Assembly: GCA_964430885.1 (NCBI GenBank)
Contig: CAYSHM010000001.1
Span: forward strand, 128,001-192,000
Source: an uncultured archaeon
GTDB taxonomy: Archaea > Thermoplasmatota > Penumbrarchaeia > JASLWR01
Reading direction: 5' to 3'
DNA: 64,000 nt
The notes beneath the pieces were generated by a model, which made no database searches, was not told the origin of the DNA, and was given only the letters and a program-made list of their open reading frames with translations. Below are positions 1 to 64,000 of the stretch, piece after piece; the first letter of the stretch is position 1, and each line of letters begins with the position of its first letter. The position numbers were made by a program, and so were the translations under genes.

Positions 1-1
1 A

Positions 2-910
2 AAAAAACTAGGTGGGGCCTATGGAATATTAAGAACGATGTATGTAATTGATTTCATCAAGGAGATGATAAATAATGGTAAATCATCGACCCTTAGGGAA
101 TTGTATTACATAAGTGAAGGCTGGAAATTGGCCAAGTTCACCGATCAGAATGATTCCAACAAATTAGCTGAGGACCTTGAGATTATAACTAAATACATGC
201 GTGAAGATTTCAAATTGAGGCCTGAAGAGGACGGTGCAAGGGTTATAGGCAATATTACCCTGAGGGAAAAGAATAGGAAGGGGGAATTTAAAACTTTCAA
301 CTGCAGAGATGATGTTGGAGATTCCGGTTATTCAATTCCTTATAACGTCGATTATGAAAAAGTGAAATTTGAGGGTTGCGATGCGAAGTTTATTATCGCT
401 ATCGAAACCGGCGGGATGTTCGATAGATTGGTTGAGAATGGATTTGATGAAAACTATGATGCAATATTGGTGCATCTCAAAGGCCAGCCTGCCAGAAGTA
501 CCAGGACATTCATTAAACGTCTGAACAATGAATTGAAATTGCCAGTAGTAGTTTTTACCGATGGTGATCCCTGGTCGTACAGAATCTTTGCATCAGTGGC
601 TTTTGGGGCAATAAAAACCGCACATATATCGGAATACCTTGCTACTCCAACTGCCACTTATTTGGGAATAACTCCATCGGATATTAAGAATTACGACCTT
701 CCCACAGATTCTCTATCAAAGCAGGATATCAAGGCACTCAAGTCAGAATTGGAGGATCCTCGATTTTTGGATCCTTTTTGGCAGGGCGAGATAAAGTATC
801 AATTAAAAATGGGGAAAAAGGCAGAACAGCAGGCATTGGCCAAGTATGGCTTGGATTTTGTTACCGATACCTATCTTCCGGAAAAACTTGCCGAACTTAA
901 CATGATATAG
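2..910 (+). CDS. top6A: DNA topoisomerase VI subunit A (5' partial; frame open from window start)
   Basis: TLRELYY catalytic-Tyr motif, Toprim motifs [13 protein letters not shown] and VFTDGDPW, C-terminal KAEQQAL. Frame is open upstream of ATG 38 ([12 protein letters not shown]). Confidence 0.95.
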
Positions 911-1031
911 ACATCAATATTATCATCATGAAACGATTATTATTATTATTATTAAGTTGTCATTACAACCAGTCATTATTCCATTTATAATTTTATATCA
1001 ATTATTGTTTTATTTGGAGGTGAATGTTTAC

Positions 1032-1526
1032 TTGAAAAGGGTTCTAGTTGTCGATGCCAATATTTTCATTGAAGGATTTGATCTGGATGGGTATAGGGAA
1101 AAATTCATTCTAATGACCACACCTGGGATTGTATCTGAGGTGGAAAGAATTGGGGACCAATACAGGTTGGAATATGCTTTGGGGGCAGGTCTAAAAGTTA
1201 GTCATCCATCCGACGAGCATGTTAGAAGCATTGAAGTGATCTGCAATAAAATGGGTGAAGGACGAAGACTTTCGAAAATAGATGTGGAGTTATTGGCTTT
1301 AGCTGAACGGGAAAATGCAATAGTGATTTCAGATGATTACTCAGTTCAAAATATAGCGGCGGTTATAGGATTAGAGGTATTAACGGGATTACAGAGGGGC
1401 ATCAAGGAAATATATAGATGGGGTAAGAAATGTGAGGGTTGCAGAAGAAAATTTTCGGACGTTGAAAAATCTTATTCTGACTGTCCAGTATGTGGTAGTA
1501 AATTAAAAGACATTCGAATTAATTGA
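1032..1526 (+). CDS. nob1: NOB1-family endoribonuclease (PIN domain plus Zn ribbon)
   Basis: VVDAN, LSKIDVELLALA and SDDYSVQN PIN motifs; CEGC...CPVCG ribbon. TTG at 1032 follows GGAGGTGA (1016-1023), so it is preferred over 957. Confidence 0.9.
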   Translation: MKRVLVVDANIFIEGFDLDGYREKFILMTTPGIVSEVERIGDQYRLEYALGAGLKVSHPSDEHVRSIEVICNKMGEGRRLSKIDVELLALAERENAIVISDDYSVQNIAAVIGLEVLTGLQRGIKEIYRWGKKCEGCRRKFSDVEKSYSDCPVCGSKLKDIRIN

Positions 1527-1686
1527 TTTTTCATTTTGTTCAAAAGAGGGTTTTTGGAACATATATAGGGAAGTTTGATTATATTCCCAAAACTTTTTAT
1601 ATCAATCTAAGGTTTGCATTTATATAATTTTCTAAAGAACATAAACGGGCTTTGGGTATATATAAAAAGGGATCAGAGGTATAAGT

Positions 1687-1983
1687 TTGGGATATAGGAA
1701 GAGACAATTTTTCAGTCATAAAAGCAGGCAGAAAAGACAACCAATGTTAAATGTGGGAAGAGAATTGGAATTCAAATATGATGTGAGGGCAATACTCAAA
1801 AGGGACAATATTGATGAGAAGAAGGAAGCTCCTTTTATCGCCACACTTTTTTCTAGAGGAAGTCGTATGGATATTCCCACGGCTGAAAAATATGTTGAGG
1901 AAAAGTTCAAAGAAGGTTTATTTAGTGAAGATTCCTATGAAGAAATTTTGAAATTACTGAAAAGATATAGAAAATGGAGATAG
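1687..1983 (+). CDS. Small basic hypothetical protein
   Basis: 98-aa ORF with GAGGT RBS and an upstream AAAACTTTTTATA BRE/TATA-like element near 1588-1600. Confidence 0.7.
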   Translation: MGYRKRQFFSHKSRQKRQPMLNVGRELEFKYDVRAILKRDNIDEKKEAPFIATLFSRGSRMDIPTAEKYVEEKFKEGLFSEDSYEEILKLLKRYRKWR

Positions 1984-2072
1984 ATATCTTACCTATCTCC
2001 AATTATTACACTTTCCAGGTTCTCCTTTTACTACATCCAATTTGATATTTAGTCATTTTTTTGATGTATGGT

Positions 2073-3551
2073 TCAGGCGTTTTCAAGAACATGGGTCAAG
2101 ATGTCCCAGAATTCTTTTACAGAAGATATTTTCACCATTTCCATTGGTGAGTGCGGATGTTCTATTTGGGGTCCGAATGAAACCATTTCCATACCAGGAT
2201 ACTTTTCTCCGATAATTCCGGTTTCCAGACCTGCATGAATGGCTTTTATGCCCGGTTGTTTTTTGGTTATTTCTTTGAAACTTTTTTCCAGGATAGAAAG
2301 AATCTTCGAATCAAGATCCGGTTTCCAACCAGGGTAACTTCCGCCTTTCTTGAAACCGGCTCCTGAAAGATATGCAATGGATCTTATATGTTCCACTGCC
2401 CACTCTCTTGCCGAAGCAACTGAAGAACGGGAGTTCAATCCAATTATCAATTCATTATTGTTCATTAACAGAGTAGCGAGATTTGTGGATGTTTCCACAA
2501 GGTCAGGAATGTCCTGTGACATTGCTTGAACACCATTGGGGAGGGCCATTAATAACGCAATTATATTGTCGGTGCAATCTCCTGTGAGGCATTTATCCAT
2601 TCCATTCTTTGAGTCTTCAAATATTATCTGAATATCATTTTCCACGGTGAATTCCTTTTTGAAACCTATTAGTTCTTTCTCAATAATTGCCTTAGTAGTA
2701 TCAATGTTCTTTTCAGGGATTACGATTGTTGCTTGAGATTCACGAGGTATGGCATTTCTTTTGGTTCCCCCATTTATTTCAATAATTTTCATATCGCACT
2801 CCATATTGATAGCATTGAGTAATCGGGCTAATAGCACATTTGAATTGCCTCTTCCTAAATGGATGTCGACACCAGAATGTCCGCCTAACAGTCCTGTGAC
2901 CTTGATATGTTTCTGCATATCTTGAGAAATTGGTTCAAAATCCAGGTAATAGTATAATTGGGTGTCTGCGCCTCCTGCACAGCCAACATATATTGCCCCT
3001 TCTTCCTCAGTATCAAGGTTAAGCATTCTTTGGAAATCTAAAAAATCCTTTTCTAGCTGGAAGGCACCGGTCAATCCAGTTTCCTCGTCAACAGTGAAAA
3101 GGAACTCCAATTGTCCATGATCAATGTTAGAGTCCTCCATAACAGTCAGCATGGCCGCCAATCCGATACCGTTATCAGCACCCAAAGTTGTGTTTGTAGC
3201 AAAAAGGTAACCCCCCTTGATCCGCAGTTTCAATGGGTCTTTGGAAAAATCATGTTCAGTTCCTTGATTTTTTTCACATACCATATCCATATGGCTTTGT
3301 AAGATAATTCCTTCTATGATATTGCTAGGATCCTTTGCCTTTTTCCTGACCAATATATTTCCAATGCTATCGGTTTTATATTCAAGTCCAAGGTCCTTGG
3401 CCTTTTGAATAATGAATTCTGAAATCTTTTCCTCGTGTTTGGAACACCGGGGGATTTTGGTTATCTCGCAGAAATTATCCCATAACTTTTCCGGTAATCC
3501 TATTTTCCTACCAACGCTTGGTATATTGATAAATTTCTTCTCATCAACCAT
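2073..3551 (-). CDS. pepD: Aminoacyl-histidine dipeptidase (peptidase M20C)
   Basis: LQSHMDMV, TTLGADNGIG, FTVDEETG, NLDTEE, GGHSG, IHAGLE and HPHSP motifs. Confidence 0.93.
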   Translation of the reverse strand: MVDEKKFINIPSVGRKIGLPEKLWDNFCEITKIPRCSKHEEKISEFIIQKAKDLGLEYKTDSIGNILVRKKAKDPSNIIEGIILQSHMDMVCEKNQGTEHDFSKDPLKLRIKGGYLFATNTTLGADNGIGLAAMLTVMEDSNIDHGQLEFLFTVDEETGLTGAFQLEKDFLDFQRMLNLDTEEEGAIYVGCAGGADTQLYYYLDFEPISQDMQKHIKVTGLLGGHSGVDIHLGRGNSNVLLARLLNAINMECDMKIIEINGGTKRNAIPRESQATIVIPEKNIDTTKAIIEKELIGFKKEFTVENDIQIIFEDSKNGMDKCLTGDCTDNIIALLMALPNGVQAMSQDIPDLVETSTNLATLLMNNNELIIGLNSRSSVASAREWAVEHIRSIAYLSGAGFKKGGSYPGWKPDLDSKILSILEKSFKEITKKQPGIKAIHAGLETGIIGEKYPGMEMVSFGPQIEHPHSPMEMVKISSVKEFWDILTHVLENA

Positions 3552-3926
3552 ATAGTTTCACTCCTCTCGATTGTAAATAATATCAAACTATCCTTTGATT
3601 AAGTTTGATTTAGGCCATGAATACCGCTAGGTAGTATTTAATTTTTCTTAGAATTACACTTTACCTCATAAGTCCATTTGACAAATGGTCGATTGTAGCA
3701 GGATATCAGTATTCCAGAGGAAACTAAAACAATTCCTCAAATATTTTTAATATGATGATGGGTATTTCCCCGAGGGATAAATCCAAGTAAAAATCTATAT
3801 AAGACCCAATTAAATAACTATTCTTCTGGATTCCCATATGGATCCTAAAGAAATGGATTGATAAAGATATTGGTATTAGTATTTAGTCAAATTTGGTCTA
3901 TAGATGAATGATGCCAGTTATCAAAT

Positions 3927-4001
3927 GGACGTGTAGCCTAGCTAGGATATGGCACTGGCCTCCTAAGCCAGGATTCAGGGGTTCGAATCCCCTCACGTCC
4001 G
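3927..4001 (+). tRNA. tRNA-Arg(CCT)
   Basis: Acceptor GGACGTG/CACGTCC, anticodon arm CTGGC-CT CCT AA-GCCAG, T arm GTTCGAATCC; no encoded CCA. Confidence 0.96.
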
Positions 4002-4104
4002 CTTTCGCTATAATTCAAAAATAGGTGACTCTAACCTGTTTAATTCCAAAATATGTAAAAATGGTTCCGTTTGTTATGATTTCACATCATCTTTTACTGG
4101 GGTA

Positions 4105-6786
4105 ATGAAAATGTCAGAGAGCAATGAGTTCAATATTAAAGAGGTCGAGAAAAGATGGCAGGATTGGTGGGAGAAAAATGAAATATATCGATTTGATCCA
4201 GAGAGTGATAGGGAGCCTTATACTATAGACAATCCCCCGCGGTATGCTTCTGGGGCCCTTCACATCGGTCATGCTGTGCATTATACACATATTGATTTTA
4301 TTGCTAGATATCAAAGGATGCTGGGAAAAAATGTCATGTTTCCATTATGTTTTGATGTTAATGGAATGCCTATTGAGGTGAATGTTGAGAAAAAATATGG
4401 AATAAAGATGAATGAAACAGATAGACATCATTTCATTTCGCTCTGTAAGGACTTTGCTGAGAACAACATTGGAACTATGAAAAAACAATTTAAAATTTTA
4501 GGCCATTCCATGGACCCGTCCGTTTATTATCAGACTGATGAACCTTACTATAGAAGATTGACCCAGGTATCTTTCATTCGATTATTCAAAGAGGGTCTAA
4601 TCTACAAGGATAAATTCCCTGTGAATTGGTGTCCCCGATGCGGGACGGCTTTGGCTGAATCCGAGGTTGAATATAAGGACAGGAAAACCTTTCTAAATTA
4701 CATCCACTTCAAGGAGAAGGAGACTGGCGGTCCAATCACAATAGCTACAACCCGTCCAGAGCTTCTATGCACATGCCAAATGGTGGCCATACATCCGGAT
4801 GATCCAAGGGCGGACAGATTGGGAGGAAAATCCCTCTTGGTCCCCATGTATGATCGAGAAGTACCAATAATGCTGGATGATGAGGTGGATGCGGATTTCG
4901 GCACAGGAGTTGTGATGATATGTACAATAGGGGATAGGGATGATCTGAATTGGGTTTTCAACTACGGATTGAATATGGAAATGGGAATCGATGAGAATGG
5001 ATTGATGACCGATCTGGCTGGGAAGTACAGCGGTCTGCATCTTGAAGATGCAAGAGAAGCGGTTATAAAAGACATGAAAGAAGCAGGCCTTATTGTTAAA
5101 CAGGAACCTCTGGACCAAAATGTTGGAGCATGCTGGAGATGTGCTACACCAATAGAATTCATATTGACTTCTCAATGGTTCCTCAAGACCTTGGATTTCA
5201 AGTTGGATGTGCTGGAAGCGTCTGACAGTATGAAATGGTTCCCTTCATTCATGAGAACTCGTTTGGAGGAGTGGGTCAATAGACTGAATTGGGATTGGGT
5301 AATATCCCGGCAGAGATACTTCGGCACTCCCATACCAGCTTGGGAATGTCATGAGTGTAAGCATATCGAAGTTCCCGACGAGGAGGAATGCTATATCGAT
5401 CTCACCCTTGAGGGTCTCACCGAGCGCGATTGTTCCTCTTGCGGAGGTGTGATGAAAGGTTCAGTTGAAGTGTTTGATACCTGGATGGATTCTTCACTTA
5501 CACCGCTTTATAATAGTTATTGGCTGAGGAATGAGGATTATTTCAATAAAGTATTTCCAATGTCATTAAGACCTCAATCTCACGATATAATCAGAACTTG
5601 GGCTTTTTATTCTATATTGAGAAGCAAACTTCTAACTGGTGATAAACCTTTTAAAACCATCATGATGGACGGATTTATTCTATCAGCAGACGGCACACCA
5701 ATGCATGCCTCTAAAGGAAATGTTATAGACCCATTGGAAATCCTAGATGAATTTGGGGCGGACCCATTGAGATTTTACGCATCCAATTGCGCTTTGGGGA
5801 AGGACAATCCCTATCGCCATCAGGATGTGCTTAGAGGTCTTAGTGTTTCAAGAAAGCTGTTCAATATAGGCCGTCTGGTCAAAACCGCTATTGATAAAGG
5901 TTTTGATAACTCCATTGACATTGCCAATATTGCATTTGAGGAGGTTGAATCAGATCTTCATGATGTGGATAGATGGCTGATTTCAAAATACTCAAAAATG
6001 GTGGGGAACGCTACGGATAATATGGAAAAGTTCCGTTTCGACCATCTTGTGAAAGATATCATTAATTTCACCTGGCACAAATTAGCAGATCATTATTTAG
6101 AAATAAGTAAAAATAGGATTTATTCAGGTAATGATAAAGCCCTCCTATTTACCCTTTATAATGTTATGAAAGGCATATTGAAAATGCTTGCGCCATTTTT
6201 ATGCCATATTACTGAAGATATTTACCAAAATATTTTTGCCGGTGAGACCAAAGGAAATAGTATTCATGTTAGTTCCTGGCCCGAACCGATAAATATAGAT
6301 GATGATGGTGAAGCGCTCGGAGATTTGGTAGTTGATATTACTTCAGCCGTCAGATCATACAAATCCGAGAAGAAGATTCCTCTGAACGCATCCATAGGAG
6401 AACTGATAATAGGCGGTGCATTGGGTAGGCGAATCCAGGATTCCATTGAAGATATTATTGCACCAACGTCATCATCAGGAATTCAATTTGCGGATGAACT
6501 TTTAATCGAGAAAAATATCACTGGTTTGAAACCAAATTTTTCAGTGATGGGTCCCCGATTCAAGAATAGGGTAAATGATATTGTCAAAAGTTTAATCAAA
6601 TTAAACCCGGCTTCACTCTGGGCGGATATAGATAAAAAGGGTATTTATTCTTTGAAACTTGATGATGAAGAGTTCTTTATTGATAAAAAATGCATTATAT
6701 TTGAGCGTGGAATGTCAATAAAGGGGCAAACAGTGGAGGCAATAGAAAGCCCGAACGAAGACATATCCATATTTATCAAAAACTAA
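4105..6786 (+). CDS. valS: Valine--tRNA ligase
   Basis: HIGH motif (LHIGH), VNWCPRC, ATTRPE, WDWVISRQRYFG, DTWMDSS; KMSKS position reads PMHAS. Confidence 0.96.
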   Translation: MKMSESNEFNIKEVEKRWQDWWEKNEIYRFDPESDREPYTIDNPPRYASGALHIGHAVHYTHIDFIARYQRMLGKNVMFPLCFDVNGMPIEVNVEKKYGIKMNETDRHHFISLCKDFAENNIGTMKKQFKILGHSMDPSVYYQTDEPYYRRLTQVSFIRLFKEGLIYKDKFPVNWCPRCGTALAESEVEYKDRKTFLNYIHFKEKETGGPITIATTRPELLCTCQMVAIHPDDPRADRLGGKSLLVPMYDREVPIMLDDEVDADFGTGVVMICTIGDRDDLNWVFNYGLNMEMGIDENGLMTDLAGKYSGLHLEDAREAVIKDMKEAGLIVKQEPLDQNVGACWRCATPIEFILTSQWFLKTLDFKLDVLEASDSMKWFPSFMRTRLEEWVNRLNWDWVISRQRYFGTPIPAWECHECKHIEVPDEEECYIDLTLEGLTERDCSSCGGVMKGSVEVFDTWMDSSLTPLYNSYWLRNEDYFNKVFPMSLRPQSHDIIRTWAFYSILRSKLLTGDKPFKTIMMDGFILSADGTPMHASKGNVIDPLEILDEFGADPLRFYASNCALGKDNPYRHQDVLRGLSVSRKLFNIGRLVKTAIDKGFDNSIDIANIAFEEVESDLHDVDRWLISKYSKMVGNATDNMEKFRFDHLVKDIINFTWHKLADHYLEISKNRIYSGNDKALLFTLYNVMKGILKMLAPFLCHITEDIYQNIFAGETKGNSIHVSSWPEPINIDDDGEALGDLVVDITSAVRSYKSEKKIPLNASIGELIIGGALGRRIQDSIEDIIAPTSSSGIQFADELLIEKNITGLKPNFSVMGPRFKNRVNDIVKSLIKLNPASLWADIDKKGIYSLKLDDEEFFIDKKCIIFERGMSIKGQTVEAIESPNEDISIFIKN

Positions 6787-6829
6787 TTTTGTTTCTGGTC
6801 AAAATGGCTCCGATCTCCTTGAGGAAAAT

Positions 6830-9823
6830 TCATTCCTCCTCCTTGAATACAGGTACTAAATAAGGGACTTCCTTTTTGGCCAGGGCATTTTCATTAATAA
6901 GATCGATTAATTCTCGAATGGATTGGTTCTGCTCTTCAATTTTTTCCTTCAATTCTTCCTTATATTTCTCAAACTCTTCCTTGGAAACCTTTTCACTTTT
7001 TTCAATACTTTTCTTGCGCCACCGTCTTTCGAGGAGGAAAAGGATTATTGAAAATAATAGGAATAGACCATTGATAATCATAATTATTGTAATACTGGTG
7101 GACCATCTATCAAGGTCCTCTTCGGTGAGGGCATCATTTTCAAGTATTCCGCTTTCTTTTGGAATTTGAAGTTTGACCTCAATGGGATTGTTTCCCATAT
7201 GGTATTCATCAAGATTACTTATGCCATTTCTGTTTTCATCCCTTTTGGCATCGTTGGAATTAAGGGGGTCCAAACTGAACTGCTTCTCCCACAGGTCTGG
7301 CATACCATCAAAGTCAGTATCTAGTAAAATCACGCCGCTGTTCTCTAAAATGGGATTTTCATTGGAATTGAACTCCTTTAGGTTGCTTTCCCCATCATTA
7401 TTCCAATCTTCTAAAGCATCCTCGGGATCATGTGGATCCAGACCATATTGTATTTCCCACCAATCAGGAATACCATCTTTATCAAAATCCTTATCATCCT
7501 GGGAAAATTTATCACTATCGAGTACAAGTAGTTCCACTGTAATCTGGGACGATTTCCAGTCCAGGTCCATCGCAGTAATGGTTAGATTGTAATTGCCGGG
7601 TTCTACATGCTCAGGTATAGATATTTCGATAATGGCCTTTCCATCCTGAAGTAATAGTCCCTGAGGCATATCTATACCAAATTCTCTAAGATCTATTGTT
7701 ATCCAGTTGATATTGTCATCCGCATCAAAGAATGAAACAGATATCCTTACAATATCTTCTCCATTGTTCTTAATACTAGATGAAACTGAAGGATCTCTTA
7801 GGACCGGCGCGAAACCACTTGATTTCACATTGATAATCACGACTGAACTTGCGGAAAGTCCAGATATGTCAAATGCTGTAATGTTCAGTATCAGAATTGT
7901 ATTTGTGTAGTTAACATCTATGATAATCACTCTGGAATATATACTATCGTTGCCAATGAGATCACCGTTAGTTCCGTCGTCGAACATTACTTCATTCCTA
8001 TTTCCGCCGAGAGGAGAAAGATCTATAACTACTGATTCAAGATTGTTCTCGTCATCAGACGCCTCAGCTTCAATCAAACCGGTTTCCTCGCCATTATTGG
8101 TCATTTGCAGAGGTCCGCTTGCAATAATAGTAGGGGCTTTGTTCCATTCCATGATGTTCAGACTTGTTATTACCGATACAATGTTATTTCCAGTGTCTTG
8201 AACGTATATGGTAAGCTCCTTTACCCCCGCACTGCAGTTCGGACTTGCAGTAATCAACCTGGAATAGGTGGAATCCGATGATATCACATCACCGTTACTT
8301 CCATCATCGTACATCTGTGCGGTCTGGTTTCCGCATATGGGGCCGAGATCAACATATACCCGTTCTATTCCTTTATCATCATCTGCAGCAAGCGTGATAA
8401 GGGTAGTTTCCTCTCCGTTATTCTTGATGCTTCCGGGACTGATTATTGGGATAGAAACTGCCGGTTCCTGATCTCTATGGTCAACTACGATCAATTCAAG
8501 TGTTTCCACGACTACATTTCCCGACCAATCTTTGATAGTTATCGGTAGGAAATACTTTAGAGGTACAACTGTAGTGGAAATGCTGGAAATGGAGAATACG
8601 GCATCATTGGCATTGAGGTCTCCATTAGTTCCATCATCATAAAGGTCGGTCATAGAACCCTCTAAAGATGTTAGGTCGATAGTAACTTCCATGATATCCA
8701 GAAGCCCGTCCGATTCCGATATTTCAACCGTGATATTGCATTCAGTTATTCCATCATTAGGTAGGGGGCCGCCTTGTGCTTCCACGATTCCCGGCAGTTC
8801 GGATTTATAGCTGTATTCAGCAAGGACTTCCGTTGATTGAATAATATACTCATCTACTCCACACCAGGCGGTCCACATATCTCGGACTTCCTGTTTTACA
8901 TAGAATCCTACCTTTGGAGAGAAATAAGTGGTAACCGTTCCACCTGAAGGTGGGTCTATATTATCTCCATCATTGTGGGTTCCCCCATCATCTTTCCCAA
9001 TTATTTTCCAAGATGTGAATTGTTCACCCGCCAATGGGTATGCCTGACCGGATACGTATGAATCTGAGGGTATTGTAATTGATTGAGATTGAGTTTGAAT
9101 ATCCCTATCGCAGATGACATTATGATATTCATTAATGGATTCATCCCCGTCAGTTTGTCCTTCAATATTGATTATTCCAGTTACATGTACGTTGTTGGAA
9201 TAACTTCCAATATTTCCTAGTTGTATGGGGAATCCGAAGGTTTCTTCGGGCGTTTCATATAGGATAGTAATATCCTGTTTCTGATGGACATCACCCAGAA
9301 CAGTATTTGTCTCAGCATCTCCCTCAGCATAAATATGTACCTTGACAAATGCCATGTCTTCCTTGTTTATCCATATCTCACCGCTCAAAGGTGCTTCAAG
9401 ATCGAAGTGGAAATTCACTTTAATACCGGCTATCTTCTGGACACCATCACCCCAGGCTTGAACGGTTCCAGTCAGCTGCAGTTTGTAGCAATCATAGGAG
9501 GTTCCCTTTACTGTCAGTGTTTCAGTTCCGATCATGGTGAATTTTTTTTCATCATGATAGTAGTATATTGTTTTTCCATCATCGGATTCGTCTATTACCA
9601 TATGTTCTGCATCACGCACCAAAACCCAATAATCGCCAACATCCCATTTAGGGGTAAGATAAGTTAATCCTTCGGCCCTTTTATTTTCTGTTATGGATGT
9701 ATTGTTGTCCAAAATCTCAGTTTTCGAGCTGGGACTATTCATGATATTTATGGAAGATAAAATAGATATAAGAAATAGAATCAATATCATGAACGATATT
9801 TTTCTCCCATCATCAATATACAT
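6830..9823 (-). CDS. Large secreted, membrane-anchored protein with DDG-x-x-GD (choice-of-anchor X-like) repeats and Ca-binding DxDxDG repeats
   Basis: N-terminal hydrophobic signal; three LYDDGTNGD/MYDDGSNGD/MFDDGTNGD repeats; DFDKDGIPDWWE and DTDFDGMPDLWE; C-terminal TM helix followed by a coiled-coil tail. Confidence 0.8.
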   Translation of the reverse strand: MYIDDGRKISFMILILFLISILSSINIMNSPSSKTEILDNNTSITENKRAEGLTYLTPKWDVGDYWVLVRDAEHMVIDESDDGKTIYYYHDEKKFTMIGTETLTVKGTSYDCYKLQLTGTVQAWGDGVQKIAGIKVNFHFDLEAPLSGEIWINKEDMAFVKVHIYAEGDAETNTVLGDVHQKQDITILYETPEETFGFPIQLGNIGSYSNNVHVTGIINIEGQTDGDESINEYHNVICDRDIQTQSQSITIPSDSYVSGQAYPLAGEQFTSWKIIGKDDGGTHNDGDNIDPPSGGTVTTYFSPKVGFYVKQEVRDMWTAWCGVDEYIIQSTEVLAEYSYKSELPGIVEAQGGPLPNDGITECNITVEISESDGLLDIMEVTIDLTSLEGSMTDLYDDGTNGDLNANDAVFSISSISTTVVPLKYFLPITIKDWSGNVVVETLELIVVDHRDQEPAVSIPIISPGSIKNNGEETTLITLAADDDKGIERVYVDLGPICGNQTAQMYDDGSNGDVISSDSTYSRLITASPNCSAGVKELTIYVQDTGNNIVSVITSLNIMEWNKAPTIIASGPLQMTNNGEETGLIEAEASDDENNLESVVIDLSPLGGNRNEVMFDDGTNGDLIGNDSIYSRVIIIDVNYTNTILILNITAFDISGLSASSVVIINVKSSGFAPVLRDPSVSSSIKNNGEDIVRISVSFFDADDNINWITIDLREFGIDMPQGLLLQDGKAIIEISIPEHVEPGNYNLTITAMDLDWKSSQITVELLVLDSDKFSQDDKDFDKDGIPDWWEIQYGLDPHDPEDALEDWNNDGESNLKEFNSNENPILENSGVILLDTDFDGMPDLWEKQFSLDPLNSNDAKRDENRNGISNLDEYHMGNNPIEVKLQIPKESGILENDALTEEDLDRWSTSITIIMIINGLFLLFSIILFLLERRWRKKSIEKSEKVSKEEFEKYKEELKEKIEEQNQSIRELIDLINENALAKKEVPYLVPVFKEEE

Positions 9824-10105
9824 ATATCAAACCCCGAATAGATCAATATTGATTATTTATTCTGGACCGTAATATTGCTGAATTGCCCATAGTAAATAGA
9901 TGCCTATATATATCAAATCTTTTCCTATAAATACTAAACTGGAATTTTTATAGGTAGTTATTTATAAAAAAATAGGTCACATCATTCTTTGTGGTATTTT
10001 GGTCAGTACAATGAATTTTTCAGACTAGTAATATTATACCAATCTTAATATAATAAACTATACAATCAATGCAGTAATAGATTTCATGATGGAGGATTGA
10101 AATAA

Positions 10106-10474
10106 ATGAAGATATTAGTACCTACAGCAGGACCAAAACCAGCAAGGGAGAATGCAAGCTATATCTGTGATATGGCAAAGAAATTGAATGCAGATGTGGC
10201 GGTTCTCCACGTTTTGGATATTGGTGAATATGATGACGGCCGCAAAGCCCTGAACATTTTCGAAGAGATTGCAAAGGATTATGGACTTCAGATTGAGACA
10301 TATATCAAAGAGGGTAAAGTAGTTTCAGTTATATCCGAATTTGCTAAAAGTATTGATGCGGATCTTGTGGTGATGGGGGCAAGCCAAGGACAGATCGTCG
10401 CTGAGTGGATAGTTAGTGGAGTCCTCAAGAATTCCGAGAAACCTGTAGTAATCATACCCTGGGCTTACAGTTAA
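10106..10474 (+). CDS. Universal stress protein (UspA family)
   Basis: MKILVPT start, ADLVVMGAS, KPVVII end; GGAGG RBS. Confidence 0.9.
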   Translation: MKILVPTAGPKPARENASYICDMAKKLNADVAVLHVLDIGEYDDGRKALNIFEEIAKDYGLQIETYIKEGKVVSVISEFAKSIDADLVVMGASQGQIVAEWIVSGVLKNSEKPVVIIPWAYS

Positions 10475-10510
10475 ATTCATGCCCATTCTAAGATTAAAAT
10501 CTCACATTTG

Positions 10511-10609
10511 TTAGATATAATCCGATCTGACAAATTTTATTTTATTATATTCTATAATTTTATTTTTTATCTCTAGCAGAGCGCACCTTCCATCTTTAGC
10601 TGCCCCTGG
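10511..10609 (-). pseudogene. Orphan C-terminal fragment of a calcineurin-like metallophosphoesterase
   Basis: Manual translation gives [32 protein letters not shown], matching the (N)PG-x-x-x-DG-x-x-A-h-h-E-h end typical of this family. AT-rich like the host; no start codon. Confidence 0.7.
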
Positions 10610-10808
10610 ACGGGGAAATGAGGCCGCCGATGATATTGAGCATGGTTGACTTCCCGCATCCGGATGGGCCCATGAGGGTTACGAACTCTCCCCCGGAGAC
10701 CTTGAGGTCAATGCCCTTGAGAACCTTGTTGATCCCTCCACCTGGGATGGAAAAATGCTTTTTCAGGTCTTGGCACTTGACCAGTAATTTCTTTTTCTTT
10801 ACGTTCAT
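10596..10808 (-). pseudogene. Truncated ABC ATPase (LolD/MacB-type); only the N-terminus with Walker A remains
   Basis: VLKGIDL...[18 protein letters not shown], then a stop at 70 aa at the island border; no signature or Walker B motif. Confidence 0.85.
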
Positions 10809-10888
10809 TATATCACAGGTTCCTTCCCTTCAGTTTCATTGCTAATGGAAGCCAGAAGTATTATACTCGTATTTTTTGTTACCATCAT
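10808..10888 (-). pseudogene. 26-aa remnant ORF ([26 protein letters not shown])
   Basis: GGAGGT RBS upstream; its stop overlaps the next start (TAATG). Looks like the two ends of an internally deleted gene. Confidence 0.4.
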
Positions 10889-10906
10889 CCAACCTCCGAG
10901 CCTCAA

Positions 10907-11851
10907 TTACTGAACCTCTTTCCTCTTCAGCTTGAACACCGACAGCACCGCTAGGACCGCAGGGATCAGCGTCCAGATCAACCAGGAGGTCGCCTTCGAA
11001 TTATAGTTGGTCAAAGGAATCGAGGCCAGCTGGAAACCCTGGTCGGGCTCATCAAGGGACACTCCAAGGTCATGGGTCCCCGCGAACAAACCCATCTGCT
11101 CCTGGAACGTGGGAGTGAGATAGATCCCCCCAGCCTCGATGAACGAGATGAAGATATTCCCCAGATGGTAGCCAGGATCGAAATGATAGAGGCTATTATC
11201 CACGTAGAATTCGGAGAAACCCGACCTGATCATGTAGAAACCGAGATAGATAAATATTACCAGCCCGGCAGATATTATCATCACCAGCACGCGGCTCTTC
11301 GATATCGTGGAAAGAAAGAGAGGTATGGTGCCGAAGACCACCGCCACGAACAGAGTATACAGAAGCAGTATGGGCACATACGGGACCAGCTCCCACATGA
11401 CCGAGAGATGCGCACCCGAGACCGTGACAAATACGTATACCGATAAAATGATGGCGATCAGCTCCATTACCGCCACGAACACGAGATAAGCCAGGAACTT
11501 CCCGAGGATCACCTCCCACCTGCGAATGGGTCTGGTGATAAGCGACAACAGGGTGCCCCGGCTGTCCTCGCCGGCAATGAAATCCGAAACGGTCCATGCC
11601 GAAAAGAAAGAGAGCACTATTCCCCCGATCCAGAAATACGTGACAACGAAGAGCCGATCCTTGAGCATGAGGGCCTGGACCCCTACGGGATAGCTTGATA
11701 CATCGGCGCCGTAGGCGGTGATGATGGGAACGATGACGGCCACAGCGAGGAAGATTAGGGCTCTCGGTAATGTCAATAACTTCTGAAGTTCCCTTGCAGC
11801 GATTATGTGGAAGCGCGACCCGGATATCCCCGTTTCACTCATGGAACCCAC
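10907..11851 (-). CDS. ABC-2 type transporter permease
   Basis: Multiple TM helices; IAGEDSRGTL...ITRPIRRWEVILGKFLA motif. Confidence 0.9.
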   Translation of the reverse strand: MGSMSETGISGSRFHIIAARELQKLLTLPRALIFLAVAVIVPIITAYGADVSSYPVGVQALMLKDRLFVVTYFWIGGIVLSFFSAWTVSDFIAGEDSRGTLLSLITRPIRRWEVILGKFLAYLVFVAVMELIAIILSVYVFVTVSGAHLSVMWELVPYVPILLLYTLFVAVVFGTIPLFLSTISKSRVLVMIISAGLVIFIYLGFYMIRSGFSEFYVDNSLYHFDPGYHLGNIFISFIEAGGIYLTPTFQEQMGLFAGTHDLGVSLDEPDQGFQLASIPLTNYNSKATSWLIWTLIPAVLAVLSVFKLKRKEVQ

Positions 11852-12809
11852 CTCCTTTTCCGTTCATTTCCTTTCCATTTTCGGACACCGAAGTGAGGAA
11901 GATATCCTCTAGGGATACATCCCGTTTCTTGAAGGACATCATCACGGCCTTTGATTTGTAGACTATTTCGGTCACCGCTTCCTGAAGAACGTCGTCCTTG
12001 TCCGAGACCACCTGTATCCGATTTTCATCGTCGATCCAAGCACGCTTGACATAGGGAAGTCCCTTCAATTTCTTCAATATCGACTCGTTCTTCGACGTTT
12101 CCAGCAGGAAATGATTGCCGGCCAGTTGATCCTTGATGGCACCGACATCGTCCGAGAGTATTATCTCTCCCTTGTTTATGATGGTAACTGTATCGGCGAG
12201 TTTTTCAACTTCCCCCAGAATATGGCTGCTTACGAAAACAGTCAATCCGCGCTCACGGACAAGCTCCCGTATATGATCGATCATACCCGCGCGGCCCACG
12301 GGATCGAGATTTGCCGTGGGTTCGTCCAGGATTAGTATCTCGGGCTCGTGTATGAGCGCCTGGGCCAGGCCCGCTTTCTGTTTCATACCGGAACTGTAAT
12401 TATTGACCTTGCGGTCCGCCGCCTCCTCGAGCTTCAGCCACAGGATCAGCTCTTCTGCCTTTGTTGCGGCATCAGCCTTGCCGAGGTGCCCGAGCCTTCC
12501 CATGTAGATTAAATAATCATAGAGTGTCATGTCGAAGAACTTGGGATGCTCCGACACGTATCCGATGAGCGAGTTCGCCTTGACGGAGCCGGCCTTATAT
12601 CCCTTAATCGTAGCTGTTCCCCGGGTGATGCCGAGACCCCCCACAAGCATCTTTATTGTGGTTGTCTTCCCGGCGCCGTTGGGCCCCAGGAAGCCGTGGG
12701 CCTGTCCCGGAAGGACCTTGAAATCGATGCCGTTCACGGCCTTTACGATACTGGCTTCGCTACCGAAATGCTTGGTGAGGTTCTTGGCCTCGATCATGGG
12801 GTGGATCAT
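11835..12809 (-). CDS. ABC-2 type transporter ATP-binding protein
   Basis: GPNGAGKTT, YSSGMKQK, ILDEPT, SSH and C-terminal SLEDIF. Confidence 0.95.
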   Translation of the reverse strand: MIHPMIEAKNLTKHFGSEASIVKAVNGIDFKVLPGQAHGFLGPNGAGKTTTIKMLVGGLGITRGTATIKGYKAGSVKANSLIGYVSEHPKFFDMTLYDYLIYMGRLGHLGKADAATKAEELILWLKLEEAADRKVNNYSSGMKQKAGLAQALIHEPEILILDEPTANLDPVGRAGMIDHIRELVRERGLTVFVSSHILGEVEKLADTVTIINKGEIILSDDVGAIKDQLAGNHFLLETSKNESILKKLKGLPYVKRAWIDDENRIQVVSDKDDVLQEAVTEIVYKSKAVMMSFKKRDVSLEDIFLTSVSENGKEMNGKGGGFHE

Positions 12810-15800
12810 TGCTTCGCCTCCCCGGCTTCGGATTTTGCAGGCATTTTCTTCTGTTTTTCATCTTTACCAACGGACGGTGGATCATTTTCCTTTTTCGCAT
12901 TCTCAACCTTCGATGCTTCTATCTCTCTCCTTTTCTCCCTCCACCGTTCCGCGCTCTTTCTCAACTTGATCCGCCTCGTTACCAATATCACAACTATTGC
13001 TATGATCAGTATCACACCTGCAATGATATTAATGATCAGGGGCGCATTGGATTCCGGCACCGTGACGATTATGGAATCCGAGAGGACGCCTCCGAACTCA
13101 TCGGTGGTCTCCACTATGATCTCATGCTTGCCGCCGCTGAGAGTAAGGGTAGTTTCACCTTCAGTGTGTGATCCGTAGCAGATACCATCCACAAAGACCT
13201 CGCACTCCACGCCTTCCAGATCCCATTTCAAAGTAAACTCGTCATCCATGGGATCGTCATTTTCAGGTGAGAGTATTGATAGACTGTAAGAACCGTCCAG
13301 ACAATACAGGCTGTTTCCCCTGGATACCAGAATATCCGATTTTCCATCGGAGTTGATATCACCGTTGTCTTCCGCTACCGCATATCCGACAGGGATTTGT
13401 CGTAGCAACGTGCCCGTTTCCGGATCCACCAGTTCCAATACAGGGACCTCTTCATCATTTACTACGGCAGTTCTCTGTACCACCATGTCCTTGATCCCAT
13501 CGCCGGAAACATCGCTTGTAACCGAGATACCGAAAACCGGTTGAGCCATGTTCCAATCGGTAAATTCCGTCTGTTCCTCGTATTGGATGACATTGAGTTG
13601 TTCTCCGGTTTTCCCGTCCAATATATGAATGTCAGCGCCCAGAGCATCCCATCGGCCGGAACCCACGGCTATATCGGCTGTTCCGTCTCCGTTGGTATCG
13701 TGAATTATCCTCAAGGGGTTGCCCCCACTGAAAGCATAATCAAATATCTCCGTATTCACCCATATCTCCTGGTGGGTAAGTCCATCAACTGCTATTATCT
13801 GGGGAGGTGATCTCTTGCCCCCGATTTTTTTGAAGATCAGAGCGTCCTCGACCCCGTTGCCATTGAGGTCCTGGTGGAAAGGCCCGTCCACAGGGTTTTT
13901 TCCCGGAGCAAAGTTTTCCAGGGGCAGGTTCCCCGCCCCAACGGAAAAGCCTGGCCCAATGGCGCTGCCGTCAAGGCCGCTCAGGACATGACATTCATGC
14001 TGCTCGTCGTTATTGTCATCTCCAGGAACAACAGAGAAGTACATCACATCCGACCTGCCGTCCCCATTCATGTCCTCGATCAGCCGGAAGCTGTCGGACA
14101 ATACCTCATCATTGTCTGGACTGCTGAGTTCCCCGGGATATCTCCAGGAGTAGTTTGCCGACAGACTGCCGTTGTCCGATATGTTTGAAAAGTATATCAG
14201 GGATGAAAAATCTGTGATGAGTAAACCCGGTTGAGCAACATCGTCCACGGCAAAAACTTGGGGATACCACGGCAGCCAACTGATATTATTTTGGGTCATG
14301 TTCCACAATTGTGAGCCGTCCGCCCCGTCCAGAAGATAGACCTTTCCTCCCTGGCCCCCCACCATTACATCCGTGATGCTGTCTCCGTTCAGGTCCGCAA
14401 TTAGGTCCATTGTTGCGATCCTTCGGTTCACCGCGTTCCAGTCTTCATAGAGACCCTGGGATGCATTGAGGGAGGAATTGAGCCAGAGCTGGTCCGTGAC
14501 GGGTGCCTCCCAGGCCAAACTGCCGTCGGCTCCATCTATGACGAACACGAATGTATGATTTCTCATCTCCAGGAGATCGTCCGCCCCGTCGCTTTGCCGG
14601 TAGGCCAGGATATCGATCTTTCCGTCACCGGTAAAGTCGTTTTCCAAGCTGATGTCCCTTGCGCCCTTCGTCGGAAGATCTGCGAGAGATACGGAATGTC
14701 TCCAGAGCTCTTCGCCGGTGACTCTGTCGACGGCCTGGATGGTCCTTACATGAGAATTCGAGCCCAGGAAGGACAGGACCACGAGGTCTCCGGTCCCGTC
14801 GCCGGTTATGTCCGAGATGTCTTGTACCTCCACACTTTCCATGTTGTTCACATCCCAAAGGACTTCCTGAGTTTGTGGGTCCACTACCAGAAGGCCAGAG
14901 GTTCCAAGGGTCATTATCATCAACTGCCCCTGTGAGCCGTTGGGATTATCAAAGAATTTTAGCTGAAAATTCCCCAGCCAGGCATTATCGAGGATGGGAT
15001 GTTCAAAAAAGATTTCAAGTTCCTTGCTCTCGGTATCCACCAGTTTGATCTTGTTCTTATGCGGGATCACCAGAGAATAATTACCGTTGCCGTTCCAGTT
15101 TATGAGAACTTCCGTTGACCACAGAACAGGAATATCGATGGCGTTGGTTCCTGTAGTATTGAAAAGTATACTTTCCTGATCCAGTTCCACAAACTCATCA
15201 TCATTTGAACCATCATCATCCTTCCTATCCCCTTCCTTTCCCTGCCTTGTCCTGACACCGGCCGGGGACGAGGAGATTATCTTGGCCGTCCCGCTGTGAT
15301 CCCGGTTAATTCCCATGACCAGGATGTCTCGGAGCCCGTCGCCGTCGAAATCCTCGATGGTCTTTATGCGCGGATTGAAATAATTTGACAGATCATCTAT
15401 ACCGGCCTGTATTCCGACATTGTCCTCCTCATCGATATTCGGCTGGTTCTGAAGGGTGATCTTCTTGGACCAGATGATATTTCCGCCGCTTCCGCTCATC
15501 AATGTAACGAAACCATCCTCCGAACTGACAACCACATCCGGGACATTATCGCTGTTAACATCCTCGAACGTGAGAATGGACCAAAGAGATAGGTCGATCC
15601 TGATGTCCACCGTCCCGCCTTCTTCTCCTTTTTTGGAGTCCAATTCAATGACCGTCTCATATATTTCGGTCAGATCATGTTCCCAGACCACTCTGCCGTT
15701 TTTACCGTTCAGCAGATAAATATCCCCGTCCTGGGAACCCGCGAGAACATCGTTCACGTTATCTCCGGTAAGGTCCGGGGCTGCCACAACGCTCCAGATA

Positions 15801-16438
15801 TCGTTTCCGCCAGTAAATGTCCACATGACATCCCCATTCTCTCCCGACAGGCGATAGACCCTTTTCCATGAACTCACGATAACATCCTTTCTACCGCCTG
15901 AAGGGATTGAGTCGACGCACCACGAGATGGTTTCCGCATCAATAAGTCCGTCTTCCTCGGTAAAAGCTTCCACTTCGGGTTTGAATTCCCAGAGTTTTTC
16001 CCCGGTCTCCGTGCTCACTGCAATGACATTGGGCGTTTGCTGGTTTCGAGTGCTTATCACGAAATCGTTTCGACCGCCATTGTCAATATCGGCGATATCG
16101 GTAATTGATAAAACAGGATTCAGTGTGGTGTAACGAGTGTATACCTCACCTGTAAGAAGATCTATGGCCATGGCACCGCCGTCCGTTCCCACCAGCACGG
16201 TGTTCGGAGTACCGGTATTTGTCTGGTCCACCAGCTTTATCTCGGTGGTTATCCCACCGGTCATGCCGTCGATTGTCTGCCAGAGTACGCTGCCCTTGGA
16301 TGTGTTATCCAGGATTTCTGGAATTGTATTCGCGTCCTGAGCGGGGATTATAATAAATAATGCCGATGTCATCAGTAAAATCGTCAAAATTACTGGCCTT
16401 ATCGAGTGTCTTTTCATTTTCATTCCCCCTTCCCGCAA
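12806..16438 (-). CDS. Large PQQ-like/FG-GAP beta-propeller surface protein with C-terminal TM anchor
   Basis: Signal peptide; many DxNGDG-x-x-D and 'L-dG-x-x-G-x-x-x-W' repeats; TM helix near residues 1140-1160. Confidence 0.85.
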   Translation of the reverse strand: MREGGMKMKRHSIRPVILTILLMTSALFIIIPAQDANTIPEILDNTSKGSVLWQTIDGMTGGITTEIKLVDQTNTGTPNTVLVGTDGGAMAIDLLTGEVYTRYTTLNPVLSITDIADIDNGGRNDFVISTRNQQTPNVIAVSTETGEKLWEFKPEVEAFTEEDGLIDAETISWCVDSIPSGGRKDVIVSSWKRVYRLSGENGDVMWTFTGGNDIWSVVAAPDLTGDNVNDVLAGSQDGDIYLLNGKNGRVVWEHDLTEIYETVIELDSKKGEEGGTVDIRIDLSLWSILTFEDVNSDNVPDVVVSSEDGFVTLMSGSGGNIIWSKKITLQNQPNIDEEDNVGIQAGIDDLSNYFNPRIKTIEDFDGDGLRDILVMGINRDHSGTAKIISSSPAGVRTRQGKEGDRKDDDGSNDDEFVELDQESILFNTTGTNAIDIPVLWSTEVLINWNGNGNYSLVIPHKNKIKLVDTESKELEIFFEHPILDNAWLGNFQLKFFDNPNGSQGQLMIMTLGTSGLLVVDPQTQEVLWDVNNMESVEVQDISDITGDGTGDLVVLSFLGSNSHVRTIQAVDRVTGEELWRHSVSLADLPTKGARDISLENDFTGDGKIDILAYRQSDGADDLLEMRNHTFVFVIDGADGSLAWEAPVTDQLWLNSSLNASQGLYEDWNAVNRRIATMDLIADLNGDSITDVMVGGQGGKVYLLDGADGSQLWNMTQNNISWLPWYPQVFAVDDVAQPGLLITDFSSLIYFSNISDNGSLSANYSWRYPGELSSPDNDEVLSDSFRLIEDMNGDGRSDVMYFSVVPGDDNNDEQHECHVLSGLDGSAIGPGFSVGAGNLPLENFAPGKNPVDGPFHQDLNGNGVEDALIFKKIGGKRSPPQIIAVDGLTHQEIWVNTEIFDYAFSGGNPLRIIHDTNGDGTADIAVGSGRWDALGADIHILDGKTGEQLNVIQYEEQTEFTDWNMAQPVFGISVTSDVSGDGIKDMVVQRTAVVNDEEVPVLELVDPETGTLLRQIPVGYAVAEDNGDINSDGKSDILVSRGNSLYCLDGSYSLSILSPENDDPMDDEFTLKWDLEGVECEVFVDGICYGSHTEGETTLTLSGGKHEIIVETTDEFGGVLSDSIIVTVPESNAPLIINIIAGVILIIAIVVILVTRRIKLRKSAERWREKRREIEASKVENAKKENDPPSVGKDEKQKKMPAKSEAGEAKQ

Positions 16439-16439
16439 C

Positions 16440-17135
16440 TTATTCTCTTCCCTTCTTTGATGAAGTGGAATGTAAGGTATCGAGATGTGCCTGGAGAGAT
16501 TTCACCATCAGGTCAGTTCCACATTTCGGGCAGGTCGTCCAGTCGTCATCCTTGGATTTCCCCTTTGTGGCAGTACCTTTTAACATTATCCGGATCACCA
16601 CTGCAAGTACGATGATGGCGATGACCGCTCCGATAATGCTATACAGGACCCAGCTTTTCATTCCGCTCTCCTTTGCGGGATCGTCCTCTTCGGGCTTATC
16701 CTTATCAGTATCATCCCTGAGGGGCTCATCTTTCCCGTCATCCTCTCCCACAGTGAGTGTTCCGGTGACAGAGCCGCTAACGCTGCATTCCACGGTAACG
16801 GCCATCACATCTCCATCGGAAGCGGTCACATTGTAGGAATATACCACCATGCCCTTGCCCTTTTCATCGTCAACCTTCTGGCTCGTGTAGGTCTCATTCA
16901 GTACTTCGAGACGGTTCACGTGGATGGTCACTTTTTTGATATAATGGGTGTCGGGCTCTGCTGATTCATGGTCAATGTAGACTGTTACCATCCCCTCTTT
17001 GTAGGTCGGATATACCGCAGCCGGTGAATGGGCCCGGACATTCCCCGATATTGGGAGGAAAGCGAGAGCTGTTAGAAGCGCTGAAAATATCAGAGCCGAT
17101 AAGGCCATTGATGCAATGGTTCTATTCGTTTTCAT
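16440..17135 (-). CDS. Secreted, TM-anchored protein with cytoplasmic Zn finger
   Basis: Signal peptide ending VRA-HSP; His-containing Ig-like region; acidic linker; TM helix; CPKC...HLDTLH tail. Confidence 0.75.
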   Translation of the reverse strand: MKTNRTIASMALSALIFSALLTALAFLPISGNVRAHSPAAVYPTYKEGMVTVYIDHESAEPDTHYIKKVTIHVNRLEVLNETYTSQKVDDEKGKGMVVYSYNVTASDGDVMAVTVECSVSGSVTGTLTVGEDDGKDEPLRDDTDKDKPEEDDPAKESGMKSWVLYSIIGAVIAIIVLAVVIRIMLKGTATKGKSKDDDWTTCPKCGTDLMVKSLQAHLDTLHSTSSKKGRE

Positions 17136-17172
17136 TCCGTCATTCTCCTACATTTTCTGTTTCAAATTGATG

Positions 17173-17367
17173 TCAATCGTCAAAAATAAAAATCTTCTCG
17201 ATAGTGGTTTTGAAAACCCTAGCGATGTCATGGGCCAGTTTCAACGAGGGATTGTATTTTCCCTTCTCGAGATAGACTATTGTCTCCCGCCGCACTCCCA
17301 CCTTCAATGCGAGATCGCCCGGGGTCAGATCGAATCTCGCTCTGAGCTCTTTGATACGGGTTTTCAT
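17173..17367 (-). CDS. XRE-family HTH transcriptional regulator
   Basis: [15 protein letters not shown]...[27 protein letters not shown]; 64 aa from ATG 17367. Confidence 0.9.
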
Positions 17368-17380
17368 AATTTCCATCCCA

Positions 17381-17578
17381 TCATTCTGTCGGATCCCCCC
17401 GGAAATGATGCCATATCCAGCATAGACCGAATATACAGAGCATGGCCAATGTCTGATAGAACACCAGCAGTGAGGGATCCATATTTTCATAATCGGATTT
17501 GAATAAATTAGAGTATTTCAGAATAAGATTTATTCCTCGTTGCGTGCCGTGAATATCCGAAGCTATTAACAATTTCAT
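17381..17578 (-). pseudogene. Chimeric ORF: metallophosphoesterase N-terminus fused in frame to the C-terminus of an island membrane protein
   Basis: MKLLIASDIHG is metallophosphoesterase motif I (DxHG). The expected GD motif is missing and is replaced by a hydrophobic GC-richer tail after about 17490. Confidence 0.75.
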
Positions 17579-17644
17579 TATAATTCAACTACCAATACCT
17601 TAGGCCTGAAATATTATTTCAGGAAAAAAGTAGTAACCTAAGGT

Positions 17645-19318
17645 TTATTGTCTTTTTAAAATAAAATGTAAAATTGTTGTCATAAAGATTATCAATATCA
17701 CTAAAGTAATCGGTGGTTCAAAGGAGGGTGTAACACTTTCGTATCTTCTATCAGCTATATGGATTATTTTTGTAGCTTCATTGTTATTATATTCACCGCT
17801 GGCTTCTGCTGCTTCTATCAATCTATTTGTAGTATCTATCCTTACGTTGACGGGGATTGCTGAAATATTTGAATTCAACTGAATAATGGTCTCGACACCT
17901 ACTAGGTATGTACCGCCTGGCGGGATTATTGCTCCTCCGGGAATGGAGGTTTCTAAGATGAGGGACATTTCGGGAATTTCAAACTCAACCGTTAAGTCAT
18001 TGTTCGATACCGCTTCAGTCATGCCAGAATTATATATGAGGGCAGTGATGTAGGTATATTCATTGTTATACGCTGCATGAGGTTTTATATCACTGATCCT
18101 TATACTGAGATCAGGACCTACTTTGAAACGTTTGTATCCAATATTGTTTGTAATATTGACATCTGGATCGTAATTATTGGATTCTACAATGTCGTTTTCA
18201 ATATCAATGAGGAGTCTAGCCTCGAAAATTCCTTCTGACAGAGGAGTGTAATTATATATCAATGAATATCTTTCCCCAATGTCAAGACCTGAACAAGGCA
18301 GGTTATTCTCTTCATGCAGAGTGAAGTTCCCTGTAGCTGGATTAAGCTGGTACAACTGGATTTTTGTTATGAATGAATCATAAGTGTCATTGTTTCCAAT
18401 ATTTTCAATATTCGCTTTAATGGTAAGATTGTTCCACTGGACCGCTTCAGGTCCACCAGTGGTAACTTGAATATCATAGGTATTTCCAATCTTATTTACT
18501 GCAATATCTGGATAGCCATTCAATACTTCAGGTCCAAGAAATAACTGACTGGTTTCCGAAGCACCGAATTCGTCAATGAATTCAAAATAATATTGGTGCT
18601 TCCCTGGACTTAGCTTTGTGGAATACTGAAATAATTCTCCGTCAGTATAGTCATCATCAAAATAGTCTCCAACACCGGTTATTTCTTCCATTTGATAATA
18701 AATATTATCAATATAAACTCCGCTCTGATACTGAGTTAGATCTGGCCTGTGATTGTCTAGATCTAAGTACACTATTTGAAAGGTAAAAGTGTCTGAAATG
18801 GTGCCACTTTCAGGGAAAATAGTTGTTTCATGGAATGCACCTCCATAAACATTCGGAACCAATAGTGAAGGTTTATTGTTCACTATTACTGATTCATTCA
18901 GACCTTGGTGGGGCCATCGGTAGGTCACATTATTTATCAAGGCTTCAAAATGATAGTGGTGTGTGCCTGGATCCAAACCATTGATTTCTAAAGAAAAAAT
19001 GGCACCATCGTCATATGTGTGATCTATGCTTTCCATCTCAAAATGATCAGATCCTATTACCAAATGCAGATGATTATCACCCCAGTTGGGATCGATATTG
19101 GAACTATTTTGATACATTATCCGGAATTCAAAAAAATCGTCCTCAATACCAATATCAGGTTCAGCTCCATCATATATGTATCCATCTTCTCCGGTCCAGG
19201 TGAGTTCCGGAAGGGATGTGGCATTGGAAGCCAATGAAGAAGGAATGCCAATCATGCACGTTATCATAAGTGCCCCCAATGTGCATACAAATAAATGCCA
19301 ATATCTCATAATAAACAC
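17645..19318 (-). CDS. Secreted CARDB/Ig-like protein with PGF-CTERM-like C-terminal sorting signal
   Basis: Signal peptide; PDIA...ENIG...IVESN and PDLS...NNEA CARDB patterns; ends TPSFE + TM helix + KRQ. Confidence 0.8.
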   Translation of the reverse strand: MFIMRYWHLFVCTLGALMITCMIGIPSSLASNATSLPELTWTGEDGYIYDGAEPDIGIEDDFFEFRIMYQNSSNIDPNWGDNHLHLVIGSDHFEMESIDHTYDDGAIFSLEINGLDPGTHHYHFEALINNVTYRWPHQGLNESVIVNNKPSLLVPNVYGGAFHETTIFPESGTISDTFTFQIVYLDLDNHRPDLTQYQSGVYIDNIYYQMEEITGVGDYFDDDYTDGELFQYSTKLSPGKHQYYFEFIDEFGASETSQLFLGPEVLNGYPDIAVNKIGNTYDIQVTTGGPEAVQWNNLTIKANIENIGNNDTYDSFITKIQLYQLNPATGNFTLHEENNLPCSGLDIGERYSLIYNYTPLSEGIFEARLLIDIENDIVESNNYDPDVNITNNIGYKRFKVGPDLSIRISDIKPHAAYNNEYTYITALIYNSGMTEAVSNNDLTVEFEIPEMSLILETSIPGGAIIPPGGTYLVGVETIIQLNSNISAIPVNVRIDTTNRLIEAAEASGEYNNNEATKIIHIADRRYESVTPSFEPPITLVILIIFMTTILHFILKRQ

Positions 19319-19524
19319 CTTCGCCTGATCAGATATGAACCTTACAGGATGATTTCCAATATGATTAGTTAATATTTACATATCGTCTGCCAAGATTATA
19401 AGGTTTTTTATGACATCAGCAAATCAACATATTCAAGTTGAAGAATAGAAAGATCAATTTTCTACATTGCATTAGAGTAAATAATAAATAAAAAAGAGAG
19501 AGACCCAAGTATTCAGATGGAATG

Positions 19525-20313
19525 TCAGGTCTCTTTTTCTTTCTGTTTTCCTCTATAGAGCAATCCAACCATTATTATAAAAGGAACGAAGATTATCGCT
19601 ATTGAAAGCATTACGCCATAAATGGAATTCAATATCAGTGAATTACCGAATTGAGGCGAAAGTCCTTCGATAGTGAAGGGCGGGATCTCATATCCTTTAT
19701 CCATCATCATGATCAGAACATTCTGTAGGTCCAAGATGAACCATGAATAAAAGAAGATAATGGAAAAGAATATCACTAACCACAATAGGTATTTTCCAGA
19801 CAGTAGATTTAAATTTAAATTTTCCTTTTTAAGGTTGTGTTTGGACGCAAATTGTTTTATTCCATAGAAATGGTTTGAGGTGCTTGCCAATTCGACATAT
19901 AGAATCAATCCAAAGGAGAAAAGAAGAACATAGAACAATGTTGTGCTAGATAGGTCACCTACATCAGTGTAGGTTCTAGTCCCCCAAACTCCTATGATAG
20001 CCCCAATTATAAAGAATATCATGGATGACATTACAAAGATATTGTTCAGGGACGGGACGATCTTGAATTTAGATATTTCTATAATGCTGAAAGGCAAACA
20101 AGCCCATAGACCCAACAGACCCAATAATGCTGCTAATCCGATGAATATGAAACCCACTAGTTTTGGCAGATTATTTGCCCCGGCCTCATCAACTAGAATG
20201 AACAGCATAATTCCTGCGATCAAGAGGCTGATTGTGCCCAGCGCCTGGAGTAGTGTGAGTAATGTGCTGGCTTTTGCAGCATCAATTGATTGGATGGGTT
20301 CGTCGTCTGCCAT
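19525..20313 (-). CDS. Multi-pass membrane protein of the MoxR/DUF58 operon
   Basis: About six hydrophobic helices; start overlaps the DUF58 stop. Confidence 0.8.
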   Translation of the reverse strand: MADDEPIQSIDAAKASTLLTLLQALGTISLLIAGIMLFILVDEAGANNLPKLVGFIFIGLAALLGLLGLWACLPFSIIEISKFKIVPSLNNIFVMSSMIFFIIGAIIGVWGTRTYTDVGDLSSTTLFYVLLFSFGLILYVELASTSNHFYGIKQFASKHNLKKENLNLNLLSGKYLLWLVIFFSIIFFYSWFILDLQNVLIMMMDKGYEIPPFTIEGLSPQFGNSLILNSIYGVMLSIAIIFVPFIIMVGLLYRGKQKEKET

Positions 20314-21821
20314 TATAATGCACCTCCTCTAGATTGGGCTGCGGACGTAGCTCTTAACAGGACCTGCTGTAATGAAGTCTGCGGTTTCCAGTCAATAACA
20401 CTAATACCATATCTTCGAAGTTCCTTTATTAATATGTCTCTTTCCAGTCTGATAACATCGTAGGCTAACGGGTCAATTTTCACCTCTTTTGCCGTACCGA
20501 GAACACCCTCGGCACTCTCGACAGCACCCTTTTCCTTTGCCAACAGTTCAAAATCAATTGATGATGGTGATAAGATAGTGACATCGAATTCCAGTACTTT
20601 CATGGTGCTTATTGCCTTTCTCAGAGAGTCATCGTCATCCAGAGAAGTTATTACTATAACTGGAGACAATCTTGGTAGATAAGGCAATGCTTCATCAATT
20701 ACCCCTTGGAGCGGAATGTCTCCTTTTGGCATAGCACTGGCTAGAGCGGTCAATATTTCATACAATTGTTTTTTACCTGTTTTCTTCTTGATAGTAAGAA
20801 CCTTGTCGCTGTAAATGACCAGGGAGACACTATCACGTCTGTTAAGGAAGAATTGGGTAAGGGTTGCTGCGGCTCTTGCCCCGTAGATATTCGCATTATC
20901 AGATTCCATACCTATGGATGAAACCTCTCTCGCATCATATACAATAGTAACATCCGAAACGCTTTCTCTTTCCTTTTCATTAACAAGAAGCCGACCCGTA
21001 GAAGCAAATGCTTTCCAGTTTATCATCTTGAAAGGATCTCCCGGGACATATTCTCTGATACCCCAGAATTCGTAACCCGGTCCGGGCATTTTAACACGCA
21101 TTTCACCAGGATACATTTTAGGTTGTTTGGATTTCAAGGATAATTCTTTTACCTCACGAGTCTGGGGGAAAACGGTCAAGCGACTGGTGTAATCAACATT
21201 TTCTTCGTTGTAGAAAAGATAAAAAGGATCGTGAGACCTTATTGACACTGGTCCGATGTCATAGACTCCTTTCAAAGGACACCTAATAGCATATCTCAAT
21301 CGTGTTTTGCCCTTTGGTTTAAGATCTAGATAGGTATAATTGCTCCCCCTTCGTAATTCCACTTGGCTGGGTAGGCTGTCTTTGATTTCGACAATACCAC
21401 CCTTTGAGGAGAAATAACCTATGGCCAGACCGATTCCTAGTCCCAGTATTACCACAATCAATGCTCCTATGATTCCGGGTAAAAATCCGAATATCGGGTC
21501 GAATCCCCAGATCCAGAAAGAAAGTGGGAGGGAAAGGACTAAACCTATAATGGCTCCACCGACGACTGAAGTTACAAGCTTAATGGATTTAGGCCTGGTT
21601 AGCTGAAGTTCGGCTTTAATCATACCATCCTCAAATATCCGTTCATTGGACATTTGTCTGAAGGGTCTGACAGTCATATTCAGATTAATGAATATGCTGA
21701 AACCGATATAGAGGAATAAAGTTATACTTATTCCCAGCAACAGCAGGTTCCTGAATATTAAACCCAGGAATACCAGGCCGATTCCAGTACACAGCATCAA
21801 TACTGCCTTTTTTGTCCACAT
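20313..21821 (-). CDS. DUF58 domain protein
   Basis: EFWGIREYVPGD...INWKAFASTGRLLVNE signature; extra internal TM hairpin. Confidence 0.92.
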   Translation of the reverse strand: MWTKKAVLMLCTGIGLVFLGLIFRNLLLLGISITLFLYIGFSIFINLNMTVRPFRQMSNERIFEDGMIKAELQLTRPKSIKLVTSVVGGAIIGLVLSLPLSFWIWGFDPIFGFLPGIIGALIVVILGLGIGLAIGYFSSKGGIVEIKDSLPSQVELRRGSNYTYLDLKPKGKTRLRYAIRCPLKGVYDIGPVSIRSHDPFYLFYNEENVDYTSRLTVFPQTREVKELSLKSKQPKMYPGEMRVKMPGPGYEFWGIREYVPGDPFKMINWKAFASTGRLLVNEKERESVSDVTIVYDAREVSSIGMESDNANIYGARAAATLTQFFLNRRDSVSLVIYSDKVLTIKKKTGKKQLYEILTALASAMPKGDIPLQGVIDEALPYLPRLSPVIVITSLDDDDSLRKAISTMKVLEFDVTILSPSSIDFELLAKEKGAVESAEGVLGTAKEVKIDPLAYDVIRLERDILIKELRRYGISVIDWKPQTSLQQVLLRATSAAQSRGGAL

Positions 21822-21824
21822 TAT

Positions 21825-22973
21825 CTACACCGCGGGTACAGGCACTTCATTTAAAATCTTATTGAGAATATCTTCAGGCAGTACACCTCTGATACGAGGT
21901 TCTGGTTTCAATATTATCCTGTGTGCAATTGCCTGAGAGCAAATCGCCTTGATGTCATCAGGAGTAATATAATCTCTACCCTGAAGCACAGCTCTAGCCC
22001 TTGACAGTTTGAATAGAGCCAAGGAACCTCTCGGGGATGATCCAACAACCACTCGGGGGTCTTCTCTGGTTCTTGTAACTATTTCTACTATGTATGTGAG
22101 CAGAGCGGGGTCCAAGTGAACACCCTCGACAGTTCTCATCATGGCTAGGATCTTTTCCGGGCTTGTAATTGTGTCAACTTCAACATCATCTTGACCACGG
22201 CTCATTCTTCTGATAAGAATCTCTCTCTCATCTTCTCTGGATGGATAACCCATACTCATTTTCTGCATGAAACGATCGACCTGAGCTTCAGGCAGGGGGT
22301 ATGTTCCTTCCTGCTCGATGGGGTTCTGTGTAGCCAATACTAGAAAAGGTTTTGGTAGCTTGTGTGTTACACCTTCAATAGATACCTGTCTTTCCTGCAT
22401 CGCTTCTAACATGGCCGCCTGGGTTTTGGGTGGAGCCCGGTTAATCTCATCAGCTAACAGAATGTTTGCAAAGATCGGGCCAGCTCTGAACTTAAATTCA
22501 TTTTCCTTTTCATCATACACATAGGTACCAGTGATATCAGATGGCAAAAGATCAGGAGTGAACTGAATTCTTCTATATTTACATCCTAGGGCATCTGCAA
22601 ATGTCATAATCATAAGTGATTTTGCAGTTCCTGGAAAATCTTCCATCAAAGTGTGCCCATCTGCCAATATGCATGTGAGAACATTTTCTAGAATATCTCT
22701 CTTACCAATAATGGCCTTTTCGACTTGTTCCAATATTGCGCTAGATGTAGCGGCAACGCCCCGCACAGCTGCGGGACTAGCTCTGGGCGGTGATCCTCTT
22801 TGCTGGGGTCCGGCACCTCGGGGTCTAGCCCCGCCAGGCTGCTGTCTTCCCATGGGCCTCTGGCCTCCTACTGCCCCCTGAGGTGCTTTCCCTCTAGGTC
22901 CAGGAGGTAATTGTTTGGGTCCGCCTTGTGGCTTGTTTCCTATATTTGCTACTTTTTGTGCTCCGTTTGTCAT
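21825..22973 (-). CDS. moxR: MoxR-family AAA+ ATPase with Gln/Pro/Gly-rich N-terminal extension
   Basis: EDFPGTAKS, RIQFTPDLLPSDITG, LADEINRAPPKTQAA, ATQNPIEQEGTYPLPEAQ. Confidence 0.95.
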   Translation of the reverse strand: MTNGAQKVANIGNKPQGGPKQLPPGPRGKAPQGAVGGQRPMGRQQPGGARPRGAGPQQRGSPPRASPAAVRGVAATSSAILEQVEKAIIGKRDILENVLTCILADGHTLMEDFPGTAKSLMIMTFADALGCKYRRIQFTPDLLPSDITGTYVYDEKENEFKFRAGPIFANILLADEINRAPPKTQAAMLEAMQERQVSIEGVTHKLPKPFLVLATQNPIEQEGTYPLPEAQVDRFMQKMSMGYPSREDEREILIRRMSRGQDDVEVDTITSPEKILAMMRTVEGVHLDPALLTYIVEIVTRTREDPRVVVGSSPRGSLALFKLSRARAVLQGRDYITPDDIKAICSQAIAHRIILKPEPRIRGVLPEDILNKILNEVPVPAV

Positions 22974-23035
22974 ATCTTATCACCTTTCGAATACAACTAT
23001 ATTTTATGACTGTTATTTTGAATTATTCATATTGA

Positions 23036-25093
23036 TTATTTTTTCCATTTATTAACAAGTTCAATTAATCGAGTTATTTCCTCTTCAGAATATGATGCCT
23101 CGCTTCTGACCAATTTTATTAATTCGGGATCTCCAATCAACTGATCTACATCTCTGTCATTGATCGCCCTGAATTCTTCAGTTGACAATCCTTTGTTCAT
23201 TCTAGCAATGTCCAAAACAATTTCTTGAAGTCTTCGTTTCTTTAGTTCGATTCTAGTAGGCAATGTTCTTCTCTGTCTGAAAGTTCTGACATTGAATTTA
23301 TGTTCCCAGTTTTCCCGTCCTTTGGAGAACAGGATACCAAAAACAATAAACACTGCAAGGACAATGGCCGAAGTTACCACGTAACATGATTCGGATGTCA
23401 ATACGCTTGTTACTTTCAGTGTGGAATAGGTCGGGATCAGCCACTTTTTATCTTCACCGTGTCTGCTGTCATCAATAAGTATCAGCAGTTCGTCTTCCTC
23501 CTCACTGTCGATTTTGTTCTTGAAAAGATAGTAGACCAGATCCTTCATGAATATTCTGTTGTCATAATCAGTCCTATTGTCAGGAGTATTATCTGCAATA
23601 AGGTTGATATCCTTCTGATCTTTTTCACTTAAACTATCTTTGGGTTCGATATCTGATTCTTCTATGATATTATGGAAAACATCATTATAATCAATACTCA
23701 TGTGATTTAATGAGTAGAGATCATTAGTGAATATGTCAGCATCAGGCATGAAAACAATGGATCCTTTACCAACAAATTTGGAGTCTACAACTTCCAGTAT
23801 TAATTCGACTCTGTTAGCCCCGGTAGATACTCGGTCCGCCAATGAAGTGGAATCCTCATCAGGAAGTTCAATTTCACCGTTCTTGTTAAGGTCAACATAG
23901 CTGTTTTTTGATCCTCTAGCAATTGTATTTGTATCGGTTTTGAAAGAATAGATGGCCACAGGGGTGTTCATTATTAGCCGGTAATGATAAAGATCTTCAT
24001 CGATCATATCATCCAATTTCCAGAACTCAAGCTTGCTTTGGCTTTGACCGGGGATGTCCACTTCGGTAGCCTCGAATTTCCACTTCTGATCTTCAAGATA
24101 CCATCCCTGACCGTTTGGTTTTTCTTCAATTATCAGAGTTTCGTTAGCCAATGATAAATGTAGTTTGGAACTGAACTGGTTTTTGATCTCGTTGGGGAAT
24201 ATTCCTTGGTCCAAAAGCCTGATTATATCATCGTCGGCGAAGTAGTCAAAGAGATGGACTCTTGCATCATCATTTATTCCGTTTAGTCTCTCTTCATTAA
24301 CTCCTATCTCGTAGGGATCCTGACGTCCGTTTCCGTTCTCATCTATCCAGTCACCGTCATCATCCCATACATCCTCATCAATGCCCTCGTTTGTCTCATC
24401 AACAAGTGCATTATAATCATTATCATAGCCGTCCCTTTTCAACTTTCGGTTATCCTGATCATCATCTATATCGTCCAAGGGATCTTCATCAACCAGGTTA
24501 TCATAATCATCATCATCATCCCAAATGCCATCCTTTTCATCAGACCATATCTTTCTCTGTCCGGCGGCATTTTGCTTTGCATTTAGGTTAGGATCCAACA
24601 GCCATTTTCCATTATCCGTTCCAAGAATGGCTTCACATATGGGGAAGTTTGTACTCTTATCATAATTCTGATCGAAGAACTGTCCATCATAATATGTAAT
24701 ATTGAAAGCATCTGCCAATGAAGACACATAGCCAAAATCATCTGCAATAATCGCATGACCGCCTTCCTTCACAAAGGATTTTATGGCGGAAATCTCATCT
24801 AAGGTATATTCTCTCTCAATGCCTGCTGCGACGTAAAGAGTATTCTCTGAGTCGATCATATTCTGCTCGAAAATCGAAGGTGTTGTGACAATGGTCTGTA
24901 CGGTGTAATTGTCCTTTTGCATATCGGATACGAAGTGCGATATGTCCCGAGAATTATCCTGGAATCCCAGAAAACTGTTGGTATTTTCCTCGGCCCATAT
25001 ATTAAGCCCGATGGGGAATAATACATATATTGCTAAAAGTATCGCTGTAACGATTATTAAGAAAATTCTTCTCAACATGGGATTCTCCCTCAT
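23036..25093 (-). CDS. DUF4350-like membrane-anchored protein with Asp-rich insert
   Basis: N-terminal TM; FVKEGGHAIIADDFG, DADIFTN and IDDSRH motifs; second TM helix; first gene of the MoxR-DUF58 operon. Confidence 0.75.
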   Translation of the reverse strand: MRENPMLRRIFLIIVTAILLAIYVLFPIGLNIWAEENTNSFLGFQDNSRDISHFVSDMQKDNYTVQTIVTTPSIFEQNMIDSENTLYVAAGIEREYTLDEISAIKSFVKEGGHAIIADDFGYVSSLADAFNITYYDGQFFDQNYDKSTNFPICEAILGTDNGKWLLDPNLNAKQNAAGQRKIWSDEKDGIWDDDDDYDNLVDEDPLDDIDDDQDNRKLKRDGYDNDYNALVDETNEGIDEDVWDDDGDWIDENGNGRQDPYEIGVNEERLNGINDDARVHLFDYFADDDIIRLLDQGIFPNEIKNQFSSKLHLSLANETLIIEEKPNGQGWYLEDQKWKFEATEVDIPGQSQSKLEFWKLDDMIDEDLYHYRLIMNTPVAIYSFKTDTNTIARGSKNSYVDLNKNGEIELPDEDSTSLADRVSTGANRVELILEVVDSKFVGKGSIVFMPDADIFTNDLYSLNHMSIDYNDVFHNIIEESDIEPKDSLSEKDQKDINLIADNTPDNRTDYDNRIFMKDLVYYLFKNKIDSEEEDELLILIDDSRHGEDKKWLIPTYSTLKVTSVLTSESCYVVTSAIVLAVFIVFGILFSKGRENWEHKFNVRTFRQRRTLPTRIELKKRRLQEIVLDIARMNKGLSTEEFRAINDRDVDQLIGDPELIKLVRSEASYSEEEITRLIELVNKWKK

Positions 25094-25398
25094 TAGATGT
25101 CAGCAACATTGAATTTTTTAAATATTTTATTCAACTGATTCCCCTCAGTCCACCACATTTACTGCCAATCTATTTCTTCCCCTCTTATATTGGTAATGTT
25201 ATATAATATTTTAGGTGTAATTGATGGTCTTTGGAAGCACTTTTCCGGACACCAGAATTTAAATAATTTGACATTTTTTCTTGTGAAGTTTGATAGAAAT
25301 TATTTAATGATATTGCTTTTTCACAGCATAACATTTCAAAATAATACCATTTAATATAACATCATTGACCCATAATAAAGCACAACCTAGAAAAATTT

Positions 25399-25472
25399 GC
25401 CCGAATGGGGTAGCTTGGATATCCTCGAGGCCTGCGGAGCCTTGAACTCGGGTTCGAATCCCGGTTCGGGCA
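25399..25472 (+). tRNA. tRNA-Arg(GCG)
   Basis: Acceptor GCCCGAA/TTCGGGC, anticodon arm GAGGC-CT GCG GA-GCCTT, T loop GTTCGAATC. Confidence 0.95.
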
Positions 25473-25523
25473 TTTAATTTTCATTTATGTTTTTCATTTC
25501 TCAATTATCTTTGATTTACCCAT

Positions 25524-26516
25524 CTAATATGAAGTAGTCATTGTTCTGTGATATGGTTTCAATTTCATTTCGCTTCTCTGACCCATGACCCAAAGCATAT
25601 CATTTATGTCCTTGTCCATGATTTTGTCTTTACCTGCGAATGTTGAGTTGATAGTGGATTGCATCATATGTACGGCTGCAATTGCATTGGCCCTGATCTC
25701 GATTTCTTCAGAGGATCCCTGGGAAATTTCTTCCATTCTATCGATTTTTCTTGATAGTTCAGGACTATACTTCAATATTCCCAAAGCTCTGAGCGACATT
25801 GGTACCTTATAATCAGCAAACGCAGTTAATTTATTCTGATTCACAAGATTTTTGTATTTGATATTGCTCTTGAATTTGGATGGAATTATATCATGGATGT
25901 CCGATAGAAGAAGCTGACAGCGCTTATTGAAAAAGATTGTTTTACCATTGTATTCTTCCTGATCCTTATATGACGGAAACTCTTTGATTATGATTTTCAT
26001 TACCTGTGTGGTATCGTAGTTTCCTTTAGAAAGAATATTTGAGAAACGTCCTTGGAATTTATCCATCAATATTTCAGCACTATTTAACATAAATTGAAAT
26101 CGTTCCCTTGCTTGAGTTAGTGACCCATTTCCTTTGAAAATGTGCTCGAATTCCGAATAGTTCAATTCTGATATGTATTTAGGATCATAAATAGGTATTT
26201 TATTCATTATACCTTTATTGAAAGCTGCAAGCATAGCCCAAGTTCCATCATATGTTCGATCCAAATAATTGATCTTCCATTTCGGAACAGTCCAATAACA
26301 AAAATTCACCGAATTGAATATGAATAGCAGATTCAGTATATCTTCAAGTTTGAGATCATTGATGGGCCCCATATCCAACGGCGCATTAGTTAACCAGTTC
26401 TTTGTAGTTGTAAAAGCTTGTTCCTTTACAAATTCCTCAATCATTTTCTTGTTAATTATTACATGTTCAGAAATATTGGATACATAATTTGCTGTTATTA
26501 GGACTGGGTTTTTCAT
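25524..26516 (-). CDS. Queuosine-salvage family nucleotide N-glycosylase/hydrolase (Qng1/C9orf64/DUF2419-like)
   Basis: FNSVNFCYW, FPSYKD, FFNKRCQL, LTAFADYKVP, EEIEIRA, INDMLW and PYHRTMTTSY C-terminus, all characteristic of DUF2419. Confidence 0.88.
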   Translation of the reverse strand: MKNPVLITANYVSNISEHVIINKKMIEEFVKEQAFTTTKNWLTNAPLDMGPINDLKLEDILNLLFIFNSVNFCYWTVPKWKINYLDRTYDGTWAMLAAFNKGIMNKIPIYDPKYISELNYSEFEHIFKGNGSLTQARERFQFMLNSAEILMDKFQGRFSNILSKGNYDTTQVMKIIIKEFPSYKDQEEYNGKTIFFNKRCQLLLSDIHDIIPSKFKSNIKYKNLVNQNKLTAFADYKVPMSLRALGILKYSPELSRKIDRMEEISQGSSEEIEIRANAIAAVHMMQSTINSTFAGKDKIMDKDINDMLWVMGQRSEMKLKPYHRTMTTSY

Positions 26517-26624
26517 CTTCAGCCTCCATTTGTTTTAAAGAAGTCAATCTAAAAATGAACTTTAGCCTCCTCCTAAATCCATTATTTCTTGAAGGAGATC
26601 TCAGGAAATGGCATAAAATGATTT

Positions 26625-26719
26625 GGAAAAAGATGCAGGTGTCCACTACATTTCGGCCAATCAAAGATTGCCCTACTCCTACCCTGTTTCCTCCGTTTAG
26701 TCGGAAAAAGATGCAGGTG
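26625..26719. repeat. 17-bp direct repeat GGAAAAAGATGCAGGTG overlapping the tRNA-Gly 3' end (att-like)
   Basis: Identical copies at 26625-26641 and 26703-26719. Confidence 0.85.
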
Positions 26720-26784
26720 CCGGGATTTGAACCCGAGCAGAAGGCTTGGAAGGCCTTAATCCTACCAGACTAGATCACACCTGC
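26712..26784 (-). tRNA. tRNA-Gly(TCC)
   Basis: Acceptor GCAGGTG/CACCTGC, anticodon arm AAGGC-CT TCC AA-GCCTT, T loop GTTCAAATC. Confidence 0.95.
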
Positions 26785-26897
26785 ATAATTATTGGCACCA
26801 TAATATGCAGATTTTCTATATATATTTATAGTCCTAGCAATATTTTGTAACCAAATCAGTCAGGGGGTGCAGGTTTCCAAGGTCACCAAAATTACAT

Positions 26898-29800
26898 TTA
26901 TGTTCCCATATTCCATGAGAATTGGATATTATATAGTTCATCGCTGCTACCGCGTATGATCCTTCCACCTTTGAAGTATTTGTTGCCGAAATTGAATTGT
27001 GATCCAATAAAAGGAGATGAATCTGCGATATCGCTAATAGTACCGAACCAGTAATAAGGATATGGACCAATATTCCTGTAAATGTACTCATTATAGCGAT
27101 CAGCAATACTTTCTGGTATGCTGGACAATATTACAGGATTGATGTGGGTATCACCGATTTCTTGAAGTATATTATCAGTATTATTTATTAAATGTCTGAT
27201 ATACTGTTTGATGAATAAATCAGCCTCTTCATCATATGTATTGCTTAGATTTAATCCATAGGTCTTGTTGATGAAATTTTCCACGCCCTCTTGTATGTAT
27301 GTCAAGTTAACATATAGGCCAAGCAGGTCAGCATCCTTGAAATGCACTCTATGATTATTGTAGAGTTCTCCAAGAAAGTAATGTATATGTTCCTCACTCT
27401 GTTTCAGGAGAGTTTCATTTCTGCACTCATTGATGAAATGTATTTTGGAATTCTTTATAGCTTCCTGTAATTTCTCAGGGATTGTTGCGCTGGATAATAT
27501 CCCAATTTTCACCTTTGATTCAATTCCTAAATTTTCAATTGGAAAATGTTCTATTGTCATATCTTCAGAGGAGTATTCTCTTTTAATGGAATTGGTTTGA
27601 ATGGAAAAATTATATTTCCGCCCTTCTAGAATATTATTGTCTAAAGATATAGACCCATCATATTTATAACTGCCAGAATTCAGAGTACTCATGTCAAAGG
27701 ACAATGAAGTGGTTAAATTTGACCGGATTTTTCCCTTTACCTGAATATCGTCCTCCATGGACATCTCAAAAATCATGCCGGAACCACCTTTTTCACTGGA
27801 TATGTTTCCATTTATCATTCGGAATCTCACTTCATTTGGATAATATTCAGAAGAATACCCGTAATATTCGAATGAATATCGCACCATTTTTTCCTTCAAC
27901 ATCTGAGTATTATCAGAAATGTTCCCCATAAAGTCATTGTCATCATTAGCTTTTTCCAATAATCCTTCATTTTCATCAGACGGATCTATTAGATTATTCA
28001 TACAGTTTGTAAGATTTGCTATTATCTTCGACCTGACATCTCCTCCATTGTTTATGCATAAGGGTGAATAATAGTGAACTAATGTATTTGTATCTCTAAT
28101 CCAGTCCTGAATGTCATTGAAACCATGAATTGTATCGCTCCACTCTCTGGAAATGAAGAAGGGTTCCTCAGGTGTATCGTTCAAATGCTTATCGAAATAA
28201 TGTCTCGTCATTTTATATTTGATGTCATTGGATTTCCAGGCGGATTCCAAGTTCCAACCGGAATATACAACAATAGGGGTGTCAAGATCAAAATCCATTG
28301 AAAAATTATACCAAAAGTATTTGTGTCCGTAAATGGTTACTAACGAAGGTATGGAATTCCTGATTTTAAAGGAAACATTGCCGGATAGATTTAATTTCCA
28401 AGAGGTTGAAAAACATTCTTTGTACATACCATATTCAATATTCTGAACGTCAATCATGTGTCTTCCGAATTCAGGTTGGGATATCTTAATAATTAGGCTT
28501 TCCTTGTTATTTTCCAACACATCAGGTATCTGGTCAACCACGAATTTTTCAGAATGAATACTTCCATTTTTTTTCTCATCAGAGTAATTGCCATCCCACA
28601 TATTCCAAGGGCGGTGGTATGATGATACAGAGGCAATAGGCATATTGAAAAGATCGAGGTTTTCATTGATCTCTTTCAGTGTGATATCGGATATGATTTC
28701 CATAATCCATCCGTCATTTTTAGTCAATTTTTCCCAGAGGCCATCATCATCCAAATAAATCATTCCAAATCTTTCCTTTACAAATTCATAGAAATCACAC
28801 TGGAAATCATAGTTCTGACCTGTTGCCCCGTACTTTCCTTCATCTGTTGTAGTTTCAACATTATTCAAATTATCATATTTCACATCATCGAGAATTCCAT
28901 AATTGGTGGTTTTCGGCCAATTATCGGATCCCACTATGTTGCTTATTGCCGGGTAAATTCCGTCTTCACCGTCGTTGTTTGCAAGATTGGTCCTTTCGCT
29001 GTTTCCTATCTTGATAATATCCCAAATACCTTCAGGATAGGTTTCACCGGTTTCTTTCCAACCATCATCATAGGGCGTAAGATCCTCAAATGTTCCGGTT
29101 CCGTCAAAACATTCTCGGGGTATCTGGTTTTGATCCTGAAGCGGTACGGCTACAGTACCGCTTCCTGCATATACCCAACCATATAATATTCCTGCCTCTC
29201 CACACACACCTTTTGCAGACCATTGCCAGTGTTGGCTCCCCAAATCCTCCCAATTGTTGAAATTGAATTCAAAAGAATCGTCCCTGCTTTGTACTATCTG
29301 CATGACCCTATTGTAGCAGTCCCGGAGTGCATCGTTTCTATATTTGAAGCTCCCCGCCAATTCATTGCTTCCTCCATCATTTTCCTTTTGGCTGCTTTGA
29401 TACTGTAGGATGGGTAAGTCGGAGTTCAAAGCACCGTTAAAATTTGGCCAATGATCCGGCCCGTCATTTTCATCATAAATGGACGCCCCGTCTTCATCGA
29501 AATCCCTATAACCACCATCATAAATGTTCACAATAGTTTCATACCATAGATCCACACTCTCTCGGATAATGTCAAAAAGGAAATATTCACCCGTACTATC
29601 GGGATCATCAGTATGGTTTATGAATGCCCCTTCCTGAAACCAATTTTCCATTTCCTGTTCAGCAAAGTCTTCGATCCTAAGCAGCTCTTCGAATACATCG
29701 TCCCCTTCGGCACCAAACGCCCTATACGCCTGATGTTCAAGTAATCTCTTTTCATCTTCGGGATCTATCTGGAATATATTATCGATTACACCTATCTCAT

Positions 29801-31724
29801 TTTGAATATCGAAAGATGCATAATCCATCATTCCTTTTGCATCAGTATTATTAATGTCGTGGGATTGCTGCTTGATGGAACGGTTAAGTGCGTCTATTAT
29901 GAAACGAAAAGTGCTGTAGTAGGGCTCTTCATCATCCTGGTAATCCCCGTGTTTTTCAATAAGGCTTTCTTTTACCATATAATACTCATAGGTTCTTTCA
30001 CCTACTCCGCTGTTCCAGTCATCCCGGCATACCATCTTGTAGGTATAGGGTCTTTGGTCATCGCCGCCATTCACACCCGGATCTTCTCCCAGCATCAGAT
30101 ACCTGATGTCAGTAGTATCGTTGGGATCGGATTCCTCATCTCTGATATAGGATTTCACATACCAGCGGTGATTTGTGGAGGTGCTGTCAGCCGCATCACC
30201 GAATAGATAATAACGGCCATCAACGTGGTAAGCATCATTTCCTGATAGGTAATAATTGGGACTTCCGTAACCGGGTGGAGGTGTGGGAACATTGCACAGA
30301 TCGGCTCCTGAAGGCTGGCCAACACCCTCGCCGGCTTGTGCAGGATGCCTATATCTGGCATATATGTCCTTGATTAATGGATTCTCTTCTTCCTGGGTTC
30401 GGATGGATATGATATTCCCATTCTCATCAGAAGTGTCAGTCGCCCCCAGCCATTTTCCAATGACCCCCAACCACTGCCAGATACGGTCACGGCACCATTC
30501 TTCAGTATTATCCTTTTCTTCAATATCTTTCCAACTAATAATTGGTTCCTCCAATACTGGGTCGAAATAAGTATCTCCATCCCAACCGCCGTATTCTCCC
30601 CATTCTGAACCCCAGATTAAGTCCAGTAATTCCCAAATGAACCTATCGCTGAATGAATATGCTGATTGTGCTGCAATCTTTCCTGCATCTATGCTCTCAT
30701 TTTCGAAATCATTGAAAACAGAAATGAGGTCTGCAGGATCAATGGAACCGTTATGAACATACCTTTCCATGAGCCTATCAATGTTGGAGTATTCGTTGGA
30801 ACTATCTCTCTGCAGACTTGCGCTTATTTCATCATAATCCCGGAAATATCTTGTCTGAAACAGCAGTAACGCCAGATTAACGGCCGTCTCAACGTCCTCT
30901 ACCTTGATGATATCGGAAATTCCTCTATTCTCCATTCTTCCTCCGTATCCCCCCCCTCCAAATCCGCAAAGCACACGATACTGTGCCAAGGTTGTGGTCA
31001 TGTATTTTACCATTCTTCCCATGGAGCTCAGTTCCCCATGCCCGTCACATTGAAAAGAAGCTGCTAAATTATTAAGCAGGGGTATGGGAGAATAAACGAT
31101 TTTGTTAAAAGTCCTGGTTTGATTGAACATTTTCAATTCATCGTTATTTTGGATGTTGAAACAAGCCAATCCCGTAATTCTCAGGTATGATGCTCTATAG
31201 GATAGGTCTAGAAGAGGTGCATTATAAGTGTTAAGTTCATTCATGGAAGTATTGTCAATAATGTTTTTTGGTCCTGGGACGGTAATATTGGCAGTTTGCA
31301 GAAAATCTTTCATTTTCATTTGTTCAACAAAAATCCTTACATCCCAATCGATCACATTTATATCGTATATCCCCCGGCTCACCGGATAGTTTTGCTTCAC
31401 AAAAACCTCCATTTTTGATCTGACCAATTCATCAATTTGTTCCAGATTTTTTGTGTCTTCAGATAGAGGAACATCCATCCTTTCACTGAGCACTTCATGC
31501 AATATGTAATAGGCCTTTGTTTCAAGTATCGACGATTCAGTTTCCAATATCCCCAATGTATCGAAAATACTTTCTTTGGCATTATCAATCGCCATTTTTG
31601 AATCATGTTCTATAAGAACGGAAATACTGGCCACGCTAAGCATTAAAATAACGACCCCTACCAAAGCAAAAGGGACCCTTCCCTTCCTATTTTCTTCTAA
31701 ACGCGACCTCAATTGACACACCAT
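26898..31724 (-). CDS. Very large (1608 aa) protein with class III (pilin-like) signal peptide
   Basis: N-terminus RKG|RVPFALVGVVILMLSVASI: basic residues, Gly at -1, then a hydrophobic helix. Acidic, aromatic-rich body. Confidence 0.75.
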   Translation of the reverse strand: MVCQLRSRLEENRKGRVPFALVGVVILMLSVASISVLIEHDSKMAIDNAKESIFDTLGILETESSILETKAYYILHEVLSERMDVPLSEDTKNLEQIDELVRSKMEVFVKQNYPVSRGIYDINVIDWDVRIFVEQMKMKDFLQTANITVPGPKNIIDNTSMNELNTYNAPLLDLSYRASYLRITGLACFNIQNNDELKMFNQTRTFNKIVYSPIPLLNNLAASFQCDGHGELSSMGRMVKYMTTTLAQYRVLCGFGGGGYGGRMENRGISDIIKVEDVETAVNLALLLFQTRYFRDYDEISASLQRDSSNEYSNIDRLMERYVHNGSIDPADLISVFNDFENESIDAGKIAAQSAYSFSDRFIWELLDLIWGSEWGEYGGWDGDTYFDPVLEEPIISWKDIEEKDNTEEWCRDRIWQWLGVIGKWLGATDTSDENGNIISIRTQEEENPLIKDIYARYRHPAQAGEGVGQPSGADLCNVPTPPPGYGSPNYYLSGNDAYHVDGRYYLFGDAADSTSTNHRWYVKSYIRDEESDPNDTTDIRYLMLGEDPGVNGGDDQRPYTYKMVCRDDWNSGVGERTYEYYMVKESLIEKHGDYQDDEEPYYSTFRFIIDALNRSIKQQSHDINNTDAKGMMDYASFDIQNEIGVIDNIFQIDPEDEKRLLEHQAYRAFGAEGDDVFEELLRIEDFAEQEMENWFQEGAFINHTDDPDSTGEYFLFDIIRESVDLWYETIVNIYDGGYRDFDEDGASIYDENDGPDHWPNFNGALNSDLPILQYQSSQKENDGGSNELAGSFKYRNDALRDCYNRVMQIVQSRDDSFEFNFNNWEDLGSQHWQWSAKGVCGEAGILYGWVYAGSGTVAVPLQDQNQIPRECFDGTGTFEDLTPYDDGWKETGETYPEGIWDIIKIGNSERTNLANNDGEDGIYPAISNIVGSDNWPKTTNYGILDDVKYDNLNNVETTTDEGKYGATGQNYDFQCDFYEFVKERFGMIYLDDDGLWEKLTKNDGWIMEIISDITLKEINENLDLFNMPIASVSSYHRPWNMWDGNYSDEKKNGSIHSEKFVVDQIPDVLENNKESLIIKISQPEFGRHMIDVQNIEYGMYKECFSTSWKLNLSGNVSFKIRNSIPSLVTIYGHKYFWYNFSMDFDLDTPIVVYSGWNLESAWKSNDIKYKMTRHYFDKHLNDTPEEPFFISREWSDTIHGFNDIQDWIRDTNTLVHYYSPLCINNGGDVRSKIIANLTNCMNNLIDPSDENEGLLEKANDDNDFMGNISDNTQMLKEKMVRYSFEYYGYSSEYYPNEVRFRMINGNISSEKGGSGMIFEMSMEDDIQVKGKIRSNLTTSLSFDMSTLNSGSYKYDGSISLDNNILEGRKYNFSIQTNSIKREYSSEDMTIEHFPIENLGIESKVKIGILSSATIPEKLQEAIKNSKIHFINECRNETLLKQSEEHIHYFLGELYNNHRVHFKDADLLGLYVNLTYIQEGVENFINKTYGLNLSNTYDEEADLFIKQYIRHLINNTDNILQEIGDTHINPVILSSIPESIADRYNEYIYRNIGPYPYYWFGTISDIADSSPFIGSQFNFGNKYFKGGRIIRGSSDELYNIQFSWNMGT

Positions 31725-31905
31725 TTCCTGTAATAATGGATTTTTTTCCGTTTCAACAATAAATCAAGCAGTTTGGATATTGATATTTTCTTTTTATATA
31801 GTTTTAAGGTAAACATTCCCATATAAATAATTTTTACTTTTACTCAACTCCTTCTCCCACTCGAGTTCATATATATTGACATATCATATAGAATTGTTTG
31901 ATTGA

Positions 31906-32964
31906 TTGACCCTGCAAGGAATGATGTATATGGCGAGAAAAGTATGTTACGGCAATCCCTTTGATTCAGTTGATGCATATTCTTATTGGAATGAGAAGAT
32001 GAATGTTAAAGTGAATATGCATAGAGTCTTACATGATTATTTCATAAATGCGGATTCGGCCCCAATCAGGACAATAATAATTGGGGAAAAAGGTTCAGGA
32101 AAAACTCATAGTCTAAGATATATCAAATCTACCAACCAGGGAAAACTCCAATCAAATAGATATAATTTGATTCATATAAAAGAGAAGGGATATTGGGATG
32201 AGCAGAACCTTATAAATTTCATCTCCTCTTCCCGCCAAACAGGCGATTATAGATCTCAGCAAGAAAGAAATGTTGTATTATTGATCGATTATCCCAAAAG
32301 ATTTGTATCCCGTGACCTGAAGATTTCAATGGATGCACTCATCGATTTAGCTTACAGGAGTAAATTTTCTATTTTTCTCTTCCTAAATTATGATCATTAT
32401 AATATAATAAATGACAATCCCAATCTAATACTGTATCAATTCAATATGAATTTTTTAGCCCCCCTCACTTTGAAAGAGTTGAGCACCTTACTGATCAAAA
32501 GGATATGGCAATTTAATCAGGAAAGAAGTTTTAATTCCGTCAGAACTGAACCAATCTTTTTTTCCGGGGAAGTTGTGGATTTTGTTCACAATTTATCTGG
32601 GGGCAATCCCCGATTGGCCCTTTTATCTGCCTCCACCCTTCATTGTATGGCCCTTGAGATCGGTAAAACCTACGTTGATCAAGAGGTATTAAGCAGTTCA
32701 ATGAACGGGCAAATCACATTAACAGGAAAAAAAGGATGTATATTACGACCAGGCTTTAATGATCTGATTAAATTAATTATTGGAGGCAATGATAACCGGT
32801 CAATGATGGAACATAGAATATTGACCTTGATGAAAGATGGATTCGGATGGGATTTCTCCATTACCTTGCATCGTCTTAAAAAACTTATAAAAATGGGTCT
32901 GCTGAATTCTATTGTCAGTCCCGAGGAAGGATGGTTTCGGAGATATGGTGTAACGATTGAATAG
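31906..32964 (+). CDS. P-loop AAA-like ATPase with probable C-terminal winged helix
   Basis: IIIGEKGSGKT Walker A, SGGNPR sensor-like motif, degenerate Walker B (LLIDYP). Confidence 0.7.
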   Translation: MTLQGMMYMARKVCYGNPFDSVDAYSYWNEKMNVKVNMHRVLHDYFINADSAPIRTIIIGEKGSGKTHSLRYIKSTNQGKLQSNRYNLIHIKEKGYWDEQNLINFISSSRQTGDYRSQQERNVVLLIDYPKRFVSRDLKISMDALIDLAYRSKFSIFLFLNYDHYNIINDNPNLILYQFNMNFLAPLTLKELSTLLIKRIWQFNQERSFNSVRTEPIFFSGEVVDFVHNLSGGNPRLALLSASTLHCMALEIGKTYVDQEVLSSSMNGQITLTGKKGCILRPGFNDLIKLIIGGNDNRSMMEHRILTLMKDGFGWDFSITLHRLKKLIKMGLLNSIVSPEEGWFRRYGVTIE

Positions 32965-33173
32965 TCCCTTTCTTTCCAAATACTTGATAATTATAATTCA
33001 GATATTTTTCATTTCAATGTAACATTGTTTTAATTTCTAATGCCGCAAAATAAAAATAGGGGTATTATGAATAGTAATTATTCTTATATATAGTATAATT
33101 GACTACCAGTAATCTACCAATAACAGCTGTTTTATTGGTGAATTAAAAATTAGATTAAAAGCGGTGAAAACCT

Positions 33174-36100
33174 ATGTTTGGAGAAATTGTTCGTTTATTT
33201 TCAAGGAATAAAAATTTCCTTCTTCTTCTTATCTTACTTAATTTATTATTATCCATGTCACTATTCTACTACCCTGGCAAATCGAACCGATCGCCTTCTT
33301 CTTCTTCCGAATTAATCATTCACGAGAGCATTGACGTTAACATTCATAGGTCAATGGAGGATCACCTATGGCCCATGTTTCTTCGAGATAAGTTCCACAC
33401 CTCAAATCAAGAGATAAATACTAAAGGAATAACCGAACCGCGAATAAAGTGGGACAATCAGGAGAATCAGATTTCTCTTTCCACAGTTGCGGGAGATTTT
33501 CAGGGAAATGTAGTTGGAGATTCCCTTGAAGGATTGAATTTTTTGGTCTATGTTGTATCCAATATAACATCCAATTATGTCCAAATAGTTGAACCCGTGA
33601 CCGGGGAACAGACGTGGGTTATTGATGTTGAGGACCTTAACCAGACGACTGTAGGGGATAGAATTGCAGCTTCTCCCGCAGTGGCAGATTTCGATAAGGA
33701 CGGTAAGACCGATATAGCTTTCATTACCGATAATGATTTAACGGACACTGGAACCCTGTATGTTTTTGAGCCAATCATTGAATTTCACAATTCGAGTTTT
33801 AGTTGGGATGTTAATAATACAATAAATGAAAGGATTATGGAATATTCCCATCAGGGTGATACATTAGAGGCCTCAATAACCCTTTCCGACTTCAATAATG
33901 ACGGAAGGGAGGATATTGCGGCCATAATGGGTTTGGAGCTAGTTGTATTTGATGTATATGGAGATTCCCTGATATTTGAATATGATAAAGCTCTGGGCAA
34001 TATGGCAAGTGCACCTGTAATATACGCCATGTCAAACGGAGATTCAAGATGTGTTTTCACAACTCTTGATGGGGATGACCTCAACATATACATGGTTACA
34101 CATCAAGGAGATACAGCATGGAACCATACCATAGAGCTTTCATCTGTTCCAAATCTGCCTGTATCACTTCTTCCTTCACCATCTGTCGGAGAGATATCCC
34201 TTACTCAGGAGGGTAAAGAGATAGTAATTCTGAGCCCATTTGAATCGGGCAACGGAAATATGAGGATTTTCTCAAAAACAGGTGACGAAATATGGCAGAC
34301 TCCTACAACCGTAACAGGTCAGTTCGATGCTAGCCCCTGTTTGGCGGATATAGACGGGGATTCACTTATGGAGATAGGTGTAGTATCCTGGAGGAGTGTT
34401 GGAATCCCGCTTCATCTAGAGACAAACTTATATCTGATTGATGATACGGGAGATATTATATGGAGGATAATTGAGAATGAAAGCCTTCCTTCAGACCCAT
34501 CCATCATTTCACCGTCCTTTTGTCTAATCAACCAGGATCAAATCCCTGACCTGACTTTCATGACATCACGAAGAGTTATAGCGGTGGATTGTGTTAGTGG
34601 TAATCGAATGTGGGAAATATCATCACCAGGAAATAGGATTACTTCATCGCCAGCAATTGGAGATTTTGACAGAGATGATTTCTTAGATATAACGACGAAT
34701 GGATTTACAGTTTCAAACGCAATAATTGACCTTACCGTGAATGCCGAAGATATCACGATAGATAGCAATGTCATATACGATGGTGTAGAAACACCAGTTT
34801 CGGTTATGGTACGCAATCTTGGGAAACATGCTGCGGATTCCGTTTCAGTATATCTTTACGAAAATACAACATCCATGGATAATGTTACCTTAGGATCTAT
34901 CCCAGGTGATGACAGCAGGGAGGTCGAACTCGATTGGATACCCACGGGTCCCGGCCTTAAAGATATTACAGTATTCATTGATTTCAACGATACAATTCAG
35001 GAAACCGACGAAGAGAACAACAAGGCCAGCCTTTTCCTTGATATTGAGCAGGCTCTGCCAGATGTTGTAATCAGAAAAGTAGATCTAATAAGAGCGGACA
35101 AAGTGATTGTTGATAATAATAACACTCATATTATTGAGGATGAATCATCTCTAATCAATATTACTGTTGAGAATATGGGATTGAAAGATTTGGATATTTG
35201 CCCTGTTCTTATCAAGATAAATGATGATGATATATTCAATGGCAATATCAATAATATAACCACTGGTCAAGAACATTATTTTGAGGTAATACACAGTTTC
35301 GATGATGGCAATTTCATATTAAATATATCTTTGGATAATCAAAATGATATAATGGAATTCAATGATAGTAATAATTACTACAATAATGAGATCAATGTGC
35401 TGGATAACGACGCTTCCGGGAGATCATATCTTGTTGAAGGCTTTACCTATAATGGAGATTTCCAGGAAATCCCGGATGTGAAAGTGGAGCTGATTAATCC
35501 TATAACCCTTGAGAAGATATGGGATTATTCAGACAATGAAGGATATTACTCTCTGAATCTAGCAAATCTCTCACTGGGATATGTGGAAGGCCAAGAGATT
35601 ATAATTACTGCACGATATCAGAATGAAGGGTATGAGTCAGTAATTTATCCCTACTCGGAGGACGGTGGAATATTAAAGAATATACTCTTGGTAAAGAAAA
35701 CCGGGCCCTTTGATATCATAATATCGGGGAATAATACAAGGGAAGTGAATTCTGGCTCAAATATGACCTTTATTTTTCAAGTAGTTAATGAGGCCGAAGA
35801 AGAGATTCAGGTTTCTTTGATCGTCAATGGATTGGTGAATATCAATACTAATGAGGATTTGAATTGGTTTTATGAATTAAGTATGGATAGTATATCTTTG
35901 GATATTGGAGAATCGGATGAATTAAGCCTATTGATTTCTGTACCGAAGGACACATTTTTGGATGTCAGGGCCCAGATCGAAATATTGATATCACATAGTT
36001 CAACCAGCTACAACAGAAGTGAGTTTTTTTATGTCATACCAATTCACCCTGATTTCGACATATTACAGGAGGAACAGGACATATCAGCGGAAAAAATATC

Positions 36101-37610
36101 AGATAATGAATATGGCGGAGAACTGAATTTCACACTAAAAAATAATGGTCATTCTGAAGAGGACTATCAGTTGAAAGTAAATTATTCGGCTGAAAATATT
36201 CATTCAGTATTCCCAGAACTTGTCTCCGTGGAAGGCCAATTCGCGAGAAAGATTACAGTCATGATTTCTACCGATGATCTGGGGAATTTTCCTCTATATA
36301 TTAATATAACAGTAAGATCGCAAAAAACGGGCCTTTCCAAACACCTTTTATGTTCGATTGTTTACGGTGAATCAGTGTTGTCCATTTCTAATAATGATGT
36401 CACTTTTTCACCAGTCCGACCACAGCTGAATAAGCAATTTTCAATAAGATGTAAAATATTCAATAACGGAACTGCTGATTCAAAGGGATTTCCAGTTGTA
36501 TTATATGATGATGTCAATGGTTCTAGAATTCTATTGAGTACTGAGAATGTATCCAATCTTATTGCAGGTTCGTATGTATTGATAAGTTTTTCCTTGACCC
36601 TTGACGAATATGGTCTCTATTCTTTCTTTATCGAGGCCGATCCTGATAATATAGTGCAAGGCAATCATATCAACAAGGTCATCAAAAAGGACCTGGATTT
36701 ACGGCCTGACATTGTGATTTATTCAATGTCTTTGGTTCCTTTCAAAGGTAATTCAAATAATCTCTCCGAGGTCAACTCAAAGATGACACCTTATCTAAAA
36801 GTCAATTTAGGTAATCCTACTACTGTGGATTTAGTTCAGGATATCGATATCCTGATAAAAATGTCAGATCAGAACCTGAGCATTAGAGATGTTCATGTTG
36901 GCTTATATATTATCTCTGAGGAGATAGGGGCGGGAGAGAATAGCACAATATATATCTTGATTGATTTAACTGGATTTTCAGATTCAGAAGGTGATTTGCT
37001 ACTTTCTCTAGCAATAGATATAAATGGCAATGTGACTGAAATTGATGAGACTAATAATGATTATAAACAGAAGGTGAAGATCGGCAGAACCGGTACCGAT
37101 ACCGCATCATTAGAGTACAAATTAAAGGATGATGATATCTTGATAGCAGTGGGATTTATTGTACTGTTTGTAGTTATTTTACTTATTATACGCCGAACCA
37201 AGGAGAGAAAAGGAAAAAAGAGTGGCAGTAAAAAAGTGAAGCTCAGCAGTGAATCATCCGAGATGAAAACCTCAAAAATCAGCCGCTCGAAGGTGAAAAC
37301 AGATATAATTGCAAAACCAAGGGATGAAATCGCAGGCACCGAAATTGTTATTGAGGCCAATGAAGTACAGGATGTGAAGAATCATGCTAAAGTAGATCAC
37401 ACTATTGGTGATATATCGATGTCAAAATCAAAGAATCATGATATTTACGGACAAGATAATTTGGACCTCTTTGATGAGTTTTCCGATATGTTGGATGTGG
37501 ACTTTGACTATGATGATTTATCATCCAATCAATATGAAATAAGTCATGCGGAATCGCAGGGAGATTTTATAAATAATCTTCGTAATGAAATTAAAAAAAT
37601 GAAGTATTAA
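33174..37610 (+). CDS. Large surface protein: FG-GAP/PQQ-like propeller, multiple CARDB domains and a TM anchor
   Basis: WPMFLRDKFHT; SPAVADFDKDG repeats; IQETDEENNKA and VTEIDETNN CARDB motifs; TM helix near residue 1325. Confidence 0.85.
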   Translation: MFGEIVRLFSRNKNFLLLLILLNLLLSMSLFYYPGKSNRSPSSSSELIIHESIDVNIHRSMEDHLWPMFLRDKFHTSNQEINTKGITEPRIKWDNQENQISLSTVAGDFQGNVVGDSLEGLNFLVYVVSNITSNYVQIVEPVTGEQTWVIDVEDLNQTTVGDRIAASPAVADFDKDGKTDIAFITDNDLTDTGTLYVFEPIIEFHNSSFSWDVNNTINERIMEYSHQGDTLEASITLSDFNNDGREDIAAIMGLELVVFDVYGDSLIFEYDKALGNMASAPVIYAMSNGDSRCVFTTLDGDDLNIYMVTHQGDTAWNHTIELSSVPNLPVSLLPSPSVGEISLTQEGKEIVILSPFESGNGNMRIFSKTGDEIWQTPTTVTGQFDASPCLADIDGDSLMEIGVVSWRSVGIPLHLETNLYLIDDTGDIIWRIIENESLPSDPSIISPSFCLINQDQIPDLTFMTSRRVIAVDCVSGNRMWEISSPGNRITSSPAIGDFDRDDFLDITTNGFTVSNAIIDLTVNAEDITIDSNVIYDGVETPVSVMVRNLGKHAADSVSVYLYENTTSMDNVTLGSIPGDDSREVELDWIPTGPGLKDITVFIDFNDTIQETDEENNKASLFLDIEQALPDVVIRKVDLIRADKVIVDNNNTHIIEDESSLINITVENMGLKDLDICPVLIKINDDDIFNGNINNITTGQEHYFEVIHSFDDGNFILNISLDNQNDIMEFNDSNNYYNNEINVLDNDASGRSYLVEGFTYNGDFQEIPDVKVELINPITLEKIWDYSDNEGYYSLNLANLSLGYVEGQEIIITARYQNEGYESVIYPYSEDGGILKNILLVKKTGPFDIIISGNNTREVNSGSNMTFIFQVVNEAEEEIQVSLIVNGLVNINTNEDLNWFYELSMDSISLDIGESDELSLLISVPKDTFLDVRAQIEILISHSSTSYNRSEFFYVIPIHPDFDILQEEQDISAEKISDNEYGGELNFTLKNNGHSEEDYQLKVNYSAENIHSVFPELVSVEGQFARKITVMISTDDLGNFPLYINITVRSQKTGLSKHLLCSIVYGESVLSISNNDVTFSPVRPQLNKQFSIRCKIFNNGTADSKGFPVVLYDDVNGSRILLSTENVSNLIAGSYVLISFSLTLDEYGLYSFFIEADPDNIVQGNHINKVIKKDLDLRPDIVIYSMSLVPFKGNSNNLSEVNSKMTPYLKVNLGNPTTVDLVQDIDILIKMSDQNLSIRDVHVGLYIISEEIGAGENSTIYILIDLTGFSDSEGDLLLSLAIDINGNVTEIDETNNDYKQKVKIGRTGTDTASLEYKLKDDDILIAVGFIVLFVVILLIIRRTKERKGKKSGSKKVKLSSESSEMKTSKISRSKVKTDIIAKPRDEIAGTEIVIEANEVQDVKNHAKVDHTIGDISMSKSKNHDIYGQDNLDLFDEFSDMLDVDFDYDDLSSNQYEISHAESQGDFINNLRNEIKKMKY

Positions 37611-37690
37611 AAATAATTTTTTACAATTAATGAAGTTATATTCGGAATGAGGCCGATTAATTTTATTAAAGCCAATCGGGAATTAATTGA

Positions 37691-37708
37691 GCGGAACGTT
37701 TATAAATA
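37691..37708 (+). promoter_or_regulatory. Archaeal BRE-TATA promoter upstream of the ncRNA candidate
   Basis: GCGGAACG followed by TTTATAAATA (37699-37708), centred about 25 nt upstream of G37728. Confidence 0.6.
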
Positions 37709-37727
37709 TTAAATGCCTTATAAAATA

Positions 37728-37845
37728 GAGGACAGGGCCAAGGATATTTTTATTATCCCTTGCCTTCTTGTGTTCATTTACCGAACCCAGTAAATAACAC
37801 ATAAAACCCCCTCCCTCTGGCGAACTGGTCCTGTCCTGATTTTTG
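37728..37845 (+). ncRNA. Candidate structured small RNA of about 110 nt
   Basis: 12-bp terminal stem 37729-37740/37826-37837, internal hairpins, C-rich single strand, T tract after the stem and a TATA box upstream. Confidence 0.6.
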
Positions 37846-37973
37846 TTATTGTCTAGCTCCAGCAGTAAAATTTCTACAGATAATTAAATAAATTTGAATC
37901 CGACAACTAGAGCTGAATATATATATATATTATATATAAAAAAGAATTGGAGATAGGTATAGATCAACTGAAC

Positions 37974-40900
37974 CTATCTCTTCTTCTTGATGATTTTCTT
38001 TTCTGAGTAATAAGCACCGATATTAGTTTTGGTCATCTTGTTTACTTCATTTTCTTCATATCTTTCTAACTTGTGCTCGTTCACATCATAATCATCTTCG
38101 ATCCTTTCGGATCGGACATCCTGCTCTCCGCCCCTCCCTGGTTGGAGATTATAGGGGTCATTGTTCGGAACTGAACTGCTGTCTGTCGGGTCACTGTTCC
38201 CTCGGTACTCCGCTGAATTGTTCCAGGTATCGCCATCGCAGTCCTCATCTCCGTCTAGAACGCCATTTCCGTCAGAATCTTCTTTGGTAGGCCAGAACTT
38301 ACCTTTATAGAGATCGGGTGCGATGACATGACCAGTTGGCTTATAATCCGTTGTGAAGAGTTTTGTTGACAGATTAAATATTTCTTCCCATCCGCGGGCT
38401 AGAGTATCATTGTCCTCATAGGGGGAGGCCTTGGAGGCATTCAGGGGATAATCCATGAAGAAAATCTCCTTACCATCAGCAACAGAATCCCCGTCAACAT
38501 CATATTTATTTGGATTGAGGGTTACATCACTTCCGTTCACAGGGTCCCAATTTCCGTATTTGTATTCCATTTCCGAGGTCAAGGGATGATAATATTCCTT
38601 GACCATGGCTTTTCCGGTCGCACCATCAATCTCGTTGGGGTCTATCATATAATAAGTAGCTCCATCGGGATACCAGACCCCATCCTGATAATCCAAGGAC
38701 CATAAGGAATCGGTCATTTCAACTGAAACGTCTTCAATACTGTTCTTTTCTGCACTCCATTGCCTATATTGAACAGTGCCTGAAATCTCCACATCCTCTA
38801 TTCTCCCAGATGATTCATTCCATACGTCCAGCTCTACAGTTTCTCCCTTTTTCAATCCCATGGAATTCGCTTCGGTAGGATCAAGATACCATCCCCATTT
38901 TCCAGAGGTAGGTTTGTAAACCCAAGCTCGGTATTTAATTTCCCATCCGTCAGGAAGTTCATCACCGTCTGAATCCTCATCAAGAGGATCGGTGGTATTA
39001 TCCATTTCCTGGAAATTGTTCAGTCCGTCATTATCTGGATCGTCTTCGCCATCATATGGGTAAAGGGGATTGATTACGTATACTGCCGGTAATTCATCAT
39101 CCACCCTTCCGTCTCCATTGATGTCCAGGAACGATTCCCAACTGCCTGTGAATGGCCGGTCATAATGATTCTGGGAGTAGCTGGGGTCGAACCATACCTC
39201 GGCACCGTGAAACATTGTATAGTACCGGATGATGCTGATCTGCCTAGTCCTTCCATGGATGGCCTCCCATCCATCAAGTAAGCCGTCGTCATCAGTATCT
39301 GGATCTCTAGGGTCTGATGAATCAATTGTTTCATCATGAATATTCTTGTAAGGGTAGAAATCAGTCTTTATCTCTTTTCCATCCAGCAGTTGGTCGAAAT
39401 CGGTATCTGGCAGGGTTGGATGAGTGATATATCCATATGTGGAATAAACCTCTTCAGCATCCTCCAGTTCATCGAAATCAGTATCTTTATTGCATGGGTC
39501 AGGGTAAACCCAGCCGAAATCCTCCATTTTCTTGCCGAAAACCTCTTCTACATCCTGAAGTCCATCTAGATCGGTATCAGGGTTTGAAGCATTAGTGGGA
39601 TGGAAAGTTAGGCTTCCATCATGGGTTTGACCATTCACTTCTTCCCAATCATCCAAGACTCTAGAAGCGTTCTTCTCGTCAAAGTCCATATCCGTATCGG
39701 CATTGGATGCGTTGGTATAGTAAAGGGAAACGAATCCTTCTACAGTATAATATACGCCATCGATGAGTTCTCCGTAGAAACCTTCAAGAAGTTCCACACC
39801 ATCTATTAATCCGTCTCCGTCGGTATCAGGGTTATTTGGGTTTGTGCTGTATGGATACAGCTCAGTTCCGGTGTATTCTAGAAGATTGGTGAGGTTATCC
39901 CTTTCAAATATGTATTCGCCGGGCACCGCGATAGAATCTCCATTCTCATCGATCCATCTGGTATCTACATCCAAGTCGGAATCAGCTACAGTTGGATCTA
40001 AACTTGTCACGTAATAATTGAAATCATTCGGGCCATAAGATGAATCATAGTTGATGAGTAAAGCATTAATGGCTTCCCATCCATCAGGAATCATATCCCC
40101 GTCAGTATCGCTGATAAGGGGGTCTGTTGATTCCCACCATTTTTCATCTGGTGAAGGATAGGCAAATTCAAGATAATTAGAAAGGCCGTCATCATCAAGA
40201 TCCAGGAATCTATCGGACGCGTTAAGGGGATCCAGACCATAGTTTTTCTCCCAAGCATCCCACATGGCATCTCCGTCGGTATCGGGATCTATTGGGCTAG
40301 TATCTTCATGATGGACTTCCCACCAATCATAGAACTCATACTCATTGCCGTCAGGTGTTTTGAAGGTATCTCCATCTGTATCCCAGTTAAGGGGATCGGT
40401 TCCGGCCAAATATTCCTCAAGATTGGTCATTCCATCAGGCCTGTATTCTTTCTGCCCTACATATTGACTGGAAACCCTTTTGTTATTGCTTGCGATCGAG
40501 ACATGGCTGTAGGTTTCAATAATGGAAAGATCCATGTCTAGATCGGCATCATTAGGGTCCATAGGGTTAAGTGAAAAATTATAGTCGAAAATCTCATAGT
40601 TCTCGGAATTCTCATTGAACTGATATATTGTCACGTTTTTCTCAGTTCTCCAGTAGGTGGCACCATGCCATTTTTCCTCTGGCCGTTCATTCCCACCGTG
40701 GTAAAATTCATAGAAATCACCCATGCCATCATTATCCGAATCAAAAGAAGAGGGATTTGTAGTGGGGTAAATTGGTGTTCCCAGGTGTATCTGCCTCCAT
40801 GGGTCGTAGTCATTATAATCAAAGTTCTGGAGGGTGGCAGGGTTAATGTGCTCATCACACAGGTGGAATCCTCCCTGTTCGGCAATTTCCCTGAGAATCT

Positions 40901-41486
40901 TTGGTCTCTCACTTTCCAGGGTAAGGTCGTGCATCCTCTCTCTACCTATTATCTTCTCAATGCTTCCGTTACAGTATTCCTCCAGATTGGTTAGGTTTTC
41001 ACCGCCGTCCCAGTCTGCAGTATCCGAGAAATGAGCGTTCAATGCACCTGTCTTTGAAAGATCTAATCCATCACCATCAGGATTTGCCCCTGCATCCGGT
41101 ATGTTTGGATCGATTGTGAATTTGCCTGTTACTGGGTTTTTAACCATATAAAATGCTTCCCATCCATCCATCATACCATCACTGTCAGTGTCGGGATTTG
41201 AAGCGTTTGTTCCATAAACATAATTTTCCTCAATATCACTAAGTTTATCTGGTCTATCCAGTTCATTCTCGTCCTGAACGCCGTCTCCGTCATCATCCCA
41301 ATAATCTGAATCGGCCATTATTATTCCTGAAGCGCTAGCCACGGCTTCTTCCCATGGGTCAACGTCTTCAGCTTCCGAATAATCGCCTCCTCCTACACCG
41401 CCCAATATGTTTATTACAGCAAAACCTAAGCCGGCCAATAATAGAAAACCAACTAGGCTCAAGGTAACTCCTTTGACTACGTCCAT
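37974..41486 (-). CDS. N-terminally anchored protein with many thrombospondin type-3-like Ca-binding DxDxDG repeats
   Basis: Many TNPxxxDTDGDGxxDxxE-type repeats; N-terminal TM helix. Confidence 0.85.
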   Translation of the reverse strand: MDVVKGVTLSLVGFLLLAGLGFAVINILGGVGGGDYSEAEDVDPWEEAVASASGIIMADSDYWDDDGDGVQDENELDRPDKLSDIEENYVYGTNASNPDTDSDGMMDGWEAFYMVKNPVTGKFTIDPNIPDAGANPDGDGLDLSKTGALNAHFSDTADWDGGENLTNLEEYCNGSIEKIIGRERMHDLTLESERPKILREIAEQGGFHLCDEHINPATLQNFDYNDYDPWRQIHLGTPIYPTTNPSSFDSDNDGMGDFYEFYHGGNERPEEKWHGATYWRTEKNVTIYQFNENSENYEIFDYNFSLNPMDPNDADLDMDLSIIETYSHVSIASNNKRVSSQYVGQKEYRPDGMTNLEEYLAGTDPLNWDTDGDTFKTPDGNEYEFYDWWEVHHEDTSPIDPDTDGDAMWDAWEKNYGLDPLNASDRFLDLDDDGLSNYLEFAYPSPDEKWWESTDPLISDTDGDMIPDGWEAINALLINYDSSYGPNDFNYYVTSLDPTVADSDLDVDTRWIDENGDSIAVPGEYIFERDNLTNLLEYTGTELYPYSTNPNNPDTDGDGLIDGVELLEGFYGELIDGVYYTVEGFVSLYYTNASNADTDMDFDEKNASRVLDDWEEVNGQTHDGSLTFHPTNASNPDTDLDGLQDVEEVFGKKMEDFGWVYPDPCNKDTDFDELEDAEEVYSTYGYITHPTLPDTDFDQLLDGKEIKTDFYPYKNIHDETIDSSDPRDPDTDDDGLLDGWEAIHGRTRQISIIRYYTMFHGAEVWFDPSYSQNHYDRPFTGSWESFLDINGDGRVDDELPAVYVINPLYPYDGEDDPDNDGLNNFQEMDNTTDPLDEDSDGDELPDGWEIKYRAWVYKPTSGKWGWYLDPTEANSMGLKKGETVELDVWNESSGRIEDVEISGTVQYRQWSAEKNSIEDVSVEMTDSLWSLDYQDGVWYPDGATYYMIDPNEIDGATGKAMVKEYYHPLTSEMEYKYGNWDPVNGSDVTLNPNKYDVDGDSVADGKEIFFMDYPLNASKASPYEDNDTLARGWEEIFNLSTKLFTTDYKPTGHVIAPDLYKGKFWPTKEDSDGNGVLDGDEDCDGDTWNNSAEYRGNSDPTDSSSVPNNDPYNLQPGRGGEQDVRSERIEDDYDVNEHKLERYEENEVNKMTKTNIGAYYSEKKIIKKKR

Positions 41487-41916
41487 ATGTTATTCCCTCC
41501 TGGATATCTCTCTAACAGTATGATGTTCAGTGTATTCATGTTACATTTTACGTATTTTGGATATTTAAGTTTATTGATACACTTTTTAGATTTATTTGAC
41601 TCTTATTATGCATTCAGCCACTATATCTCGGATATAGTACAGGCCCCAATCGTAATTTGTTTTATTTATTTGTATTTATCATTTTATTTGAAATCTTTGC
41701 CCTTTGAATAAACCAAATATTGGCCATAGATACTGTCAGATAAACAATGGAAGATTACTCTTCGTTTCGAGTATAAATATCAATTTCTGAGAATTGTAAA
41801 AGAGTACTATTATAAACGAATGAGTTTCACACCTTCGAATTATAGGTTATCTGTAGATTGTTATATTGAAAAAAACCTTAGTGACGACAGAATATAAAGA
41901 ATCAATGGGTGATAAA

Positions 41917-42855
41917 ATGAGAATATTGGTGAATGATGCAACAGCAAAGGAAGCATTGGAGCTATTGGGTGAACATCATGAGGTTACAGCTCATCATTAC
42001 GAGCTAGAAGAACTTGTAGAAAAAATTGTGGATTTCGATGCGATTTTGATCAGAAGTGCAACAAAGCTACTTGATCCTAGAATTTTTGAAAACGGCAAAT
42101 CACTCAAGGTCATCGGCAGAGCAGGTGTAGGTACTGACAATATTGATGTATCTAAAGCGACCTCCCTTGGAATTCCAGTAGTATTTGCGCCTACGGGAGC
42201 AATGATCTCCGTAGCTGAACTTACCATAGGACATATGTTGGCGCTTTCCAGACATATTGTGAAATCGACAAATTCAATGAAGGAAGGCCAATGGCTAAAA
42301 TCAAAGCTCAAAGGTAATGAACTATACGGTAAGACACTCGGCCTCTTCGGATGCGGTAATATTGGTAACCAAACAGCCCTATTAGCTCAGTATTTAGGTA
42401 TGGAAGTCATTTATTGTGACATAGTGTGCAATCAGGAATTGGATGCGGAGCAGGTTCCCAAAGAAGAACTTTTATCTAGAAGTGATTTTCTATCCATGCA
42501 TCTTCCAAAAACACCTAAGACTACACATATAATATCACACGAGGAGTTTAAATTAATGAAGAATACCGCCTTCCTGATAAACTGTGCCCGGGGTGGAGTT
42601 GTTGATGAAGAAGCACTATATGAAGCTTTGAGCAATGGAGAGATTGCTGGCGCCGCTTTAGACGTTTTTGAAAAAGAACCCATTGACCCCAACAATCCAC
42701 TGCTTAAATTGGATAACATTCATTTCAGCCCTCATTTAGGAGCGAGCACAAAAGAAGCTCAGATCCGGGCAGGGACTATGACAGCAGGAGGAATATTGGA
42801 TGTTTTGGCAGGTGAAAATCCAAAATATTGCAAAAATCCCTCTGTTCTAAAGTAA
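41917..42855 (+). CDS. serA: D-3-phosphoglycerate dehydrogenase / D-2-hydroxyacid dehydrogenase (no ACT domain)
   Basis: IGRAGVGTDNID, GCGNIG, INCARGGVVDE, AALDVFEKEP, SPHLGAST; ATG 41917 follows a GGTGA RBS. Confidence 0.85.
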   Translation: MRILVNDATAKEALELLGEHHEVTAHHYELEELVEKIVDFDAILIRSATKLLDPRIFENGKSLKVIGRAGVGTDNIDVSKATSLGIPVVFAPTGAMISVAELTIGHMLALSRHIVKSTNSMKEGQWLKSKLKGNELYGKTLGLFGCGNIGNQTALLAQYLGMEVIYCDIVCNQELDAEQVPKEELLSRSDFLSMHLPKTPKTTHIISHEEFKLMKNTAFLINCARGGVVDEEALYEALSNGEIAGAALDVFEKEPIDPNNPLLKLDNIHFSPHLGASTKEAQIRAGTMTAGGILDVLAGENPKYCKNPSVLK

Positions 42856-42875
42856 AAAGGATTTAAAATCAAAAC

Positions 42876-42915
42876 ATGATTGGGGACTTTTCATAGTTTT
42901 CAAGATCCCAATCAT
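42876..42915. terminator. Inverted repeat between convergent serA and lrp genes
   Basis: ATGATTGGG (42876-42884) / CCCAATCAT (42907-42915). Confidence 0.45.
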
Positions 42916-42930
42916 TTACTTAAATGATTT

Positions 42931-43428
42931 CTATGTTTCATCAATCAGCTGATTATAGAGATCATTGTAAGAATCCTTAAGAATTCGGTTAGGAGTAAAT
43001 ATATAAGTCTGTTTTATACTAAGGAATTCAGACAGATCCGCCTGCAAGGAATGGAGGAAATCCTCGAGTTCCTTTTGACTTTTATAGATACAGAATAAAA
43101 TGTGCGTAATCTCTCGGCCCATTATTCTATAAGCGCCGACGACGTTAGGATATTTAATCAATTTTTCTTCGATTCTATTATTTCCTTTCAATTCCCATCC
43201 CTTGGATTTTATTTTTAAATGAACAAAGGATAGAGATTCTAATCCCATTTTATCAGCATCCAATCTGACAAAATATTTATCTATGGTTCCATCGGACTCC
43301 ATTTTCTTTCTAATTTTGCCCACACCAGCGGAAGAAAGATTTAATTTTTCAGCAATTCTTTTATTGGTTGTTGAAGGGCTTTTTACTATTTCCATTAAAA
43401 CCTTTTTCTTATTCTCTCTTGGTGACAT
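42931..43428 (-). CDS. Lrp/AsnC-family transcriptional regulator
   Basis: IAEKLNLSSAGVGKIRKKMESDGTI HTH followed by a RAM-like domain. Confidence 0.88.
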   Translation of the reverse strand: MSPRENKKKVLMEIVKSPSTTNKRIAEKLNLSSAGVGKIRKKMESDGTIDKYFVRLDADKMGLESLSFVHLKIKSKGWELKGNNRIEEKLIKYPNVVGAYRIMGREITHILFCIYKSQKELEDFLHSLQADLSEFLSIKQTYIFTPNRILKDSYNDLYNQLIDET

Positions 43429-43733
43429 AGGGTTCCCCCTTGATTATTACGGCGTAATGTCAGTATTTTTAATTAGCTTTATCATCTAAATTTATATTAA
43501 AAATATTGTAAAGATGTCAACCAAATCCCAAAATGTCTCTTTAAATAGGATTTGAAAAATGGTGTAAAAATATTTTCACTCCTCTATTGTAGGACAATTT
43601 TTCCGATAATATTTAAATATTCCTCATATTAATTATTTCAAATGTATATAATAAAAATTAATAAATAATAGCGAATGACCGGTAACAATAGTGCCGAATA
43701 GTCCTTATAAAAATACCTGAAGCCTATCCTTCC

Positions 43734-44216
43734 TTATATTTTCAAATTCCCTAGAATTAAAATTAACATCAATACTAAGAAAAATATTATATTTACATAT
43801 GTGAACACGGTGGAACTCTTCAATATGAAATCCAATAATATGGAAATAACTAACAAACAACAGCCCAAAGCTAAACTAGTCAATAATAATATTCTTGTCC
43901 TCCTCTTATCCAATGACCAGAATATTTCTTTTTCCATTTCATCTTCATATTTCAATTCTGTCAAGTAACTGGCGCTAGAACGGGAAAATGTAACTAAAAG
44001 GAAACCAAACAGCAACGTTAATAGTATTCCTCCAAAAACACATCCCACTTCAGGTTTGAAAATCAACGAATATATTAGGGATAAGACGGAAAGGAAAAGT
44101 ATTGAATATGCAATAATAACGAGATTTCTCAAATCCTTCTCAACCTCGAAATATTCCCCTCGCCCAATGAATGACATAACCGCCTTCTCCAATTCCATTA
44201 TCTCTTTCTCGGCCAA
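43734..44216 (-). CDS. Hypothetical 4-TM membrane protein
   Basis: Four hydrophobic segments; GAGGGA RBS; directly downstream of the Zn-ribbon gene. Confidence 0.7.
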   Translation of the reverse strand: MAEKEIMELEKAVMSFIGRGEYFEVEKDLRNLVIIAYSILFLSVLSLIYSLIFKPEVGCVFGGILLTLLFGFLLVTFSRSSASYLTELKYEDEMEKEIFWSLDKRRTRILLLTSLALGCCLLVISILLDFILKSSTVFTYVNIIFFLVLMLILILGNLKI

Positions 44217-44228
44217 TTAAATCCCTCA

Positions 44229-45746
44229 TCAAATTAAAAATTCCCTGCAATTACTACATATCTGTTCATCAGCCTTTAGGTCGGAATTGCAACAGCTGCA
44301 GAAAAATTGATCCGAAGGATCTTGAGCACCGCAGTTAGGACAGATCCATCTCTCATTTAAAAATGGTCTGGAAAACCCAGTGCATTTCCTACATATGCCC
44401 AATCGCTGGTATCTCTGGATTTTCTCTTCCTCATCATATCCCATTACCAATCTGAACAATGCTAATTTGATATTCTTTTTTCCCTTTTTGCCACGGTTTC
44501 CGATACCCATGCCTTCTTCATTATCATTACCTTTGAAGAGAATATCTACCATTTCATATTGATTAAGGTAAGGTTTCCCCATTTTCCAGGAGATATAGGT
44601 TTGATCGTTTGGAGGGAGGGTTTCTAAAAATTCCCTGGACAGAGTTTCATAGGATTCTTCCCGCTCATCATCAATTTCACGACCCAATAAATTATCTAGA
44701 ATACTTCTACTTTCAAAGCTTTTATTGCTGTCCCTGTCCGTACCGAAACCTTCAGGACGATATAAGTAGAAAAGCTGGTCATCATTATCTATTACAATTA
44801 TCGCCTGCCATCTAACAATTGTAGCATCTTTTCCGTCAATTTCCTCATTACTTTGGCTTCTAGCGTTGAAGAAGAGATTGCCGTAATCCGGTTCGATTTC
44901 TTCAATTTTCTTTTCTGAGAAACTACCTTTTTTTTCTTCTTCCTCTTCGTTATAATCCAAATGAATTTTTATATAAATTAGCTCATATCTGTACATCTGG
45001 ATAGTTGGGATGACCATAGGGTTGTGCTCCCCTTCTTTTAATTCTGCCAATTTCATGTTATATCTATCATTAATCACCCTTTTCTCCTCTTTGATCAATT
45101 CGTTATAACTAAACAATTCAAGCAGTTCACTTTTCAGATCGATGTCCTTAATTAGGTCAATTACCAATTTACCTAAATGACTATCTTTATCCATTTCAAA
45201 CTTGGATAATAATTGCTTAAGGGCCCCTTCACTTTGATGACTTGTGGAACCGATGTCATTTAAAATTTCTGACAAACACCATTTTCTCCAATTGAACAGT
45301 TCTTTTTTGAATTTGCCCTTCAGATCCTGGCTGTTCCTTAAATGCTCTTCTATTTCTCTGAAATTCATTATCAGGGGGTAGCTATTATCAATATCCTTGA
45401 AAGTGAAGCTTTCTAATAAAAGTCCGGAGCTTTCCAAATATGAAATTCCGATGTCGAAGTCAGCCGCAGCGAGATCAATAATGCATTCCGAGCATGCAGG
45501 AAAAGTTCGGTTCAGTAGGCCAAATACCATTATTTCAGTACTAATATATGGGTGCCTTAGATCACCGCATTCAGGGCAGAATCGCCGTTGAGTTAGCCCA
45601 ACTATAGTTTTTTCAATATTTTCCTTCTTATCCGGCTTCTTTTTCATGATTTTCACAGGTCCGTGCCCGCAGTGCTCACAGTAATAATCCTTGCAGAATC
45701 GGATCCGTGTACAATGACTGCAGTAGGCCAGAAAACCTATAGTCAT
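44229..45746 (-). CDS. Hypothetical multi-Zn-ribbon protein
   Basis: Eight CxxC motifs, four at each terminus, around a helical and acidic core. Confidence 0.7.
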   Translation of the reverse strand: MTIGFLAYCSHCTRIRFCKDYYCEHCGHGPVKIMKKKPDKKENIEKTIVGLTQRRFCPECGDLRHPYISTEIMVFGLLNRTFPACSECIIDLAAADFDIGISYLESSGLLLESFTFKDIDNSYPLIMNFREIEEHLRNSQDLKGKFKKELFNWRKWCLSEILNDIGSTSHQSEGALKQLLSKFEMDKDSHLGKLVIDLIKDIDLKSELLELFSYNELIKEEKRVINDRYNMKLAELKEGEHNPMVIPTIQMYRYELIYIKIHLDYNEEEEEKKGSFSEKKIEEIEPDYGNLFFNARSQSNEEIDGKDATIVRWQAIIVIDNDDQLFYLYRPEGFGTDRDSNKSFESRSILDNLLGREIDDEREESYETLSREFLETLPPNDQTYISWKMGKPYLNQYEMVDILFKGNDNEEGMGIGNRGKKGKKNIKLALFRLVMGYDEEEKIQRYQRLGICRKCTGFSRPFLNERWICPNCGAQDPSDQFFCSCCNSDLKADEQICSNCREFLI

Positions 45747-45858
45747 GATGAATATAATCCATTTATACTTTATAATATTTTGGTAGCATGTGTGCTGGAA
45801 CCAAGTAAAAATAAGAAATTTAGTATGTTGACGATTATTTTGATGTTAAGGCGAAAAA

Positions 45859-45955
45859 TGGGCCCGCCCGGATTTGAACCGGAGTTAATGCCAATCAGGA
45901 GTGCTTTTTCATCACTTCCCCAAGGCACAAGGATACCAAGCTACCCCACGGGCCC
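45859..45955 (-). tRNA. tRNA-Pro(GGG) with 24-nt canonical 37/38 intron (45894-45917)
   Basis: Acceptor GGGCCCG/CGGGCCC; GTGCC-TT GGG G|intron|T-GGCAT; bulge-helix-bulge with AGTG/CACT; mature length 73 nt; position after rpoN is typical for archaea. Confidence 0.92.
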
Positions 45956-46015
45956 ATCAGAGAATGAACATCAATAGATGAGCAAATATTTTGACCGTGA
46001 TGGACGAATGCCTAT

Positions 46016-46210
46016 TCACTCGTATTTCATCAGGTCATCTATGAGGTCGACATGAGCCAGGAATATTCTGCGGCAGCAATAATTTTCCAGTTTCAAGGAA
46101 TCCATTGCTTCCTTTGAATTTTCCCCCATCTCATTTATTCGGTATTTATACTGCTCATATAAATGACCAATCACCTTGCCGCAAGTATAACATCTAACTG
46201 GAATTATCAT
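46016..46210 (-). CDS. rpoN: DNA-directed RNA polymerase subunit N (Rpo10)
   Basis: [12 protein letters not shown]...YCCRR. Confidence 0.97.
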
Positions 46211-46252
46211 TTTTTTGCCCTCGCGATGATTTGATATGTAATTATTTATTGA

Positions 46253-46663
46253 TTATCTGTAAGATTTCTGTCTCTTCTTTCTAGCCCCTCTTCCAAGCGG
46301 ATGTTTGGGTTCCTTTCTTCTTGTATCATTGACGAGCAATGTACGGTCATATTCCAAATAATGCTGTTTCAGTACATCGTCATTAAAATACTCCACTAAT
46401 GATTTTGCAATAGCTGTCCTAATAGCGTCGGTCTGCCCCATTATACCTCCACCTTTAACGTTAACAGAAATGTCAATTGTATCTTTCCTTTCAGGAATAA
46501 AATTGAGGGCCTCTTTGATCTTTAATCTTGCTAGATCGGTACTATAATGCTCCAGGGCCATGGAATTTATCCTTACAATCCCTTTCCCTGGTTTGACTCT
46601 GGATACTGCTATAGCGCTCTTTCTTTTTCCACTGGATATCACAATTTTATCTTCCTTGGCCAT
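46253..46663 (-). CDS. rps9: 30S ribosomal protein S9 (uS9)
   Basis: GKRKSAIA, GGGIMGQ, GARKKRQKSYR. Confidence 0.97.
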   Translation of the reverse strand: MAKEDKIVISSGKRKSAIAVSRVKPGKGIVRINSMALEHYSTDLARLKIKEALNFIPERKDTIDISVNVKGGGIMGQTDAIRTAIAKSLVEYFNDDVLKQHYLEYDRTLLVNDTRRKEPKHPLGRGARKKRQKSYR

Positions 46664-46665
46664 TT

Positions 46666-47088
46666 TTACTCACCCGATCCTTTTGCCCCAAGATGCAAAG
46701 AAACTTCACCAAGTGTAATATATTTTGGTGAAGTAAGCTCCATTGCCTGCTTGATCTGAATTTTATTAACATCCTTCAACTCATCTGGAATTCCCATATA
46801 TACCTGAAGTTTTGAAAAGGCATTCTTTCCTTTTTGCTTCTTGATGGGCAGCATCCCTTTTACAGTTCTTTTGAATATTCTATCTGCCCTCTTTGGATAA
46901 AAAGGTCCCTTTCTTCGATGAACCAATTCCCTTTTTTTCCGATATTTATCTATTATCATGGATTTCTTACCGGTAATTATTGATTTAGAAGCATTGACGA
47001 CCTTGATCTCAGTTCCTTTCAATAGTTCCTGCGCGATCAGAGATGCCACTCTGCCGAGAATATGTCCTTCTACATTGATCACCTTCAT
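46666..47088 (-). CDS. rpl13: 50S ribosomal protein L13 (uL13)
   Basis: ILGRVAS, KGPFYPK, RTVKGMLP. Confidence 0.96.
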   Translation of the reverse strand: MKVINVEGHILGRVASLIAQELLKGTEIKVVNASKSIITGKKSMIIDKYRKKRELVHRRKGPFYPKRADRIFKRTVKGMLPIKKQKGKNAFSKLQVYMGIPDELKDVNKIQIKQAMELTSPKYITLGEVSLHLGAKGSGE

Positions 47089-47092
47089 TCTC

Positions 47093-47455
47093 TCACCCCA
47101 TAATCCTTACTTCCTTACCTTTTGGATTCATGTTCACCAAGGTGGAAATGTCGATTACCTGGCCGCCAGCTTTCCTTATTTTTTCCTTTGCCATCTTGCT
47201 GGCCTTCACGGCAGCGACGGTCAATGAAAAATCGATATCTCCAGTTCCCAATAATTTACCAGGTACTACGATTGTATCTCCTTTTTGACAGTTTTTTGAA
47301 ATTTTGAATATGTTTACCTCTGCCCAATTATTGAGAGGTTTTTCCAATCGCTTAGCAATATCTCTCCAAATGGGTGCTTTTTCTGTCCACCCAACCTTTT
47401 TAAGGTCATTAATCAATTGTACCATCAACGGATTTGTTTTTTCCTTCTTCTTCAA
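47093..47455 (-). CDS. rpl18e: 50S ribosomal protein L18e
   Basis: KTNP...APIWRDIAKRL...VVPGKLLG; operon order rpl18e-rpl13-rps9-rpoN. Confidence 0.96.
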   Translation of the reverse strand: MKKKEKTNPLMVQLINDLKKVGWTEKAPIWRDIAKRLEKPLNNWAEVNIFKISKNCQKGDTIVVPGKLLGTGDIDFSLTVAAVKASKMAKEKIRKAGGQVIDISTLVNMNPKGKEVRIMG

Positions 47456-47747
47456 ATCGGCCCCTCCTGTGAAAATATAATCCCGAATTCTATCAGTTAA
47501 TCATTATTCTATCCTATTAATGACATATTGTTTGCCGAACTATGCGACCACCCTAAAACAGAGATATTATTTATTAACTTATTGTATATTTATTATATGA
47601 TGGATTTTTTATTTCTACCCAATAGGTGTTTAAATCAATAGTACATCACGGCTAGTTTAGTAAAAATAATTTGAGAATAAATACCATTTCCGGTCTATAA
47701 ATGACCCGGTTTACAATATGTGTTATTTAATATTTTTGGAAACATAT

Positions 47748-47762
47748 GGCAAACTTTAAATA
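47748..47762 (+). promoter_or_regulatory. Putative BRE-TATA promoter of the tail-like operon
   Basis: GGCAAACTTTAAATA about 90 nt upstream of ATG 47850; GAGGTGA RBS precedes the ATG. Confidence 0.45.
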
Positions 47763-47849
47763 GTAATATTCGTATTATTTCAGCAAATATCATGGAATGC
47801 AGTAATTATAAGAACCATGATAATAGTTAAAGAGAAATGAGGTGAAATA

Positions 47850-48251
47850 ATGCCAGAGTTAGTAAGCGCAAATAAAGTAGAGATATTATTTGATGGGGCC
47901 CCAATAGCTGGGATAAAAGGATTGACCTTCAAGGTATATAAGGACAAGAGGGAGATACCTGCCATAGGTTCTCCGGAAACATTCGGATATTCCTATGGTA
48001 AGCTGCATATACGAGGCCAGGTCCTGGTTCATTCAAACAGTAAATTTATGAACGAGCACATGGAATCAGACACAACATTTCAGATAGTCGTTATGATGCC
48101 TGCAGATCCATATCAACCGGGTGTTGATGGGATTATGAAACAGATGACCTTCGACGAAGTTCATGTGGATGATAGGGAATTTTCTCTGGATGCCCATGGT
48201 TATGCAATAACGACCTATACATGGTCTGCAGTAAGGGTCAGAGAAGAATAG
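47850..48251 (+). CDS. Putative phage-tail-tube-like protein
   Basis: 133 aa with alternating beta-strand pattern; 'ILFDGAPIAGIKGLTF...EIPAIGS...G..HIRGQV...TFDEVHVDDREFS...YTWSA' follows the layout of contractile-tail tube proteins. Confidence 0.7.
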   Translation: MPELVSANKVEILFDGAPIAGIKGLTFKVYKDKREIPAIGSPETFGYSYGKLHIRGQVLVHSNSKFMNEHMESDTTFQIVVMMPADPYQPGVDGIMKQMTFDEVHVDDREFSLDAHGYAITTYTWSAVRVREE

Positions 48252-48265
48252 ATGTTCGATATATC

Positions 48266-48375
48266 TACTCCTTATTGAATAATCAGGAGTAATGTCCCTC
48301 TCACTCTTCAATCAGTGAAATGGTGGATTTTGTCCTCATTAGGCTCATCATATAGATTTGGAAGATGTGAGGGGG
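48266..48375 (+). promoter_or_regulatory. Two intergenic hairpins between the tube-like and tape-measure-like genes
   Basis: TACTCCT/AGGAGTA hairpin (about 48266-48291) and a long imperfect stem CCCTCTCAC-TCTTC-AATC / GATT-GAAGA-GTGAGGGGG (48296-48375). Confidence 0.55.
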
Positions 48376-48452
48376 TCGATTTTATGGAATCTGTTGCAAA
48401 TCAGTTGCAGCGGGCAACGCAGAATTAATGTTAAATAAAGAGGGAATTATGG

Positions 48453-59300: not shown

Positions 59301-61557
59301 CACCAGCAATGACAATATAACGGATACCTATCCTTTGGTATATGGTACAAAACCCTTTGATATGACTCCCCCCCGGCTTCTTTGGGCTGATTTGAGCTCA
59401 ACTCCCACTACTGGTGATAATTTGACCATCACTGCCGGATTCTATGATAATTACGGTGTGGTGGATCATAAAACCCTATATTCTTTCAATGGTCTGAACT
59501 ATACCAATGTATCTATGGAGATGGTAGGCTTAGGGGTTTGGGAGTCCACATTCAGGGTTTCCAGTACAACTGCCGGCCTGTATTATAGATTCTACATGGA
59601 GGATGTAGGCGGGAACAAGGTAATTACTGATCCCGTTTTCATAAATGTGAGGGATAATGACATGCCTGAATTATTGTTCGACTATTCTTTTACAGAACCC
59701 ACAACCGGTGAGGATATGGAGATCAAGATGGAATGTCAGGACAATATCGAATTGGACCTTTCAGAAGTGTATCTCTATTACACCTTCTTCGGGATTAATT
59801 ATACTACGGTCAAAATGGCGGCCAATTCAACTATGATCAATAAAAGCAATTTCTCTGCAGTTATAAAGGTTCCATTTACAGCTGCCATAGTTCGTTATTC
59901 ATTCAATATTTCCGATGTTTCCGGGAACTGGTTCAACACCTCCAAGACCTGGATCGAGGTGATTGATAATGATAAACCCTGGTTAGTGGAAGATATCACG
60001 GTAAATAATTCCGCCACAACCGGTGATGGTTTTCTGTTCACCGTCAATGTAACTGACAATATTGCAGTTTTCAAGGTGTCTGTCATGTACTCAATAGATA
60101 ATGGCAATATTCTCAACGAGTCCATGGTCTATCTTGCTGGCGGGTTATGGGAGCAGTTCCTATATCTCCCTGCCAATGCTACAGTTATCGAATATAGATA
60201 TTATATTCAGGATACTTGGGATAATCACAATTCAACCAAATATTTTAATAAGTCGGTCCATGATGATGATCCACCTGTTGCTAAGGGGGGGCCTGACAGG
60301 ATAGTCCATCAGTATTCAACCCTTAACTTCACTGGTAATGATAGTACTGATAATCTGCCACTGGAAGAGTATATTTGGACCTTCAGGACAAGTAATGGTA
60401 CATTTGTTGGTGAGAAAGAAGGTATGAACGTCAACTTCACCTTTGATATGCCTTTCAATCATACAGTCACATTGAAGGTGGTAGATCCAGGCAACAATTC
60501 CGATATGTATCAGATTCAGGTAACTGTTATCAAGGCACCGAATGGCACAGGTAACGACGATGATGATCCAGATGATGATTCAGACGATGATGTTGGCCCC
60601 GATGATGATGATGATTCAGACGATGATGTTGGCCCCGATGATGATGATTCAGACGATGATGTTGGCCCCGACGATGATTCAGATGATGATATCAATCCTG
60701 ATGACGAGAAGAGTTCGAAAAATGACAGCATGTTGGCTCTCTTTATGATTATAGGGGCAGTCTTGCTCATATTGATCCTTCTCATCATTCTGTTAGTGGT
60801 ATTCAGAAGGAGGAAGGATGACAAGGATGAGGAGAAATTAGATGAAGAATTAGTGAATGAGAGAGATTCTGAAGTAATTGATCAATCGGATATTGAAAAA
60901 GCTTCAACATCCATTGATGCGGAAAAACCAACGCCCTTCGTCTCCTCTTCAAGTTCTAGTGAGGATAGCATATTTGATTGTGAGGATTGCGGATCCAAGC
61001 TGGAATATATCAAAGAAAGTGACAAATGGTGGTGTGACACCTGCAGTAAATACGACGATGATGACGATTATATTTCACCAACCGACCCTGGTCTGATGCC
61101 CCCTCCTGCTTCACCTGCAGGTGCTTACAGCCACAAGAGTTTACCCCGACCACCCACGAAAACTTCAAGCTACAGATTGCCTCCGCCTCCAGGAGTAAAA
61201 GATGACAGTATTAAATCATTGCCTCCTCCTGTGGATCTACCTACCTCATCCGGGAGCAAGGACCATTTTCCCCCTCCGCCGGATAATCCACATATTAGCA
61301 TGGCAAAAACCCTGCCGCTCCCCCCTGATGTAACAATACCTGGGGGAGCTAGCGTAAAGGATGTCTTTGTGACCAAGGCACTTCCGCCTGCTCCTCCTGA
61401 TATCGATGACACGCCCAAGCCCCCTAAACCTGTCAAGACCACTCCTCTGCCATTAATGGACGAGGAGGAGCAGATAAAGCTCCTGAAAGGGAGATTGATC
61501 AAGGGTGACATTACCCTTGAGGAATACCACCAGCTCAAATCCGAACTGGAAGGTTAG
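56317..61557 (+). CDS. Giant surface protein: NosD-like right-handed beta-helix, Ig/PKD domains, Asp-rich linker, TM, Zn ribbon, Pro-rich region and SHOCT-like tail
   Basis: DYNTIQAAINAA start of the beta-helix; Asn-rich repeats; GNFWSDY; PPVAKGGPD PKD; CEDC...WWCDTC; LIKGDITLEEYHQLK. Confidence 0.88.
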   Translation: MIPMRKMILNALCCFILFMMLSTLYTGFQTDHSSDINMSEFRSASVQAESRATLTVNDNGGADYNTIQAAINAADPGDTIDVWSGTYEEDITINKQLNVIGAGSGSTIIYGTETGDVVTITADNVRFSGFKIAGSGSGQGDAAIDLNNVGGCEIDNNTITKASIDYTSTVYTDNFDDGTQSPWSESGAGYVYVTTCTYSSSYYSLSLYYDTVSAYSPYINLAGASSATLSCWIRQGSDNWACSNEPESGEDLEIYYRNAQGGYNYLEDYWGSAAGGTIYNVNLNLPQAALHSGMKIRYYLTRGSGSGYDYWYVDNVKIDKTVSNYYTVNSGINMVNCNNNTVADNHIYDNDNIGLYCTQSQHNDIRRNQIENNMDGMEIQGGHSNRLIQNTLYQNAGTNLKIKDSADNLLLDNSVNDDQWGIVLENSDGNVIKSNDVNDISNSGIFLTNSDNNNVTENQVGSYSSGIELSSSHSNDIYDNTCQSNSQNGIFLTTSTNNDITLNDCQYNGGSGIYLTSSSSGNSVRLNILDHNYRPVDVSSSNSNDIIANWMQYCSYGLRVQNSNSNLVSGNIITDASGSGIYIYNSDDSTLTFNEINSFWEGIRLDESNGNNVSDNLCSENSNGIELDQSDNNLLSNNNCSLCSQRGIELIGSHNNNITSNSYYNDNLAIYMSTSWGNTIKNNSFIGNPNGIYCQYSGNNRVLNNLFVLNMESVDVLDSSNMVFENNDFMNISGNAILVNQGETFRVRNNNFGDCGKPLSFSNTDDIIINANNLTWCQDASTFSYAEGVIFSANNLSFCQEGIEIKNSDDSFVIYNSLFSVNNTGILLNQSDFGNITDNDFFDGHIPIHIITSVGTHVLNNTLNMSRDKGMFIDSSRFGHFENNTILNSVKVAINLYENNWMNRICYNTLMNNTYGIYIRSNTSKNNTIDHNNIINNSFGESQTKDYGLNNKWFSRVETRGGNRATNEGNFWSDYMERYPNATHNGRVWDTPYEITSNDNITDTYPLVYGTKPFDMTPPRLLWADLSSTPTTGDNLTITAGFYDNYGVVDHKTLYSFNGLNYTNVSMEMVGLGVWESTFRVSSTTAGLYYRFYMEDVGGNKVITDPVFINVRDNDMPELLFDYSFTEPTTGEDMEIKMECQDNIELDLSEVYLYYTFFGINYTTVKMAANSTMINKSNFSAVIKVPFTAAIVRYSFNISDVSGNWFNTSKTWIEVIDNDKPWLVEDITVNNSATTGDGFLFTVNVTDNIAVFKVSVMYSIDNGNILNESMVYLAGGLWEQFLYLPANATVIEYRYYIQDTWDNHNSTKYFNKSVHDDDPPVAKGGPDRIVHQYSTLNFTGNDSTDNLPLEEYIWTFRTSNGTFVGEKEGMNVNFTFDMPFNHTVTLKVVDPGNNSDMYQIQVTVIKAPNGTGNDDDDPDDDSDDDVGPDDDDDSDDDVGPDDDDSDDDVGPDDDSDDDINPDDEKSSKNDSMLALFMIIGAVLLILILLIILLVVFRRRKDDKDEEKLDEELVNERDSEVIDQSDIEKASTSIDAEKPTPFVSSSSSSEDSIFDCEDCGSKLEYIKESDKWWCDTCSKYDDDDDYISPTDPGLMPPPASPAGAYSHKSLPRPPTKTSSYRLPPPPGVKDDSIKSLPPPVDLPTSSGSKDHFPPPPDNPHISMAKTLPLPPDVTIPGGASVKDVFVTKALPPAPPDIDDTPKPPKPVKTTPLPLMDEEEQIKLLKGRLIKGDITLEEYHQLKSELEG
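60556..60706 (+). repeat. Asp-rich coding tandem repeat (DSDDDVGPDDD)n
   Basis: GATTCAGACGATGATGTTGGCCCC repeated three times. Confidence 0.85.
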
Positions 61558-61698
61558 AATAAATCGGAATTGCCTGATAGATACTGAATTTACCTAAGGA
61601 ATGATATCAGTTAGATTTGAGGTTTAATCTACATATTTTCATAAATAGGGTGGAAAATTTAATAATAATACTATATTCTATTTCATTTTGAAATATAG

Positions 61699-63729
61699 GT
61701 GAGCCCTTTGAAGAAACTCTGGTCTGCTTTCTTAATTATTGTAGGATTGGTTTTCATCTCAATACTACCTTATTCGGTGAATTATCGGTCTGTATCGGGT
61801 GAACAGGTACCGGATCCTGTGCAGATAGTATCGCCTTCCAATGGGACGGAAGTGTCAGGCGAAATAATAATTGAAACCAAGGTTTACGGATGTAATTGCT
61901 CCAATTATACTTCCTTATACGTTAACCGAGCTTTCATCTCAAATGGAACCTTGTTTGATACTGATTACGAATTTGAATATTTCAGACATCAATGGAACAC
62001 AACAACAGTGTCCAATGGCAAATGCGAGATAATAGTATTTGACAAACACATGGTGTCCTATGATGTGATATATCTTTACGTCAGCAATGTTATAGAAAAT
62101 AACGGAAACGATGACAATACTAGAATTGTTGAGCCCAAGAACAATTCAATTGTTGGAGGACTAGAGACCGTCACGGCCGAAGTGAGGACTTGCAACTGCA
62201 CATCCTTCACTTCGCTTCATGTCGATGGTGTACATATTACCTCTGGAAATTTTGTGGAAATGGTCAAGAAGGAAAACATTTGGTGGGAGATTTATACCCA
62301 TAAATGGGATACAAGTAATCATTCTGACGGAGTTCATACCCTGATGGTATTAGGAAAACACCAGGAACATTACCATGAGATCGAAGTTATGATCGACAAT
62401 GATAATCATAATGATAATGGTTCCATAAGGATGCTTTTTCCAAATAATAATTCCTCGGTCAGCGGTAGAATCAGGATCGGCGTGGAGGTATCATCTTCTT
62501 TAGGTATAGGTTATACCTCACTTCACGTTGATGGAGATTTTTCCTCTAACGGTACTCTTGATTCATCTATAGGAGGTTTGGATTATTTTTCCCATGAATG
62601 GGATTCCGCCTCGGTCTCTGACGGTCAGCATGAAATAGGGGTGAAATACTCGAAGGGAGGATTGTCAACGACGGCTGCAGTAATTGTCAACAACAGTGGT
62701 GCCGCTGTACTTGAGAAGCCTGTTTGGATTATTACTCCTGATATGAATGCAGAACTGAAGGATACGGTTTCCATAAGGGTTGAGGTGAATTCCAAAGAGA
62801 TCAATGGATCTTCTGTTCTGTATGTTGATGAGCAGTTCATCTCTGAAGGAACATTGGATATCTCTGTTGGGGAATATTCGTACTTTACTCATAAATGGGA
62901 TACAAGTAATCATTCTGACGGAGTTCATCTTTTGAAGGTTGAGGTCTCGGGAGGGACTTATCTGGATGTTATATCAGTTTATGTGAACAATACAGAAGCA
63001 ATCCGACCTGATACCATGAAAATAGTATCACCTTCAAATAGGTCCAATGTGGAAGGTATAGCCATAATAAAGGTGGATATTCTTGAGAATGAAGATGAGA
63101 ACGGATGCACCCTGTACATCGACGGCAATTATATGGCCAACTATGATAACAGTACTAGAATAAAAAGGAAGGGTGCATGGTTCAGGCAGTATATTCTACA
63201 GTGGAACAGTCGATCCTCCACTAACGGATATCATGATATCATGGTCATGTCTGGAAATATGAAGCATTCTCATCTGATTTCGGTTTTTGTCCTAAATCCA
63301 CTGGAGGAAATGGTTCAGAACACAAGACTGTTGTACCCTTTAAACAACACAGTTCTGAACGGCAAGGTCACCATATCAATAGAGGTTTTGGTAATTTGCG
63401 ACTGCAACAGTACGACTCTATTGCTGATAGATGGAAAACCAGTCTCCAATGGAATTATTGACGACCGAAAACTGGTCAACGGCTCCTGGTTTGAGATTTT
63501 TATTCACCACTGGGACACCGCCTCTATGGGGGACGGTACCCATGAGCTAAGGACTTTGGGAAAACATAAGCAGTATTATGATACGGTTATGGTTATTGTG
63601 GATAATTCAGATGATGTCGATGATGGTAGCGGTAGTTCAGAAGATACTCCTGGGTTTGATTTTTTTACGTTGTTGATAGGTTTAATAATCATCATATTTC
63701 TTGCCGTTAATAGGTGGCGAAGGCCATGA
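61699..63729 (+). CDS. Secreted protein with six Ig-like repeats and PGF-CTERM sorting signal
   Basis: Repeats P-x-N...VSG...LYVDG...H-x-WDT...DG-x-H; C-terminal TPGF + TM helix + RWRRP. Confidence 0.85.
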   Translation: MSPLKKLWSAFLIIVGLVFISILPYSVNYRSVSGEQVPDPVQIVSPSNGTEVSGEIIIETKVYGCNCSNYTSLYVNRAFISNGTLFDTDYEFEYFRHQWNTTTVSNGKCEIIVFDKHMVSYDVIYLYVSNVIENNGNDDNTRIVEPKNNSIVGGLETVTAEVRTCNCTSFTSLHVDGVHITSGNFVEMVKKENIWWEIYTHKWDTSNHSDGVHTLMVLGKHQEHYHEIEVMIDNDNHNDNGSIRMLFPNNNSSVSGRIRIGVEVSSSLGIGYTSLHVDGDFSSNGTLDSSIGGLDYFSHEWDSASVSDGQHEIGVKYSKGGLSTTAAVIVNNSGAAVLEKPVWIITPDMNAELKDTVSIRVEVNSKEINGSSVLYVDEQFISEGTLDISVGEYSYFTHKWDTSNHSDGVHLLKVEVSGGTYLDVISVYVNNTEAIRPDTMKIVSPSNRSNVEGIAIIKVDILENEDENGCTLYIDGNYMANYDNSTRIKRKGAWFRQYILQWNSRSSTNGYHDIMVMSGNMKHSHLISVFVLNPLEEMVQNTRLLYPLNNTVLNGKVTISIEVLVICDCNSTTLLLIDGKPVSNGIIDDRKLVNGSWFEIFIHHWDTASMGDGTHELRTLGKHKQYYDTVMVIVDNSDDVDDGSGSSEDTPGFDFFTLLIGLIIIIFLAVNRWRRP

Positions 63730-63748
63730 TTCAAACGGGGGTGGTATT

Positions 63749-64000
63749 TTGAGAATTTTTTTTAAATTCACCGTTCTTTTCTCAATACTCCTATTATTCA
63801 ATGGCTTTTTTCCAATGGCATTTCAAAGCGATTCTTCTCACATACGTTTTCCCTTAGAGACTGACTTCAGAAGATCTAAGGGCCCAAACGATGGCCCGGA
63901 AATGGTTGTGGACAATACTCCGGTTTCAGGAGAAACAGGTGAGCTTTTCACCTTCTCTGTAAACTTTACTGATCCTGACACAGTTTCCATGGTAAAGGTC
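63749..64000 (+). CDS. Secreted protein (3' partial)
   Basis: Manual translation from TTG after GGGGGTGG: MRIFFKFTVLFSILLLFNG...TGELFTFSVNFTD; open to the window end; Ig-like repeat resembles those of the 56317 gene. Confidence 0.75.
   Translation, partial: MRIFFKFTVLFSILLLFNGFFPMAFQSDSSHIRFPLETDFRRSKGPNDGPEMVVDNTPVSGETGELFTFSVNFTDPDTVSMVKV

Follow-up and report, generated by a model that had tools for sequence, protein, structure and literature searches.

A candidate structured RNA gene with an exposed C-rich strand in a family of uncultured marine archaea

The locus considered here raises the question of whether a GC-richer patch in an AT-rich intergenic gap is a gene for a small RNA (sRNA) and, if it is, how such an RNA would act. 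The window, by which is meant the whole 64-kb stretch of archaeal DNA that was analysed, contains at this point a gap that measures 363 nt on reading the sequence. A preliminary description had proposed that the gap holds an sRNA gene with its own promoter and with an exposed strand complementary to Shine-Dalgarno (SD) sequences. The GC-richer patch that it described is real, GC content in 50-nt segments being 0.40-0.48 in the patch vs 0.14-0.28 in the flanks. The features of the locus are listed below, P1 to P4 denoting the helices of the predicted fold.

33174-37610, + strand: upstream neighbour, a CARDB/FG-GAP surface protein gene, co-directional with the RNA
37699-37706, + strand: TATA box TTTATAAA, promoter of the RNA gene, 23 nt before G37730, the first G of P1
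37729-37839, + strand: predicted transcript, a structured non-coding RNA of ~110 nt, placed by its fold and by matches to covariance models R1 and R2
37729-37740, + strand: 5' strand of P1, AGGACAGGGCCA, a 12-bp closing stem with one G-U pair
37742-37758, + strand: P2, hairpin GGAUA/UAUCC with a 7-nt loop (GGATA at 37742-46, TATCC at 37754-58)
37760-37764, + strand: 5' strand of P3, UUGCC, pairing with 37819-37823
37769-37801, + strand: P4, a variable hairpin arm of 12 bp with one bulged C and an 8-nt loop
37807-37817, + strand: C-rich strand CCCCCTCCCTC (as RNA, CCCCCUCCCUC), predicted to be exposed and holding a CCUCC anti-Shine-Dalgarno core
37819-37823, + strand: 3' strand of P3, GGCGA, partner of 37760-37764
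37826-37837, + strand: 3' strand of P1, TGGTCCTGTCCT (as RNA, UGGUCCUGUCCU), partner of 37729-37740
37840-37844, + strand: oligo-T tract TTTTT directly after P1, a likely archaeal terminator
37974-41486, - strand: downstream neighbour, encoding a 1170-aa surface protein with calcium-binding-type repeats, convergent to the RNA

The TATA box upstream and the T tract downstream, both pointed out in the preliminary description, are present, and their layout is kept in all four copies of the element, namely that of the window and those of three related genomes (G001-G003). The TATA boxes of the three homologues read TTTAAATA or TTTATATA and stand exactly 22 nt before their first G, which gives a spacing of 22-23 nt from TATA box to the first G of P1 across the four copies. 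At this genome's SRP RNA gene, 21 nt separate the TATA box, TTAATATA, from the point at which the Rfam match begins. Since the spacing is fixed in all copies and matches that of the SRP RNA gene, transcription should begin at the foot of P1. Oligo-T tracts are established terminators of archaeal RNA polymerase, and in each of the three homologues a run of 4-5 T lies within 0-2 nt of P1. The ends given for the transcript are those implied by the TATA spacing and the T tract. Promoter and terminator are separate from the neighbouring genes, as in the class of trans-acting sRNAs that mask ribosome-binding sites (RBSs). Metatranscriptome contigs from two small runs cover only 38067-38544 of the interval 36800-39200; these lie inside the neighbouring gene and are uninformative for a small RNA.

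Folding of 37729-37839 on the + strand with RNAfold gave a minimum free energy (MFE) of -38.8 kcal/mol (z -5.63), a stability reached by none of 200 dinucleotide shuffles, and the MFE and centroid structures both have the four-helix architecture P1-P4. The elements named in the preliminary description (ends pairing over 12 bp, hairpin GGATA/TATCC, stem TTGCC/GGCGA and the 12-bp hairpin at 37769-37801) lie where it had placed them and are those of the MFE fold. The single G-U pair of P1 likewise works only on the + strand, as had been noted, and becomes a C-A mismatch if read on the minus strand. The minus strand of the element also folds well (-41.2 kcal/mol, z -4.79), so that fold energy alone cannot choose the strand. 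The 12-bp closing stem was rejected as evidence by itself on shuffle counts: stems of this length (G-U allowed) closing 90-140 nt number 35 in the window vs 22, 36, and 38 in three mononucleotide shuffles. As such a stem is common by chance, significance rests on the whole fold and its conservation, not on the stem.

Among the four copies, the 3' strand of P1 is almost invariant, and a C-to-U change in G002 leaves a G-U pair. P2 keeps its GGAU/AUCC core in all four, with a loop of 3 to 9 nt. P3 is fully paired in the alignment of the four sequences (A5; 20 of 20 cells, none varying), its 3' strand reading GGCAA in the homologues and the extra G being an insertion; it is nevertheless the least secure helix, because in the three homologues the energy model favours an extended P2 over it. 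P4 is not alignable column by column, identities being 20-21 of 45-50 between the window copy and the homologues and 20-32 of 45-50 between genera; a hairpin forms at this position in every homologue despite the sequence change. The C-rich strand, which the preliminary description held to be exposed, is predicted to be unpaired in each of the four copies, the mean unpaired probability of the decamer being 0.97 in the window copy and 0.86-0.87 in the homologues. A predicted accessible anti-RBS stretch of this kind is a feature of trans-acting sRNAs that mask RBSs.

The element is single-copy, one significant match being found in the 3.13-Mb genome (44 contigs, 91.6% complete), and the possibility of a MITE-like or other repeat, which the preliminary description had asked to be checked, is thereby ruled out. 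A BLAST search of 60 related genomes gave significant matches (E 1e-7 to 2e-5) only in G001-G003, the three other genomes in the GTDB family of the window's genome (G000), so that the homologues that had been called for exist in all three. These matches span the 3' half at 83-85% identity, and between the window copy and G001 only a stretch of ~51 nt was aligned by BLAST, at 83% identity. The near-invariant 3' half common to the four copies reads CCCCUCCCUCUGGC(G)AACUGGUCCUGUCC, with CCCCUCCCUCUGGC invariant in all of them. In the homologues the TATA box is followed at exactly 22 nt by GGGCAGGACC, the short GGAU/AUCC hairpin, and CCUUGCCUUCUU; then come a variable hairpin, CACAUCCCAUCCCCUCCCUCUGGCAACUGGU(C/U)CUGUCC, and 4-5 T. 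They adopt the architecture of the window copy, with fold z scores of -5.4, -5.8, and -3.5.

Covariance model R1, built from all four sequences, scores the family members at 95-144 bits (the three other genomes at 134-144 bits) and matches 37728-37843 in the window. It finds one copy each in G000, G001, and G002, and G003 has a second match at E 0.55. No convincing match was obtained over the other 33 genomes of the class (37 in all) or over a 151-genome sample of the phylum. Outside the family, the strongest match (G024, 22.7 bits) was rejected: it lies inside a 270-aa ORF, has no TATA box, and contains several mispairs in P1. BLAST matches in G035 and G025 (short, 100% identity) and in G036 fall in gene-like sequence with no trace of the element's architecture and were set aside as chance. 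Model R2, built from the three relatives alone with the window sequence left out, recovers 37728-37842 at 46.5 bits (E 4.2e-11) as its sole match on both strands of the window, which is an independent check of the family. An exact-pattern scan of public genome contigs returned two loci, apparently those of G003 and G001, and the same scan returned none in viral contigs and 26 in metagenome contigs, of which only L058 fits the model. L058 is identical to G001, and the distinct sequences therefore total four. The RNA is so far known from a single family of uncultured marine archaea.

The genes flanking the element vary among the four genomes, and the RNA is retained. Downstream, G000, G001, and G003 have orthologous convergent genes; the window and G001 versions, compared directly, share 65% identity over 405 aa, and the G003 orthologue was judged from an ORF translation. 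The downstream gene of G002 is a different one and is co-directional with the RNA. A conserved 123-aa gene that matches no Pfam family lies divergently upstream of the RNA in G001-G003, and its orthologue in the window's genome lies ~55 kb from the RNA, outside the window.

Standard pairs fill 96.3% of the 108 pair cells in the model-based alignment, vs 36-56% when the 3' partners are slid by 1-3 columns. P1 is paired in 47 of 48 cells (97.9%) across the four sequences, and four of its positions alternate between G-U, A-U, and G-C through one-sided changes. The G-U pairs of P1 are legal only on the + strand and would turn into C-A mismatches on the minus strand, which is evidence for a gene on the + strand. 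The covariation that the preliminary description had asked for is thin, since there are only four distinct sequences: among 27 pairs there are one two-sided and five one-sided changes, no covariation is seen in P2 or P3, and the covariation measures obtained are equalled by 40-88 of 500 column shuffles.

Comparison with known RNAs bore out the suggestion that the family is an unrecognised one, the locus having no Rfam match at or above a gathering score. Rfam 15 at gathering thresholds returned only three tRNAs over the whole window, all of them elsewhere, and ARAGORN agrees. At E up to 10, the interval 37550-38000 gave five weak matches of 11-21 bits vs gathering scores of 60-100, two of which, at 15.4 and 11 bits on the minus strand, overlap the element. 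The homologous loci L033-L035, searched at E up to 5, gave only a tRNA and weak chance matches, among them one to ROSE_2 (21.5 bits vs a cut-off of 65; L033 1605-1688) that touches the 3' end of the element. 5S rRNA was rejected as an identity: the 5S rRNA of the genome lies elsewhere (70.4 bits), the locus has no RF00001 match at E up to 10, and, unlike in 5S rRNA, the arms are very unequal (17 nt for P2 vs ~64 nt for P3 plus P4). SRP RNA (155 bits) and RNase P RNA (184.6 bits) are also found elsewhere in the genome, above their cut-offs. With all three accounted for, the element is not a diverged housekeeping RNA.

Y RNAs and bacterial Y-like RNAs form part of Ro60 (Rsr) ribonucleoproteins. 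The element resembles them in its length of ~100 nt, in ends paired in a long stem, in a 3' oligo-U, and in a pyrimidine-rich internal loop adjoining the 3' strand. Unlike theirs, its genome has no detected TROVE (Ro/Rsr) protein, PF05731 having no match in the 91.6% of the genome represented, with both controls (Deinococcus radiodurans and Bacteroides thetaiotaomicron) positive; nor did the Y_RNA model match the locus at E up to 10. The idea of a Ro/Y-RNA-like particle fails for want of a TROVE protein. H/ACA guide RNAs carry an ACA directly 3' of the lower stem and a K-turn or K-loop in the upper stem, and C/D box sRNAs carry C (RUGAUGA) and D (CUGA) boxes near their ends. Read directly, the nucleotides after P1 are UGA, AUU, UUU, and CAU in the four copies; CUGA stands after P1 in no copy but that of the window, and the sole UGAUG is in the loop of P4 in G001. 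Both identities were rejected, no K-turn, ACA box, or conserved C/D boxes being visible on reading the four copies. As judged by sequence comparison, the element belongs to no described family.

The complementarity of the C-rich strand to RBS motifs used in the window, as claimed in the preliminary description, stands in part. The three examples exist (GGAGGA before 10106, AGAGGGAA before 48453, and, with no gap to the ATG at 56317, GAGGGG), but the SD consensus genome-wide is AGGAGGTGA, at about -13 to -9, and shares only GGAGG with the complement of the strand. Upstream of long ORFs, AGGAG, GGAGG, GAGGT, AGGTG, and GGTGA peak in that order from -15 to -9, and the 3' end of the 16S rRNA is GGAUCACCUCCU; this use of SD sequences, together with the 16S tail, makes a base-pairing role at purine-rich leaders plausible. 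The canonical SD AGGAGGUGA forms only about 5 contiguous bp with the C-rich strand.

The more specific proposal of an anti-Shine-Dalgarno translational repressor did not gain from the search for targets, four tests showing no excess over controls. No complement of the C-rich strand of at least 12 nt occurs in trans elsewhere in the genome, and 11-mer complements in trans number 12, about the chance level (roughly 24 for uniform composition). The mean duplex energy is -11.9 over 4290 crudely defined initiation regions and equally -11.9 over coding segments, with five shuffled strands giving -11.2 to -12.6. A wobble-tolerant pattern, YRGRGGGRGGGG, occurs 8, 9, 12, and 15 times in the four genomes vs 9, 8, 31, and 17 times for its reversed control, and starts preceded by a complement of at least 8 nt number 149 vs 163 for the reversed control. 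No conserved target site was found among the relatives with crude ORF-based gene calls and one genome scanned fully. A 14-nt perfect complement in G001 (intergenic, L098 ~1499-1514) is absent from G000, G002, and G003, may be due to chance, and was not retained as a target. This G001 complement adjoins an SD-like AGGTGA and a 14-codon frame. Crude as they are, the target tests lower the anti-SD reading.

Several alternatives to a trans-acting RNA have to be weighed, beginning with those that would deny an RNA gene altogether. That the conservation reflects DNA-level signals of the neighbours or recent common ancestry, with a fortuitous fold and no functional RNA, would fit the restriction of the element to four related genomes, its statistically weak covariation, and the chance frequency of its closing stem. 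We consider it improbable, as the window copy and that of G001 have diverged and yet architecture, TATA spacing, and T tract are kept in all four, the flanking genes differ between genomes, the fold z scores lie between -3.5 and -5.8 in the four sequences, and every one-sided change in P1 preserves pairing on the + strand only. Open frames do exist (L033, 85 aa; L034, 81 aa; and, in the window, a hydrophobic one of 26 aa), and a small protein could in principle be encoded by the 26-codon frame from ATG 37714 or by the 81-85-aa frames of G001 and G003. This is scarcely credible, however, given that the two conserved blocks, 5' and 3', stand in frame relations that differ from genome to genome (1, 2, 2, and 0, mod 3), that each of the three frames of the window copy is interrupted by stops inside the element, and that conservation runs in contiguous blocks with no three-base periodicity. 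The ATG at 37714 sits between the TATA box and the predicted start and would therefore not be transcribed. With TATA box and T tract in all four copies and no reading frame conserved across them, the original suggestion of a non-coding RNA gene with its own promoter is upheld; 37729-37839 is in all likelihood an expressed RNA gene on the + strand, and the patch very probably holds a genuine sRNA gene, new and confined to one archaeal family.

Accepting an RNA gene leaves the question of its action. The RNA may be a scaffold or decoy for protein in a ribonucleoprotein rather than a partner of mRNA, a possible if somewhat unlikely reading in which the invariant junction, the 3' strand of P1, and the C-rich strand would form the platform. 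About 40 contiguous nt are near-invariant, with CCUUGCCUUCU conserved in addition on the 5' side, which is conservation beyond a short seed; peripheral P2 and P4 are variable in sequence as well as in length, the pairing of the two ends would give a closed, stable shape, and the four target tests are all negative. Indeed, the conserved ~40-nt block, comprising the 3' strand of P1 and the junction, resembles a protein-binding or tertiary core no less than it does a seed. Against protein binding, no partner is linked to the RNA, given the distance of the family-less 123-aa gene in the window's genome, and the TROVE protein and the motifs of guide RNAs sought above are lacking. It is more doubtful that the RNA acts as a decoy of the 3' tail of small-subunit rRNA, although the exposed strand of G001-G003, AUCCCCUCCC, is identical at 8 of 10 positions to the 16S 3' end AUCACCUCCU of the window's genome, and that of the window copy, ACCCCCUCC, at 7 of 9 to AUCACCUCC. 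Held in a closed fold, such a mimic could titrate SD-led mRNAs globally or else sequester a protein, for example a KH protein of the Dim2/Pno1 type, by which the anti-SD tail is recognised as ribosomes mature; were either true, the RNA would be a family-specific regulator of translation capacity, not of single genes. Local action on the convergent gene 37974-41486, by transcriptional interference or pairing with its mRNA, would agree with the convergent arrangement at orthologues of that gene in three of the four genomes and with the duplex energy of its initiation region CCAGGAGGGAAUAAC with the strand (-19.5 kcal/mol, near the 5th percentile of all, -20.3). It is quite improbable, because the downstream gene of G002 is different and co-directional, the initiation region UUCGGAGGCUUCGAAU of G001 and G003 shares only GGAGG with the complement of the strand, and the T tract of the RNA and T-rich runs past the stop of the neighbour argue against overlapping transcripts. 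Pairing with the initiation region of the neighbouring gene, unconserved in G001 and G003, was rejected as the target.

The favoured explanation, an independent structured RNA gene of ~110 nt whose product acts in trans through the exposed strand, is proposed tentatively, its full statement having somewhat less than an even chance of being right. Archaeal RNA polymerase would start ~23 nt past the TATA box, at the foot of P1, and would stop at the oligo-T tract directly after it; with both ends so placed, the transcript would have its 5' end paired with its 3' end. On P1 would sit the short hairpin P2 and a long arm made of P3 and the variable P4, with P3 keeping the invariant pyrimidine strand CCCCUCCCUCU open. 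This exposed strand may pair in trans with G-rich stretches of mRNAs, the obvious candidate sites being purine-rich ribosome-binding regions with GGAGG or GAGGG, where it could alter translation or stability of the mRNA in the manner of sRNA154 and sRNA41 of Methanosarcina mazei. As a mechanism, base-pairing by way of the C-rich strand is itself a tentative choice, with rather less than half of our confidence behind it.

In M. mazei, sRNA154 and sRNA41 are archaeal intergenic sRNAs in which an exposed loop masks the RBS of target mRNAs (PMC5867862). The present element shares with them an archaeal host, an intergenic position, a narrow taxonomic range, and, as far as predicted here, independent transcription, a stable fold, and an exposed anti-RBS sequence. 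Unlike them, it belongs to another phylum, has no sequence or Rfam relationship to either, has its strand in an internal loop within a closed fold of four helices, and is known from its sequence alone. Among bacteria, RsaE/RoxS of Firmicutes has C-rich exposed loops that pair with Shine-Dalgarno regions. Like RsaE/RoxS, the present RNA is short, with an unpaired C-rich motif complementary to G-rich SD sequences and a 3' terminator, whereas RsaE/RoxS is bacterial, uses rho-independent terminator hairpins, and has several C-rich motifs in each molecule, and the present RNA is without any Rfam match. By analogy, then, the closest counterparts of the element in action would be those intergenic sRNAs, archaeal and bacterial, that are restricted to a lineage and present an exposed anti-RBS strand.

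A full-text literature search found no description of such an RNA in marine Thermoplasmatota, and the regulatory RNAs of these uncultured archaea are essentially uncharted. Lineage-specific sRNAs are to be expected, and in that sense the finding is an ordinary though solid one, with no sign of an unusual mechanism. Its value lies in a candidate open to testing, for which the ends are predicted precisely, the fold is defined, and an invariant, exposed strand resembles the sequence with which the ribosome docks on mRNA.

The RNA gene is flanked on both sides by genes for very large predicted surface proteins, since the 1478-aa product of the upstream gene carries CARDB domains and FG-GAP repeats. 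The surrounding features of the window are as follows.

33174-37610, + strand: upstream gene, 1478 aa, with three CARDB domains plus FG-GAP repeats
37913-37947: (AT)n-like run adjoining the inverted repeat
37942-37958 / 37972-37988: 17-nt inverted repeat, 82% complementary
37974-41486, - strand: convergent gene downstream of the RNA, 1170 aa

The convergent gene product matched no Pfam family at an E-value of 0.001 or better; it has a hydrophobic segment at its N-terminus, is 65% identical to its orthologue in G001 (one of three other genomes of the same GTDB family, G001-G003, that carry the RNA) and is rich throughout in D-x-D-x-D-G type repeats (DTDGDG, DSDNDG), which we take to resemble calcium-binding thrombospondin-type-3 repeats. 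The 3' part of the gene (38067-38544) was found in contigs from two seawater metatranscriptome runs. Its stop codon is overlapped by the 17-nt inverted repeat, which may be the terminator region of the convergent gene.

In G001-G003, the gene upstream of the RNA, in divergent orientation, encodes a conserved 123-aa protein, and a tRNA gene lies just past it.

L033 (G001) 906-1337, - strand: 123-aa protein gene
L035 (G002) 650-1021, - strand: 123-aa protein gene
L034 (G003) 1856-2227, + strand: 123-aa protein gene
C1:221137-221505 (window's genome), - strand: orthologue of the 123-aa protein

The orthologue in the window's genome is 72% identical and is encoded 55 kb away from the RNA. The protein matched no Pfam family; it contains an E-x-K stretch (VETCK) that is, in our assumption, reminiscent of PD-(D/E)XK nucleases.

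For 1928 long ORFs on all contigs of the window's genome, the Shine-Dalgarno 5-mers AGGAG, GGAGG, GAGGT, AGGTG, and GGTGA peaked in register at about -15 to -9 relative to the first ATG; a long Shine-Dalgarno sequence (AGGAGGTGA) is therefore in wide use by this archaeon, the 16S rRNA of which ends 3' in GGAUCACCUCCU. The invariant, exposed C-rich strand of the RNA has a perfect 14-nt complement in G001, the intergenic GCCAGAGGGAGGGG (contig C102, L098 about 1499-1514), followed downstream by a Shine-Dalgarno-like AGGTGA and then a 14-codon frame. By rough estimate, about 0.03 such complements per genome are expected by chance, and no conserved counterpart was found in the window's genome, G002, or G003.

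Upstream of the RNA in G001-G003, about 35 nt extending up to and including its TATA box (ATCATCTTTGATAAATGTAAGAAAATATTTA...; L033 about 1449-1481 and equivalent positions in L034 and L035) are near-identical; the window copy of the gene is without this block. Such conservation exceeds the needs of a core promoter, and the block may represent a regulator binding site in these three genomes.
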